NCBI GenBank assembly: GCA_964016885.1
Contig: OZ024743.1
Coordinates: 9,486,001 to 9,550,000, forward strand
Direction: 5' to 3'
Source of the DNA: Eledone cirrhosa
Taxonomy: Eukaryota
Length of the DNA: 64,000 nt
Below are positions 1-64,000 of the stretch, in pieces. Position 1 is the stretch's first letter. The number at the start of each line of letters is the position of its first letter. The translations under genes were made by a program, and so were the position numbers. The notes beneath the pieces are model-generated. The model saw nothing but the letters and a program-made list of their open reading frames with translations, ran no database searches and had not been told where the DNA came from.

Positions 1-100
1 CACAGCCAAAGATGGCTGTCACTGAAATATATATAGCAGTAATAAACGAAGCTAAATTTTAATCATTTGACTTTTATTTAACTTTATTTATTTATATATT
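1..100 (+). mobile_element. 3' end of a PLE-type element with the 3' half of a hammerhead ribozyme, truncated by the window edge
   Basis: Hairpin ACAGCCA-aaga-TGGCTGT, then cact-GAAA-tatata-TA (palindromic stem III plus NUH), ending in (TA)n like the other PLE ends in the window. Confidence 0.5.
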
Positions 101-106
101 TATATA

Positions 107-186
<80 letters not shown>

Positions 187-486
187 CAAATAACGAAACG
201 AAATTAAATTTCGTTTCGTTTGTAACTCACTTTTGTATGACTGACGCTTAAACAATTAAGTTAAAAATGTACATCCACATATGTATACTGAAATACTAGT
301 ATGCATATGAATACACACACGTGTACATATGTAGATGTACCGAGTTTTTCACTGGACACTTTACTGTGAGTGTCCAGCTATTTAAGCGTCAGTCATACAA
401 AAGTGAGTTACAAACGAAACGAAATTTAATTTCGTTTCGTTATTTGTTTTTATCGTCTCCGCTGAACCGGTACGTACTCACGCTCT

Positions 487-534
487 ATGCAAATTAGTCT
501 GCCCACTACTAATTTTCATAGAAAAAGCATATAA
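487..534 (+). promoter_or_regulatory. Compact snRNA-type promoter candidate (octamer, PSE-like segment, TATA)
   Basis: ATGCAAAT 487-494, TATAA 530-534, putative +1 AG at 559; spacing shared with three other copies. Confidence 0.6.
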
Positions 535-579
535 CGATATGTGCTTTTACGATTCTCTAGAAAGGCCGGAAGATAGGTA

Positions 580-624
580 AATATTGCTGATGAGATGTAA
601 CAACATCGAAACTAGTCCAATATT
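580..624 (+). ncRNA. Minimal type I hammerhead ribozyme
   Basis: AATATTG-CTGATGA-GATGT aaca ACATC-GAAA-CTAG-TC-CAATATT; GUC cleavage triplet, palindromic stem III. Confidence 0.92.
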
Positions 625-845
625 CCTTGTCTGGCTTTCTGGAGAATAGAGGAAAGGTGTTTCCTCGAAAACCAGTATGATTCTAAAAACCGGTTTGTCT
701 GTGTGTTTACATACAGAATAGCTGGACACTCACAGTAAAGTGTCCAGTGAAAAACTCGGTACATCTACATATGTACACGTGTGTGTATTCATATGCATAC
801 TAGTATTTCAGTATACATATGTGGATGTACATTTTTAACTTAATT

Positions 846-896
<51 letters not shown>

Positions 897-1148
897 AATA
901 GAATGAAAACGAAATTTCATTTCTCACTCTTAGTACGGCACTTACTTAAATGTAAGTATGTATGTATACGTACATACATATATGTATACAGACGTACAGT
1001 AGCATGCATATATATATATATACATACAGGTACACATAAATATATGTACGTATCAGTTTAGCGTACTAAGAGTGAGAAATGAAATTTCGTTTTCATTCTA
1101 TTACAACTTATCGTTTTCGATGCGCCTGGCCGACTGAACTCACTCGAT

Positions 1149-1196
1149 ATGCAAATTAGGCTGCTCAGCCATTAGTTTTCATAAGGAAAGTATATA
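1149..1196 (+). promoter_or_regulatory. Compact snRNA-type promoter candidate (octamer, PSE-like segment, TATA)
   Basis: ATGCAAAT 1149-1156, GGCTGCTCAGCC, TATATA 1191-1196, putative +1 AG at 1221. Confidence 0.6.
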
Positions 1197-1230
1197 CTTT
1201 CGAACATTCAACCATCTGGCAGAAGGGTAT

Positions 1231-1273
1231 ACGGTGCTGATGATAGCTAAGAAGCTTGAAACAAGTACATCGT
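1231..1273 (+). ncRNA. Minimal type I hammerhead ribozyme
   Basis: ACGGTG-CTGATGA-tAGCT aaga AGCTt-GAAA-CAAG-TA-CATCGT; GUA triplet. Confidence 0.85.
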
Positions 1274-1434
1274 TCCTGTGTCAGTGTTGAACAAAAAGGT
1301 GACGTGGTTGCCTTAACACCGTACGGCATAAATTCAGGCTGTCTGTTTGTTTACTAACGGACAAAGCGGGCGTTATAATAAACGTCCGCTAAACTGATAC
1401 GTACATATATGTATGTGTACCTGTATGTATGTAT

Positions 1435-1499
<65 letters not shown>

Positions 1500-1527
1500 A
1501 TCAAAAGATGGTTAAAGGAGTTCCATG

Positions 1528-1598
1528 TATTTTATTATGCGCATTTCAAAAACAAACATCATCATGCAATAATATTTGTGTTTTCATCAGATAAAACA
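1528..1598 (-). ncRNA. Hammerhead ribozyme (inverted-arm copy)
   Basis: Reverse complement of the HHR at 4366-4436. Confidence 0.85.
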
Positions 1599-2865
1599 GG
1601 AGAACATGATATGAAGTCTAAAAAACACTTGTGGATAGTGCAGTTTTAAATCAACATATGAAAAGTGGTTTTAGATTGATGTGTGATATTGGGAAAAATA
1701 TTTTATTTAGAGAGGGGGGGTGGAAAGGATGAAAAAGGGGAGGAGATGAGAGGGAGAGATGGGTGATAGAGAGAAAGAGATAGTTTTTATAACTGAGAGG
1801 AGATATATTGTTTTACATAGAGAGGTTGAAAACCGTTGGAAGATAATGTATAAATTAAAAACATTTTGAAAATTAACGAAGGGAGGATATGTGCGAGGAA
1901 AAAATATTTTATTTAGGGAGGGGGGTGGGGTGGAAAGGATGAAAAAAGGGGGAGGAGATGAGAGTGAAGGTGGTGAGGGAGAGATGGGTGATAGAGAGAA
2001 AGAGATAGTTTTTATAACTGAGAAAAAGATATATTGTTTTACATAGAGAGGTTGAGAACCGTTGGAAGATAATGTATAAATTAAAGGAATTTGAAAATTA
2101 ACGAAGGGAATTTATGTATGAAGATAGAGAGAAAAAATAATAATTGTGGATGAATATTCTAACGTCAAAAAAAGTGTATGTTGATAAGTATTGTGGCAAT
2201 TTCAAAATTAACGAAGAGAAAAATTATTAAGGTTTGTGTGTAGAAGGATTTGAGAAAAATAATGTGAAGTTAAAGTTTGTATATTGAAGGAATTGATAAT
2301 ATATGCGAATAAAGAGTTAATATGTATTAAGAATGAGTTCGTTGATGGGGAGAAAAAAATAATAAATTAAGGATGAAATTGAGATTAAAATGATTTATGA
2401 TAGAGAGAAAAAATAATAATGATTGCGGATGAATATTCTAACGTCAAAAAAACAAATGTATATGTTATGAAGGATTTTACAAGGTGAAGATAGAATGAGG
2501 GTAATGAGTAAACAAGTATTATAGAGTGTATAATGCCCTTTAAAGTAAGGTAGGAAGATGGGTATATTTTAAAGAGGTGTATGTATATGTGCCTTTGAGA
2601 AAAGATTCTAAATTGATAAAGAATTGAATATTAACTGTATACTTTGTGAAAAGTCCTATGGAATTTTTGCAGGCAGATAGAAAACAAATCTGTACGTCTA
2701 TTTATTATAGAATCTAGGTTAGAGATAATGGTAAATTTTTCATTTAGGCAGAGATTACAGATTTTAGATAGAGAGCTGTTCAAGTATGAGGATGCAGAAG
2801 AAACCTTCTTCCAAAAGATGGTATATTTAATGTTTTTGTCTTTTAAGGACCATATGAGTCCTTCT

Positions 2866-3333
2866 ATAGATAACACTAGGTCACTCATTAATAATCTCTC
2901 TAATTGCAACTGCCGCATTAAAAATAAATGTCCTCTCAACAACCATTGTCTCGATAAAAACTTAATTTAAGAATGTAAAATTATAACTAGCACCAATTCC
3001 TTCACCAATTTTGGCTCCACTTCCACCTCTTTTAAAGCTCGTCTCTATAATCATCATTCATCTTTCAAATACAAACTTAAAAGAACCAACACTGCTCTCT
3101 CAGAACTCACATGGTCCTTAAAAGACAAAAACATTAAATATACCATCTTTTGGAAGAAGGTTTCTTCTGCATCCTCATACTTGAACAGCTCTCTATCTAA
3201 AATCTGTAATCTCTGCCTAAATGAAAAATTTACCATTATCTCTAACCTAGATTCTATAATAAATAGACGTACAGATTTGTTTTCTATCTGCCTGCAAAAA
3301 TTCCATAGGACTTTTCACAAAGTATACAGTTAA
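2866..3333 (+). pseudogene. PLE GIY-YIG endonuclease remnant
   Basis: NCNCRIKNKCPLNNHCLDKNLI*ECKI...NFGSTSTSFKARLYNH...LSELTWSLK...CNLCLNEK; TAA at the first catalytic Tyr. Confidence 0.85.
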
Positions 3334-4365
3334 TATTCAATTCTTTATCAATTTAGAATCTTTTCTCAAAGGCACATATACATACACCTCTTTAAAATAT
3401 ACCCATCTTCCTACCTTACTTTAAAGGGCATTATACACTCTATAATACTTGTTTACTCATTACCCTCATTCTATCTTCACCTTGTAAAATCCTTCATAAC
3501 ATATACATTTGTTTTTTTGACGTTAGAATATTCATCCGCAATCATTATTATTTTTTCTCTCTATCATAAATCATTTTAATCTCAATTTCATCCTTAATTT
3601 ATTATTTTTTTCTCCCCATCAACGAACTCATTCTTAATACATATTAACTCTTTATTCGCATATATTATCAATTCCTTCAATATACAAACTTTAACTTCAC
3701 ATTATTTTTCTCAAATCCTTCTACACACAAACCTTAATAATTTTTCTCTTCGTTAATTTTGAAATTGCCACAATACTTATCAACATACACTTTTTTTGAC
3801 GTTAGAATATTCATCCACAATTATTATTTTTTCTCTCTATCTTCATACATAAATTCCCTTCGTTAATTTTCAAATTCCTTTAATTTATACATTATCTTCC
3901 AACGGTTCTCAACCTCTCTATGTAAAACAATATATCTTTTTCTCAGTTATAAAAACTATCTCTTTCTCTCTATCACCCATCTCTCCCTCACCACCTTCAC
4001 TCTCATCTCCTCCCCCTTTTTTCATCCTTTCCACCCCACCCCCCTCCCTAAATAAAATATTTTTTCCTCGCACATATCCTCCCTTCGTTAATTTTCAAAA
4101 TGTTTTTAATTTATACATTATCTTCCAACGGTTTTCAACCTCTCTATGTAAAACAATATATCTCCTCTCAGTTATAAAAACTATCTCTTTCTCTCTATCA
4201 CCCATCTCTCCCTCTCATCTCCTCCCCTTTTTCATCCTTTCCACCCCCCCTCTCTAAATAAAATATTTTTCCCAATATCACACATCAATCTAAAACCACT
4301 TTTCATATGTTGATTTAAAACTGCACTATCCACAAGTGTTTTTTAGCCTTCATATCATGTTCTCC

Positions 4366-4436
4366 TGTTTTATCTGATGAAAACACAAATATTATTGCAT
4401 GATGATGTTTGTTTTTGAAATGCGCATAATAAAATA
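4366..4436 (+). ncRNA. Minimal type I hammerhead ribozyme in PLE 3' end
   Basis: TGTTTTAT-CTGATGA-(long stem II)-GAAA-TGCGCA-TA-ATAAAATA; AUA triplet. Confidence 0.85.
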
Positions 4437-4560
4437 CATGGAACTCCTTTAACCATCTTTTGATCTTATATTATGTATACTCCAGTCCTACAAACTGTAG
4501 AGTGCTTCTTATCCGATATCTGCATTGCTTTATTGTACTACAATAAAACTCACCTCCTAC

Positions 4561-4624
<64 letters not shown>

Positions 4625-4680
4625 TGCTACTGTACGTCTGTATACATATATGTATGTACGTATACATACATACTTACATT

Positions 4681-4805
<125 letters not shown>

Positions 4806-4833
4806 ATATATATTTATTAAAATAACAGATTAA

Positions 4834-4884
4834 AGTTTAAGCAAAGAATCGCTGCTTTCACCCTTAACGGGATCTTCTGAAACT
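4834..4884 (-). ncRNA. Hammerhead-like motif with CAGAAGA (U4A) core
   Basis: AGTTT-CAGAAGA-tCCC gttaa GGGt-GAAA-GCA...TGC-TT-AAACT; same sequence at 57558-57608. Confidence 0.65.
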
Positions 4885-5807
4885 AACAAAGTCAATCTGT
4901 AAACGCAGAAGTGGATATTTCAAAAAACTTTGCAACCGGAGGAAGACAGGAAGACGATACTTTGGTTCGTGGATACGTTCGCTGGCAAAGAACGGGAAAA
5001 AACGAATATAATACGTCATTAATAGGAGCTGTGAAAAACAATTACGCGCAAAGACAGAACCACGTTTATGGTATAAAAGAGGTCGTAGACTAATGTTCTC
5101 TTAGGTGGTTCATAGAGACGTTCTCTGGCAATGAACGAAGATAATACGTCATATGTGGAGCGTGGAGAACAAATAGCACGCAAAGACAAAACCACGTAAA
5201 TGGTATAGCAGAAGTCGTAGACTAAAATTCTAACTAGGAGACAGAATGAATCTCCGCTACAGAGTTAAGAACAAAGTAAATAAATACAATACGGAAGTAA
5301 TAGAAATAAATAAATACATACACGCAAACAAATACGTACATACACAAGCATACGCAAAACACTTACCATAGGTATACAAAACCACGCACATATAAATATG
5401 TGTGTGTGTATGCGTGTATATAAATAAATAATTATATAAACGTGTATAAATAAATAAATACGTATATAACAAGCGCACACACATACCTACATGTAAATAC
5501 ACGAATGTTCGGAGACGTAAGTCAACCAAAACACAAAGTACACATATACACACACCCTACATACATACGAACCAGCATACTCACACAGACGCAAAATTCC
5601 CGTATACACAAAGCCAAACCATATGTACCAGAATATATAAAATTATACGCCATAACATAAACAATCAAATATACGTACGAGAAGGTATACGTACCTTCAC
5701 AAAACATACGGGTAATAAATACATACCTATGCAAATAAGTAATGGTATAAACAAAACATATACTTAGCTCCCACACCAAGACGTAAAATATCCACGTATA
5801 GATCGTA

Positions 5808-6975
5808 CTATCCGTTAGGGTATAATGTGGGGCTGTAATACAGGAAAGTTTTGTGCAATTTATGTTTACAAGCCGAAATTGCCTCAGATTTTTTGTTTAA
5901 GATGTGGTCTGTGGCGTAGAGTATTTCTAGGGCCTCAGCGGCGCAGAGGTCACATGGTCTTTTATTTCCGTTATACGATCTAGCCCTAGCTAGGATCTCC
6001 CAGTGTAACTTATATTGGGTGTGGTTGTCTTTTAGACTCCAGATATAAGCTGAAAGTGACGTCATATTCCTTCTTAGAGGGTAACGAAAAGAATGGCTAT
6101 GCATGTAAAGACGCTGCTTGAATCTATTGGCAATTAACCTTATGTAGGCCCTACGGGACGTGGGTGTTACAACCTTATATTTGTAGACAATGTTGCTAGA
6201 GAGGCATTTCCCGGATAGGGGGAAATCAACCCGATTCCCACAATTACAGTTAGTACTAACTACAGGGTTGCACGTGTTCCTACGGCTAGGTAGATTAGAT
6301 AAATTTGAAGTTGTGATGTTATGTGCAAGTTTAGGAGTCGTAGAGTAAGAAATTTTAATAGTATTTCTATTAAAAATTTTACTATGTTTATGTGTAGGGG
6401 AAAATGCTTCGTAATAAGGGAAAGAAAGATCTTAGCTAATGGTGTGGCCACCTCCATATTATATGGTGGGTTATACCAACGAATGCGACGGGATCTATTT
6501 CTTCTAGGTCTATTTTCGTACTCTGTATATGCTACCTTATCGACAAATCTACTTCGAGCAAGAGCTTCATTGTAATAAGTGGAATGGTCGTTGAAAATAC
6601 GCTCGTTGGTGGAAAGACGGGAAAGCCTCAACAAAACGTTTCTTACCAGGTTCTTGGTTATGCTGGCAGGATGGTTGGAATGCTTACTTATGTAATTAAG
6701 CGTATCATTCGGCTTTCTATACGGGTAATACAACCCATTCAATAAATTGAAGGTAACGTCGAGGTAATTAACGACCGAGAGATTGGCCTCAACCTGTATA
6801 GAGAAGTTGAAGCCTTTAAAGAAGGCTGTGAGTTCTTTTCTGAACCTGTCGCAAGCACGAAGTCCGCACTTAGTTATGGTCAAAAGACCATCGTCACGGT
6901 ACAAACCACCGCCCGCGTTGGGGAATTCATCCTTGATAGAGAAAAGAAGAAAAAGGCCGATAAGATCAGTATATT
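5808..6975 (-). pseudogene. PLE reverse transcriptase/GIY-YIG, disrupted
   Basis: ORF-track segments 6260-7003 and 5808-6104 carry PLE RT and endonuclease motifs. Confidence 0.85.
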
Positions 6976-7073
6976 TTTTGACCGGCAACCTTCCTGGTGG
7001 CAAAGTTGTAAAATGTATGTATGTATGTATGTATGTATGTATGTATGTATGTATGTATGTATGTATGTATGTA

Positions 7074-7484
7074 TGGGAGAGATGACCCCTTAGCCTTTGT
7101 CAAGGCAGAATTCTAGGAGAAGGAAAACTCTGATATAACACCTGCAACCCTGATGGTATCAAATGATGTTGACTTGTTCTTCTTTTTGGTAAATATCATG
7201 TTGGTTAAGAGAGTGGGACTGGCTTTGTGCAATGCCTTTGCTCACTATAAAAGCTTCACGGCACAGGCATTGCTTTATATCTGGATATCTCTCTGCACTT
7301 GTCGTCACATGGTACAATGGGTCCAGCACTATGTGTCAATAATTGTCACAAATGTAGTGTTTGTACCAGAGTTTTCAAGTCGCTGGCTGGACTAAAAAGT
7401 CACACTTGTTCAGCGCATCGGTAGGGGTTCTCCTACATGGATATAAAGTAGTGGCCGTACTCGAAAACGAGTTGGCAGCCACCA
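7074..7484 (+). mobile_element. Non-coding RTE-related short element (5'-truncated copy of 42255-42808)
   Basis: Near-identical to 42402-42808; contains TAGGAGAAGGAAAACTCTG, reminiscent of RTE 5' regions; ends GAGTTGGCAGCCACC followed by (ATGT)n. Confidence 0.65.
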
Positions 7485-7599
7485 TGTATGTATGTATATT
7501 CTTCTGGTTTTATAATTTTACAAAGTTTTACCAATAGAGAGAGAGTCGGTTTCTAACATAGGCACAAGACTCTCTCATTGGAATTTACACAACATCAAC

Positions 7600-9524
7600 T
7601 AGGTAGATATGTATGTATGCATGCATGTGTAGATATGGATGTTATTGTATGTGTGGATGTATATGTTTTGAGTTGTATGTGTGCATGTGTATATTCAGTT
7701 ATTAGATGCAACATTTTTGGAATGTTTTACATATTTTTACTGTTCCATTAATGGATTGTACTTGTAATTTCCTTACTAGTTGTGTTCTTTCTGTTCCTGT
7801 GAAGCCTAGCTTCTCAAGATTTTTATTGCGGCAGTTACTAACATATCCCAGTGCCCCAATAATCACAGGCATAAATCTGAAGGTGTAATCAGGGTGGAGT
7901 ATCTGCAGATTTTCATCAGTTCTGCATAAATATTCTCCTTTTCACTAATCTTTGATATTATATTGGCATCTGCTGGGCAGCTAACTTCCACTACTGTGCA
8001 TGTTTTCTTCTCCCTGTCCCATATCATAATATCTGGTCGGTTATGCCTGCATTTTATTGGGGTTTTTACTGGAACATTCCACCAGTACTCTTTCATATTA
8101 TGTACATGGATGTCTTCCACATTGTTGTAGCTTTTACTGTGTTTATTTTCGGGGATATCCTTTTTACAAACTGCATTGTACAGTGTTTTGGCCACTACAT
8201 CATGCCTCATATGTAGATAGTACCGCGATGACACCTTTGGACAGCTGCTGATGACATGGGTGATATCCTCGATGTTAGTTCTGCAGAGTCTGCACTTGTT
8301 ATCACATCTAGGTGTTTTGCCTGCATCCCTATCTCTTTTGTGAATCAGGTATTTCGTGCTAATCTCCTGTTCCTGGATTGCAAAAGCGTATCCTTCAAAG
8401 TGGGAGCCAATATAGCGGTTGTTGGTCCAAGATAGACTACTTTCCTTATCTATATTAATCTCACTCAGGAGCTTCCTAGCAACATATCCGTGCATGATTT
8501 TTTGATGATAGGCATGCAGTTTTTCATCCATGGTTTCACTGCGATACTGCTGAGCGACATCCCTGGGTGTGCGTTTTTGATTATCACACAGGGAATATCT
8601 CTCAAGGAGTTCCTTCCCAACTCTCATGATCTTATCTGTTTCATGCAGATAGACTTGCTCGAGAAACGGGCTCCTATGCTTCGAGGTTCGTAGATGTTGT
8701 CGGAGAGATATGATGCGACATTCAAATATTGTCTGGACTGATGTTAGGCCTCTGCTCCCTGCTTACGTTTCAAGTAAAGGCGGTCTATATCACTGTTGAT
8801 GTGGTAGTTTCCGGTGTTGTTCAGTATTTTTCGAGTTCCAACATCAACTGCTCGGATTTCGTCTATTGTCCAATTGAGTATTCCAAACTTTGGTGTTAGG
8901 ACAGACACAGCAAACACATTGTGAGCCACTGTTTTGTTTTGCGCAGAGAGTTCCGATGACCAGATCTTTCTTAATCGGGTGTAGTATTCCTTGGTTACGC
9001 GTTCTTTATTACAGATACCATTATAGGATATGTTCTCATCTATCCCAGGGTATCTGTAGCAATCCTCATCAGATATCGGTGAAACAGTTAGACCATTGAT
9101 GATAATGTTGCTAGATTGGGTTGTTGTTTTTCCCCGCTTTTCAGTCATGTATGAGCATTTATCTTGACCAAACTCCATTCCTATATCTTCTGAAAACGTT
9201 GTAACCAAGGTAAGATTTTTCTTCATCCCATCCATGTTCTTGGCATAGAGTTTCAGATCATCCACAAAGAAATTATGGGTTAGGTTCGTATTTCTGTCCT
9301 CCTGTGAGCCAATGATGTATCCCTCACATTTCCTGAGCAGAAAGGACAAGGGGTTTAATGACAATATGAACAGTATCACAGAGAGACTGTCCTCCTGAAA
9401 TATACCCCTGCAATATTTTATTTTATCAGTGAAAATAAAGTCCTCCCTCTCTGTCTTTAACCTTAGGATAGTAGCCCAAGAAGAAGACAGCCTCTCTATG
9501 GCTCTGACAATAATATCTGGGACT

Positions 9525-9525
<1 letters not shown>
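7600..9525 (-). mobile_element. R4/Dong-like non-LTR retrotransposon, 3' part (RT, CCHC and restriction-like endonuclease), disrupted
   Basis: GIFQEDSLS, FFVDDLKLYA, GMEFGQDKC; CRLC...HVISSC, RHDVVAK, NRPDIMIWD...VVEVSCP; adjacent to (ATGT)n. Confidence 0.85.
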
Positions 9526-9556
<31 letters not shown>

Positions 9557-9606
9557 TGTATGTATGTATGTATGTATGTATGTATGTATGTATGTATATG
9601 TATGTA

Positions 9607-9960
9607 TTGGTTAGTCCACACCAATAGTTAAGAACGTCTTCATCTTACTTAAGAACACTTACCCATACAGCATAAGTATTACACCATCCTCAACAGAAAC
9701 ACAAGTCGACTTTCATCTCCATTACACCTTACTTAGCAAGAAACATAGCAAAGATAAATGTTTCAAAAACAACATTTGACACAAGTGCGCTGTGGAATTG
9801 CTCAAATACGAATCCGTGCCTGACAAACGAAATCGTATACAAATGCGATGTCGTAACGAGAAGCTCCATAAAAACCATACACCGGCAGTGATTCAGAATA
9901 TAGGACAGTTTGAAAAGTGACATACATGTCCTGCTGATGTACTTTAGTGTTTTCAATTCA
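9607..9960 (+). pseudogene. Degenerate PLE GIY-YIG relic
   Basis: Translates in pieces to HLPIQHKYYTILNRNT and PCLTNEIVYKCDV, matching the PLEs at 11.9 and 57.8 kb. Confidence 0.55.
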
Positions 9961-11546
9961 AACGTTGGGAAAAATTGTATCCCCTACCACACTCATACCA
10001 ACACAAACATATATGATATCTTGTGATTTTGAACTTATAATTTATTTAAAAAATAATACATTTCCCGTTTCTTTGGAAATTAAATAATTTAAGCTAAGAG
10101 AAAAGAAACAACATTCTCAAAATACACCAATTTCACTTTTAATTATACCATTTAATTTTCTCCCACAAACCTTCTGTTATCTCATCTTTCAATCGATCAG
10201 AGAGATGAACTATAGAAGCTGAAGCTACAGTAGAAATATATCTGTGTTACCACTTGTTCTACAAATGAGTTGCGAAAAAGTAATAAAAAAAATGTGATTT
10301 GAGAAAGTAAAATAATTGTTTAATTAGTAACACAGCTACAATTATTTGCTCTGAAACACTTTCGTTACCATAATCCTAATAGATGTCACTCTTATTGTAA
10401 AATTAATTTTGGAAATCATCAGGAGTTTTTAGAGATGTAATATAACTAACTTGTGCATTATAAATGTCATTTGGGATGACAAAGGTTTTTACATTTATGT
10501 AAGAGTTTGAGATAAATATAAGCACTTTATAACAAACAGTTATATAGATATGTTTACATAGATATTAGAAATGTAGAAATTACTAGACATACTAGAGAAA
10601 ACCTGCTTAGAGAACATTAAAATTGTGAATATTGAATATTCAACGCGCTCCATTTACTTGGATTAATTTGTCCTAGTTCTTTTAAGTCTAAATTTACGTA
10701 TTTATTTGAAACCTCTTCAAGCAACATAATTCAAAAGGCAATTTATAAACCTTCTAAGAACAAATTAGAAATGAATTAATGATTTCAGAGTGTCTAATGA
10801 TTTAATCTTAATGTTATCTATACTTGAGTTTATTGAAAGAGGTTAAGATGGGTTTAGTTGTACGTTCCTGATGCATATCTTATAGAGTTTGTTAAAGTGA
10901 ACTGCTATAGTTTAATTTTATGGAGCTGAGGAGTATTCCGTAAATTAGGTCAGTTTCTCTTCAAACGAAAACCTTCATATTGATTAGAATCTCTGAAGTA
11001 TTGCTCATATTCATTTGAATCGAATTAAATGCATATTGGCTATATTTTGATCCATACTTCCATTGAAATAGCAGAACTTATAAAAAGCATGGAAGACAAT
11101 AGTAATTTAGTTAAGATACTATCGGATTCATATTAACACATATGCGCTCTCACACTTCACATGTGCTCAAGCGTGAGAGTAGGCTTAAATATATAAATAA
11201 CATGTAAGCTTTGCGTGGTCTTTTACACTTTTACTGCATTACAATTATGGTGGGTTTGCGACTTCTTTCAAATATAAGAGATTATTGTGTTTTATTAGAA
11301 TATTAGTTACCGGTATTTGAACATTAAGCGACAGTCTTCAGTATTTATGCATAACTATGTCTCACTAGTGGTAGAAAGTTGATAAAAGCTTTATCAGAAT
11401 GACCCACAATATAGACTGTTGTTGAATGCGTATTTCATAAGTACGCATGTTGGTGTTTGATGATAGATGGAGATACGATTTGATATATTGCCGACAACAT
11501 CATAAACAGTATATTCATTAAGAGTGTACACCCACTCTCACAGGCA

Positions 11547-11614
<68 letters not shown>

Positions 11615-11642
11615 TAGATATATAGATAGATAGATAGATAGA

Positions 11643-11838
11643 TATTTGAAAAAAAGGAAAAGAATGACTTCACTTGTAATTCTAAATAATTTGATTTAAT
11701 TTTATAGTATTAAAATAATATGAGTTGGTAGATTATTAAATTAAATCAAATTATTTAGAACTACAAGTGAAGTCATTCTTTTCCTTTTTTCAAATATATA
11801 TAACTGTACGAAGGACCTCACACATTTTAAAATATATA
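11643..11838. repeat. Small fold-back repeat; further inverted copy at 13440-13532
   Basis: 11643-11701 is inverted at 11738-11798; 11747-11838 recurs inverted at 13440-13532. Confidence 0.7.
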
Positions 11839-11844
11839 CTGTAT

Positions 11845-13425
11845 ACAACGCCACTCACGCAACGTAACGTGGTTCAATCCTCCCCACAATGCCGAGGTGG
11901 CAACACCTATCGGGAAAATCTTCTTTAGGCTCCTCGTAAAACACTTCCCACTACAACACCGCTACCACAGCATAATCAACAAAAACACCATCAAACTCTC
12001 CTACAGCACCACACCTAACTTCGCACAAAACATTGTCTCCTCAAACAACAAAAAACTCAACCCCTATGGAAGAAATACCCTAGACATCAGTGGAGAGCCA
12101 ACCAGGAGGTGTAACTGCCCTGATAGATCTACGTGCCCCCTCAACAACAAATGCCGAGAACGTAACGTGATCTACCAGTGCAACGTGCGGACGGACACCT
12201 CTAACCAAGCTTATATAGGATTAACGGCGTGTGACTTCAAGACCTGACTCTACCAACACCCACATACTTTCCGAAACCCGGTCCGGCGACATGCCACTAC
12301 ACCTTCGGGCCACATCTGGGACCTCCAAGATAATAATATAACCTACAATCTCACTTTGAGCTTACTGTCCAAAGCAAACTCTTACACGGGAGGACGCCCG
12401 CCGTCCGTGTAACTTATGCTCGGAGGAAACATTACAAATGCTGTTTTCGAAGGACCAACTCCTAAACAAGAAAGAGGAACTGGTAACCGCATGCAAACAC
12501 AGATTGCGTAGGACTTACCGCGCCCTCAAACCCCATAACGACCCGGGTGGGTAGACAAGGGCTGATGCCCCCCTACTTGCCGAATAAGTTAGGGGAAACT
12601 CCAGCTCACTTAGGTAGATGTATCTCTTTTCTTTTCTTTTCCTCTTTGTCTTTCTTCTTCCCCCTGTTTCATCCTATCACTTCCTTCCACCCCCTATTTT
12701 CTTCCTCGTCTGCTTTTTCCCTTCGCCTACCCCGATGCAGCCCATCGGCCTCTGTAGCATCAGTTCCCCCACCCCTGTAATTTTAAGATAGAATTGGCTG
12801 AATACGTTTTACTAACTACTTATAGCAGACGTGTTAAACCCCTTTAATTATGTATGAGTTCTGGTACTACTCAATTCTACAAGTTTTTTCTATTCTCAAC
12901 TTATTAACCTGTAATTGTAAGATAGCATTGCGATTTGTTTATTCATTTCTCACTATCTAATTTTATATATTTTTGGTATTTCTTTCTATTATCTTTTATT
13001 GTCTCTTACTCTCATTCGATTTACCTATTCTATAACCTCCCTCCTCTACTTCATACACTAACCTTAGAATCTGCTGTATACATATCACATTCAACGCTTG
13101 ACCGCTCCACTCACTCCCCTATTGTTCTACAGGCAAGTTCAGCCACCCCTACCTCCACCAAATGCTATGATAGACTTATTTGTGTTTACAACATATTTTA
13201 ACCAATCCTCTTGACAACTACAATCTTCCCATATAAGGAAGTACCCCCTTGAAAAGTTCGGCTATTTATTCACCAGGCTAAACATTCTAATTTAGTCCAG
13301 AAATAGCCGTCGAAACGGCTTGAGCTCTGCCGTTGGGGTCATACTTTTTCCTATTCCCACTCTACGTATTGAGTACTCTGCTGCGTTATGGTCCATCTGG
13401 TTCCATACCACAATTCCTTTGTTAT
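11845..13425 (+). mobile_element. 5'-truncated Penelope-like element (Neptune-type GIY-YIG plus 3' UTR with HHR)
   Basis: WFNPPHN...KHFP...CNCPDRSTCPLNNKCRERNVIYQC...YIGLTACDFK; ends CTTTGTTA then (TA)n. Confidence 0.85.
13243..13339 (+). ncRNA. Hammerhead ribozyme with U3-A8 covariant core
   Basis: CCCC-TTGAAAA-g..CGGCTATTT...AAATAGCCG.c-GAAA-CGGC...GCCG-TT-GGGG. Confidence 0.75.
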
Positions 13426-13552
13426 ATATATATATATAGTATATATTGTAAAATGTGTGATGTCCTTGGTACAGTTATATATATTTGAAAAAAGGAAAAG
13501 ATGACTTCACTTGTAGTTCTAAATAATTTGATATATAACAAAGTTTAAAAAA

Positions 13553-13640
13553 AAAAATTATAACAAGACTCTTGTATATTTATTATACGTAAGCATTTCA
13601 CATATGTATAATAAATATACAAGAGTCTTGTTATAATTTT
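13553..13640. repeat. Perfect ~35 bp-arm hairpin
   Basis: AAAATTATAACAAGACTCTTGTATATTTATTATAC / GTATAATAAATATACAAGAGTCTTGTTATAATTTT. Confidence 0.75.
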
Positions 13641-13915
13641 ATTTTTTTACAAGAGTCTTGTTGTAATTTTATTTTTTTGAAAACATTGTTCATATCACAC
13701 CTATCGCAATAGAGGCAAAAAGATCATTCAGCTTTTTCTGGAGTCTTATGCTTTATTAGTGATGTTTAATCAGTTGCTTCTGGGGCAATTATAGTCTAAA
13801 GCCTTTATGTTATTTTTGCGCGTGTAACATCGGCTTGAGATTCTCATTTCCTTATAGTGTGAATAAGCTTGCTTTGGAGTAATTAGAAATGACACTAACA
13901 GCGTTTTTCATCATA

Positions 13916-13982
<67 letters not shown>

Positions 13983-14282
13983 GAGCTTATACGATATATC
14001 TATGAATATTAAACATAAAAGTGTCTCACTATGATTTTATTTAAATCTGTGATCAGGTCACAGTAGCGGTCAATATGACTGACAACAGTTTCTAGATTTT
14101 TTTTATTCAATATTGGTGACATTTACTCACTCGCCACTGAGAAAAAAATAAGCTAAAGCCTATATGGTGTTTGCTTATGAAACATCGATTTGTGTTAGAG
14201 ATGCTCATTTGAATATGGGGCACATAAAACATCGACTGGAGATACTCATTTGCTTATACAGCGAACTTGACTAAATTCGCTT

Positions 14283-14990
14283 TCAAGGGCAGAAGGTCAG
14301 AGACAGATCTGGGGAATAATTGATTCTGTGAGCCACCATACGCCACAAATCATTCCATCTGAGACACCAACCATTCCATCTGGATTGCACCTCCCACCTC
14401 GTCCACAAGCCCTGTTTCCTGGCTTCCTTCTTCACTTCCTGTAAAATCAGATCTTTCCTCATCTTTCCCCTAACCTCTGACCACCGTTCCATTTTTGTTA
14501 CGCCCAGTGTGTCCTATTACATCTCTGAATTTAAGGCTTTCTTTTGCTGCCTCTGCCGCCTCTTGGGCCTTTCATTTTGGCCTCCATCTCCTCCACCGTA
14601 TACCTGTAGAGGCCAGAGAAGATTTGGGATCAACATGAATTCCAAGCACCACACATTATACTTGACAGAGAGGCCGCATTGATTTATGAATTGCACACCT
14701 GTTCCCGGCAATTCCTTGGTTTCGGCTCCCCTTTTCGTATCTTTCAGTGTATCGTCATATCTTCTTGCGAGACTGTTGACTGGTTCCTCAGCCATTGTTG
14801 GGATCTTTTGGTTGGCTACTCTAAATACCACCGTTCCTGTTACGTTCCCCTTCCGCAGAGAGAGGCTCCGAGATTTCTTTGGTTTGAACCTCATTCTGGA
14901 AGAAGTAACTAGTTTATCCAACTGTACCAATAGCCTGCATGTTTCATCTTCCATTATGGCAAAGACTATAGTATTTTCCATGAAGGCTAT
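14283..14990 (-). pseudogene. HERO/NeSL-like (RLE-clade) non-LTR RT fragment
   Basis: RMRFKPKKSRSLSLRKG...EPVNSLARRY...LIPNLLWPLQVY and downstream QGLWTRWE...WNDLWRM. Confidence 0.7.
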
Positions 14991-15831
14991 TGATATATGA
15001 TTTCAAGGACCTATTTCCCTTTGAGTATAAATTTGAATCCTTTAGAAAGAATTGTTTTCTTTTGTTTTGTTTTTTTGAAACCTTTTTGTTCTTTTATTTT
15101 TAAACACTAGTGAATGTAGTAACGACATAATAAATGACCCTTATGTTTCATATTTATATTTAGTTATTCGCTATACACATGGGTAGACTTGAGATGTCCC
15201 TCCATCCTGTGTAGGGTGGGAATGGAATTTCGTATATGTTTTGCTTCAATTGCATACGTTTTTTTAATCCTCTGCAGATGGAAGAGTGTAAACAATATCT
15301 TTATATCATTTTGTATGAATAGACATGATTATACGAATTTTCACCTAACACTCCTCGAATAATCTTGAAACATGTGTAAGGAATTAAGAACGATTTAAAA
15401 TCTAATTTTTCCATCTATATATTTGATTATATTTGCTCTATGTTTATGTTTGCCATTCCAAAATTTCTCTCTAAAACAATTACCTTTTCTACAGATCAAC
15501 AAAATATAAACACATTGAACTAATTCAGAATCTACTTGGCAATTATATAATATCATATATATAATTTTTTTCGCATACATTTGATCTTTGTATATATATT
15601 TTTTCCTTTGCCACACACAGACACACACATATATATAGATCAGAGCAAACAGCACGGACACTCTATCTCAAAATAATTTTTGAAAAGCATTTAGAAATGC
15701 GCAACCGGTAAAAACTTAAAAACTTAAAACCACAACTGAATACTAACCCATACAATCACTAATACTCTTTTATTCCTAATTAAACCATTTTTCAACTGTG
15801 AACAATTTGTCAGCATTTTCTATTCCGTTTA

Positions 15832-15879
<48 letters not shown>

Positions 15880-15884
<5 letters not shown>

Positions 15885-16000
15885 ATGCCCTAAGGACAGA
15901 CACTGGTCTGTTGGAGATGCAGGATATGGCAGCGATAATGAGGGACAGAGACCGCTGGAGAGAACTCGTCCATGGATCTTGGGAATTTTACCCGCCTTAG
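15880..16000 (+). mobile_element. Short 3' fragment of the RTE-like LINE at 37900-38731
   Basis: Near-identical to 38610-38730; embedded in (TA)n. Confidence 0.85.
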
Positions 16001-16123
16001 ATAGATATATATGTGTATATATATATATATGTAAGTATCCACACGTACACACACATATGTATGTATATATATATATATATATATATGTAAGTATGCACAC
16101 GTACACACACATATGTATGTATG

Positions 16124-16169
<46 letters not shown>

Positions 16170-16172
<3 letters not shown>

Positions 16173-17371
16173 GATAAAGAACACAAGAGCGTCTACAACA
16201 TCAAAAGATTTTTATTGGCTTACAATGTTTCTTCCTTACGTAACCGTAGGATTCGTCAGAGCTATAAAAGGGGTTTGATTGGTGTTATGGACTCTACCAA
16301 CCAAACATTCAAGAACAAAGAGTAAAGAGAGTAAAGAGCAAAAGCAGGGGACGATAAGTCTAATTTTGGTGCGGGAGGGTGGGGTGTGGGTCCTTGTTTA
16401 CTAGCCGTGGTCATATTCATTCCCGGGAGTCGAGTGGTTAGTTGGCCATAGATGGGGTGGCTTCGATAGTAGGGTGCAGAGGGTGTGCAGAGGCTACACA
16501 CACACAAAGGGCATACAATATATATATAAGGGAGGAGAAAGTACATGAGGTAATTAGAAATGGAAAAAGAGTAATAATAATAATCTATAATTAATAATGT
16601 ATAATAAGGCATGGGGAAGATTACACTATAATAAGGTATAAAAGTACGAATAAGGTAAAATATAAAGGAGGATAAAAGTGAAAATAAGAATAAAGATAAA
16701 AAAATATATATATATAAAAAAATATATAGAGAATATATAAAGAAATATAAGCAAGTATTAGAAAGGGAAAAACACAATGTAAAAAAACCGATTTTTTCAA
16801 ATAAAAATATTATAAATATGGGGGGAGAAAACGGGATAGAGAAATATGATCAAATGTGATTAGTTGAGAGAATATAAGATGATAATAGTTATGTCAAGTT
16901 ATGTACTTTCTCCTCCGTTATATATATATTGTATGCCCTTTGTGTGTGTAGCCTCTGCACACCCTCTGCACCCTACTATCGACGCCACCCCATCTATGGC
17001 TCAACTAACCACTCGACTCCCGGGAATGAATATGACCACGGCTAGTAAACAAGGACCCACACCCCACCCTCCCGTACAAAAATTAGACTTATCGTCCCCT
17101 GTTTTTGCTCTTTACTCTCTTTACTCTTTGTTCTTGAATGTTTGGTTGGTAGAGTCCATAACACCAATCAAACCCCTTTTATAGCTCTGACGAATCCTAC
17201 GGTTACGTAAGGAAGAAACATTGTAAGCCAATAACAATCTTTTGATGTTGTAGACGCTCTTGTGTTCTTTATCATATATACGGCTCTGCTCCAAAGCATA
17301 GAGCTAATTATTATGCTGCCAATACCTTAATGGGACACGGGTATACAATACCTAACTCCTATTAACCTAAG
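16170..17371. mobile_element. Fold-back non-coding PLE 3' end with HHR in both arms
   Basis: 16170-16547 is inverted at 16901-17280; the + arm has a ~90 nt extra tail; (TA)n flanks. Confidence 0.8.
17178..17234 (+). ncRNA. Hammerhead ribozyme (inverted copy at 16211-16269)
   Basis: GCT-CTGACGA-aTCCTACG gtta CGTAAGGAa-GAAA-CATTG-TA-AGC. Confidence 0.75.
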
Positions 17372-17382
17372 TATATATATAC

Positions 17383-17399
<17 letters not shown>

Positions 17400-17413
<14 letters not shown>

Positions 17414-17736
17414 CATACACACACATATATACATATATGTACGTATGGGTTTTATCGAACATTAATAATAATGTTTCATTCGTTTGTAAACAAACGGCCT
17501 AATTTGAAGCAGTGCCGTGCCGGCGACCGATCGCCACCTGTTTGTTCAACACTGGCTTTGAGGAACAATCAACATATTTCTGGGTCATTACCCTTCCTCA
17601 GGACTGTATACCTCTGCCAGTCTGTTGATCGGTTGAAAATATATAGTATTTTCTTAAGTACACACCGGCTGAGTAGCCTCATTTGCATACCGAGCGAGTT
17701 ACAGCTGGCCATGTCGAATATTGAAAATAAAATTAC

Positions 17737-17740
<4 letters not shown>
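17400..17740 (-). mobile_element. Non-coding HHR element, octamer/TATA family copy A3
   Basis: On the minus strand: ATGCAAAT (17681-17688), GGCTACTCAGCC, TATATA (17640-17645), CTGGCAGAGG, HHR and hairpins homologous to A2. Confidence 0.8.
17565..17607 (-). ncRNA. Minimal type I hammerhead ribozyme
   Basis: ACAGTC-CTGAGGA-aGGGT aatg ACCCa-GAAA-TATG-TT-GATTGT. Confidence 0.8.
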
Positions 17741-17772
<32 letters not shown>

Positions 17773-17780
<8 letters not shown>

Positions 17781-18632
17781 ATACTTGGGGAGGGTCATAA
17801 TTGTGTAATATTGCCAGAATTAATAACAGAACACACTCACTGTTTGGTTGGTTTTCGCTTTTTGTTTTGTGTCTTTTATATCGGTAATCTAATTTACTCG
17901 GTCCTCAATGTTGCCATTGACTGACCGACGGTCAAAAATAATACAGATACAATATAGACACAAACACATATATATATAGTTTATCATAAATCTTTCGTTG
18001 CACATCTGCAACATCGTCAGTGGTGCTATTGTTTCCTCCAGTTGCATTGTATGTCTACGCCATTTTTATTCAGTCTGTCTATATATTTATTTATTTATTT
18101 GCTTGTTTGTTTATTTTATTTTGTCTTCTTTGCGCATGCGTTTGCGTGTGTGTATAGTGTTTTGTTTGATGTGTGATGTGTGTTCATGATTGGGTGACTA
18201 GTGTGTGTTTATGTGCTTGTGTATGTATTTATTTATTTTATTTTATTTACTTATTTATACTTCTCTTAGGTCAGTGTTGTTTGTTTGGGTGTTGTTGTTA
18301 TTCCATTCATTCTTTCTGTTTAGTCGTGGTCTTCTAAGTTCTATTTCACTGGCCTCTCTGATTTGCCTATCTGCTGGGTCATTTCTATGTTTAGATATTA
18401 TTCTAATTTCTATGTTGTCTATGTTTCCATCGGTCAGTCAATGGCAACATTGAGGACCGAGTAAATTAGGTTACCGATATAAAAGACAGACACAGAAGCA
18501 AAAAGCGAAAACTAACCAAACAGTGAGTGTGTTCTGTTATTAATTCTGGCAATATTACACAAATATGACCCTCCCCAAGTATAACAATATTTGTTTCGAC
18601 ACACGATTTTATATAAAAAACCTCGCAAAACT
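17773..18632 (-). mobile_element. 3' fragment of the PLE family at 43.6-46 kb with inverted arm
   Basis: 17773-18430 matches 45265-45980 (GIY-YIG C-terminus and UTR); 18431-18632 is an inverted arm with a ~45 nt tail; HHR-like core at 17983-18024. Confidence 0.9.
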
Positions 18633-20026
18633 ATATATATATATATATATATATGCATATATATATATATATAAATACATGTATTTTTATGAATTGCGTT
18701 AATGTTCTGACTTGGCTGCTTTTGTTTCAGCATTTTCATAAGTTGGGATACGAAGATGATATTATTCTGCCAGTGCAATCAATGAGCAATTGCAACACTC
18801 CATTGTATTCTATATCTATATCTATATCTCGATTCGTTAGGTTATTTACTATGAATCTATTTTCTGTTCACTCAGGCAGCTGTGATTGTCTCCTACCGTA
18901 ATTATCAAACAATGTCTCTATATTTATGTAATAACGAAGCTAAGGCATTTTCATCGAGTAATATCTATTAACATGATTCTCTAAATACTCTTAACTTATC
19001 AAACCTGTACTGCATCAATCAATTTACAGAGAAAGTTTTGATTGTGACATCTTCCCATCAACAATCTATATCCGTCTTAAATAACTCGCATAAAGTTTTC
19101 ACTTCATTACATGTCAGAAGGTTTTATCCATACACATACATTCAAACTTTCAGTACTTGAAATAAATTCATGACAATTTCTCAATGCAATCAGTTAATTA
19201 GATAATATAATCTATAACATCATGCAAGGGTATTTTCTAAACTTCCCAACCTTGTGCATAAAAATAACACTAAAATGACTCACGTAGTTATACATCTCTA
19301 TTCCAGATTTCACCCCAATATTCTTGAAGTCTTCAGCTGATTATTGAGAATACAGGGGATTTATTGTCAAATCACAACTAAACACACGTAAACATATAAC
19401 TTATCTTTCCGAATCTCCAATAATAACTGAATGAATAGATCAAATTTGAATTAAAGTTTTGACGTCAGGACTACTAACTGAAATTTACTAAGGTGGATAT
19501 AATGCCCATTACTTATCCATAGTTTGCAACGTCTCAGTATGTGTGTGTGAGTGTGTAGACGCACCATAAGAGGTTAAAAAGTTTGTTTCGTAATCATTAG
19601 ATCCCGAGTTTAATCCCACTCTATGTCAATTGGGATAATATCAGCTACCTATATGGGAGAAATTGGTGAGACGAAAATCGTTTGGAAGCCCATCAGATAG
19701 CCTGTAACTGTATTTCAAAAGACCAGTCTTGTCACACAATATTTCACGCTTAATCTCCATAAGAATTAATTTGAGACAGTATATGCTAAATACTTCATTG
19801 TTTCCGTTCATTTAAGCTAGCCTGGAGCAAATAATAACAGCCAGAACCCCTATATACTTTTCTAGCCAAGGGAGTTTTCTACATCAATGATTCCAAAATC
19901 TTACATAATTTATTTCATTGGTTTCATTGTGATCTCATATTTAACTCATTATTCCCATGTAATATTATATAGAAAATGCACACAAACCAAACGCGTTGTC
20001 GTACACGTTATCGTGTCGGCAGCTAC

Positions 20027-20057
<31 letters not shown>

Positions 20058-20082
20058 CACACAAATCCTTGTTTTTCAGGTT

Positions 20083-21160
20083 GAAGGTTCGGGCCGATAC
20101 AGCACTATAAGCACTACCTGTCATACACGTTTTGTCACAGCTGGCTGGTTCCACAATGCTGTTGGGATGTGACGACAATTTGGAGGCTCAACATACATTA
20201 AAGGTTTGTGTCAAGATCGACAAATGAAATGGTAAAAACCGCTTACGGATTAACTTTTACGAGCCGAGTGATTGTTTTCCCGTGGCACAGAGGTTCCATG
20301 AGGGCAGAGAATAGGTGAGGGACGACTAGAGTTGTGGCAAGGAGAAGACATCAGGACGCCAAAGGTCTTCCACAAAGTTCGCAACTTTCTGGATGAGAGC
20401 CATTGTGCATCTCTTCTGATGATTGCTAAACAATTTAAAGTGGCTGAGGGCACTATTCACAGAGTCATTAATGACAATCAGAACATGCGCAAAGTTTGTT
20501 CCAAGTTTATCCCCCAGGGTGCTCAATGAAGATCAAAGGCAGAGGCACGTTGATGACAGCAGGGAGTTGGTAGAGTGGATCATTTAGAATCCGTATGTTC
20601 TTGAGTCTCTTGTAATGTGTGACAAGAGCTGGGTCTACCGTTAATCCAGAGGATCAAGAGACAGAGTGTCCAGTGGAAACATTCTGACTTCCCAAGCCCC
20701 AAGAAGACCAACCAAAACCGGTCCACTGGGAAGCTCATGATGATCTCATTCTTTGACAGCAAGGGCATCATCTACATCCACTGGGTCATCAACGGCCAGA
20801 GACTGTCAACAAAGTGTACTATGTGGTGCTTTTTAGGCAGTTCAGAAAGAGATTTCCTAGTTAGAGACCAGAACTCTTCGAATCAAGTCAGTGGCAACTG
20901 CACCAGGACAATGTCCCCTGCCACAAATCCATCCTGGTGACCAACTACTTGGCCGATATAGGGATCAAGACTGTCCTCTATCTTCTCTACAGTCTAGACG
21001 TAATCCTACGCGAACGAGGAGCTCAGGGGCAATCTCTCTGAGCATGTGGAGGAGATAAAGGAAACTGTAACAATAGCCCTGGACATCCTCACGTTGGAAG
21101 AGTACAAGGGACCTTCCAAATGTCGCTGGAATGCTACATCAAGTGCATTGAAGTGTAGTT
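20083..21160 (+). mobile_element. Degenerate mariner (Tc1/mariner) transposase relic
   Basis: MRKVCSKFIP, CDKSWVY, KLMMISFFDSKGIIYIHW, HQDNVPCH and YSLD motifs across frameshifts; TIRs not identified. Confidence 0.8.
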
Positions 21161-21677
21161 ATGCATTAGCTTATTGCCTCTTAGTGTAGATATATTTTCA
21201 CCGTCCTAGCAAAATTTGAATTCCTTTATACATTAAAAAACAAAAGTAGAATGTGTATTTAAAAATCAATAAAAAATATATTATGCATTTGTTCTGAATG
21301 TGAAATGAAAGAATTTGAATTCAATAAATTTACTTATTCACTAAATTGTTATAAAATCTTGCATCCAATTGAATGCATTTTCTTTACAAACATTGTTAAG
21401 TCAAATAAATGAACATATAAAAGCATTGTACTTTAAATTAAATATTCATCCTCAAATTTATTATTTTTAAATGTTTATTACATATTACCAAAATAAATAT
21501 ATATTTGTGGAATGTTTTAACTGGGGATAAGGTGATGTTTCGTAGGGAAGATGTCATGTTACTGTTAGCCTTAGCTTAGCGATGATCGTACAGACTATGA
21601 TTAAAACCTTTCTCTCTATTCGGCCTTCGGTATTTATTCAAACTATGTATCTTAAACTACTTTATTATCTAAGTTAC

Positions 21678-21780
21678 TAAGTTCAAACCCCGCCGAGGTT
21701 AACTTTGCCTTTCATCCTTACGGGGTTGATAAAATAAAATACCAGTAATGCATTGAGAAATTGCTGTCCTTGTGCCAATT
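21678..21780 (+). mobile_element. tRNA-derived SINE fragment
   Basis: GTTCAAACCCCGCCGAGGTTAACTTTGCCTTTCATCCT...GATAAAATAAAATACCAG; related copies at 39465, 43445 and 54805. Confidence 0.7.
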
Positions 21781-22291
21781 ATTATCTAATGTGTCGTACA
21801 ATAGAGTGCGATTTCAGGAAGATCTGACTGCTGTTTCTAGCAGGTTGGAAACCTAAATTAAGTCTCCTTGCTGACTCGAACCGTTATAGTGAATTAAATA
21901 GATATCCGTATTATTGCTGCACATGTTATCGGTCTTGTAATGATGTCGTCAACGATACTATTCTGGTGGGAATTATAACTCATATAGTAGAGGAACAGAT
22001 TATCAACTAAAATGTTTGTTTTTAGTTTGTATTTCTATAATTGCTGCTAGCGCAGCATCCTGTTATGTTAAATTATATTAAAATTGAATAAATTGTATCG
22101 AAATATAATTATAAGGAAGTATATTAAATTTTGAAATCGGTATATGAATTTTATCAGAAAAATATTGATAATAATTTATTATGAAGCAAATCTAGTATTT
22201 GCCGGCTGGAGACAACGGAATAATGGTATTATTATATTTTGTTTCATTTCTATGCATTCTGATCTCAATTAAATATCTGGTATATGCTGAA

Positions 22292-22420
22292 TATGGCGGC
22301 GAATTGGTAGAGTCGTTAGAACGTCGGATAAAATGGTTTGCAGTATTTGTTTCGGCTCTCTGAGGTCATCCATTCGATGTCGATAAAAAAGCTCTAGTTT
22401 AGAACTGGGTCGATTATTCC
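22292..22420 (+). mobile_element. SINE with tRNA-like head, degenerate
   Basis: GGCGGCGAATTGGTAGAGTCGTTAGAACG followed by a CATCC...GTCGATAAAA core. Confidence 0.5.
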
Positions 22421-22744
22421 TCTATATATCTTTCTCATTTCACCTCTTATTACTCTCACTCCTTCTCTGGAAGAAATCTGCTATATCCAGACCTGGAGAA
22501 GGATGGGCTTCGCCGCGTTTAAAAATGCACAAGAGACATCGTATATCAATATAGTGGCCCTGCGACTCCTTCGGGAATTACGGGAGCATGCACATACTGA
22601 ACAGAATACATCCTCACAAACTATACATACTTTACAAACGTCAAATAAATACTTTAAAGTAAAATCCACAAGATTTGAGGCAGCAGGAAGAGTTGTGGCT
22701 AATACATAAGCCGAGGATTTATCAAGTTGTATACTGTATATTTC

Positions 22745-22988
22745 TCCCTACCATTGCTTTACTCTCGTTCGACACAACAGCTGCAGGCTGGAAGATGCCA
22801 CGCGGCAGGCCCGGCAAAATATGTGTGAACGTCATCAGGTATGATCTCTTGAGGGTCGACATCACCCTGGAGGATGCAGAGGAACTGGCATAGGACCGCC
22901 AGTGACCCTGGACGCTGGTGACCCTGGTCGGCTCTACGCACGATGATGCTTATTAGGATGACCCCCGCGTCGACGAGCAAGAATAATA
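22745..22988 (+). pseudogene. RTE-like LINE 3' end
   Basis: GWKMPRGRPGKICVNVIRYDL...LEDAEELA*DR, a typical RTE C-terminus, followed by a short repeat tail. Confidence 0.65.
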
Positions 22989-23325
22989 TATATATATGTA
23001 TATATCATCATCATCATCATCATCGTCATTTTACGTCCGCTTTTCCCTGCTTGCAAGGGTGGGACGGGTCCTATTCAGCACAGCATATCTCCACTTGTCA
23101 CTGTCCTTCGTCATCTCCACCGGCATACACGGATGCAATTCACATCTAGCACTCAACGCTATATTACTTCCTAAGAACATGTTACCTCAGAAATCTTACC
23201 TTTTAATCAATTTTTGGTGTCTGAAGAGATCACGTCATTGTAATATATATAATAGCAAAATTAATAAAGGACCCTAACATCTTCAACTTCGCATTTTCAT
23301 CTTTATATATATATATATATATATA

Positions 23326-23372
<47 letters not shown>

Positions 23373-23509
23373 GGGAGATAGAGAGAGAGAGAGAGAGAGA
23401 GAATATTGGAAACCTCTGAAAATAACTGTAGAGTTGTTTGTTAGAAATAGCTTAGAAAATCAGTTAACCCCTTATAGACGAAACCAAATGTGGCCAGCGG
23501 TCCCTATGA

Positions 23510-23720
23510 AGAATCTATATGTCTTTCAGATACCGGATGACTGCTCTAACCATTGAGCTAAACGGCCCCATATAGACGGTTCAAGCATTGCAACGATGCT
23601 GTTTATATTTCAAAGCTGTTTGATTTAGCTTCAAATTTAGATGGTGATTGTTGTCAAGGGAACTTTAGCTAGATGGCTAGAGCAGTTAGCCGGTATTTGA
23701 AAGATACAGAGTTCGATAAA
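23510..23720. repeat. Two divergently oriented tRNA-like heads forming an imperfect inverted repeat
   Basis: + strand TTTAGCTAGATGGCTAGAGCAGTTAGCCGGTATTTGAAAGATACAGAGTTCGAT; - strand TTTAGCTCAATGGTTAGAGCAGTCATCCGGTATCTGAAAGAC. Confidence 0.55.
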
Positions 23721-24667
23721 TAGCATGTTGAAAAATAGAAAATGTTGCATATTTCAACTGCATTATACAAATTTACGATTATGTAGAAATCATATTTTTG
23801 TAAACTCTTTCATATCATCTAACATCGATGCCATTTTCGTTATGTAAAATCTGTAATCCATAACTTATCTACAGACAGTTTTCTTAAAATATCTGTGTCA
23901 ATAGCCATTACATCCCTTCTGTTTTCATAAACGAACGCTTATATTTATAACAATCCAAATGTATTTATTTTATGGGTATATATGATCCCATGAAAGTCAT
24001 TTTTATTGATTTCTCTTCAAATTTGCATAATTCACCCTATTTCTTCTACTAGATATGATAAATATCTTGCAGGAAACATTTGTCTTGTCATTTTTATATG
24101 CATAATAATATACATATTAATGGTGCTTACATCTTAAAAGAAAAATACCATCATAAGGCAAACATGTGTTGTCCCAACTCCATGGCGCACTGGCATTTTC
24201 GTGTTAAAATATCTTAGAAATTTCCTCTATTTATATTGTAATTTCAGTGAGGAATAGTATGTTTTATATGAAGTCTATCAATTCTCATAAATGATCAGGC
24301 TCAATATAGCTGTCGCTTTTTATATGTTCTTTGTTAGTACGAGTCAATGAGAGTGAGAGAAATAACAGAAATCGTATTGTTGGTATATAGAGTAAGCTTT
24401 GACAGAGATTGTTTACAACTGGACTATTTGATACGAACAGAAGCCAATATGACACGAATGAAGTTACAAAGGGGAGAGGGATGATCATTGTAAATCGTGC
24501 AAAATACGCTGCAAGAAATATATGAACACTTGAAATATTTCTGGCCCTTAAAATGATGACTCCCTATTATAGCTTTACTTTAACTATGAAACATTAACAG
24601 GCACCCATTAGCTTTGAATATGTAACAAGCATGAGGATTGTATCTATGTACTGTTCATAACCAGAAT

Positions 24668-24701
<34 letters not shown>

Positions 24702-25449
24702 GTACTGGGACCTGGAAGATCACAAATCAAATAATCATTCGATACACAATAAGATGCAGATTCGATGTAGAGGATCTATCACGAGATCGTACGGTAGGTC
24801 CTCTACGTCCACTAATATATCTCTACTTCGTATGTATATATATATATATTACTTGATAGACCTTTATTTTGAATATCATATAGGTGCTATGTTTCTTATT
24901 TCAAGAACATTTCTGGAATGATGTGTATCAATAGTGTGTAGACGATGACTGTTAAATGGAGATTATCGGAGACTTAAAAGTGATATTCTCGTGGCCGTGT
25001 GTTTAGTTAGAATTAGCAGTAAACAAATAACTGAAGTGTAGATGGTCGAGTATCATTTAAGTTGGTAGAATAGAGGAAAATCTGTTGATAACGATTAGAG
25101 GGAGCTGTCTAACTGAAACATGGTATCAGATGACAGATGGATCGAATACATAGGGGGAAGTTTTGCTAGAGGTTTACCTACATGGCAATGTCGACCTCCT
25201 GGTTGACAAAAGCTTTCTTCAGAATAGAGAAGCCCTATAGATGACCAGTATTTGATGGCAGAAAAACAATTTTCAGTGTATCTGGCTCTAAAATACCTCA
25301 CTGTTGAGTTGATGAAATTGAGAATATGTATTCATGGTATATATGAAAAGCTGCAAATGAATGTGACACATTTAACCCAAAGTGTACTGCTTACATAACA
25401 ATCTTAACTGAGACGTGGCAAGTGAAATATCCTCTTAAGAATGTCTCAA

Positions 25450-25573
25450 ATAGTACGAATGTAATTTCAAATGTGAGAGAACTTAGTACGAATGTAATAG
25501 TACGAATGTAATTTCGAATGTGAGAGAACTTAGTACGAATGTAATAGTACGAATGTAATTTCGAATGTGAGAA
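25450..25573. repeat. 47 bp-period minisatellite built from TAGTACGAATGTAA subunits
   Basis: About 2.6 copies; the 14-mer occurs five times. Confidence 0.8.
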
Positions 25574-28519
25574 GTGAAGTGATGTGTAAAAACCTCCTTC
25601 CATATCTTTATAGTCTACGTGGGTCTTATGAATATTGAGTGAACATGTCATAATATCTGCATAAGTACAACTGTAAATAAACTATTTAGGCTTTGTTGGT
25701 TTGCTTGTTTGTGAGGTTGGGAATGATGTGACACGATAGGAAATTTTAAGCCAACTGCTACAATATTTTGGAATGGTTGATTCTGAAGAATATGTTCCAT
25801 CTGAGGTCTAAGCAATTCATTGATTTTGCAGTATTACAATGTTTGAGGTATAGTTATTAAGTCACTATTGCGATACCTTACTTATTTGAAGATATGAATA
25901 AAATCTGTATGATATTTTGTTATAAATAATTAAAACAAATATTTACTATTAATCAATTAATTCCAAGTTAGCAAAATATACTTATGACTGACTGAAATAA
26001 TATGTGATAAAAGGAAAGAAATCTAAGGCAATTGGAAGCAAATAGCAGTATGATCTTGATACATATGAACTTTTTGCAATAGTTAGGAGAATATATGTAT
26101 GAAATATTATAACAATGGAACATGAGAGGAAGGAAAGGCAATGATAATCAGAATACAAACTGCAATACATATTATTTGAGTGGTAAGGCTCATGCAGACG
26201 ATTATTCGGTTATTATGTTAATCGATAATTTCCTCTTTAAAAGCAACCGACTGGATCACACGCGAAATCGATTCCATGCAACATCGAATCGTAGAAATTA
26301 TGAAAAAACAACGCAAGCATTGAGATAAAGATATCACCTGCATATGCAAAGAGTAAAAGGGAATAAAACATAAATGTTTTGTTTAATCATGTGAGATAAG
26401 AACGGTTACTTAAAAATATGACTATTCACAATGGATGAACGTTTCCGAAATAAATTAGTAGTAAGGACCAATTTGTTCATGATTCATAATGTGTCTACAC
26501 CTTGAACATTCTCATTCAGCGTGCAAGCATGGACAAGGCGTTTTGTGAAAGATCAGTAGTAGATCATGCATGCAAATCTCCCCTTTTCACGCAGAGCGAA
26601 ATATAAATGCTGACCCTTAAAGGGCCAATTGAGACACCACAAAGCATCCCGTCTTTTCAATTCTACCGGTTTTGTGGTAGCTATAACTATATTATATTTA
26701 ATCTATTGACGTAATAATGTGGACAAATTGTTATTGAATCGATAACTGATTTCTAACTAACATATAGATAAGGCCCCAAAATGTTGGGTATTATCAGCAC
26801 TTAATTTTAACAACTAGTATTAATTTTATTAATCCTGAGATGTTAAAAGACAAACCAAACAATGTAAAGCATAAAGAAACTTACTTGAATATCGCAAGGC
26901 ATTTTGTACAATATCCAAACAATTCTGTTATTGATACGTAACATTAGTTGTAGGATGTATACAGATAAATATTCCTAAATGATTAACCCATTGTCGATTT
27001 GCAGTATCTTGGTAAATAATGCATCGATAATGGCTGTAACAATTGTCGAGTACTTAACATTGAATAATATGAACATCTATTTAATGATTATAGGATTTAA
27101 GCTCTAAACCCTGGATGGAATCGTAGGGGCACCGTCCTTTAAACCTGGCGAAGCTCATCTCCTTCCAGGTCGAAACAGCCAATTTATTCTAGAGAAAGTG
27201 AGAGTGAGAGAGATAGAAAGTACCAGGCTGGTAATTTTTTATCGACCTCGAAAGGATTAAAGACAACGTTGACTGCAGCGTTAAGCCAGAACAAGTGCCG
27301 AGGCATCTTAAGTCAGATTTGAATTTCATATAACTAAATGGGAATTGTTTTATTGTAAAAAATGCAAGTGTCTATTGTGGTTATGAAAACGGAAAAGGGA
27401 GGGAAAGGAAAGGGCTCCAGGGTCACAGAAGAATAGGAGGGGGAAGGTAACTAATTATTCATATTATTGTGTATATTATATATATTCTATGTCAAATTTC
27501 TAAGTATTTTGTGAACAATTGTTGAATATTTATATCTTATATTTAGTAATTGTAAGGGAATCCATTGAATTATCTAGAGAATGAAGTAAAAGATGTGAAT
27601 TAATTGAAAGAAAATTATACTGCAGTATGTATCGTGACCTCGAGAATATGAAACAGTATTGATAATAGAAATATTCTTCAAAACTTGGCAATATTTAGAA
27701 AGAGAATTAAGAAATAATTTGGAAAGCGTCTTCAATATAATTTTTAATTAATTCTAAGTTTTTCAAATAGAATTAAATAAAATGCTATTTGCGCCAACTA
27801 GTTTCATTATAATAGATTAATGATTCAAATAATCTAATTGTTTGATCCTGTGATGGAATAAAAGAGACAAATACGAAAACTTAATTTATGAAGATATAAT
27901 ATAGAAAATAATTATAGCATATTCAAATTTGAATATTGTCTTTCATTCTATAGAACTAAGAGGTATTTGTTATCAATAAATCCTTTGGATTTTGAGATGC
28001 AAATATAATCAAGGCTTCAATAATTTTCCTGGCGATTAGAAATACGCTGGTTCTGATATTTAGTTTGTCCTGAATTCAATTTTGAACCATCTGAGGAAAT
28101 TGCTGGATCAATTTTTATTTTTAGATTCAAAACGAGTTTTCAAAATCATACAAATAAAATCTAAACCTTTCTAGTAAACCTGAAAATTATAAACTTCAAA
28201 ATGTTTTGTATATGTGCTTTTCTTCAAGGTGAAACTGAAAAACCCTAGAAGATTACAATAAAAATTAGATTCAGAATTAAATAATTATGATGTAAGTTCG
28301 GAGCGAATAAATACGTCTATTTAAATTTAACATGGTGCAACATTTATTTTATAAACCGTTATTATTAGGGTTATTTGTTTTAACGAACAGTACATAGTGC
28401 AAAGAAGGCCAAGTTAAAGTAAGTGCACAACCCAGAGAGACTTCGAATTCCAGTCCAATCTTGAATCATTTACCAAAGACATATACTTGTTATTTTAATG
28501 TCTAAGTCTAAAGACTGTT

Positions 28520-28781
28520 TTAAGCCATTTAAGTCACGTAAGGCCGCTGCTTATCCCGGTATCATGGCGTGAAGCTACTGAGAGTACAAGACCCCTCCTG
28601 GACAGGATGCCAGTCCATTGTAGGATTAAACCCCCAGCTGTTGCTGGTACTCATTTTCAGCTGAGTATACTGGAGCAACGTGAAATGAAGTGTTTTGCTC
28701 AAGAAAACAACATGCAACCCAACTCAGGAATCGAACCCACGACATTATGATCGTAATTCCAATACCCTTACCACTAGCCAA
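28520..28781 (-). mobile_element. tRNA-derived SINE
   Basis: Minus-strand head TGGCTAGTGGTAAGG...GGGTTCGATTCC (A/B boxes); body shared with 54460-54720. Confidence 0.75.
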
Positions 28782-29144
28782 ATAATTAGTAATGTTCGTC
28801 CAGTCATTTTTGTAAAATTGATATTTTCTTACTTTAGGCTTCATTTGGTGAGTGTAGCAATTATTTGTTTTTTTATTGGTAAAAGGAATTTTAATATGAA
28901 AAATGGTGGTGTCATGATCCGAACCTAGATCTATATTATGGTTTAATTTCCAGTTTTCTATAAAGGTAGAGTCTTAGAGAGAAGTCGACAAATAATTTAT
29001 TGATGAGGTTCTATTAGTAGAATGTCTGTAGGTAGGGGAGTCTAGTACTGTATATAAAATAAAGTTGTATTTATTCATAATCACTAAGAGATATTCTCGT
29101 TCTTTTATGTTATTTTTTTTTTATAGTTAGCATTCCTGAATGAA

Positions 29145-29485
29145 TGATATGCATTGAAATCTCCTGGAATTAGAGTCTTACCTCATAGGTTAGATTTATG
29201 TAGGAAATCTTCAATTATTGTTATTGTCTCTGTGCTCTTTGGGGAGTTATAAATATTTAATAAATAGAAGTCTAGCTTTCGGATGCGCATATAAACAATA
29301 TCTATGGCGTTGCACTCCCTTTGTATTATGTCTAATTTAGAGTTTAATTCTATTCTAATCACTCTGAGACAACTTGATGCTCCATGATAGCATGTATTAG
29401 GTATAAATAAAGAGTATTCTGTGTATTCGCTTTTGTTTAGGTTCAAGTCATTTAGTAGGGGCTCTTGAAATAAATATATCAAATA
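29145..29485 (-). pseudogene. LINE apurinic-like endonuclease fragment
   Basis: LFQEP...LLNIYNSP...LIPGDFNAYH motifs. Confidence 0.65.
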
Positions 29486-29489
29486 AATC

Positions 29490-30042
29490 AATAAACATAT
29501 GAGTAGCTTTGCTGCTGAGGAAAAATATTTTTTCGTAACGAAACGAAACCATTTTTATTTTACTCTATTTTCCTCGGTTGATATATCACCGGGTTGCCAG
29601 TATCTTTCGCGAATGTCAAACAGCACGTTGGTTGAAGATTTGTAAATCTTTCATCAGTGACACTCACTCAGAACGTACTGGAATGAAATTGACTATAGGC
29701 TATATATAATTTTCTGGGATGATCGCTTGCTGGATATGCTCATTTGCATAGAGCAAAGCAGAACAACATCTACCGAAAGTGGTAATTTGCATATAGTGTA
29801 AGCCTGGCTGGTTATATTCAATTAGCGGTAGCACTAAGACTGCATTTAAGAATAATATAGATGAAATCATATATAATACATTTGTATACAACAAACTTAT
29901 GGGTAGCCTCGCTGCCCAAGAAAAATATTTTCCCTAAAGAAACGAGAAAAGTTTACTTTTCTCTATTTTCCTCGTTGAAAATATCAACGAATTGCTGTAT
30001 ATTGCGAGGCTTAAGACAGCACGCTGTATAATACGTTCATAT

Positions 30043-30045
<3 letters not shown>
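29490..30045 (-). mobile_element. Old ~400 bp-period HHR element, octamer/TATA family copy A4 (about 1.4 diverged units)
   Basis: 29493-29630 repeats at 29893-30030; octamers at 29742-29749 and 29785-29792, TATA at 29701-29708, CTGATGA at 29651-29657 with stems I-III but GAAA decayed to CAAC. Confidence 0.65.
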
Positions 30046-30119
<74 letters not shown>

Positions 30120-33100
30120 GGAGAAGAACATCTGATCATGCATTATCATTATCTTGAAAATGGTTAAGGAATTGATAACCACAGAGATATAGCACATTTG
30201 CTTAACGGATTTTCTTACACATCAAAGTAAAAACAATAGAGCTTTTACTATAAACTTCACATATATGATTACTTTGAGATTGTATTCTAAAGCGAGAAAG
30301 GAGTTATTAAGTAAGAGGATAGAGTGTATGTTGAAATATGTTTTATGACATTGATAGGAAGGGTTTTAGCGTTATCATTGGCATCGTGTTTGAATTTCCT
30401 GTACATAATTTATAGAATAATCCACCAGAAAGTACCTTTGCAGCTAAAGTACAATTTCGGTTGAAATTGATTCCTCGGAGTCAAATAATATAATATAGCC
30501 ATGCGTTATCTTCAATTTGTATCAGTTTACACTAGATACATCTATATAATGAAACTAGAAAGTGTTGTAGTTAATAGTGTGCGTTTTTGCAACTCCTCAA
30601 GATGAATGGAAAACTGATGTATTGATATCGAAGTCAACTTTCGATTATTTCTTTTACACTAAATAGTTTTTCGCAAACATTTTTGCTCTTACACACGATA
30701 GAGCAAGAATAAAAAATAATCTAGAAAAAGCAACATAAATAATATCTAAGTCCTTTAAAGTCTTTGAGAAATGGCGTACGTATTTTAGGACAGTTTTTAG
30801 CATCTATATATAAGCTCTTAAAGCAAATCCTATTGTTATGAAAATAAAATATGTATTACACGATGTTTCTGCTAATCAGCACTGACAGTACATAACATCT
30901 TCCCTTCCGCAGTCTACCTTTCTAGCTTACTTAGCCCCGTGGATGGACACCAACCAGGCGTAAAAAATCTTTCATCCCCTTGTGTTTAACAAATTTCACT
31001 TAGCAGACTTTGTGCTAAATATCATTCTTAGACGGTGTTCTCTCAAGTTGGTTCACATTCCTACCAAATGTTTTAACGCTTCTCTCTGTATGAAGTATTT
31101 TCTACAGCATAGTACATATTCCAGATACCTTGTAGGTGACTCCAGATTAGACCCCACTGTTTTATTCTGTGTCCACAACGTAGTTCATCTCTGTGTCTAG
31201 CTAAGTAAATTTTGAAAATAGTTTAAATTAATATCTTAAAACAATTGGTACTATGAATTTCGAATAATATACACATACACTGCCACAATGCTCAGAACCA
31301 TATGTAGGCAGAGCCACCATACTAATGCTGAGCCTTATAATTGCGTAAAGACTTTCGTACTAACAACACATTTAAACAGTCAAAACTACTCCCGAAATTC
31401 TTTTTTGCCTCTTAGAGAGAAACAATTATCACACACATATGTTGGATTTCATCCAAAAATCCCAAACAGCATTTTTCTGATAAGTAATTTGTTAGTAGCT
31501 CATACTTTTACGTCGCTTGGTATATTTTCTATTATTATTATAACAGTCTGAGACTCCGAAAATTTCATTTTCTCAAATAACGTTGATTCAGATTTAACTA
31601 ACATCTGCCTCGAGAGGGTCATCTTATAGGACCTGCACCGAACCATTTATTACAACCTTAACTAATACTGCATCATACTTAACCATATCATCCTACCTTT
31701 TTCACATACCCTTTCTCTCTCTCTCTTTCCTTACTTGTCACAGTAGTTTACGTAAAGAGATAACACTGAAAGTAAACACCCTGTTGATTATGCACTGGTC
31801 TAAATAAAGTACCCTCAACTTCCAATAATGCTGTCTCTATATATTATCATTTAAGATTTATAGTGACAATGTTAGGAGATAACTTACCAATGAAATACAA
31901 CTAAAATTTCCCAAATATAAAAAAATACTAGTATATGAAATCGTTGCTCAAGAATTCCAATCCATATCCCACTTTATATACCAATAGCAATAAGCTAGAT
32001 ATAAACAGTTTCCAGGTCAACTTACTAATTAATGTTAGGCTATAATATTCATAAAAACAATATTTATATGTTAATGATGCACTGATCCTCAGATGAAATC
32101 TTTACATTTATTCAACGACGCACTACCCTAAATTATCTGATAAGGGTGATAAAATGTTTTCCTCATACATTGTTTTCAGCATTTATATATTCATTAAATA
32201 TAGTTATGTATATTTAAAATTGTTGAAGTCATTTTCATATACTTTCAGCTCTCTGCTGTTTATATACGACAAGAGAACCTAAGTGTAATCTCAATAAAAA
32301 TGCATTTTCAATATAAATCTCTCTTTAAAAACCCAGAACAATAACTAAACATGTTTGATGTATAAATTATTGATATGTATAAAAACGCCAGAAGATTATT
32401 AAAAACGAACTTAAAGAAAACATCAAACGTTTTGAAATAGTTTAATCACAATGGGCGTTATATACAAAATTATTACTGCACAGAATGGTATATAAATGTA
32501 AATAACTAAACCCGAAGAACAATGACATTATAACGGCAAATAACACAAAACTGATAAAATAATTAAACAACTTCTGTATCAGAGGGAATTTAATTGGAAG
32601 AGCAACAAAAATGTACATATTTGAATCGCTGGCTATAATAATGTAGTGTGTATTATATGTATTGCTCTCCGCCTTATCTAAATAAAAATAATTAAGAAGT
32701 AAAACGAAAATTCTATCAAAATAATAAACCTGTTTTATTTTGAATCGCAATGAATTCTGCTTAATAAAACTTTAAAGATCATTCATTGACATTGAACAAT
32801 GTTGGTGGTTAGTGGATATTAGTGTAGAGCCAGTAATAGTGATGACGTTATCGATACATTTATATCCAATCACATTGCATGTGATTGGATATTATTGTAT
32901 TCCTCTAATGATTCAATGATCTGCGTTTTCCACAAACACCAAGAGGATATTAAATCATATCTACACTTATAGCCAGAATAAAGAAAGGGTTTCATATTTT
33001 AAAGTTCTTATTATTATTGATGGAAGTCTCAGAACAAGTGTTCTCTGCGCGACTTCTGTGTAAATGCTTTTGAGAATTGTAGTAATACAATTTTCATTCT

Positions 33101-34356
33101 TCAAAATTATTCTAGTCTCATAAACAATAACCCTAAATACCAGAATGTATTTTGTTTCGGTGGACGATTTCAAAAGTAACAAAAAGATTTGGTATTGACA
33201 CAAAATAATTCTTTCTTTCACAAAATAATAGTAATAAATGCTACTGATAATGTATTCAATACTTTCGGAACATAATATACGGTATAACTCTTCACATAGT
33301 CATCATAAAAGGCCATTAGGTTTAAAGTAGGTTGTTTGGAAATATAGAAAGAAACCGATGGAATGGCGTTATGTGAGAGAACGTAAGTATATCAGTATGA
33401 AATATAAATTGAAATGCGTGATTACAATTTAGTGGCTACCAATATATGTGAACTAAAGTGCAGGTCGTAATCTTTCGAAACAGATCCTTGTAGTGGTACG
33501 GTAGAGGACAAAACAACACTGTTTACCAAACGATTTACGTACAAATATTCTTATCTCCGCATATATCCATTTCAACATACATTTAGATAAGAAGGAAGAG
33601 AGGTAAATAAGGAACTTAAAGGATGTTAGCAGAGACCGGATCTTGTCGCATTAATAATAGTAAACAAATGGAAAAAGACGAGGAATAAATGTAGGTTTAT
33701 TTATCATTGAATCATTGACGACTTGCAAACATGGCAACCGATAAGTTAAAAAAAAACAAACAAAATCATAGGAACAAGCATGGTTAAATGAGTAATGGAC
33801 ATTGATTTGTACATAGATGACACACATATGATATCATCAAGAGAGCCCCAGCAGCTGGTCAGTTGCCGCATGTAACATATGTAGTTTTGAATCCTCGATG
33901 ATACTGCTGGTTCATTTAGTGTTACAACATCGAACAACATAACTAAACACTACCTGAGTATTTTAAACGACAGGGAACGAGACGAAAAATAGAAAACAGT
34001 ACAGCAACGATAGAGTAAATAAATTTGAACCGAGACAGTGAGAAGGAACATGGGACTGACAAAGTATATAAGAAATATGGGTGATAATTAAATTGAGCAA
34101 TATATAACAAAGAAGGGAAGAGTCGTTAGATTGATTCAGATGGCAAAACAGAGAGGATTGACGCGGAGAAATCAGATGAAATGCCTTAGGTTAAAAAGAA
34201 ATTGGTATTGAAATCAGTAGCGTAAATGAAATCTATAGAATCACGAGACAAAGAATGTAGGACATATGAGTTTCTTAGTAGAAGTGGGTAGATTCAGTGT
34301 TTTTTTCAGATTAATAGCATCAAACAATTGAAAAACGATTGATAACAAACATGCCG

Positions 34357-34803
34357 AGGAGATGGCAAAAGGCCAGACGGTATGACCATCTTCACATTCC
34401 ACGGTGGTAAACACCTCGTCTGGGATGCCACTTGCAGCGACACTTTCTCCAGCCGCAACCTGGTGCAGTCCGCGACTAGCCCAGGTACTGATGCATGTCA
34501 GGATGAGGAGGCCAAGCTCTCCGACGGGTTCGCGGTCGTGCCCTTGGCAGTCGATACTTCTGGTGTCTACCTCCCTATTCACCACCATAGGCGCTGAGCT
34601 GGCCAGCCGTAGGTTTGAGCCTCGCGAGTTGGAATGGCTCTTCCAGCGCATCTCCCTTACCATCCACCGGGGAAACGCCTTCTCCATCCTGTCCGCCGGG
34701 GCTGTGGGGAGGCCAGCACCTGGGACCCCATTTTCTCACCATATGGATTAATAGGCAAAGTTATAAACTATTGTAAATAAACCTATTTACGTTTTAAAAA
34801 AAA
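34357..34803 (+). mobile_element. CRE-like non-LTR retrotransposon 3' end (restriction-like endonuclease)
   Basis: DGKRPDGMT...LVWDATCSDT...PLAVDTSG...LFQRISLTIHRGNA, then AATAAA and an A-run. Confidence 0.8.
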
Positions 34804-35286
34804 CATGCATGGCGTCAATAGAATCACTAAATGCACAAATGTCAACGGATAAAACAAAACAAAAAACAAAAAAAAAACAACAGACAGAAATACAAAAATT
34901 CTTCGATGGAGACGTTTAGAGGAGCAAGACACGACACATATCTAGAACATTTAAAGCAAATATATTTTTTGGCGTAGAACATCTTAGCAATGAGATCCAT
35001 AAACATAAAAGGGTGTATCTCCTATGAAATGCGCTATGATTATAGCCTGATGTTAACAAATATACAATTTCGTGAAATTTACGAGGAATAACATCATACC
35101 TATTCTCTCTTACTAACTAATAGAAACACGCAGCTGTTTAATCAACTATTGTTTACTCGACTTATAGAAGTAAATATGAGAACTTATGAATAAGAACGAA
35201 TAAAATTGAATACAGTCGTGTATTCAATATAAACACCTGTAATTAAAGCTTTACTCTGTATCTACTCATACATACATGCATACATA

Positions 35287-35732
35287 TATGATGGCTGCAA
35301 ACTCTGCTAAGAATATTGCAATCGCTTGTCAGAGTATAGAGTTTGGTGCACTTTTAGGCTACGGCCAGCCAAACGGACCTGTAACATATCCTGAACAACC
35401 AATGCATGTGCTTTGAAGATTTTTTAAGTGGGGAAAGGCCTTGCACACGACCAATCCCACTGTAAAAGAGAACTGGTCAAAATCATCGGATGCTTCCGAA
35501 GCCGCAGTTTTTTTTTTCAGAGTTTCCCTCTCCAGAAAGGTGTTGTGACAACTGAGGGGCATTTCACTCCCAGGTAAAAAAAAACAAAAAACAAAAAAAT
35601 ACTATTTGGATGGCTGTTGATTCTGCTGAGTTCCTCCTCCTTGTATTTCATCCCACAGGGTGTCAAAATATCACCTTCCTCACCAAGATAGCGTGGTGGG
35701 GTTGCCAGTTTAGTCACCGACGACCCGACTAT
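35287..35732 (-). mobile_element. Diverged member of the RTE-related short non-coding family (42255-42808)
   Basis: Shares the 5' GTCGGGTCGT..GACTAAACTGGCAACCCCACC, GGAGAGGGAAACTCTG and the 3' GAGTTTGCAGCCATC followed by microsatellite. Confidence 0.65.
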
Positions 35733-35800
35733 GAGACAGATTACATGTTATCAGTAGTATTCGAGATACATACATACATACATACATATATATATGCAAT

Positions 35801-35838
<38 letters not shown>

Positions 35839-35864
35839 CAAATATATGCAATTATGCAGAGTCC

Positions 35865-35931
<67 letters not shown>

Positions 35932-35941
<10 letters not shown>

Positions 35942-37871
35942 AAATAAGAAAATTTCTTTAAAAAAATTTTTTTTTTTTTTTTAAATTAACTTACTTAAAT
36001 TTTCACTCCAACTAATTAGTTTCTGCAATGGGATAAAGACAGTTACGTAATGAACTGTTGAGAATTTCATTGCGTCATCAGGGAAGTCATTCTCAGCCGA
36101 GTCTCCAGGCGATGCGCGGACACTAGGGACTCATATAAAAATAATAATAATTCGGCAACTGGAACAGCTATCGAGGACTGGATTCCAGCCACTGAAAATT
36201 CTCACTGCCACTGATCATATGGCCGATTCTAAAGAATCAATCACGTGACACAGAGGCTAGTCAGTAGGAATGGGATGGTAAGATGACAGACGCCTACTAA
36301 CACCCCCAAAAAAAATTTAGAAGTGGTTTTGGCAGGTTTGCTCGACAAATCAGTGATTTGGAGATAAATATAGATAATTTAATATATCTACTAACATAAG
36401 CGCACAGATGTACGCTAATGCCAGCAAATACACAGGTTATGTTATAGTACCTAGGTGGTTCAATGCAGGAGAATGCAGAACAATAATATATAAGACGTAA
36501 AATAAGAAAATTTCTTTAAAAAAAATTTTTTTTTTTTTTTCTAAATTAACTTACTTACTTAAATTTTCACTCCAACTAATTAGTTTCTGCAATGGGATAA
36601 AGACAGTTACGTAATGAACTGTTGAGAATTTCATTGCGTCATCAGGGAGGTCATTCTCAGCCGAGTCTCCAGGCGATGCGCGGACACTAGGGACTCATAT
36701 AAAAATAATAATAATTCGGCAACTGGAACAGCTATCGAGGACTGGATTCCAGCCACTGAAAATTCTCACTGCCACTGATCATATGGCCGATTCTAAAGAA
36801 TCAATCACGTGACACAGAGGCTAGTCAGTAGGAATGGGATGGTAAGATGACAGACGCCTACTAACACCCCCAAAAAAAATTTAGAAGTGGTTTGGCAGGT
36901 TTGCTCGACAAATCAGTGATTTGGAGATAAATATAGATAATTTAATATATTTACTAACATAAGCGCACAGATGTACGCTAATGCCAGCAAATACACAGGT
37001 TATGTCATAGTACCTAGGTGGTTCAATGCAGGAGAATACAGAACAATAATATATAAGACGTAAAATAAGAAAATTTCTTTAAAAAAATGTTTTTTTTAAA
37101 ATTAACTTACTTACTTAAATTTTCACTCCCACTAATTAGTTTCTGCAATGGGATAAAGACAGTTACGTAATGAACTGTTGAGAATTTCATTGCGTCATCA
37201 GGGAGGTCATTCTCAGCCGAGTCTCCAGGTACTATGACATAACCTGTGTATTTGCTGGCATTAGCGTACATCTGTGCGCTTATGTTAGTAGATATATTAA
37301 ATTATCTATATTTATCTCCAAATCACTGATTTGTCGAGCAAACCTGCCAAAACCACTTCTAAATTTTTTTTGGGGGTGTTAGTAGGCGTCTGTCATCTTA
37401 CCATCCCATTCCTACTGACTTGCCTCTGTCTCACGTGATTGATTCTTTAGAATCGGCCATATGATCAGTGGCAGTGAGAATTTTCAGTGGCTGGAATCCA
37501 GTCCTCGATAGCTGTTCCAGTTGCCGAATTATTATTATTTTTATATGAGTCCCTAGTGTCCGCGCATCGCCTGGAGACTCGGCTGAGAATGACCTCCCTG
37601 ATGACACAATGAAATTATCAACAGTTCATTACGTAACTGTCTTTATTCCATTGCAGAAACTAATTAGTTGGAGTGAACATTTAAGTAAGTAAGTTAATTT
37701 AAAAAAAAAAAAAAATTTTTTAAAAGAAATTTTCTTATTTTACGTCTTATATATTATTGTTCTGCATTCTCCTGCATTGAACCACCTAGGTACTATGACA
37801 TAACCTGTGTATTTGCTGGCATTAGCGTACATCTGTGCGCTTATGTTAGTAGATATATTAAATTATCTATA
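35932..37871. mobile_element. Retrozyme-like array: ~560 bp non-coding monomer, about 2.3 tandem units (-) plus about 1.15 inverted units (+)
   Basis: HHRs at 36006-36085, 36570-36649 and 37126-37205 (-) and 37594-37673 (+); inversion junction near 37228; (TA)n flanks. Confidence 0.9.
37594..37673 (+). ncRNA. Hammerhead ribozyme of the 560 bp monomer
   Basis: CTCC-CTGATGA-c(G/A)CAATG...CATTGCa-GAAA-CTAATTAG-TT-GGAG. Confidence 0.8.
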
Positions 37872-37899
37872 TCTATATATATATGTATATATGCATATG

Positions 37900-38729
37900 C
37901 AGGACTCTGGCTTTACTGTAGCACCGGCTTAGAGCAGGAGAGTTAAGGCTAAAAAGATATCAGGTACTGAATTTGCCGACGACATAGTTTTGGTGACAAA
38001 TACAGTGAAGGGGGCAGACGATTTGATGCAGGAGGTTGAGACTGTATCGATGAGTGTGGGGCTGAGAATGAATGAGACTAAAACAAAATATCTGGTAGAG
38101 AATGTTGAGAAGCCAGAGAGGATCACTAATGTAGGCGGGAAGCCGCTAGAATTGGTTGAGGACTTCCTGTATTTGGGAGCAAAGATTGGGAATACGGAAG
38201 ATGATGTGGTTGAGAGGAAGAGCAAAGCCTGGGTGGCGTGCTACAGCTGGAGATCAGTGTGGAAGTCGGACCTTCGTAAAGACCTGAAGATCCGCCTCTT
38301 CATTGCTGTAGTGGAGTCTGTACTGCTGTAGGGGTCTGAGACTTGGACACTGACCAAGAAACTCACTCAGATGGTGGATGGGTGCTACACGAGAATACTG
38401 AGGATGGCTCTGAATATTAATCAGTATACACTGAGGATGAAAAACTCAGAGCTGTATGGGAGCCTCCCAAAGGTCAGCTCAAAAGTGACACAGAGGAGAC
38501 TGAGGTTAACTGGACATGCTCACCGATATCCAGAGTTGATTTTGCACTCAGTGCTCCTGTGGGAGCCCCTACATGGACACACTGGAAGACGAAGACCAAG
38601 GTTAACGTATGTTGATGCCCTAAGGACAGACACTGGTCTGTTGGAGACGCAGGACATGGCAACGATAATGAGGGACAGAGACAGCTGGAGAGAACTCGTC
38701 CATGGATGTCGGGAATTTTGCCCGCCCTA

Positions 38730-38731
<2 letters not shown>
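37900..38731 (+). mobile_element. RTE-clade LINE, 5'-truncated RT C-terminal part
   Basis: EFADDIVL...GLRMNETKTK...FLYLG...LKIRLFIAVVESVLL*GSETWTLT...GRRRPRLTYVD; ends in (TA)n. Confidence 0.88.
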
Positions 38732-38791
<60 letters not shown>

Positions 38792-38795
<4 letters not shown>

Positions 38796-39280
38796 TGTTA
38801 TACTTTGGGAGGGTCATGTTGCCAATAAGAAACACGCACCAGTAGCTTTCACTTCAATTTATTATAATAAATTTATAATAAATTTATAAATTTATAAATT
38901 TCTGGTTGGTTGGTTGGTTCCACAACCAGATAGTTGTTTATATATTGTCATAGTTCTTTCGTCCCACACTCTGTGACCTTTTCAGTGACTGGGGATTCCT
39001 TTCTTTGTTTTTGTGCCTCTCCTTTGTTCTATCCTACGCCATTTTGTTTCTGTGTGTGTGTTGTGTGCTCAGTCTGCGCATGCGCCACATCCGGGTGTCT
39101 GTGTGTGTTTATGTTCATTTATTTATTTGTTTATTTACATGTTACTGGTTGGTTGTTTGTTCTATGTGTGTATTCATTTTGTCCTTAATTGTAAGTTGTG
39201 ATGTTGCTGTTCCACTCATATTTTCTATTTAATTTTGGTTGTAATTCTTTTATGTTTATTGCCTCTGTGATTTGTATATA
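38792..39280 (-). mobile_element. Diverged 3' fragment related to the 43.6-46 kb PLE
   Basis: QITEAINIKELQPKLNRKYEWN, same terminal GACCCTCCC.AAGTATAACAATA, HHR-like motif at 38947-38989. Confidence 0.75.
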
Positions 39281-39464
39281 ATAAATGTAATCTGAGTTTT
39301 TCAAATATTAATAATAATATTCGATTCATTTGCAATTATACAAACAGGTTCTTTTTAAAAGCCATGCCAGCACAAGAGCAAGAATGAAGGGGATCATTCT
39401 ACTGACATGGTTTTAAAAAAGAGGTTTTAAAAATTTGAATATTATTATTATTATTTGAAATATT

Positions 39465-39612
39465 ATCTGAGTTCAAATCCCGCCGAGATTAACTTTGCCT
39501 TTCATCCTTACGGGGTCGATAAAATAAAGTACCAGTAATGTACTGGGTTTTTGCTGGCCTTGTGCCAAAAGTAGAAACAATTATTAATATTTGAAAAACT
39601 CAGATTACATTT
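39465..39612 (+). mobile_element. tRNA-derived SINE fragment
   Basis: GAGTTCAAATCCCGCCGAG...CTTTCATCCTTACGGGGTCGATAAAATAAAGTACCAG; similar to 43445-43592. Confidence 0.7.
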
Positions 39613-39679
39613 ATTGTATTCAGCCAGGTAGAACGATATTTAAAAAAAAATGTATTATATATATTTATACACACACAAC

Positions 39680-42229
<2,550 letters not shown>

Positions 42230-42254
42230 GTATGTATATATATATATATATGTT

Positions 42255-42808
42255 TCATGGTCGGGTCGTTGGCGACTAAACTGGCAACCCCACCAAGGTT
42301 TCTAGGTGAGGAGGGTGACTTTGGACATCCTGCAGGACTAAAAACAAAGCCTGTCAAAGGGCAAAGGAGCTCTTAAGAGTCAATGGCCATCCAAAATCAC
42401 CGGGAGAGATGACCCCTTAGCCTTTGTCAAGGCAGAATTCTAGGAGAAGGAAAACTCTGATATAACACCTGCAACCCTGATGGTATCCAATGATGTTGAC
42501 TTGTTCTACTTTTTGGTAAATATCATCTTGGTTAAGAGAGTGGGACTGGCTCTGTGCAATGCCTTTGCTCACTATAAAAGCTTCATGGCACAGGCATTGC
42601 TTTATATCTGGAGATCTCTCTGCACTTGTCACATGGTACCATGGGCCCAGCACTATGTGTCAATAATTGTCACAAGTGTAGTGTTTGTACCAGAGTTATC
42701 AAGTCGCTGGCTGGACTCAAAAGTCACACTCGTTCAGCGCATCGGTAGGGGTTCTCCTACATGGATATAAAGTAGTGGCCGTACTCGAAAACGAGTTGGC
42801 AGCCACCA
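42255..42808 (+). mobile_element. RTE-related short non-coding element (~550 bp)
   Basis: Three copies in the window (7074, 35287, 42255); no credible ORF; microsatellite flanks. Confidence 0.65.
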
Positions 42809-42850
42809 TATATATATATATATGTATATATATATGTATATATATGTATG

Positions 42851-42882
<32 letters not shown>

Positions 42883-42886
42883 TATG

Positions 42887-42986
<100 letters not shown>

Positions 42987-43444
42987 AAAGGTACACAGAA
43001 ATAACACCACAATCGGTACAGTATATGGAAGGTATATATTAGGTTAACGCTTGATATAGCAGGAAGATGGTTTTAACGTTTCGGACGCTAATCATTCATC
43101 AGAAGACAGAATGAGAAATAAAATAGATTGAGGAGACGGGCGGATTGGAATTGGAAAAAATGTCTTTAGATAAAAATAAAAGGGCCATTCATGTTGACAT
43201 TCGATTCGTTTGCAATTTTGCAAACAAGCCTCAATTTTATAGCCATGACAGTTTGGCAGGTGAACAGTGAGCTGTCCTGATGAAGGGTGATACCCAGAAA
43301 CATTAGTGTCTGCAGTTCTTTTCGCATGCCAACATAAGAGCAAGAATGAAGTGTTAATTCTCCTGACATGGCTATAAAATTGAGGCAGTATCCGCAGAGG
43401 GTCGGACGCCATGCTTTGTCGCATAGAGTTACGGCCCTTGCCAT

Positions 43445-43592
43445 TCGGAGTTCAAATTTCACCGAAGTTAACTTTGCCTTTCATCCTTACGGTGTCGATA
43501 AAATAAATTAGCAGTAATGTACTGGGTAATTGCTGGCCTTGTACCAATAGTAGAAACAATTATTAATATTCGAAAAACTCAGATTACATTTA
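43445..43592 (+). mobile_element. tRNA-derived SINE fragment
   Basis: Same core as 21678 and 39465; upstream 43300-43380 also resembles 39350-39415. Confidence 0.65.
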
Positions 43593-43635
43593 TATATATA
43601 TATATATAGTTTAGCGAGGTTTTTTATATGAAATC

Positions 43636-45441
43636 GTGTGTCGAAACAGGTTATACCTCTCAATGGTTATAGGCCCCATAATCAAGATGTCCCCAGATGT
43701 ATGTGAAAGTACAGAGGACCTCCTCAGCAGAATCAGTGAGTGCAACAAAAACAGGAGCCTATCCAACTGCATAATAGGCAGCATGGATGTGGTGTCACTG
43801 TACCCATCCATTAACATTGATTTTGCTGTGAAAAGATGTGTGGAGATGATCATTGAGAGTGAGGTGGAGTTCTGCGACGTCGACACAGACGAACTGGGCC
43901 TCCTGCTTAGACTTACCTACGACACTGACTACCTAGACAGCCATGACCTTAGATGTTTCTGCCCTAGTAGACCTATAAGAGGTAGACCCCCCACCATAAC
44001 CTCAATGGCAAAAAAGACTCCCATAGAAAGGTGGATTGGGTGGACCAAAGCTATACGGACCCCCCAAAACACTGATCAGGTAAGAAAAATGGTCGCACAT
44101 GCAATAGGGGCTAGTATCAAAACTACCCTAAAGGGCCACATATTTAAGTTCAATGAGAAAATCTACACCCAAAATGAGGGAGCAGCCATCGGCGTCAGCA
44201 TAGCTGGTGATGTTGCCAACCTTTTCATGGTATGGTGGGAAAGGAGACTTAAAGATCTCCTTAATGAAAGCTCCATAGAACTCATCATGTACTCTCGTTA
44301 TGTAGACGATATCAATATAGTTATAAGAGAGCACTAACAAGTTTGATTTAGAACGTAGCACGATGGAAAGCATCCAGCAGATAGCTAATTCCATACACCA
44401 GAGTATAACTGTAACTATCGACTTCCCTTCCAAACACCCTAACAATAGACTACCTGTATTAGACACAGAACTCTGGATTAACACTATAGACGAGAGAGCC
44501 CAAATTCTCCACTCACACTATGCTAAACCCATGGCCTCCAAATACATGATACTCAAAAACTCAGCAATGTCCAGTAGTGCTAATTTAATATTCTGATCGC
44601 AGATTTGGTACGAGTGATGAAGAATGTGTCCAGCATGTGCGACCCAACAGAAATCGAAAGACACATCCAACACTTCATCAACCGCATGCAGTTCTCTGGC
44701 TACAACCAAAGAGACAGAGTCAGAGTATACGAAGGAGCCATGGAAAAGTATAAGACCCTCATAGAACTGGACATGAAAGGAATTTTCCCACTATACAGGA
44801 GCAAATCATGGAATAGCTTAGATAGGGCTAGACATAAGATAGGGAAGGCCACATCATGGTACGACAACCAGAGATATCAGAGTGTCATGTTTGTGGACGC
44901 CACCCCTGGAGGGAAATTAGCTAACCAGTGCAGAAAGGCCCTGAGAAAGACCCACTTAAAAATAAAGGTGGTAGAAAAGCCAGGAACCACCATCAAATCC
45001 CTGATCAGCAAAACCTACCCTTTTAAGAAAACCCACTGTACCAATAGGAAATGTATCATATGTAAGGTGAACCCCCGGATAAACTGTAAAACTAGAAACG
45101 TAGTCTATAGCATAAGATGTACAGAGGGTACTTGCAGAAACATGACAACAACATACATAGGTGAGACAGCTCGTAGCATAGGTGAAAGGATAGACCAACA
45201 CTGGGGGGAACTAAAAGGACGAAAAAACGGGTCAGTACTATACGAACATGCTAGACAACAACATGACGGTAACATAGACAACATAGAAATTAGAATAATA
45301 TCTAAACATAGGAATGACCCAGCAGATAGGCAAATCAGAGAGGCCAGTGAAATAGAAATTAGAAGACCAAAGCTAAACAGAAAGAATGAGTGGAACAACA
45401 ACAACACCCAATCAAACAACACTGACCTAAGAGAAGTATAA
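43636..45441 (+). pseudogene. PLE RT-GIY-YIG polyprotein, frameshifted
   Basis: Three consecutive ORFs: 43636-44337, 44363-44596 and 44605-45441. Confidence 0.9.
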
Positions 45442-45728
45442 ATAAGTAAATAAAATAAAATAAAATAAGATAAATAAATACATACCCAAGCACAATAACA
45501 AAGAGCACATAAACACACACTAGTCACCCAGCAGACACAACACTATACACACTAGTCACACAGCACACATAACACTATACACACACGCAAACGCATGCGC
45601 AAAGAAGACAAAATAAAATAAAATAAAATAAAATAAACAAACAAGCAAATAAATAAATAAATATATAGACAGACTGAATAAAAAATGGCGTAGACATACA
45701 ACACAACAGGAGGAACAAAGAATATAAC

Positions 45729-45770
45729 ACCACTGACGATGTTGCAGATGTGCAACGAAAGATTTATGTA
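45729..45770 (+). ncRNA. Hammerhead-like motif with weak stems I and III
   Basis: CTGACGA-t-GTTGCA gatg TGCAAC-GAAA-GATT-TA; positionally conserved at 17983-18024 and 38947-38989. Confidence 0.5.
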
Positions 45771-45974
45771 AATTATGTAAACTATATATATGTGTTTGTG
45801 TCTATATTGTATCTGTATTATTTTTGACCGTCGGTCAGTCAATGGCAACATTGAGGACCGAGTAAGTTAGATCGCAGATATAAAAGACAGCGAGAAGCGA
45901 AAACCAACCAAACAGTGAGTGTGTTCTGTTATTAATTCTGGCAATATTATGCAAATATGACCCTCCCCAAGTAT

Positions 45975-46020
<46 letters not shown>

Positions 46021-46022
<2 letters not shown>

Positions 46023-48510
46023 AAGAGTTAAACAAAATTCAATGAGTATATCAAAGAATGAGTTTTACAGTAGATTGGAAGCACTCTACGTAATATAATT
46101 TTCCGGGGTTATTAATATTAGAATATAAATATTAATAAAATAGATGTTCTTTTGATCAATTACATTTTATTATACATATTTTGGATGTACAACAGTACGT
46201 CCTCATCAGACAAAATATAATGATACATGACATACCCTGAGATGTTAAATGGTTAAGATTTAATCAATGTAGTGATTAACCTAAGAGAAAATTTTACATT
46301 TATACCCTAATAATGAGAAAATGCGAAAACATAATAAATTCAATAGAGAATGTGTGAGTAAGAAAAACCTTGCTTAATGTACCAGTTATCTAGATTTTAA
46401 TATGTATGATACTACAATTCATCTAGGAAATCATTTCATGAATTATAACAGTCAGTGAGAGAGGGAAAGATTAGGTGGGGGTAATGTATGCAGAAGGAGA
46501 TTTTTTTCAGAAAGTTAAACGGTTAAGTTTGAAAATATTTAATTTATGTTGTCTTAGGGTGAAGAGTCAATATTTTAGTTTATTTTTTTAAATTGGTGGC
46601 TATTTATATATTAGTTTTGTAAATTTTATAAGTGTGTTAACACTTCTAAGCTTCTGAATTTTTTGATGATAAGATTTAAAGGATTTAGCTGGCCATTATA
46701 AAGGAAAGTTTACACTGTTGAATATTTTCCTAAATGTAATCTTTAATGAAGTTAGTCATTGTCAACGTATTAGGTATGTAAAGCTTTTGAAGTACTTATT
46801 GTTAGAAAAATTTAAATAACGGTTATGTATATAGATATATATTAATAAATGATAATGAAACTAAAATAAAAATAATAGATTTAGGCATGTTAAAATTAAA
46901 TATATACCCATATATAACCGTGTGTAAATGTATTAATTATTCCTAGCTCAAAGTAAAAACAATCAAAAAATTTAGAAGCTAACTGAAAATTATGTATAGA
47001 AAGATACAGGGAGTTATATATGGATATATCTTATATTAGGTATTAGTCATACAGTATACTTTAGGTAAATGATAACGGTTATAATTTTATATAATAAAGA
47101 TCTACGCGTTAAAGTTAAATACATATATATATATAAGAAAAACAATAATAAATGCATGGATAATTCATAGTTCAAAATAATGTTTATAACAATTTGTAAT
47201 TTGGATATTTGCTCTATATTTGAATCATGGATATAAGAATGCGGTAGGTATATTAAAATACATAGAAAATATAATTACATACATATTATAAATAAGAGAT
47301 CAGAAACGCATGAAAATTTCACAGTTATAAATAAGTTCAGTAATGATGTAAGGGTTGGATGTAAAACTCAGATTTAAAACTTAAGTAGGAAGATAAGGAT
47401 AGAGAAATAAAGAAATAATTGTATGGATCAAAATCGACAGAATAATGTTATGTGTATCAATGTTCCGGCATGTTATTGAACAAGTGTCTTTCATTCGAGC
47501 GTTATTTCATCTATAGATAGTTATAAGATAGTGCAATATTAAAGGCCACTAAAGTTTTTCCCTGTTGATTTTATACGTCTGACAACCGAGGTTTTAATGG
47601 TTTAATGTTTCTCACTCTTTTTTCTCGTTTTGTGGGAGGCTAAGAATGTGGACGTAGCTTTATGGAGGCAACTAGAGAATAATTCACTTTTTTTGTTAAT
47701 TAGTTATTAATAATCAACAGAGTCTCCATTGCGCAGTTGTTTGATATACTAGAGTTGTGGTAAACTCCACAGTTCCGAAGTTTTGTCCAAAGAATGGAGT
47801 ATTTTAAATTCTTCTCTTTTATGAGCTGTGATATAGACGTGGATGATTTTCTCTTTGAGTTCTAGAATGAGCATTTATGGTTCGCAAATCTGGCTTTTAA
47901 AGTGGAAGAAGTCGATCCTATGTAGTTGTATGCATTGTGATCATCTAGGAAAGCATTTCATGAATAATGATAGACCAAGAAACACACTTATAAAATTCAT
48001 TTACAAAACTAATATATAAATAACCACCAATTTAAAAAAAACAACTAAAATATTGACTCTTCACCCTAAAATAACATAAATTAAATATTTTCAAACTTAA
48101 CCGTTTAACTTTCGGAAAAGAATCTCCTTCTGCATACATTACCCCCTCATCTTTTCCTCTCTCTCTCTCACTGACTGTTATAATTCATGAAATGATTTCC
48201 TAGATGAATTGTAGTATCATACATATTAAAATCTAGATAACTGGTACATTAAGCAAGGTTTTTCTTACTCACACATTCTCTATTGAATTTATTATGTTTT
48301 CGCATTTTCTCATTATTAGGGTATAAATGTAAAATTTTCTCTTAGGTTAATCACTACATTGATTAAATCTTAACCATTTAACATCTCAGGGTATGTCATG
48401 TATCATATATTTTGTCTGATGAGGACGTACTGTTGTACATCCGAAATATGTATAATAAAATGTAATTGATCAAAAGAACATCTATTTTATTAATATTTAT
48501 ATTCTAATAT
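46021..48510. mobile_element. Fold-back PLE-derived element with degenerate interior
   Basis: 46116-46580 is inverted at 48045-48510; HHR in each arm; ~95 nt tail on the left arm; possible RT relic (R.VDDFLF) near 47835. Confidence 0.8.
48409..48461 (+). ncRNA. Minimal type I hammerhead ribozyme (inverted copy at 46164-46216 carries G12A)
   Basis: ATTTTGT-CTGATGA-GGACGTAC tgtt GTACATCC-GAAA-TATGTA-TA-ATAAAAT. Confidence 0.88.
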
Positions 48511-48520
48511 ATATATATAT

Positions 48521-49318
48521 ATTAATAAAAATAGACCAAGAAACAAGAATGTCCTTCATCAGTAGTCTGCTGATTATCGTTGGTATTTCTTCGCATTAAA
48601 GACTAGATACCTAAATTCAGTGCGAGCAATAACTAAATTAAGTTATCGGGACAAAGGAAAACAGAGGAAAGGAAACAAACAATATGGTAGTAATGCAACG
48701 TAAAGAGAGGAAAAGAGAGACAAGTCAATGAATCTTGTGGACTTAAGTCCTACAAATCAAATGACGAAAAGAAACAGACGCGTCCGAGCCACGAGAAAAG
48801 TGAGAGAGGAAAGAAATTCACGCGGGTAGGACGGGAGGAAATGAGATAGGAGGAGTAGCAGAAAGTGAGTGAGTGAAAGTGTGAGGAAGGGGCCAGCCGA
48901 GAGTGATTGACGAGCAGCGGGAGTGGAGGAAAGCAAGAGGTGAAGGAGAGAGAAGGGGTAGAGAGAAAGATAGCAGTAAGGTGACAGAAAAAATACGAAC
49001 CACAGCGAAGGGAAAATATATATGTGAATGAAAAATAGCGTGCTGCGTTGTTGCGAATATGAACATATGAATAAAAATAGACTCTCTTTACGTTGCATTA
49101 CTACCATGTTGTTTGTTTCCTTTCCTCTGTTTTCCTTTGTCCCGATAACTTAATTTAGTTATTGCTCGCACTCAATTTAGGTATCTAGTCTTTAATGCGA
49201 AGAAATACCAACGATAATCAGCAGACTACTGATGAAGGACATTCTTGTTTCTCGGTCTATTTTTATTCATATGTTCATATTCGCAAGAACGCAACGCAGC
49301 ACGCCATTTTTCATTCAT
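48521..49318. mobile_element. Non-coding ~546 bp monomer (-) plus inverted arm (+), same architecture as the HHR elements
   Basis: AATAAAAATAGAC recurs at 48524 and 49070; 49083-49267 is the inverse of 48524-48708 and continues ~50 nt into the next unit. Confidence 0.8.
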
Positions 49319-49350
49319 ATATATATATATACATATATACAGAGAGATAG

Positions 49351-49403
<53 letters not shown>

Positions 49404-50577
49404 CAGAGAGAGAGAAAGAGAGAGAAAGAGAGAGAGAAAGAGGGTAGAGAGATATAAAATCCCACTCTATATCCACTCAACATCTCCCCATGTATCGAGT
49501 ACTCACATGATTAACAGTCTCCTCGGTCCAAGCACCACATACTCCATTTATATATGTGTGTGTGTATGTGTGTGTAAGTGTGTGTGTGTGTGTGGGGGGG
49601 GGTGTAGGTGTAGGTGTAGGTGTAGGTGCATTATTATGCTGCTTTGTGTAAATATCTTTCAAGTGTTTTATTTCTAAAGATTATGTAAAATAGTTCTAAA
49701 TATTATAATCTCCCTAGATATTCAAAATTTTAATTGCTGATTTAATTTTTAGTGATAGTTAGTGGTTAGCCTGAACCTCTATTTATGTTTAGTTTTATTT
49801 GGCTTCCTATATAGGTAGTGCTCGCCTGTAGACAAGTGATGCATGATATTTAAAATGTCGATTCTTCAGTTGGTACAGACAGTTATATTCTTAATTAAAA
49901 ATCGTTAGCTTTGAACTGTACAACTTATTGATTAAGTTAACTGTTTACACACGAAAACACACAAACACAACTCACACCGCACAGTGTCACACACAGACAT
50001 AGACCGAAGCATGGACATACACACGCAAACACACACATACGCACACACACATATATATATATATATATGTATGTATATATATATGAATTATAAATGTATA
50101 TACAAAATTGATATACAAAGAATGATATCTCCTGTATTCATTGAAGCCATCAGTCCACAATCGATTCATTTGCAGGTGGATTACCATAGATTCATTTGCT
50201 TTATATTTACCATTAGTCGAAGAACAATAGCTGGAAGCCACAGAATGGTTAGGAAATATTTAATAGCTAAATCGGATCGCAGACAAAATTAAAATAATAG
50301 TTAATGCAGTGTGTATTGGATAAGCTTATTACTTTTATATACAACTGAAATATGTAATAGTAATTAAAAGTGAATTATTATTTGACGTATTTGTAAACAA
50401 CAAATATGAAAGGAAAATATTGAAGATACAAGTATGTATAATCTTATTTCATCTTTATGAATGATAGAGAGAAAGACAGAGAACGAGCGAGTGAGCTAAA
50501 GTCACAGACATAGTTGGGATAGTATGTACCCACACACATGTACCCATACACGGTTCCTATATATATATATATATATA

Positions 50578-50652
<75 letters not shown>

Positions 50653-50719
50653 TATATATATATATAATTTATATATATAATATATATTATATATTATATA
50701 TTATATATATATATATATA

Positions 50720-50776
<57 letters not shown>

Positions 50777-50792
50777 ATATATATATATATAT

Positions 50793-50975
50793 CAGCACCC
50801 GACGGCTCCGGCCGTTTCGACCGCTAGATCCGTTCGGATCTAGCTGTCGAAACGGCCGGACCTCAGCCGTCGAGGGACCTGAATCTTTTCATATTACCCA
50901 CGCTACTACTCCAACTATCGAGTCCTCTGGTGCGTTATGGTCCACCTGGTATCTTACCACACCCTCTTTGTTATA
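50793..50975 (+). mobile_element. Very short PLE 3' end related to 11845-13425 with small 5' inversion
   Basis: GTCGAAACGGC...GCCGTC and TGCGTTATGGTCCA...TACCACA...CTTTGTTA match 13309-13425; 50798-50831 is a fold-back. Confidence 0.75.
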
Positions 50976-52929
50976 TATTTATATATATGTGTGTGTGTGT
51001 GTATTGTGTATATATATATGTATATTATGTATATATACATAAATATATACAGAGAAAAAAATATAGATAGATAGAGATAGAGAAGAATAGAGAGACTGAG
51101 CATGGTGTCTGGTGAGAGTCATATAGTGCCAAGGAGAATAGACACAGAGAAAGAATAACATGAGGTGGATAATTATTCTTTAATAAAGTCCCTTAAAGCG
51201 ATTTCAAATCTTTCATGGGGTGTGGAAATACTCACACCGACGCAATAATATATATACTTCTATAGGAATGCTTAAAAGAGATTGATGTAATATATATTGC
51301 TATTTACTATAGACAAACTATTGTCGAAGGGTTTGACTTTCTCAAGTGCTATAGTAAGGTAGGAATGTATTGAATGTGTTAATTTAAAAAGTTGCAATTG
51401 CTAACCGAAAATATTTCGTAGATTTGGCTCACCGAAGCTTAACTCTACTCACCAGTGCTTCGTGCAATCAATATATTAATTAAATGTTCTTCAATAGAAA
51501 GTATGCATATTCGATCTGATCGAGCTCTGTTTCTGAATGCTTTTGCGTATATTGATTCAATTATTGAAAGGTGGAATTTTACTCCCGAATCGCGAGGCAC
51601 CGAACTGAACATGTTATTGCACTAAGCGAACTCTCCGCTTTCTCCATCATTTTTACCGAAGTAATGATACTTTAAATTCGGGAATTTAGAATATGTCATA
51701 GTCTAACAATATATAATGAATACTACTGGTAATAAATACAGTTAAATGTCATATGGCAATATCCACTATAAGAAATGATTAATATTGGGAAGTAAATCAA
51801 CAAAAACCCTGAAACGCTACACTGAATGTATTTCCAATTCAGATCTTGATGGGTTTGTTTTTTATGGTACCACGGTCGATAAATTAAGAAACAGAAATAT
51901 ATTAAAGTCAATTCAACTCCAAAATAAGACAGCTCTCTTAATTATTCAAAAGAAATCAATATTGTCATATGACAAATATTGATTTCTCACATAAGCACAA
52001 GGGTCACTATAATAGCAAAACGCAGTTATGAGACGTGAATGCGTGTCGCAAAACATCATTCGAATAAGGAAAATTATTATATAAAAGCTTCAAACCATAA
52101 TGGATACTAACCTGTCATAAATATTTCTCTAAGGCTGTCATTTCCAACCGGGTTGTCAAGACACCATAGGAGGTCGTAAGCAGTACATAGGAATGTTGCG
52201 TGTTCTTATTTATCGTTCAATTTGCATAAGTGTATTACATTCCTTAAACATAGTGCGATAGACTAAACAAGTTGCAATTAATTTGAAAACTATTGCTCAG
52301 TGCGATTCAGTACACCATATATACACGAGCACAATCATGATATGTTACATAGGATAGTGATAACGAAGTAAATATATTTTCTAACTTATGTTACTACATA
52401 CATAGTTGTTTTAAATATTTGAACACACACATGAACACGCATCCACATGTATCCAGGTAAAAGCATACAGATCACACATAAATGAAATGCATGCTTTTTA
52501 TATATGTATAGTTTCGTGAGATTTATTTTAATACAAATGGAATAACTCCAACAAGGTCACTAGCTATAAATCTATTCTGAGGATATTTTTGACAACATGG
52601 TGTATTGATCGGCATGTTTTATATTTAAATGTAAGGAAAGAGAGAAAACACACACACCTAACGTTATGCCTGAATAGATACCATGAAATATATGATGGTG
52701 TCGTTTTCTACACATATAAGATTTTTCATACATACGTCTATATAAATGACAGTTGCAAACTCGTGGTTCTCGTGAAAGTATTATTTAACATCGAAATCAC
52801 CCTAAATAAATTATACTGCTTTCAGCTTTTAAAATAACGATAAATAAAAAAGACGCATGATAATATATAGGTACAATTTGAATGTAAAACATAAACGGAT
52901 AAAACATTTCATATTATATGTATATATAA

Positions 52930-53040
<111 letters not shown>

Positions 53041-54459
53041 TGTGTGTGAATATATATTTATTTATGTATGAATTTATGTGTGTATACATATATACAGATT
53101 CATACGGGTGTGTCAATTTGTGTATGTGTACGTCAATACTTACTATGAAAGGAAGAAGTCTGGTTTGGGTATTCTGTCATGTACAGAACAAACCCTTTAA
53201 AGAATTGCGTATTATTCTTATTCCAAGTATTCTGGTGTAATGAAAATTCTTCATAACACTGAAAGCCAATAAACATTAGGAAAATCACATTGCTTTGTTT
53301 TCATAAATACTTTAAATTTCTATTGAGTCTTTTGGAAGTTATAGGCCAAAACCTACACATAAGAAATAGAAATATTTCAACGAGTTGAACTGCTTTCCAT
53401 ACCATATTTTATCCTTTAGGCACTTGCCGAATTCCGTTAATTAATATTGTATAAACCGACATAAAAATCATATTTGTAATCCGTGTTTTCCGTAACATTT
53501 TATGTCACCAGTTCGCCTACACATTTAATATATATTGATATTCTACTAATAACATTTTAAAGAATTTATAGAATATATAATGATAAATTTTCCAAAGTGT
53601 AAATCTCGATTTTCGCCCAAGAAAAGGTAATTCGATTTTCCTCTTGTTTATGGTAAGTTCCAGTTATAAAAGGATTCGTCCAATCTCCCATCTGTTTAAT
53701 TCTGAACTGAACATTGATCATACGAATCACTGTTTCTAATATTGAAGTGGGCAACAATATGAATTTCCTTCAAATTCATTGTTTTAATATTACTTTATAT
53801 TTTCCAATTGCTATTGAGTACCTGATTTACTTTTGTATCGCATTTGTATATGTCTATCTGGATTAATGTCTGTAAAATGAGATATTTATATGTATCGACG
53901 TATAAGATACATTCAGTCTAGGTAGTTGGGTATGAATATGCAAGTATATAGGGAATGAAATTTTATTCTGAGTGTATCAGAAATCCAACTACAGGCAAAA
54001 GAAAATTGCGGAAGGAAATAAAAGAAGTCAAACGATAATTCTCCATTATTAAATAAATGCTGCTACTTCAGACAATTTCCGTTTATTTTTAATGCCGCAA
54101 TTACGTCTTCTATTGATTATTGTCATTTGTATCTTCATTTACAATCTGCTTTTGATTTAACTTTGTATTTGAATGAATTTTTTCCTAAACGCAGTGATAT
54201 TTGGGGAAAATGTCGCAACCAGGTTACATAGCAGGCTGGTGAATATTTTATTTACACTAAAATATATTGTTCAAATAAAGGAAAATTGTTAGATCATATT
54301 TCACTGAATATGACGAGAAAGCTTTCAGATGTGGAGAATTGGCGTTGGATTTATTATTCCCAATAAAACGAAACATTAATCAGTTATGAGTCGTTGAAGG
54401 TATTTCGAATTTTGTAGGGTAATAGAATAGAATTTGTACGCTTATCTTCAGAGCATGTA

Positions 54460-54720
54460 CAGAAATATAAACCGAACAAAAGGTACTACTGGCACTCCAT
54501 CGATTACGACGACAAGTGGTCCGGTTGATACAGTCAACGGAACAGTATGCCCGCGAAATTAAGACAGAATGTGACAAGCCTGTTCTTTCGAAATACAGGC
54601 ACAACTCATTTTTACCAGCTGAGTGGACTAGAGTAACGTGAAATAAAGTATCTTGTTCAAGGACTCAACACGCCGCTGGGAATCGAACTAACGACTGTGA
54701 GGCGAATACACTAACCACAT
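54460..54720 (-). mobile_element. tRNA-derived SINE
   Basis: ACTCATTTTTACCAGCTGAGTGGACT...CTTGTTCAAGGA...GGGAATCGAAC, similar to 28650-28740. Confidence 0.65.
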
Positions 54721-54739
54721 ATAAGATAAACTGTTATTA

Positions 54740-54950
54740 ACCTATTCGCAGTATCTGTAGAGCGTCAGACACCATGCTTCGTAGCATAGAGCTACGGCTC
54801 ATTACGTTCTGAGTTCAAATCCCACTGAGATTAGCTTTGTCTTTCATCCTTGCAGAGTCGATAAAATAAAGTACCAGTACTGAGATTGATTTAATCGATT
54901 TTCCCCTCCCCCAAAATTGCTGGTCTTGTGCCTATAGTAGAAATCATTAT
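54740..54950 (+). mobile_element. tRNA-derived SINE
   Basis: GAGTTCAAATCCCACTGAG...CTTTCATCCT...GTCGATAAAATAAAGTACCAG. Confidence 0.7.
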
Positions 54951-55605
54951 TAACCTACATTTATTAAAAAATGTTCAAATATTATATCCTCATTCTGCAT
55001 GTAATTCTAGAAATAATATTTATCTCACTATAACAATTTTGAACAGTATAAACGTAGAATATCAATCTATTTGATACATGGAGGAAAGGTGACTTGCCAC
55101 TCAAGATATAAAAACTGACCTATTAACACATAATGGAGAAAAATATGTAGCGTTAGCATTATAAAGTATAATATTATGAAATTATATCAGTATATGGGCC
55201 AGAACACTTATCCAATTATTAGATATTATTTACTTACACAGAAAATAATTACATACAGATGTAAAATAATTACATATAGACATAAAATATATGTAACCCA
55301 AAAGAATACGGCATATTACATGGAAGCATAATAGATAATTAATTTTATATACTTTCTCATATAGTAAAAATTCACATGTTTTATATTGTTTAGCATAATC
55401 ATTATTGTACACAAATTTCCAGATATACACAAACGCATAATTTATTCTTAATATTGATTGATCATACTTTTAATCGCCTAATCAAGGAAAGCTTTGGATC
55501 ACATTCACAGACATACACTTACATGCACGTGTGCGCATACACACAGGTACAAACTAACATACATCCACACGCACACGCATGCGCATACACACGTATAATA
55601 ATATA

Positions 55606-55675
<70 letters not shown>

Positions 55676-55678
<3 letters not shown>

Positions 55679-56158
55679 AAAATTATGAATGTTGGATTCT
55701 TATAGAATTCCAGTAATAATCAGGAACTGAGCGGTTGCCGGTCCAGCAAAAATTGAAAATTAGAATTGTTGTTCTGAAATAGCGATGTATATATGACTGT
55801 ATATATAGTGTATTTGGTAATACACTGTGTGCTTAATTAAAAGCATTTTGAAGATCTTACGCTATTGTTTTAAAGTAGTGAATATGTCACTTACTTCTTT
55901 TTTCAACAAACAACATTCATAATTTTCAACAGACAAGGGGAGTGCTAAGCTCTGGGGAATACCAACAGTATGAAACAGAGATCTGTCAGCTTATCTCCCT
56001 TTTTTTGTTGAAAAAAGAAGTAACTGACATAGTCACTACTTTAAAACAATAGCGTAAGATCTTCAAAACGCTTTTAATTAAGCACACAGTTTCTTACCAA
56101 ATACACTATATATACATTGATATATACATCGCTATTTCAGAGCACCAATTCTAATCAA

Positions 56159-56166
<8 letters not shown>
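55676..56166. mobile_element. Fold-back non-coding element in (TA)n, no HHR recognised
   Basis: 55759-55910 is inverted at 56004-56155; the left arm has an ~80 nt extension. Confidence 0.65.
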
Positions 56167-56195
<29 letters not shown>

Positions 56196-56196
<1 letters not shown>

Positions 56197-56327
56197 AGTA
56201 GTAACACAATAGTCAGTTCCCCATACCGATAACAATTGGGTTGGTATGGTGAACTAACTGTTGTGTTACTGCTTCTACCAAACCCGTCTCATGGACTGAG
56301 TGCTCTACCACTACGGATATTACCAGT

Positions 56328-56328
<1 letters not shown>
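56196..56328. repeat. Tiny fold-back insertion between microsatellites
   Basis: AAGTAGTAACACAATAGTCAGTTCCCCATACC / GGTATGGTGAACTAACTGTTGTGTTACTGCTT plus a ~50 nt tail. Confidence 0.55.
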
Positions 56329-56383
<55 letters not shown>

Positions 56384-56404
56384 TTTCTTTCTCTCTCTCT
56401 CCCC

Positions 56405-56506
<102 letters not shown>

Positions 56507-56600
56507 ATAATAATAAATTTGAAGACTAAAATCCAAAGAGGGCTCGATAAGGATAAATATATATCAAATATATAAGAACCGTAGAGCAAATACTTTCCTC

Positions 56601-57619
56601 TATTACAGCCCCACGTTATACCCTAACGGATAGTACGATCTATACGTGGATATTTTACGTCTTGATGTGGGAGCTAAGTATATGTTTTGTTTATACCATT
56701 ACTTATTTGCATAGGTAAGTATATTTTACCCGTATGTTTTGTAAAGGTACGTATACCTTCTCGTACGTATATTTGATTGTTTATGTTATGGCGTATAATT
56801 TTATATATTCTGGTACATATGGTTTGGCTATGTGTATACGGGAGTTTTGCGTCTGTGTGAGTATGCAGGTTCGTACGTATGTAGGGTGTGTGTATATGTG
56901 TACTTCATGTTTTGGTTGACTTACGTCTCCGAACATTCGTGTATTTACATGTAGGTATGTGTGTGCGCTTGTTATATACGTATTTATTTATTTATATACG
57001 TCTATATAATTATTTATTTATTTGTATACACGCATACACACACATATTTATATGTGCGTGGTTTTGTATACCTATGGTAAGTGTTTTGCGTATGCTTATG
57101 TATGTACGTATTTGTTTGCGTGTATGTATTTATTTATTTCTATTACTTCTGTATTGTATTTATTTACTTTGTTCTTAACTCTGTAGCAGAGATTTATTCG
57201 GTCTCCTAGTTAGAATTTTAGTCTACGACTTCTGCTATACCATTTACGTGGTTTTGTCTTTGCGTGCTATTGTTCTCCACGCTCCACATATGACGTATTA
57301 TCTTCGTTCATTGCCAGAGAACGTCTCTATGAACCACCTAAGATAACATTAGTCTACGACCTCTTTTATACCATAAACGTGGTTCTGTCTTTGCGCGTAA
57401 TTGTTTTTCACCGCTCCTATTAATGACGTATTATATTCGTTTTTTCGCGTTCTTTGCCAGCGAACTTTTCCTCGAACCAAAGTATCGTCTTCCTGTCTTC
57501 CCCCGGTTGCAACGTTTTTTGAAATATCCAGTTCTGCGTTTACAGATTGACTTTGTTAGTTTCAGAAGATCCCGTTAAGGGTGAAAGCAGCGATTCTTTG
57601 CTTAAACTTTAATCTGTTA

Positions 57620-57626
<7 letters not shown>
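56601..57626 (+). mobile_element. 3' UTR copy of the PLE at 4815-6975
   Basis: Reverse complement of 4815-5839 with scattered substitutions; includes the U4A HHR at 57558-57608; 56503-56600 may be its inverted tail. Confidence 0.9.
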
Positions 57627-57653
<27 letters not shown>

Positions 57654-59368
57654 CTTTAATTATGGTAACAATTTTAAAAACTATAATAGAAAACATTACA
57701 ATAATTCCGAAAGCCGAAAAAGAAATAGAACTAGGAATATATTATGGTTTGCTCCTCCTTTCTCACTAAATATTAAAACCCCTATTGCTAAACTATTCTT
57801 TAAAGCTCTTGACAAACGCTACCCTAGAACACATAGATATTACTCAATTTTTAATAGACATACTATAAAATTAACTTACTCTTCCACCAAAAATTTAGCG
57901 CAAAATATTAATAGAATTAATAATAGAAATTTAAAACCTAACCAAAATACCAATAATAACCCAAGCAATATTCAATCGAATAATTGTAACTGTAGAAATA
58001 AATCCAAATGTCCGTTAAATAACAACTGCTTAGCTAAAAATGTGGTTTATAATTGTAATGTTAAAACGAATTTAAATTCATTTAATCATGTCGGTTCCAC
58101 CTCCACAGAGTTTAAATCCCGCTTCAATAATCATAAAAATTCTTTTACAGATCCAAACAAAAAATCTTCAACTTCGCTATCTAGCCTATTATGGGACCTA
58201 AAACGAGATAATGTTGAATATTCCCTGATTTGGAATATTATTTCAAAAGCTACTCCTTTTAATTCCTCTTCAGAAAATTGCGATCTTTGTATAGAGGAAA
58301 TATTCTTTATATTAAAGACCAAAAATTCCCTTAATTTAAGGAATAATTTATTCAGTTGCTGCAGACATAGATTGAACTCAATGTTTAAACATAAATATAC
58401 ATTTAAAATGTAGTATAATTAATTAAGTAATTTGGTTAATATATGAAACCTGTCGATAAATCATTAGATTCCTTCACCTTTTTCATTTTCTTTGGTTAAG
58501 CACTCAAGTATAAATAAATTTTCTTCCTAAATATAAATATAAATATAATAAACTATTCTAGAAAAGTTTATCCTTTCAATATCTTGAGTAAAATATACGT
58601 AAGATAAATTTCTATACTAAATCTATTAAACATATTATTTTAGCTTAAAATATTCTATAATATTTTAAAATATTTTAATATTTTGATATTTGTAGAATTC
58701 CTTTGTTTTTAGGTTATATTGATATAATTATATTTCCAATATATAATCCTTTTGTATTTTATATACTCAATTGTACTATGCAATATATTGATGTATACTT
58801 ATCTCTATACGACTAAGTATGTATGTGTATTAACATACATATGCATGTGTTGTATGCATTTTTATGAATATATGTCTGTCTGTATATATGCATGAGTGAC
58901 GCATGTCTACCAATTGGGTGAAGATGCACACACATGTTTATATATGTATATGTAAGAATTGTGTGTGTACATGTACATGTGTACCCATGAAATTTGATTG
59001 CAAATATGCATAATTTAACAGCCATAAATGCATGAAAGTTAATCCTATATATTTATATATATATACTAAAAATTTTTATTTAATAACACAAGGAATATAT
59101 AGCAGTAATAAAGAAAATCATTTATGCTTTGTATGTATATATTATATGCGGAAGTAGATATAGTGTGTATTTTCTGAGTGTGTGTGTATATATATATTTA
59201 TGTATTTTTGCGTATATGTACGTGCTATATGATAGGTAATTTCTCTAGCAATATATATATTTCGTAATGTTTAAATTCCAATTTTTAATATATTGATCTC
59301 AATTTTTAAAATAAATATCTAATCATAACTAAACAATGATTAATTTCTCATATTATATATGTATATTC

Positions 59369-60832
59369 TCTTTTTATTTGCCACCAGGGCATCAAAAAGT
59401 GGGACAAGTACAATGGGTGAGTTTACATAACAAGGCGTCCTCAATAAGGAGGAGGCAATAACAAAATATAAAAATAAAATAAAATATAACAAGATAAAAT
59501 TTATAACAAAATCCTCAATAGAGAGGTGGCGCCTTGGGGGGTCGCACACACCCCCGAAAAAAAGTGTGCAACCCTTCTCCTCAGGAGCACAGAGAGGGGG
59601 TGCTCCCTTGGTCTTTCATCTTCCTCACCTATAGTCTGATGTAGAGTGATACCCATTCACACGGGCCATTCTCGCCACTTTCACCCATCTTTCATAAAAA
59701 CGGCTGGGGTGCAGCACTTCTCTCTCCATCCTGATCCTTCTTCCGAAATGATATCGGAAGAAACGGACCAGTTGTTGGCCAGAGAGAAAGGTATCTGACC
59801 TCAGTCCTTTCAGACGCGTCCACCATACAACCTCTTTCGCCATGGCTATTACGCACAGAAACACCGCCTCTCCTTCGTTTTTGAAGAGGGGAGGCGGCTT
59901 GATCGTTACAATAGACTCGGTGGTCAACCGGATCGATCCCACTCTTGACAGCAGTTGTTCGGCATAGCCCCACAGATCGGCAATACCCGAGCAGTGTACC
60001 AATGCGTGTGCAACGGTTTCCTCGTCGCACACGCATCTGGGACAGATCTTTTTCGAGGGTCCCTATCCGGGCGCCCGTGTCTGTAGAGCCTTTCTCGAAC
60101 GGGCAGAGCCCTTCTGTAGCACTGCCAGGCCAGGGACCTCTGGAAGTTATCCATGGGTCCCGGGCTGAATGTCCTACCGAACAGGTTGGCCAGTTCGTCT
60201 TCCTCCATGCCTAGGGCTTCTCCGAGGGCGTCGTCGCACCTGTTAACCACCAGCCCTCTATAGAATGACGAGGTGGATTCTCCACTGACAGCCGGGTCCG
60301 CCTGCCAGAGAGAGAGCCGTGAGCGCCTGGGCACACTCGGTGTGCCAGGCGCCCAGTTTTCTCGGTCTTTGCTTGACCCAGGATTGCAGCTCCGTGAGTG
60401 AGACGAGTCTGGGAAAGGCTCGCCTCACAAACGGGGCCCACACCGGTTGACCGGTGAGGAATACCTGGAGGTGCCGTAGCCTTAATGCGTGTTTACGTAT
60501 CATTAGCCACGGCATCCCCAGCCCTCCTTTCGAAGGGTGTTGACAGCAGATGGATCTCCTCACCATAGGAGCCCGCTTCTTCCAAAGGAATTGGAAGAGT
60601 GCGCGCTCCATTTTGGCGAGCGTTTCCCTTGGGCAAGGCACAACGGTCAGGCGGTAGTAGATGACGGACGCTATATAAGTGTTCGCCACCTCCGCCCGAC
60701 CTTTCAGGGACAGTTTGCACTCGGCCCACTTCTGGGTCAGTGAAAACACCCTGTTCGTTACCTCACCCCAGTTGTTCTCCACCTGGAGGTCTGGTCAGAA
60801 CCAGACCCCGAGCAACTTCACCGGGCCCTCCG
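59369..60832 (-). mobile_element. Tx1/L1-clade LINE, 5'-truncated, with 9 bp TSD
   Basis: KLLGVWF...W...LSLKGRA...GGLGMP; CPRC...EETVAHALVHC zinc knuckle; AATAAAAA end; TGTATATTC at 59360-59368 and 60833-60841. Confidence 0.88.
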
Positions 60833-61240
60833 TGTATATTCCATTCATGAATACTAATCTTTCTAATTTTATTTATTCATTTCATCTCAATTGTTAACTC
60901 AACTTAATATGACATGACTTCAGGTTTTCGTTCTTTCCCCCTCTCTCTATCTCTATATTTCTCTCTCTTGATTTTTTTTCTCTCTGTTTGGTGGTTGGAT
61001 ATCTCTCTGTTGTTTTTCTGTGTTTTCTTTTTTTCTTTTTTCTTTCTTCTTTATCTTTATATATCTCTCCCTTTCTTTTCTCCACTTTTATCTCTCTCGG
61101 TTTCTCTCTCCGTCTTTTTCCGTCTCCTTAACACAACGACTTACTAAAATAAACAAACCACTATCCTGATGTCTTCCAAAAGTAACGGTCGCATTTTGAA
61201 AGGGTACGTCAATTTTTATTTATAAAACTGGTATATATTG

Positions 61241-61305
61241 TATTTTGTCTGATAAAGGCATACCATAATTTAACATGGTATCCTTGAAATATGTATAATG
61301 AAATA
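61241..61305 (+). ncRNA. Hammerhead motif with C3-A8 mismatch (probably inactive)
   Basis: TATTTTGT-CTGATAA-AGGcATACCA...TGGTATCCTt-GAAA-TATGTA-TA-ATGAAATA; related to 48409-48461. Confidence 0.7.
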
Positions 61306-61344
61306 AATATGGTTTTATAAATATAGTTTCCATTTATTAATATC

Positions 61345-61385
<41 letters not shown>

Positions 61386-62899
61386 ATTGTGTGTGGGTGT
61401 GGGCGTGTGTATAACGAAGATATATAAAAGAAGTAAATGGACTGAATATATAAAGAGACCTAATTAATTATGATTCGGAAATACATTCCAAAATGGACAT
61501 ACGAGATTTAGCAAAATATTGTGGGGAATAGTGAATCTTGGGTTTCATTCTGATGGCTCCTATGAGCTTTGGTTTTATTAATTTCACGTTCAACAATTCA
61601 AGTAGGAGCTCATATACATAAGTTAATGAACCCTCCAAATGATAGATATTTAATGAGTGACTGATAATGGTCAACAAGATGATAAGTCATACCTGATCTA
61701 AGAGAGATAACTCTGAAATTGGGAAATTGCTGAGAAAGGGCATTCCTTGATAGTGGATTCAATGATAAGATATAGTAGATATTCCATGATTTACACACCT
61801 TAACCTCCAAACATAAAAAACTAACGTATACAAAACTTCTTAAAATTAACAGACAAATATTTCATTCTTCCAACCCATATATCAGTTATTTATATGGCCC
61901 TTCCATGGAGTCAAATGTAGCTAAAAGATCTGGTTACGATAGAAGGCAGCTTTAAATAACTATTTTACTCAAATGCATGAACCGTTAGACAACCTAAACT
62001 GAAGCCACCGATTGCTTTTACGAGACAAAGGAATAGAAAGACAGAGGTGTGCATCACATAATAAAATGGAGAACACTAGAAAAGCCCAAGCCATAAATCA
62101 GCTGATCAAAGGAATGTCAACTTTGTATCAACTAGAAAAGCAGAAAACTGCAGTGTATAAAATCTTGTAAAGAATACTTAAATCCCTAAAGTGAGATAAT
62201 CCAGAGCCGTTTGAATTTAAAAATAATTACTCACCAACGTCTAGATCTACATGAAAATGTATAAAATCCACCTTACAGATACCCAACATGCTGTCAGACT
62301 GTCACAATGCTCTCACCCTTATCTTCTAGCACACCAACTACCCACTTGAAAATGTTCTTTCATATACCAAAGGAGTGTGGTGTACATTATCTCTCGAACC
62401 ACGGACATACCAACTATATATCACATTCTCCCCCTATCTCCTTTTCTTCTTCTTCTTCCTACAATTAATATACCTCTAGGCCCTTCCTTAATCTCATTTA
62501 TATATTGTCACATTGTTTCCCATTATCACTTGTTCTGTTAGCATTAAGGATATGTGCTCCTACTTGGCGAGTTGAACCAAAGCTAATATAACTCAGCAAT
62601 GATGCAGCATTTAGATTCATGTTATACCCTTGTGTTTCAAACCCAGAGAGGCTTGAGGATCAGAAATAATTGATAAAAGTAGTTCCTAGTATAAAATTAT
62701 TGTACTCAATAATAATCAGACAAACGATTGAAAAGGCTTTGAGAAATTGAGTAAGAAGATTGGAAATCATATCATTTTAATTTAATCCACGTAGAAACTT
62801 TGACACTTCGGGATTATTTCGTCTAAGTCATATGGAGTTGATTAATGCTCAAATTCGTGCAAATTAATAGTTGGAAAATTTGCAAGTACTAAAATTTCT

Positions 62900-63900
62900 A
62901 AGAAAACCCTGTTCACAGATTGAATAAGTAAAAAATGTTTGTAGAGAAGAAATATTTGTTGCTGTGTGCAGAGTATACTTTTAATATGACGGAGTGAGGG
63001 AAATAGTAATAGTAGCAATAGGAAGCAAGAACAGAAGTAGACGAAGGAGAAAACAATGGAGGGAGACAGTGTATTTGTAACTGGTAATTGAGAACAATGG
63101 AAAAAAAACTACATAAAGACCAAGGAAAATCGACTGCTGTCAGAGTGAGTGCTTGGTCAACAAGAGAAGGAAAGAGGAAAAGAAAATTAGCTGAAGTGTG
63201 AAGTCGACACATGATAAAAGGTTGTGCATTTTATAGGATTTGAAGAGGAATTAAGATAAAGCCTTCGTCATTTTAAACTGTTGAAGAAATAATGCAAAAA
63301 TCTGAAAGGAGTATGGATATTATTGATAATGGACATGAAGAAGGTGATTTGATGTTTGGGGAGCATTTCGGTTCGATGCAGTAATTGATGTTGAGAGCGT
63401 ATATTTCAGGTATTTTAATGAAGTCATGATGCTCAGCGTAATCTGAAAGGGGGTAGCCTAACCAGGTCACATTTTAGAACACACAACTACTCTGTTGACG
63501 TTGCTTAGCTTCCAGAGAAGGAAAGTAATTTATAGAGTAAATGACTTCTTTCACACGAATAAGGTTTTGCGGAGAAAAATAAAATAAGCGTGGAAGGGTT
63601 ATACAGCAATAGTTGGACGAACAGAAACATGTTTGAAACGCTTCTACAGATTTCATAATCAAGGCGTTTGGAACACCCATCCAGATAGCTAAAATAAGTT
63701 CAGTGGAACAATTAGCGACGGTACAAATATTTGTGATTAATAGACTAATAATATAAATCCTAATATTTTTACATAAATTTTTACATAAATCCTTATGTTT
63801 TGTGAGATGAAGCATTTGTAAAGTGATTGAAGGTTTTCGCTGTGCAATGTGGAAATAAAATCGTTTGTCGCATTCGAAATACAGAATATTATCATGGTTA
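62900..63900 (-). pseudogene. Highly degenerate LINE RT relic (CR1/L2/Jockey-like)
   Basis: Motif-like pieces in the expected order (ILYFEC.K, GVPN, DYAEH, FFMSIINNI); heavily decayed. Confidence 0.35.
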
Positions 63901-64000
63901 ATGTTTATCGAAGCAATGTATGTCTGACGGATGGTGTCTCCATTACATTTGGATGAAACGTGTGCGCAATGTTAACAATAAGCGAAGAGTAACTGTTCTG

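Follow-up and report, generated by a model that had tools for sequence, protein, structure and literature searches.

The window analyzed here, a stretch of 64,000 nt (C4:9486001-9550000 of a 3.0 Gb assembly), contains four non-coding elements, A1 to A4, in which an octamer, a TATA box and a hammerhead core follow one another. An earlier note had read them as a single hammerhead retroelement family carrying a compact promoter of the U6/H1 type. A1 (385..850, + strand) is a full 466-bp monomer of family F1, assigned here to the non-LTR retrozymes. Genome copies and tandem spacing retained the right end of the interval first proposed for it (382-850) but moved the left end to 385, and the insertion also takes in an inverted arm (180..382, - strand; arms 100% complementary), which consists of monomer positions 333-466 (at 249-382) followed by a 69-bp tail equal to positions 1-69 (at 180-248). 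Within A1, the 12-mer TATGCAAATTAG (486..497, + strand) has the same letters as an element 77 bp upstream of one host U6 gene and encloses the longest run that is invariant among A1, A2 and A3 (9 nt). A YCAS core at octamer+16 (503..507, + strand), weak in A1, lies at about the position where host Pol II genes have their PSE-like core (TCAGT); it is followed by a TATA box (528..535, + strand; TATA at 530, octamer+43) and by a predicted transcription start at 559 (+ strand; TATA+29), given that host genes start ~30 bp past TATA. A type I hammerhead with an extended helix I spans 552..646 (+ strand), with its core at 587-593, GAAA at 608-611 and predicted cleavage after GUC at 617. It was recognized by the Rfam HH9 model (38.9 bits, E = 2.5e-6, under the gathering score of 52), by its fold (z = -5.84) and by a descriptor match.

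A2 (1062..1432, + strand) is a copy of family F2, for which 2,728 candidates were found and scored copies reached 94-100%. It carries the octamer at 1149, TCAGC at 1165, TATA at 1191, a predicted start at 1221 and the hammerhead core at 1237, with helix III mutated from CTAG to CAAG in this copy, and has its own inverted arm with a 44-bp tail (894..1066, - strand). A3 (17400..17740, - strand; octamer 17688, TATA 17645, core 17601) aligned as a diverged, 5'-truncated F2 relative, 70% to A2. A4 (29490..30045, - strand) is a 1.35-mer of an old family, F4, with direct ends that are 74% identical; octamers lie at 29792 and 29749, TATA at 29708 and CTGATGA at 29657, all on the - strand, and the GAAA half is missing, so that the hammerhead previously counted with the other three is broken and belongs to a different family. 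A further hammerhead copy, of family F5 (43277..43340, + strand), is 5'-truncated and its promoter part is gone. No ORF of at least 120 aa was found over A1, A2 or the body of A4, and A3 is spanned by one low-complexity frame on the opposite strand; A1-A4 share the lack of ORF and LTR that characterizes non-LTR retrozymes, in an LTR check that left PBS and PPT aside. Long, near-perfect inverted duplications (99.5-99.6%) also occur in the window at 1484-2862/3102-4479 and at 40146-42157, in a pattern like that of the retrozyme inverted arms.

The order and spacing of signals described earlier were reproduced. The octamer ATGCAAAT is present at 487, 1149, 17688 (-) and 29749 (-), which are 4 of its 12 occurrences in the window; the first TATA lies 43, 42, 43 and 41 bp past the octamer start in A1 to A4; and an AG is found at 559, 1221, 17615 and 29679, with the CTGANGA core 28, 16, 14 and 22 nt beyond. 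The AG dinucleotides stand where they were reported but are weak evidence for a start site, as YR at TATA+29 or +30 occurs in 11 of 13 representatives against a chance expectation of about half (our own arithmetic). Membership of one family was not borne out, the four elements falling into three. Local alignment scores of 157 (A1-A2), 235 (A2-A3) and 56 (A1-A3) compare with shuffle maxima of 38-41; A4 was rejected as kin of A1-A3, its scores of 32-38 staying below shuffle maxima of 44-51. The (T/G)AGGCT(G/A)CTCAGCC block proposed to fill the PSE position proved to be confined to A2 and A3, and what A1-A4 have in common is TATGCAAATKAG, YCAS 16 bp past the octamer start and TATA. Genome-wide, TATGCAAATKAG-N72-96-CTGANGA matched 27,223 times (repeat copies, not independent events) against 0 in the reversed control, and the pattern without the main A1/A2/A3 signature still matched 1,925 times (control, 0).

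F1 and F2 form low-GC arrays dispersed over many contigs, with monomers of 466 bp (F1) and 451-541 bp (F2). Forty F1 copies, scored from 855 candidates, were 99-100% identical, and many are spaced 466 bp in tandem; the 850-to-385 tandem joint was also found in contigs of 4/4 runs, contigs of unspecified kind that speak to DNA anatomy only. Near-identical F1 sequence with the tandem joint occurs at low depth in two runs coded as other organisms (X4 and X5), where it may represent relatives or carry-over. Across 55 monomers from 14 young arrays, compared for traces of rolling-circle copying, divergence was 1.27 within arrays, 0.83 between opposite arms and 3.64 between arrays (median 1.0). Thirty distinct F1 3' ends fell at monomer positions 455-466 (13), at 60-72 (16) or elsewhere (1), and (TA)n adjoins 24 of them. 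At the other side, F1 arrays show variable 5' truncation or an inverted arm, and F2 is built alike with a 44-50-bp tail. Partial tandems, an inverted 5'-truncated arm, an optional tail and microsatellite targets are described for Penelope-like elements and their pseudo-LTRs (PMC8557442), and it is on these shared features that we match the F1 ends to Penelope. Compared with that description, the elements studied here have no RT/endonuclease ORF, a tail of 44-69 bp rather than 30-40 bp, and a full hammerhead: the minimal Penelope-type motif assumed earlier is in fact a complete type I motif whose helix III is short and often palindromic. The idea of a Penelope-mobilised, circularly permuted hammerhead repeat gained support from the tandem copies, the ends and the (TA)n targets.

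A broken Penelope-like element at 43615..46015 (+ strand) comprises an RT fragment (RVT_1, E = 2e-5, a weak match below cut-off), a GIY-YIG-like endonuclease motif read by eye and a terminal repeat ending in (TA)n. It illustrates the class of the likely helper and is not a proven partner. Pfam recognized a Penelope endonuclease in 0 of 3 such fragments, and by eye no match was seen between the Penelope ends in the window and those of F1 or F2. Penelope-related ends in the window have an optional tail of ~45-60 bp. Other broken Penelope-like elements lie at 17740-18431, 5808-7099 and 57613-58413, and some terminal repeats hold hammerhead cores; many of the Penelope-like insertions in the window target (TA)n and nest side by side.

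The type I hammerhead descriptor matched A1, A2 and A3 as well as families F3, F5 and F8, and helices I and II remain paired even though their sequences vary between families. This pairing bears on whether the repeats have no RNA cycle and are simply a satellite spread by recombination at the DNA level, or pieces of the terminal repeats of autonomous Penelope elements. Arrays of more than 20 monomers do exist, and the Penelope terminal repeats of the window share the end pattern, but the dispersal of short arrays over many contigs, the fixed 3' ends, the variable 5' truncation, the inversions and the maintained helices make such an origin highly improbable, and by eye no ORF remnant was seen beside the F1 or F2 arrays inspected. 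We read A1-A4 instead as retrozymes, probable products of an RNA cycle. The label 'SINE-like' also given to them does not apply, as Rfam detected no tRNA, 5S or 7SL head and no sense-strand B box was found in an F1 or F2 monomer. The many Rfam microRNA matches were dismissed as (TA)n artefacts below cut-off. A separate hammerhead family (L156/L110/L012) has a longer helix III, with CCAAT and TATAAATA upstream instead of an snRNA layout, and may represent the terminal repeat of a Penelope element that is itself autonomous.

The promoter layouts of host snRNA-type genes were established independently of the repeats. Best-scoring loci were fetched for U6 (30 of 48), U1 (25 of 42), U2 (20 of 48), U5 (25 of 43), U4 (15 of 42), U6atac (8 of 15), SRP (8 of 25) and U3 (8 + 4 of 15), and the top-scoring loci of U12, MRP, RNase P and 7SK were also taken. 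Polymerase labels for these gene classes follow those of other animals and are presumptive. U1, U2 and U5 promoters have AATT at -88 to -91, YCAG at -55 to -58 and usually TATA near -30, and 13/13 representatives are without the octamer; the same layout was found in 6 of 7 distinct U4 upstreams and in U12. An octamer-type 12-mer (consensus TATG(C/G)(A/T)AATKAG) at -76 to -78, 46-48 bp from TATA, marks MRP, the best U6atac match and U6, where it is present in 9 of 11 distinct upstreams (three independent loci). The repeat 12-mer TATGCAAAT(T/G)AG is this host element, found 76-78 bp upstream of U6 and MRP. In 7 of 9 U3 loci examined, ATGTAAA(A)T precedes TATA by 40-42 bp, and a TCA lies 17 bp beyond this motif and 23-25 bp before TATA; the 3' flanks of U3 are T-rich and no 3' box is visible in them. 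In RNase P and a 7SK candidate (45 bits), TCAGT lies 32-33 bp from TATA, as opposed to 25-28 bp in the U1 type, and 3' ends are T8-T9. U1, U2 and U5 have TATA as well, and the core-TATA distance could be a spacing rule by which the polymerase is selected in this host. Insects conserve the distance between PSE and TATA, and their PSE sequence helps to determine which polymerase is used (PMC1761439); in plants and protists U3 is transcribed by Pol III (PMC2784804).

A distal motif, TTAYYTCCCTT, was found near -257 to -288 in 16 of 25 host promoters. SRP genes offer no donor for the repeat layout, having no TATA, core or octamer in 8/8 loci taken. Seven of the 8 U6atac loci taken, in which the layout is absent, and two weak U3 matches were treated as pseudogenes. 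In some copies of a U6 array on C19, a SINE-like insertion parts the octamer element from the gene. A host gene matching the A1-A4 layout exactly may exist among classes outside this survey (U11, U4atac, U7, tRNA-Sec, vault and SL genes). This is a first reading of the snRNA promoter grammar for this genome and is useful for guide-RNA expression.

The comparison with host genes suggested in the earlier note proved positive. Set against these layouts, A1-A4 carry the upstream motifs of host snRNA genes internally, and the repeat families match U3, U6, MRP and U1-type promoters in the sequence of the motifs as well as in their spacing. The octamer-TATA distance is 40-44 bp in F1-F4 (41-43 bp in A1-A4), 45 bp in F5 and 47-48 bp in F6/F7, and F1-F4 have YCA at octamer+16, 24-28 bp upstream of TATA. 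F1-F4 show the layout of U3 promoters, where TATA is preceded by an octamer-like element at 40-42 bp and by YCA at 23-25 bp, with the difference that host U3 has ATGT where the repeats read ATGC. The U6/H1-type Pol III promoter proposed in the earlier note is correct as regards the 12-mer, which is the U6/MRP element and is accompanied by TATA in A1-A4, but A1-A4 fall 3-7 bp short of the 46-48 bp found in U6, MRP and U6atac and fit the register of host U3 and Pol II snRNA genes instead; only F6/F7 have U6 spacing. F6 and F7 are old hammerhead repeats, and their copies with a readable TATA keep the U6/MRP distance of 47-48 bp.

When TATA boxes were aligned with a shift of at most 2 bp, the similarity z values of F1-F4 were 1.1-2.8 against U3 and 0.6-5.1 against Pol II snRNAs but did not exceed 0.1 against the U6 group. 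F6/F7 reached 4.1-4.9 to the U6 group, and F5 resembles both the U1-type and the U6 groups. A weight matrix of the U1-type core ranked octamer+16 first among 100 offsets in A3, A4, one F4b and the F5 copy, third in A2, fifth in another F4, eighth in A1, ninth in F3, and 13th to 56th in six F6/F7 copies, the YCAS match being only ~4 bp long. AATT ~33 bp upstream of the core was absent by eye from A1-A4 and is present in F8. Alignment of the repeat bodies across families gave z = 13.5 for F1-F2 and up to 4.9 for other cross-family pairs; the 12-mer is kept regardless, a conservation that is inflated for the octamer families because most of them were collected with the octamer pattern.

Two observations come from families not selected on the octamer-hammerhead pair, in tests that were post hoc across about eight families. 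F8, a 310-bp hammerhead tandem repeat without octamer, was met by chance through the hammerhead descriptor, unselected for promoter, and has a complete U1/U2/U5-type layout (AATT-33-YCAGT-26/27-TATA) in two diverged subfamilies, with 17,625 matches against 1 in the control; the layout occurred in 129 of 100,000 shuffled monomers. In an old F4 subfamily, TTAYCTCCCTT stands at a fixed 21-nt gap before TATGYAAAT in 28 of 34 matches (control, 2), and the distal motif occurred in 126 of 100,000 shuffles. Of twelve such loci taken, 3 have a hammerhead core where it is expected, and the rest are mostly relatives that have decayed or been truncated. Seven copies of this subfamily, identical over the matched stretch and ~30-45 kb apart (C4:94589019-94814634), probably lie within one large duplicated unit. 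The host distal motif was not found in F1 or F2 monomers at fewer than 3 mismatches. Among the non-minimal hammerhead families met incidentally, 2 of 3 (F5 and F8) have a host layout and the canonical-type L156/L110 family does not; minimal hammerheads likewise have neither layout.

The motifs might also be a captured fossil of an snRNA upstream region, or be kept for RNA folding or protein binding, the repeats being transcribed passively by read-through from outside promoters. RNA structure does leave a mark on the region: the octamer lies within a predicted RNA hairpin in F1, F2, F3 and F7, the circular A1 monomer folds at -154 kcal/mol compared with -93 +/- 5 for 30 shuffles, and the extended hammerhead helix begins 5-8 nt upstream of the predicted start, so that selection at the RNA level acts here too. 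Retrozyme RNAs are reported to be abundant in every tissue examined, yet a 2020 review, which assumes such outside transcription, states that these elements seem to be without promoters (PMC7761336). The pairing partner of the hairpin, however, changes from family to family while the octamer stays fixed, and in F1 and F3 the YCAS core falls in the loop. Motifs at host spacing, in three layouts, in young families of 99% identity and in bodies diverged past alignment further render a fossil or purely structural origin improbable. Overall, the internal promoter is quite probably functional.

The same internal promoter could recruit Pol III as a type 3 promoter, rare read-through of T4-T5 giving full monomers and stable circles accumulating. 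The 12-mer, which the repeats share letter for letter with host U6 and MRP and which 13/13 U1/U2/U5 promoters lack, points in this direction, as do F6/F7 with their U6 spacing and the T-rich 3' flanks of U3, the host gene nearest in layout. T-runs are short as well: they peak at T5 in 17 of 18 F1 monomers and at T4 in 17 of 23 F2 monomers, host terminators having 5-9 or more, and one of the two F1 3' end sites coincides with a T5 run. On the other hand, runs of T5-T7 sit inside monomers, with four runs of at least T4 in an F1 monomer, T7 in some F2 monomers and T6 in an F4 monomer, and A-runs are equally short. The T4-free stretch previously taken to favor Pol III is real (273 nt past 559 in A1) but within shuffle expectation (P = 0.08-0.31 with mononucleotide and 0.58-0.67 with dinucleotide shuffles), and T-run depletion was accordingly discarded as evidence for this polymerase. 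Together with a spacing 3-7 bp below that of U6, MRP and U6atac, and with the U1-type layout used by F8, these observations leave transcription of A1-A4 by Pol III rather unlikely. The 3' box AAAWCAGA was absent from the 9 monomers inspected.

We favor, with a probability of roughly 0.55, the reading that A1-A4 are tandem hammerhead non-LTR retrozymes that use host snRNA motifs as an internal promoter, most likely for Pol II. Provided that the promoter functions, Pol II would be the likelier of the two polymerases, and it is preferred because T-runs are no obstacle to it, a 3' box is lacking from the monomers inspected, the spacing is short, F8 has a U1-type layout and the newt provides a precedent. 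Several observations pull the other way. The exact 12-mer fits the presumed Pol III genes U6 and MRP better than U3; the ~4-bp YCAS ranks only 8 and 9 of 100 in F1 and F3; the octamer is engaged in an RNA hairpin and the hammerhead helix overlaps the predicted start; L156/L110 and the minimal hammerheads do without the layout; the F1 end at T5 is Pol III-like; and host U3, the closest layout, has T-rich flanks and no 3' box.

The DNA itself shows monomers arranged in tandem, 3' ends at two fixed sites, inverted arms on the 5' side, insertion into (TA)n and type I hammerhead motifs, and from this anatomy we infer the remaining steps of the cycle. The octamer 12-mer, the PSE-like core and the TATA box of monomer n would be bound by the factors that serve host snRNA promoters, and transcription would begin ~30 bp past TATA, just upstream of the hammerhead. 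Without a host-type 3' box, Pol II would continue past the T4-T7 runs and enter monomers n+1 and n+2. Hammerheads, probably acting as dimers via the palindromic helix III, would then release unit-length RNA, and the unit between two cleavage sites would hold the promoter of the next monomer and thus a whole permuted monomer. A host ligase would circularise this RNA, and new arrays would arise when an RT/endonuclease of the Penelope type inserts copies of circles or multimers at (TA)n sites. A promoter that lies upstream of its start is normally lost on retrotransposition. In the tandem layout the transcript of monomer n holds the promoter of n+1, so that an external promoter could be inherited via an RNA intermediate, given read-through of more than one monomer. 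The difficulty raised earlier, that T-runs should stop the polymerase before the promoter is recopied, would disappear if Pol II transcribes the repeats as predicted.

That a hammerhead repeat can contain an snRNA promoter is already known from the newt case of 1994. Newt satellite 2, the subject of work by Epstein and Gall (1987) and by Coats, Zhang and Epstein (1994), reportedly uses an octamer and a PSE. It is described as using its snRNA promoter for Pol II (PMC2220036) and, like the A1-A4 families, is a tandem repeat in which a type I hammerhead, its palindromic helix III being weak, is combined with a promoter of snRNA type inside the monomer. The repeats described here differ in monomer length (466 bp in place of ~330 bp), in their apparently invertebrate host, which may be octopus-like judging by a SINE motif upstream of one U6 copy, and in having TATA in the layout, and their families carry three host layouts (U3-, U6- and U1-like) with visible Penelope-style ends. 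The promoter of the Schistosoma Sm-alpha satellite is said to be tRNA-like and to lie inside the transcript, whereas the present repeats lack a tRNA head and a B box, and their motifs stand upstream of the predicted start. Sm-alpha is also a hammerhead repeat, and its internal promoter is described as Pol III (PMC2220036).

The closest known elements are otherwise the metazoan non-LTR retrozymes (Cervera and de la Pena 2020, PMC7229834), which are likewise short low-GC tandems with a type I hammerhead, without LTR or ORF, and for which Penelope has been proposed as helper. The available text of that paper names no endogenous promoter, 'promoter' occurring twice, both times for T7, and 'octamer' 0 times. 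Retrozyme monomers range over 150-450 bp, and those described here are at or above the upper end. At the level of DNA the families of A1-A4 qualify as non-LTR retrozymes, and circles and cleavage are predicted for them. Plant LTR retrozymes such as NbRZ1 (PMC9695139, PMC12029980) resemble them in having their own promoter in the repeated part, and are set apart by the LTR, a type III hammerhead and a Gypsy helper (PMC7229834), with no snRNA-type promoter reported in the portions of these papers available.

A literature search, with most subscription journals outside its scope, returned no snRNA-type promoter in invertebrate retrozymes and no report of cephalopod hammerhead repeats. The match between families of tens of thousands of copies and the upstream regions of host U1, U3 and U6 makes the source of retrozyme transcription testable, and it extends the newt satellite 2 case to an apparently distant animal. 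The natural spacing variants among the families are also available for asking how the host picks Pol II or Pol III. More tentatively, animal retrozymes may parasitise the snRNA machinery in general, with a host-matched internal promoter in each lineage that follows the promoter grammar of its host, as the three layouts seen here might suggest, and a polymerase switch by 4-5 bp of spacing would be possible. If this were true, the abundance of retrozyme circles in all tissues would be explained, and newt satellite 2 would be the rule and not an oddity, pointing to a general way for external promoters to persist through retrotransposition.
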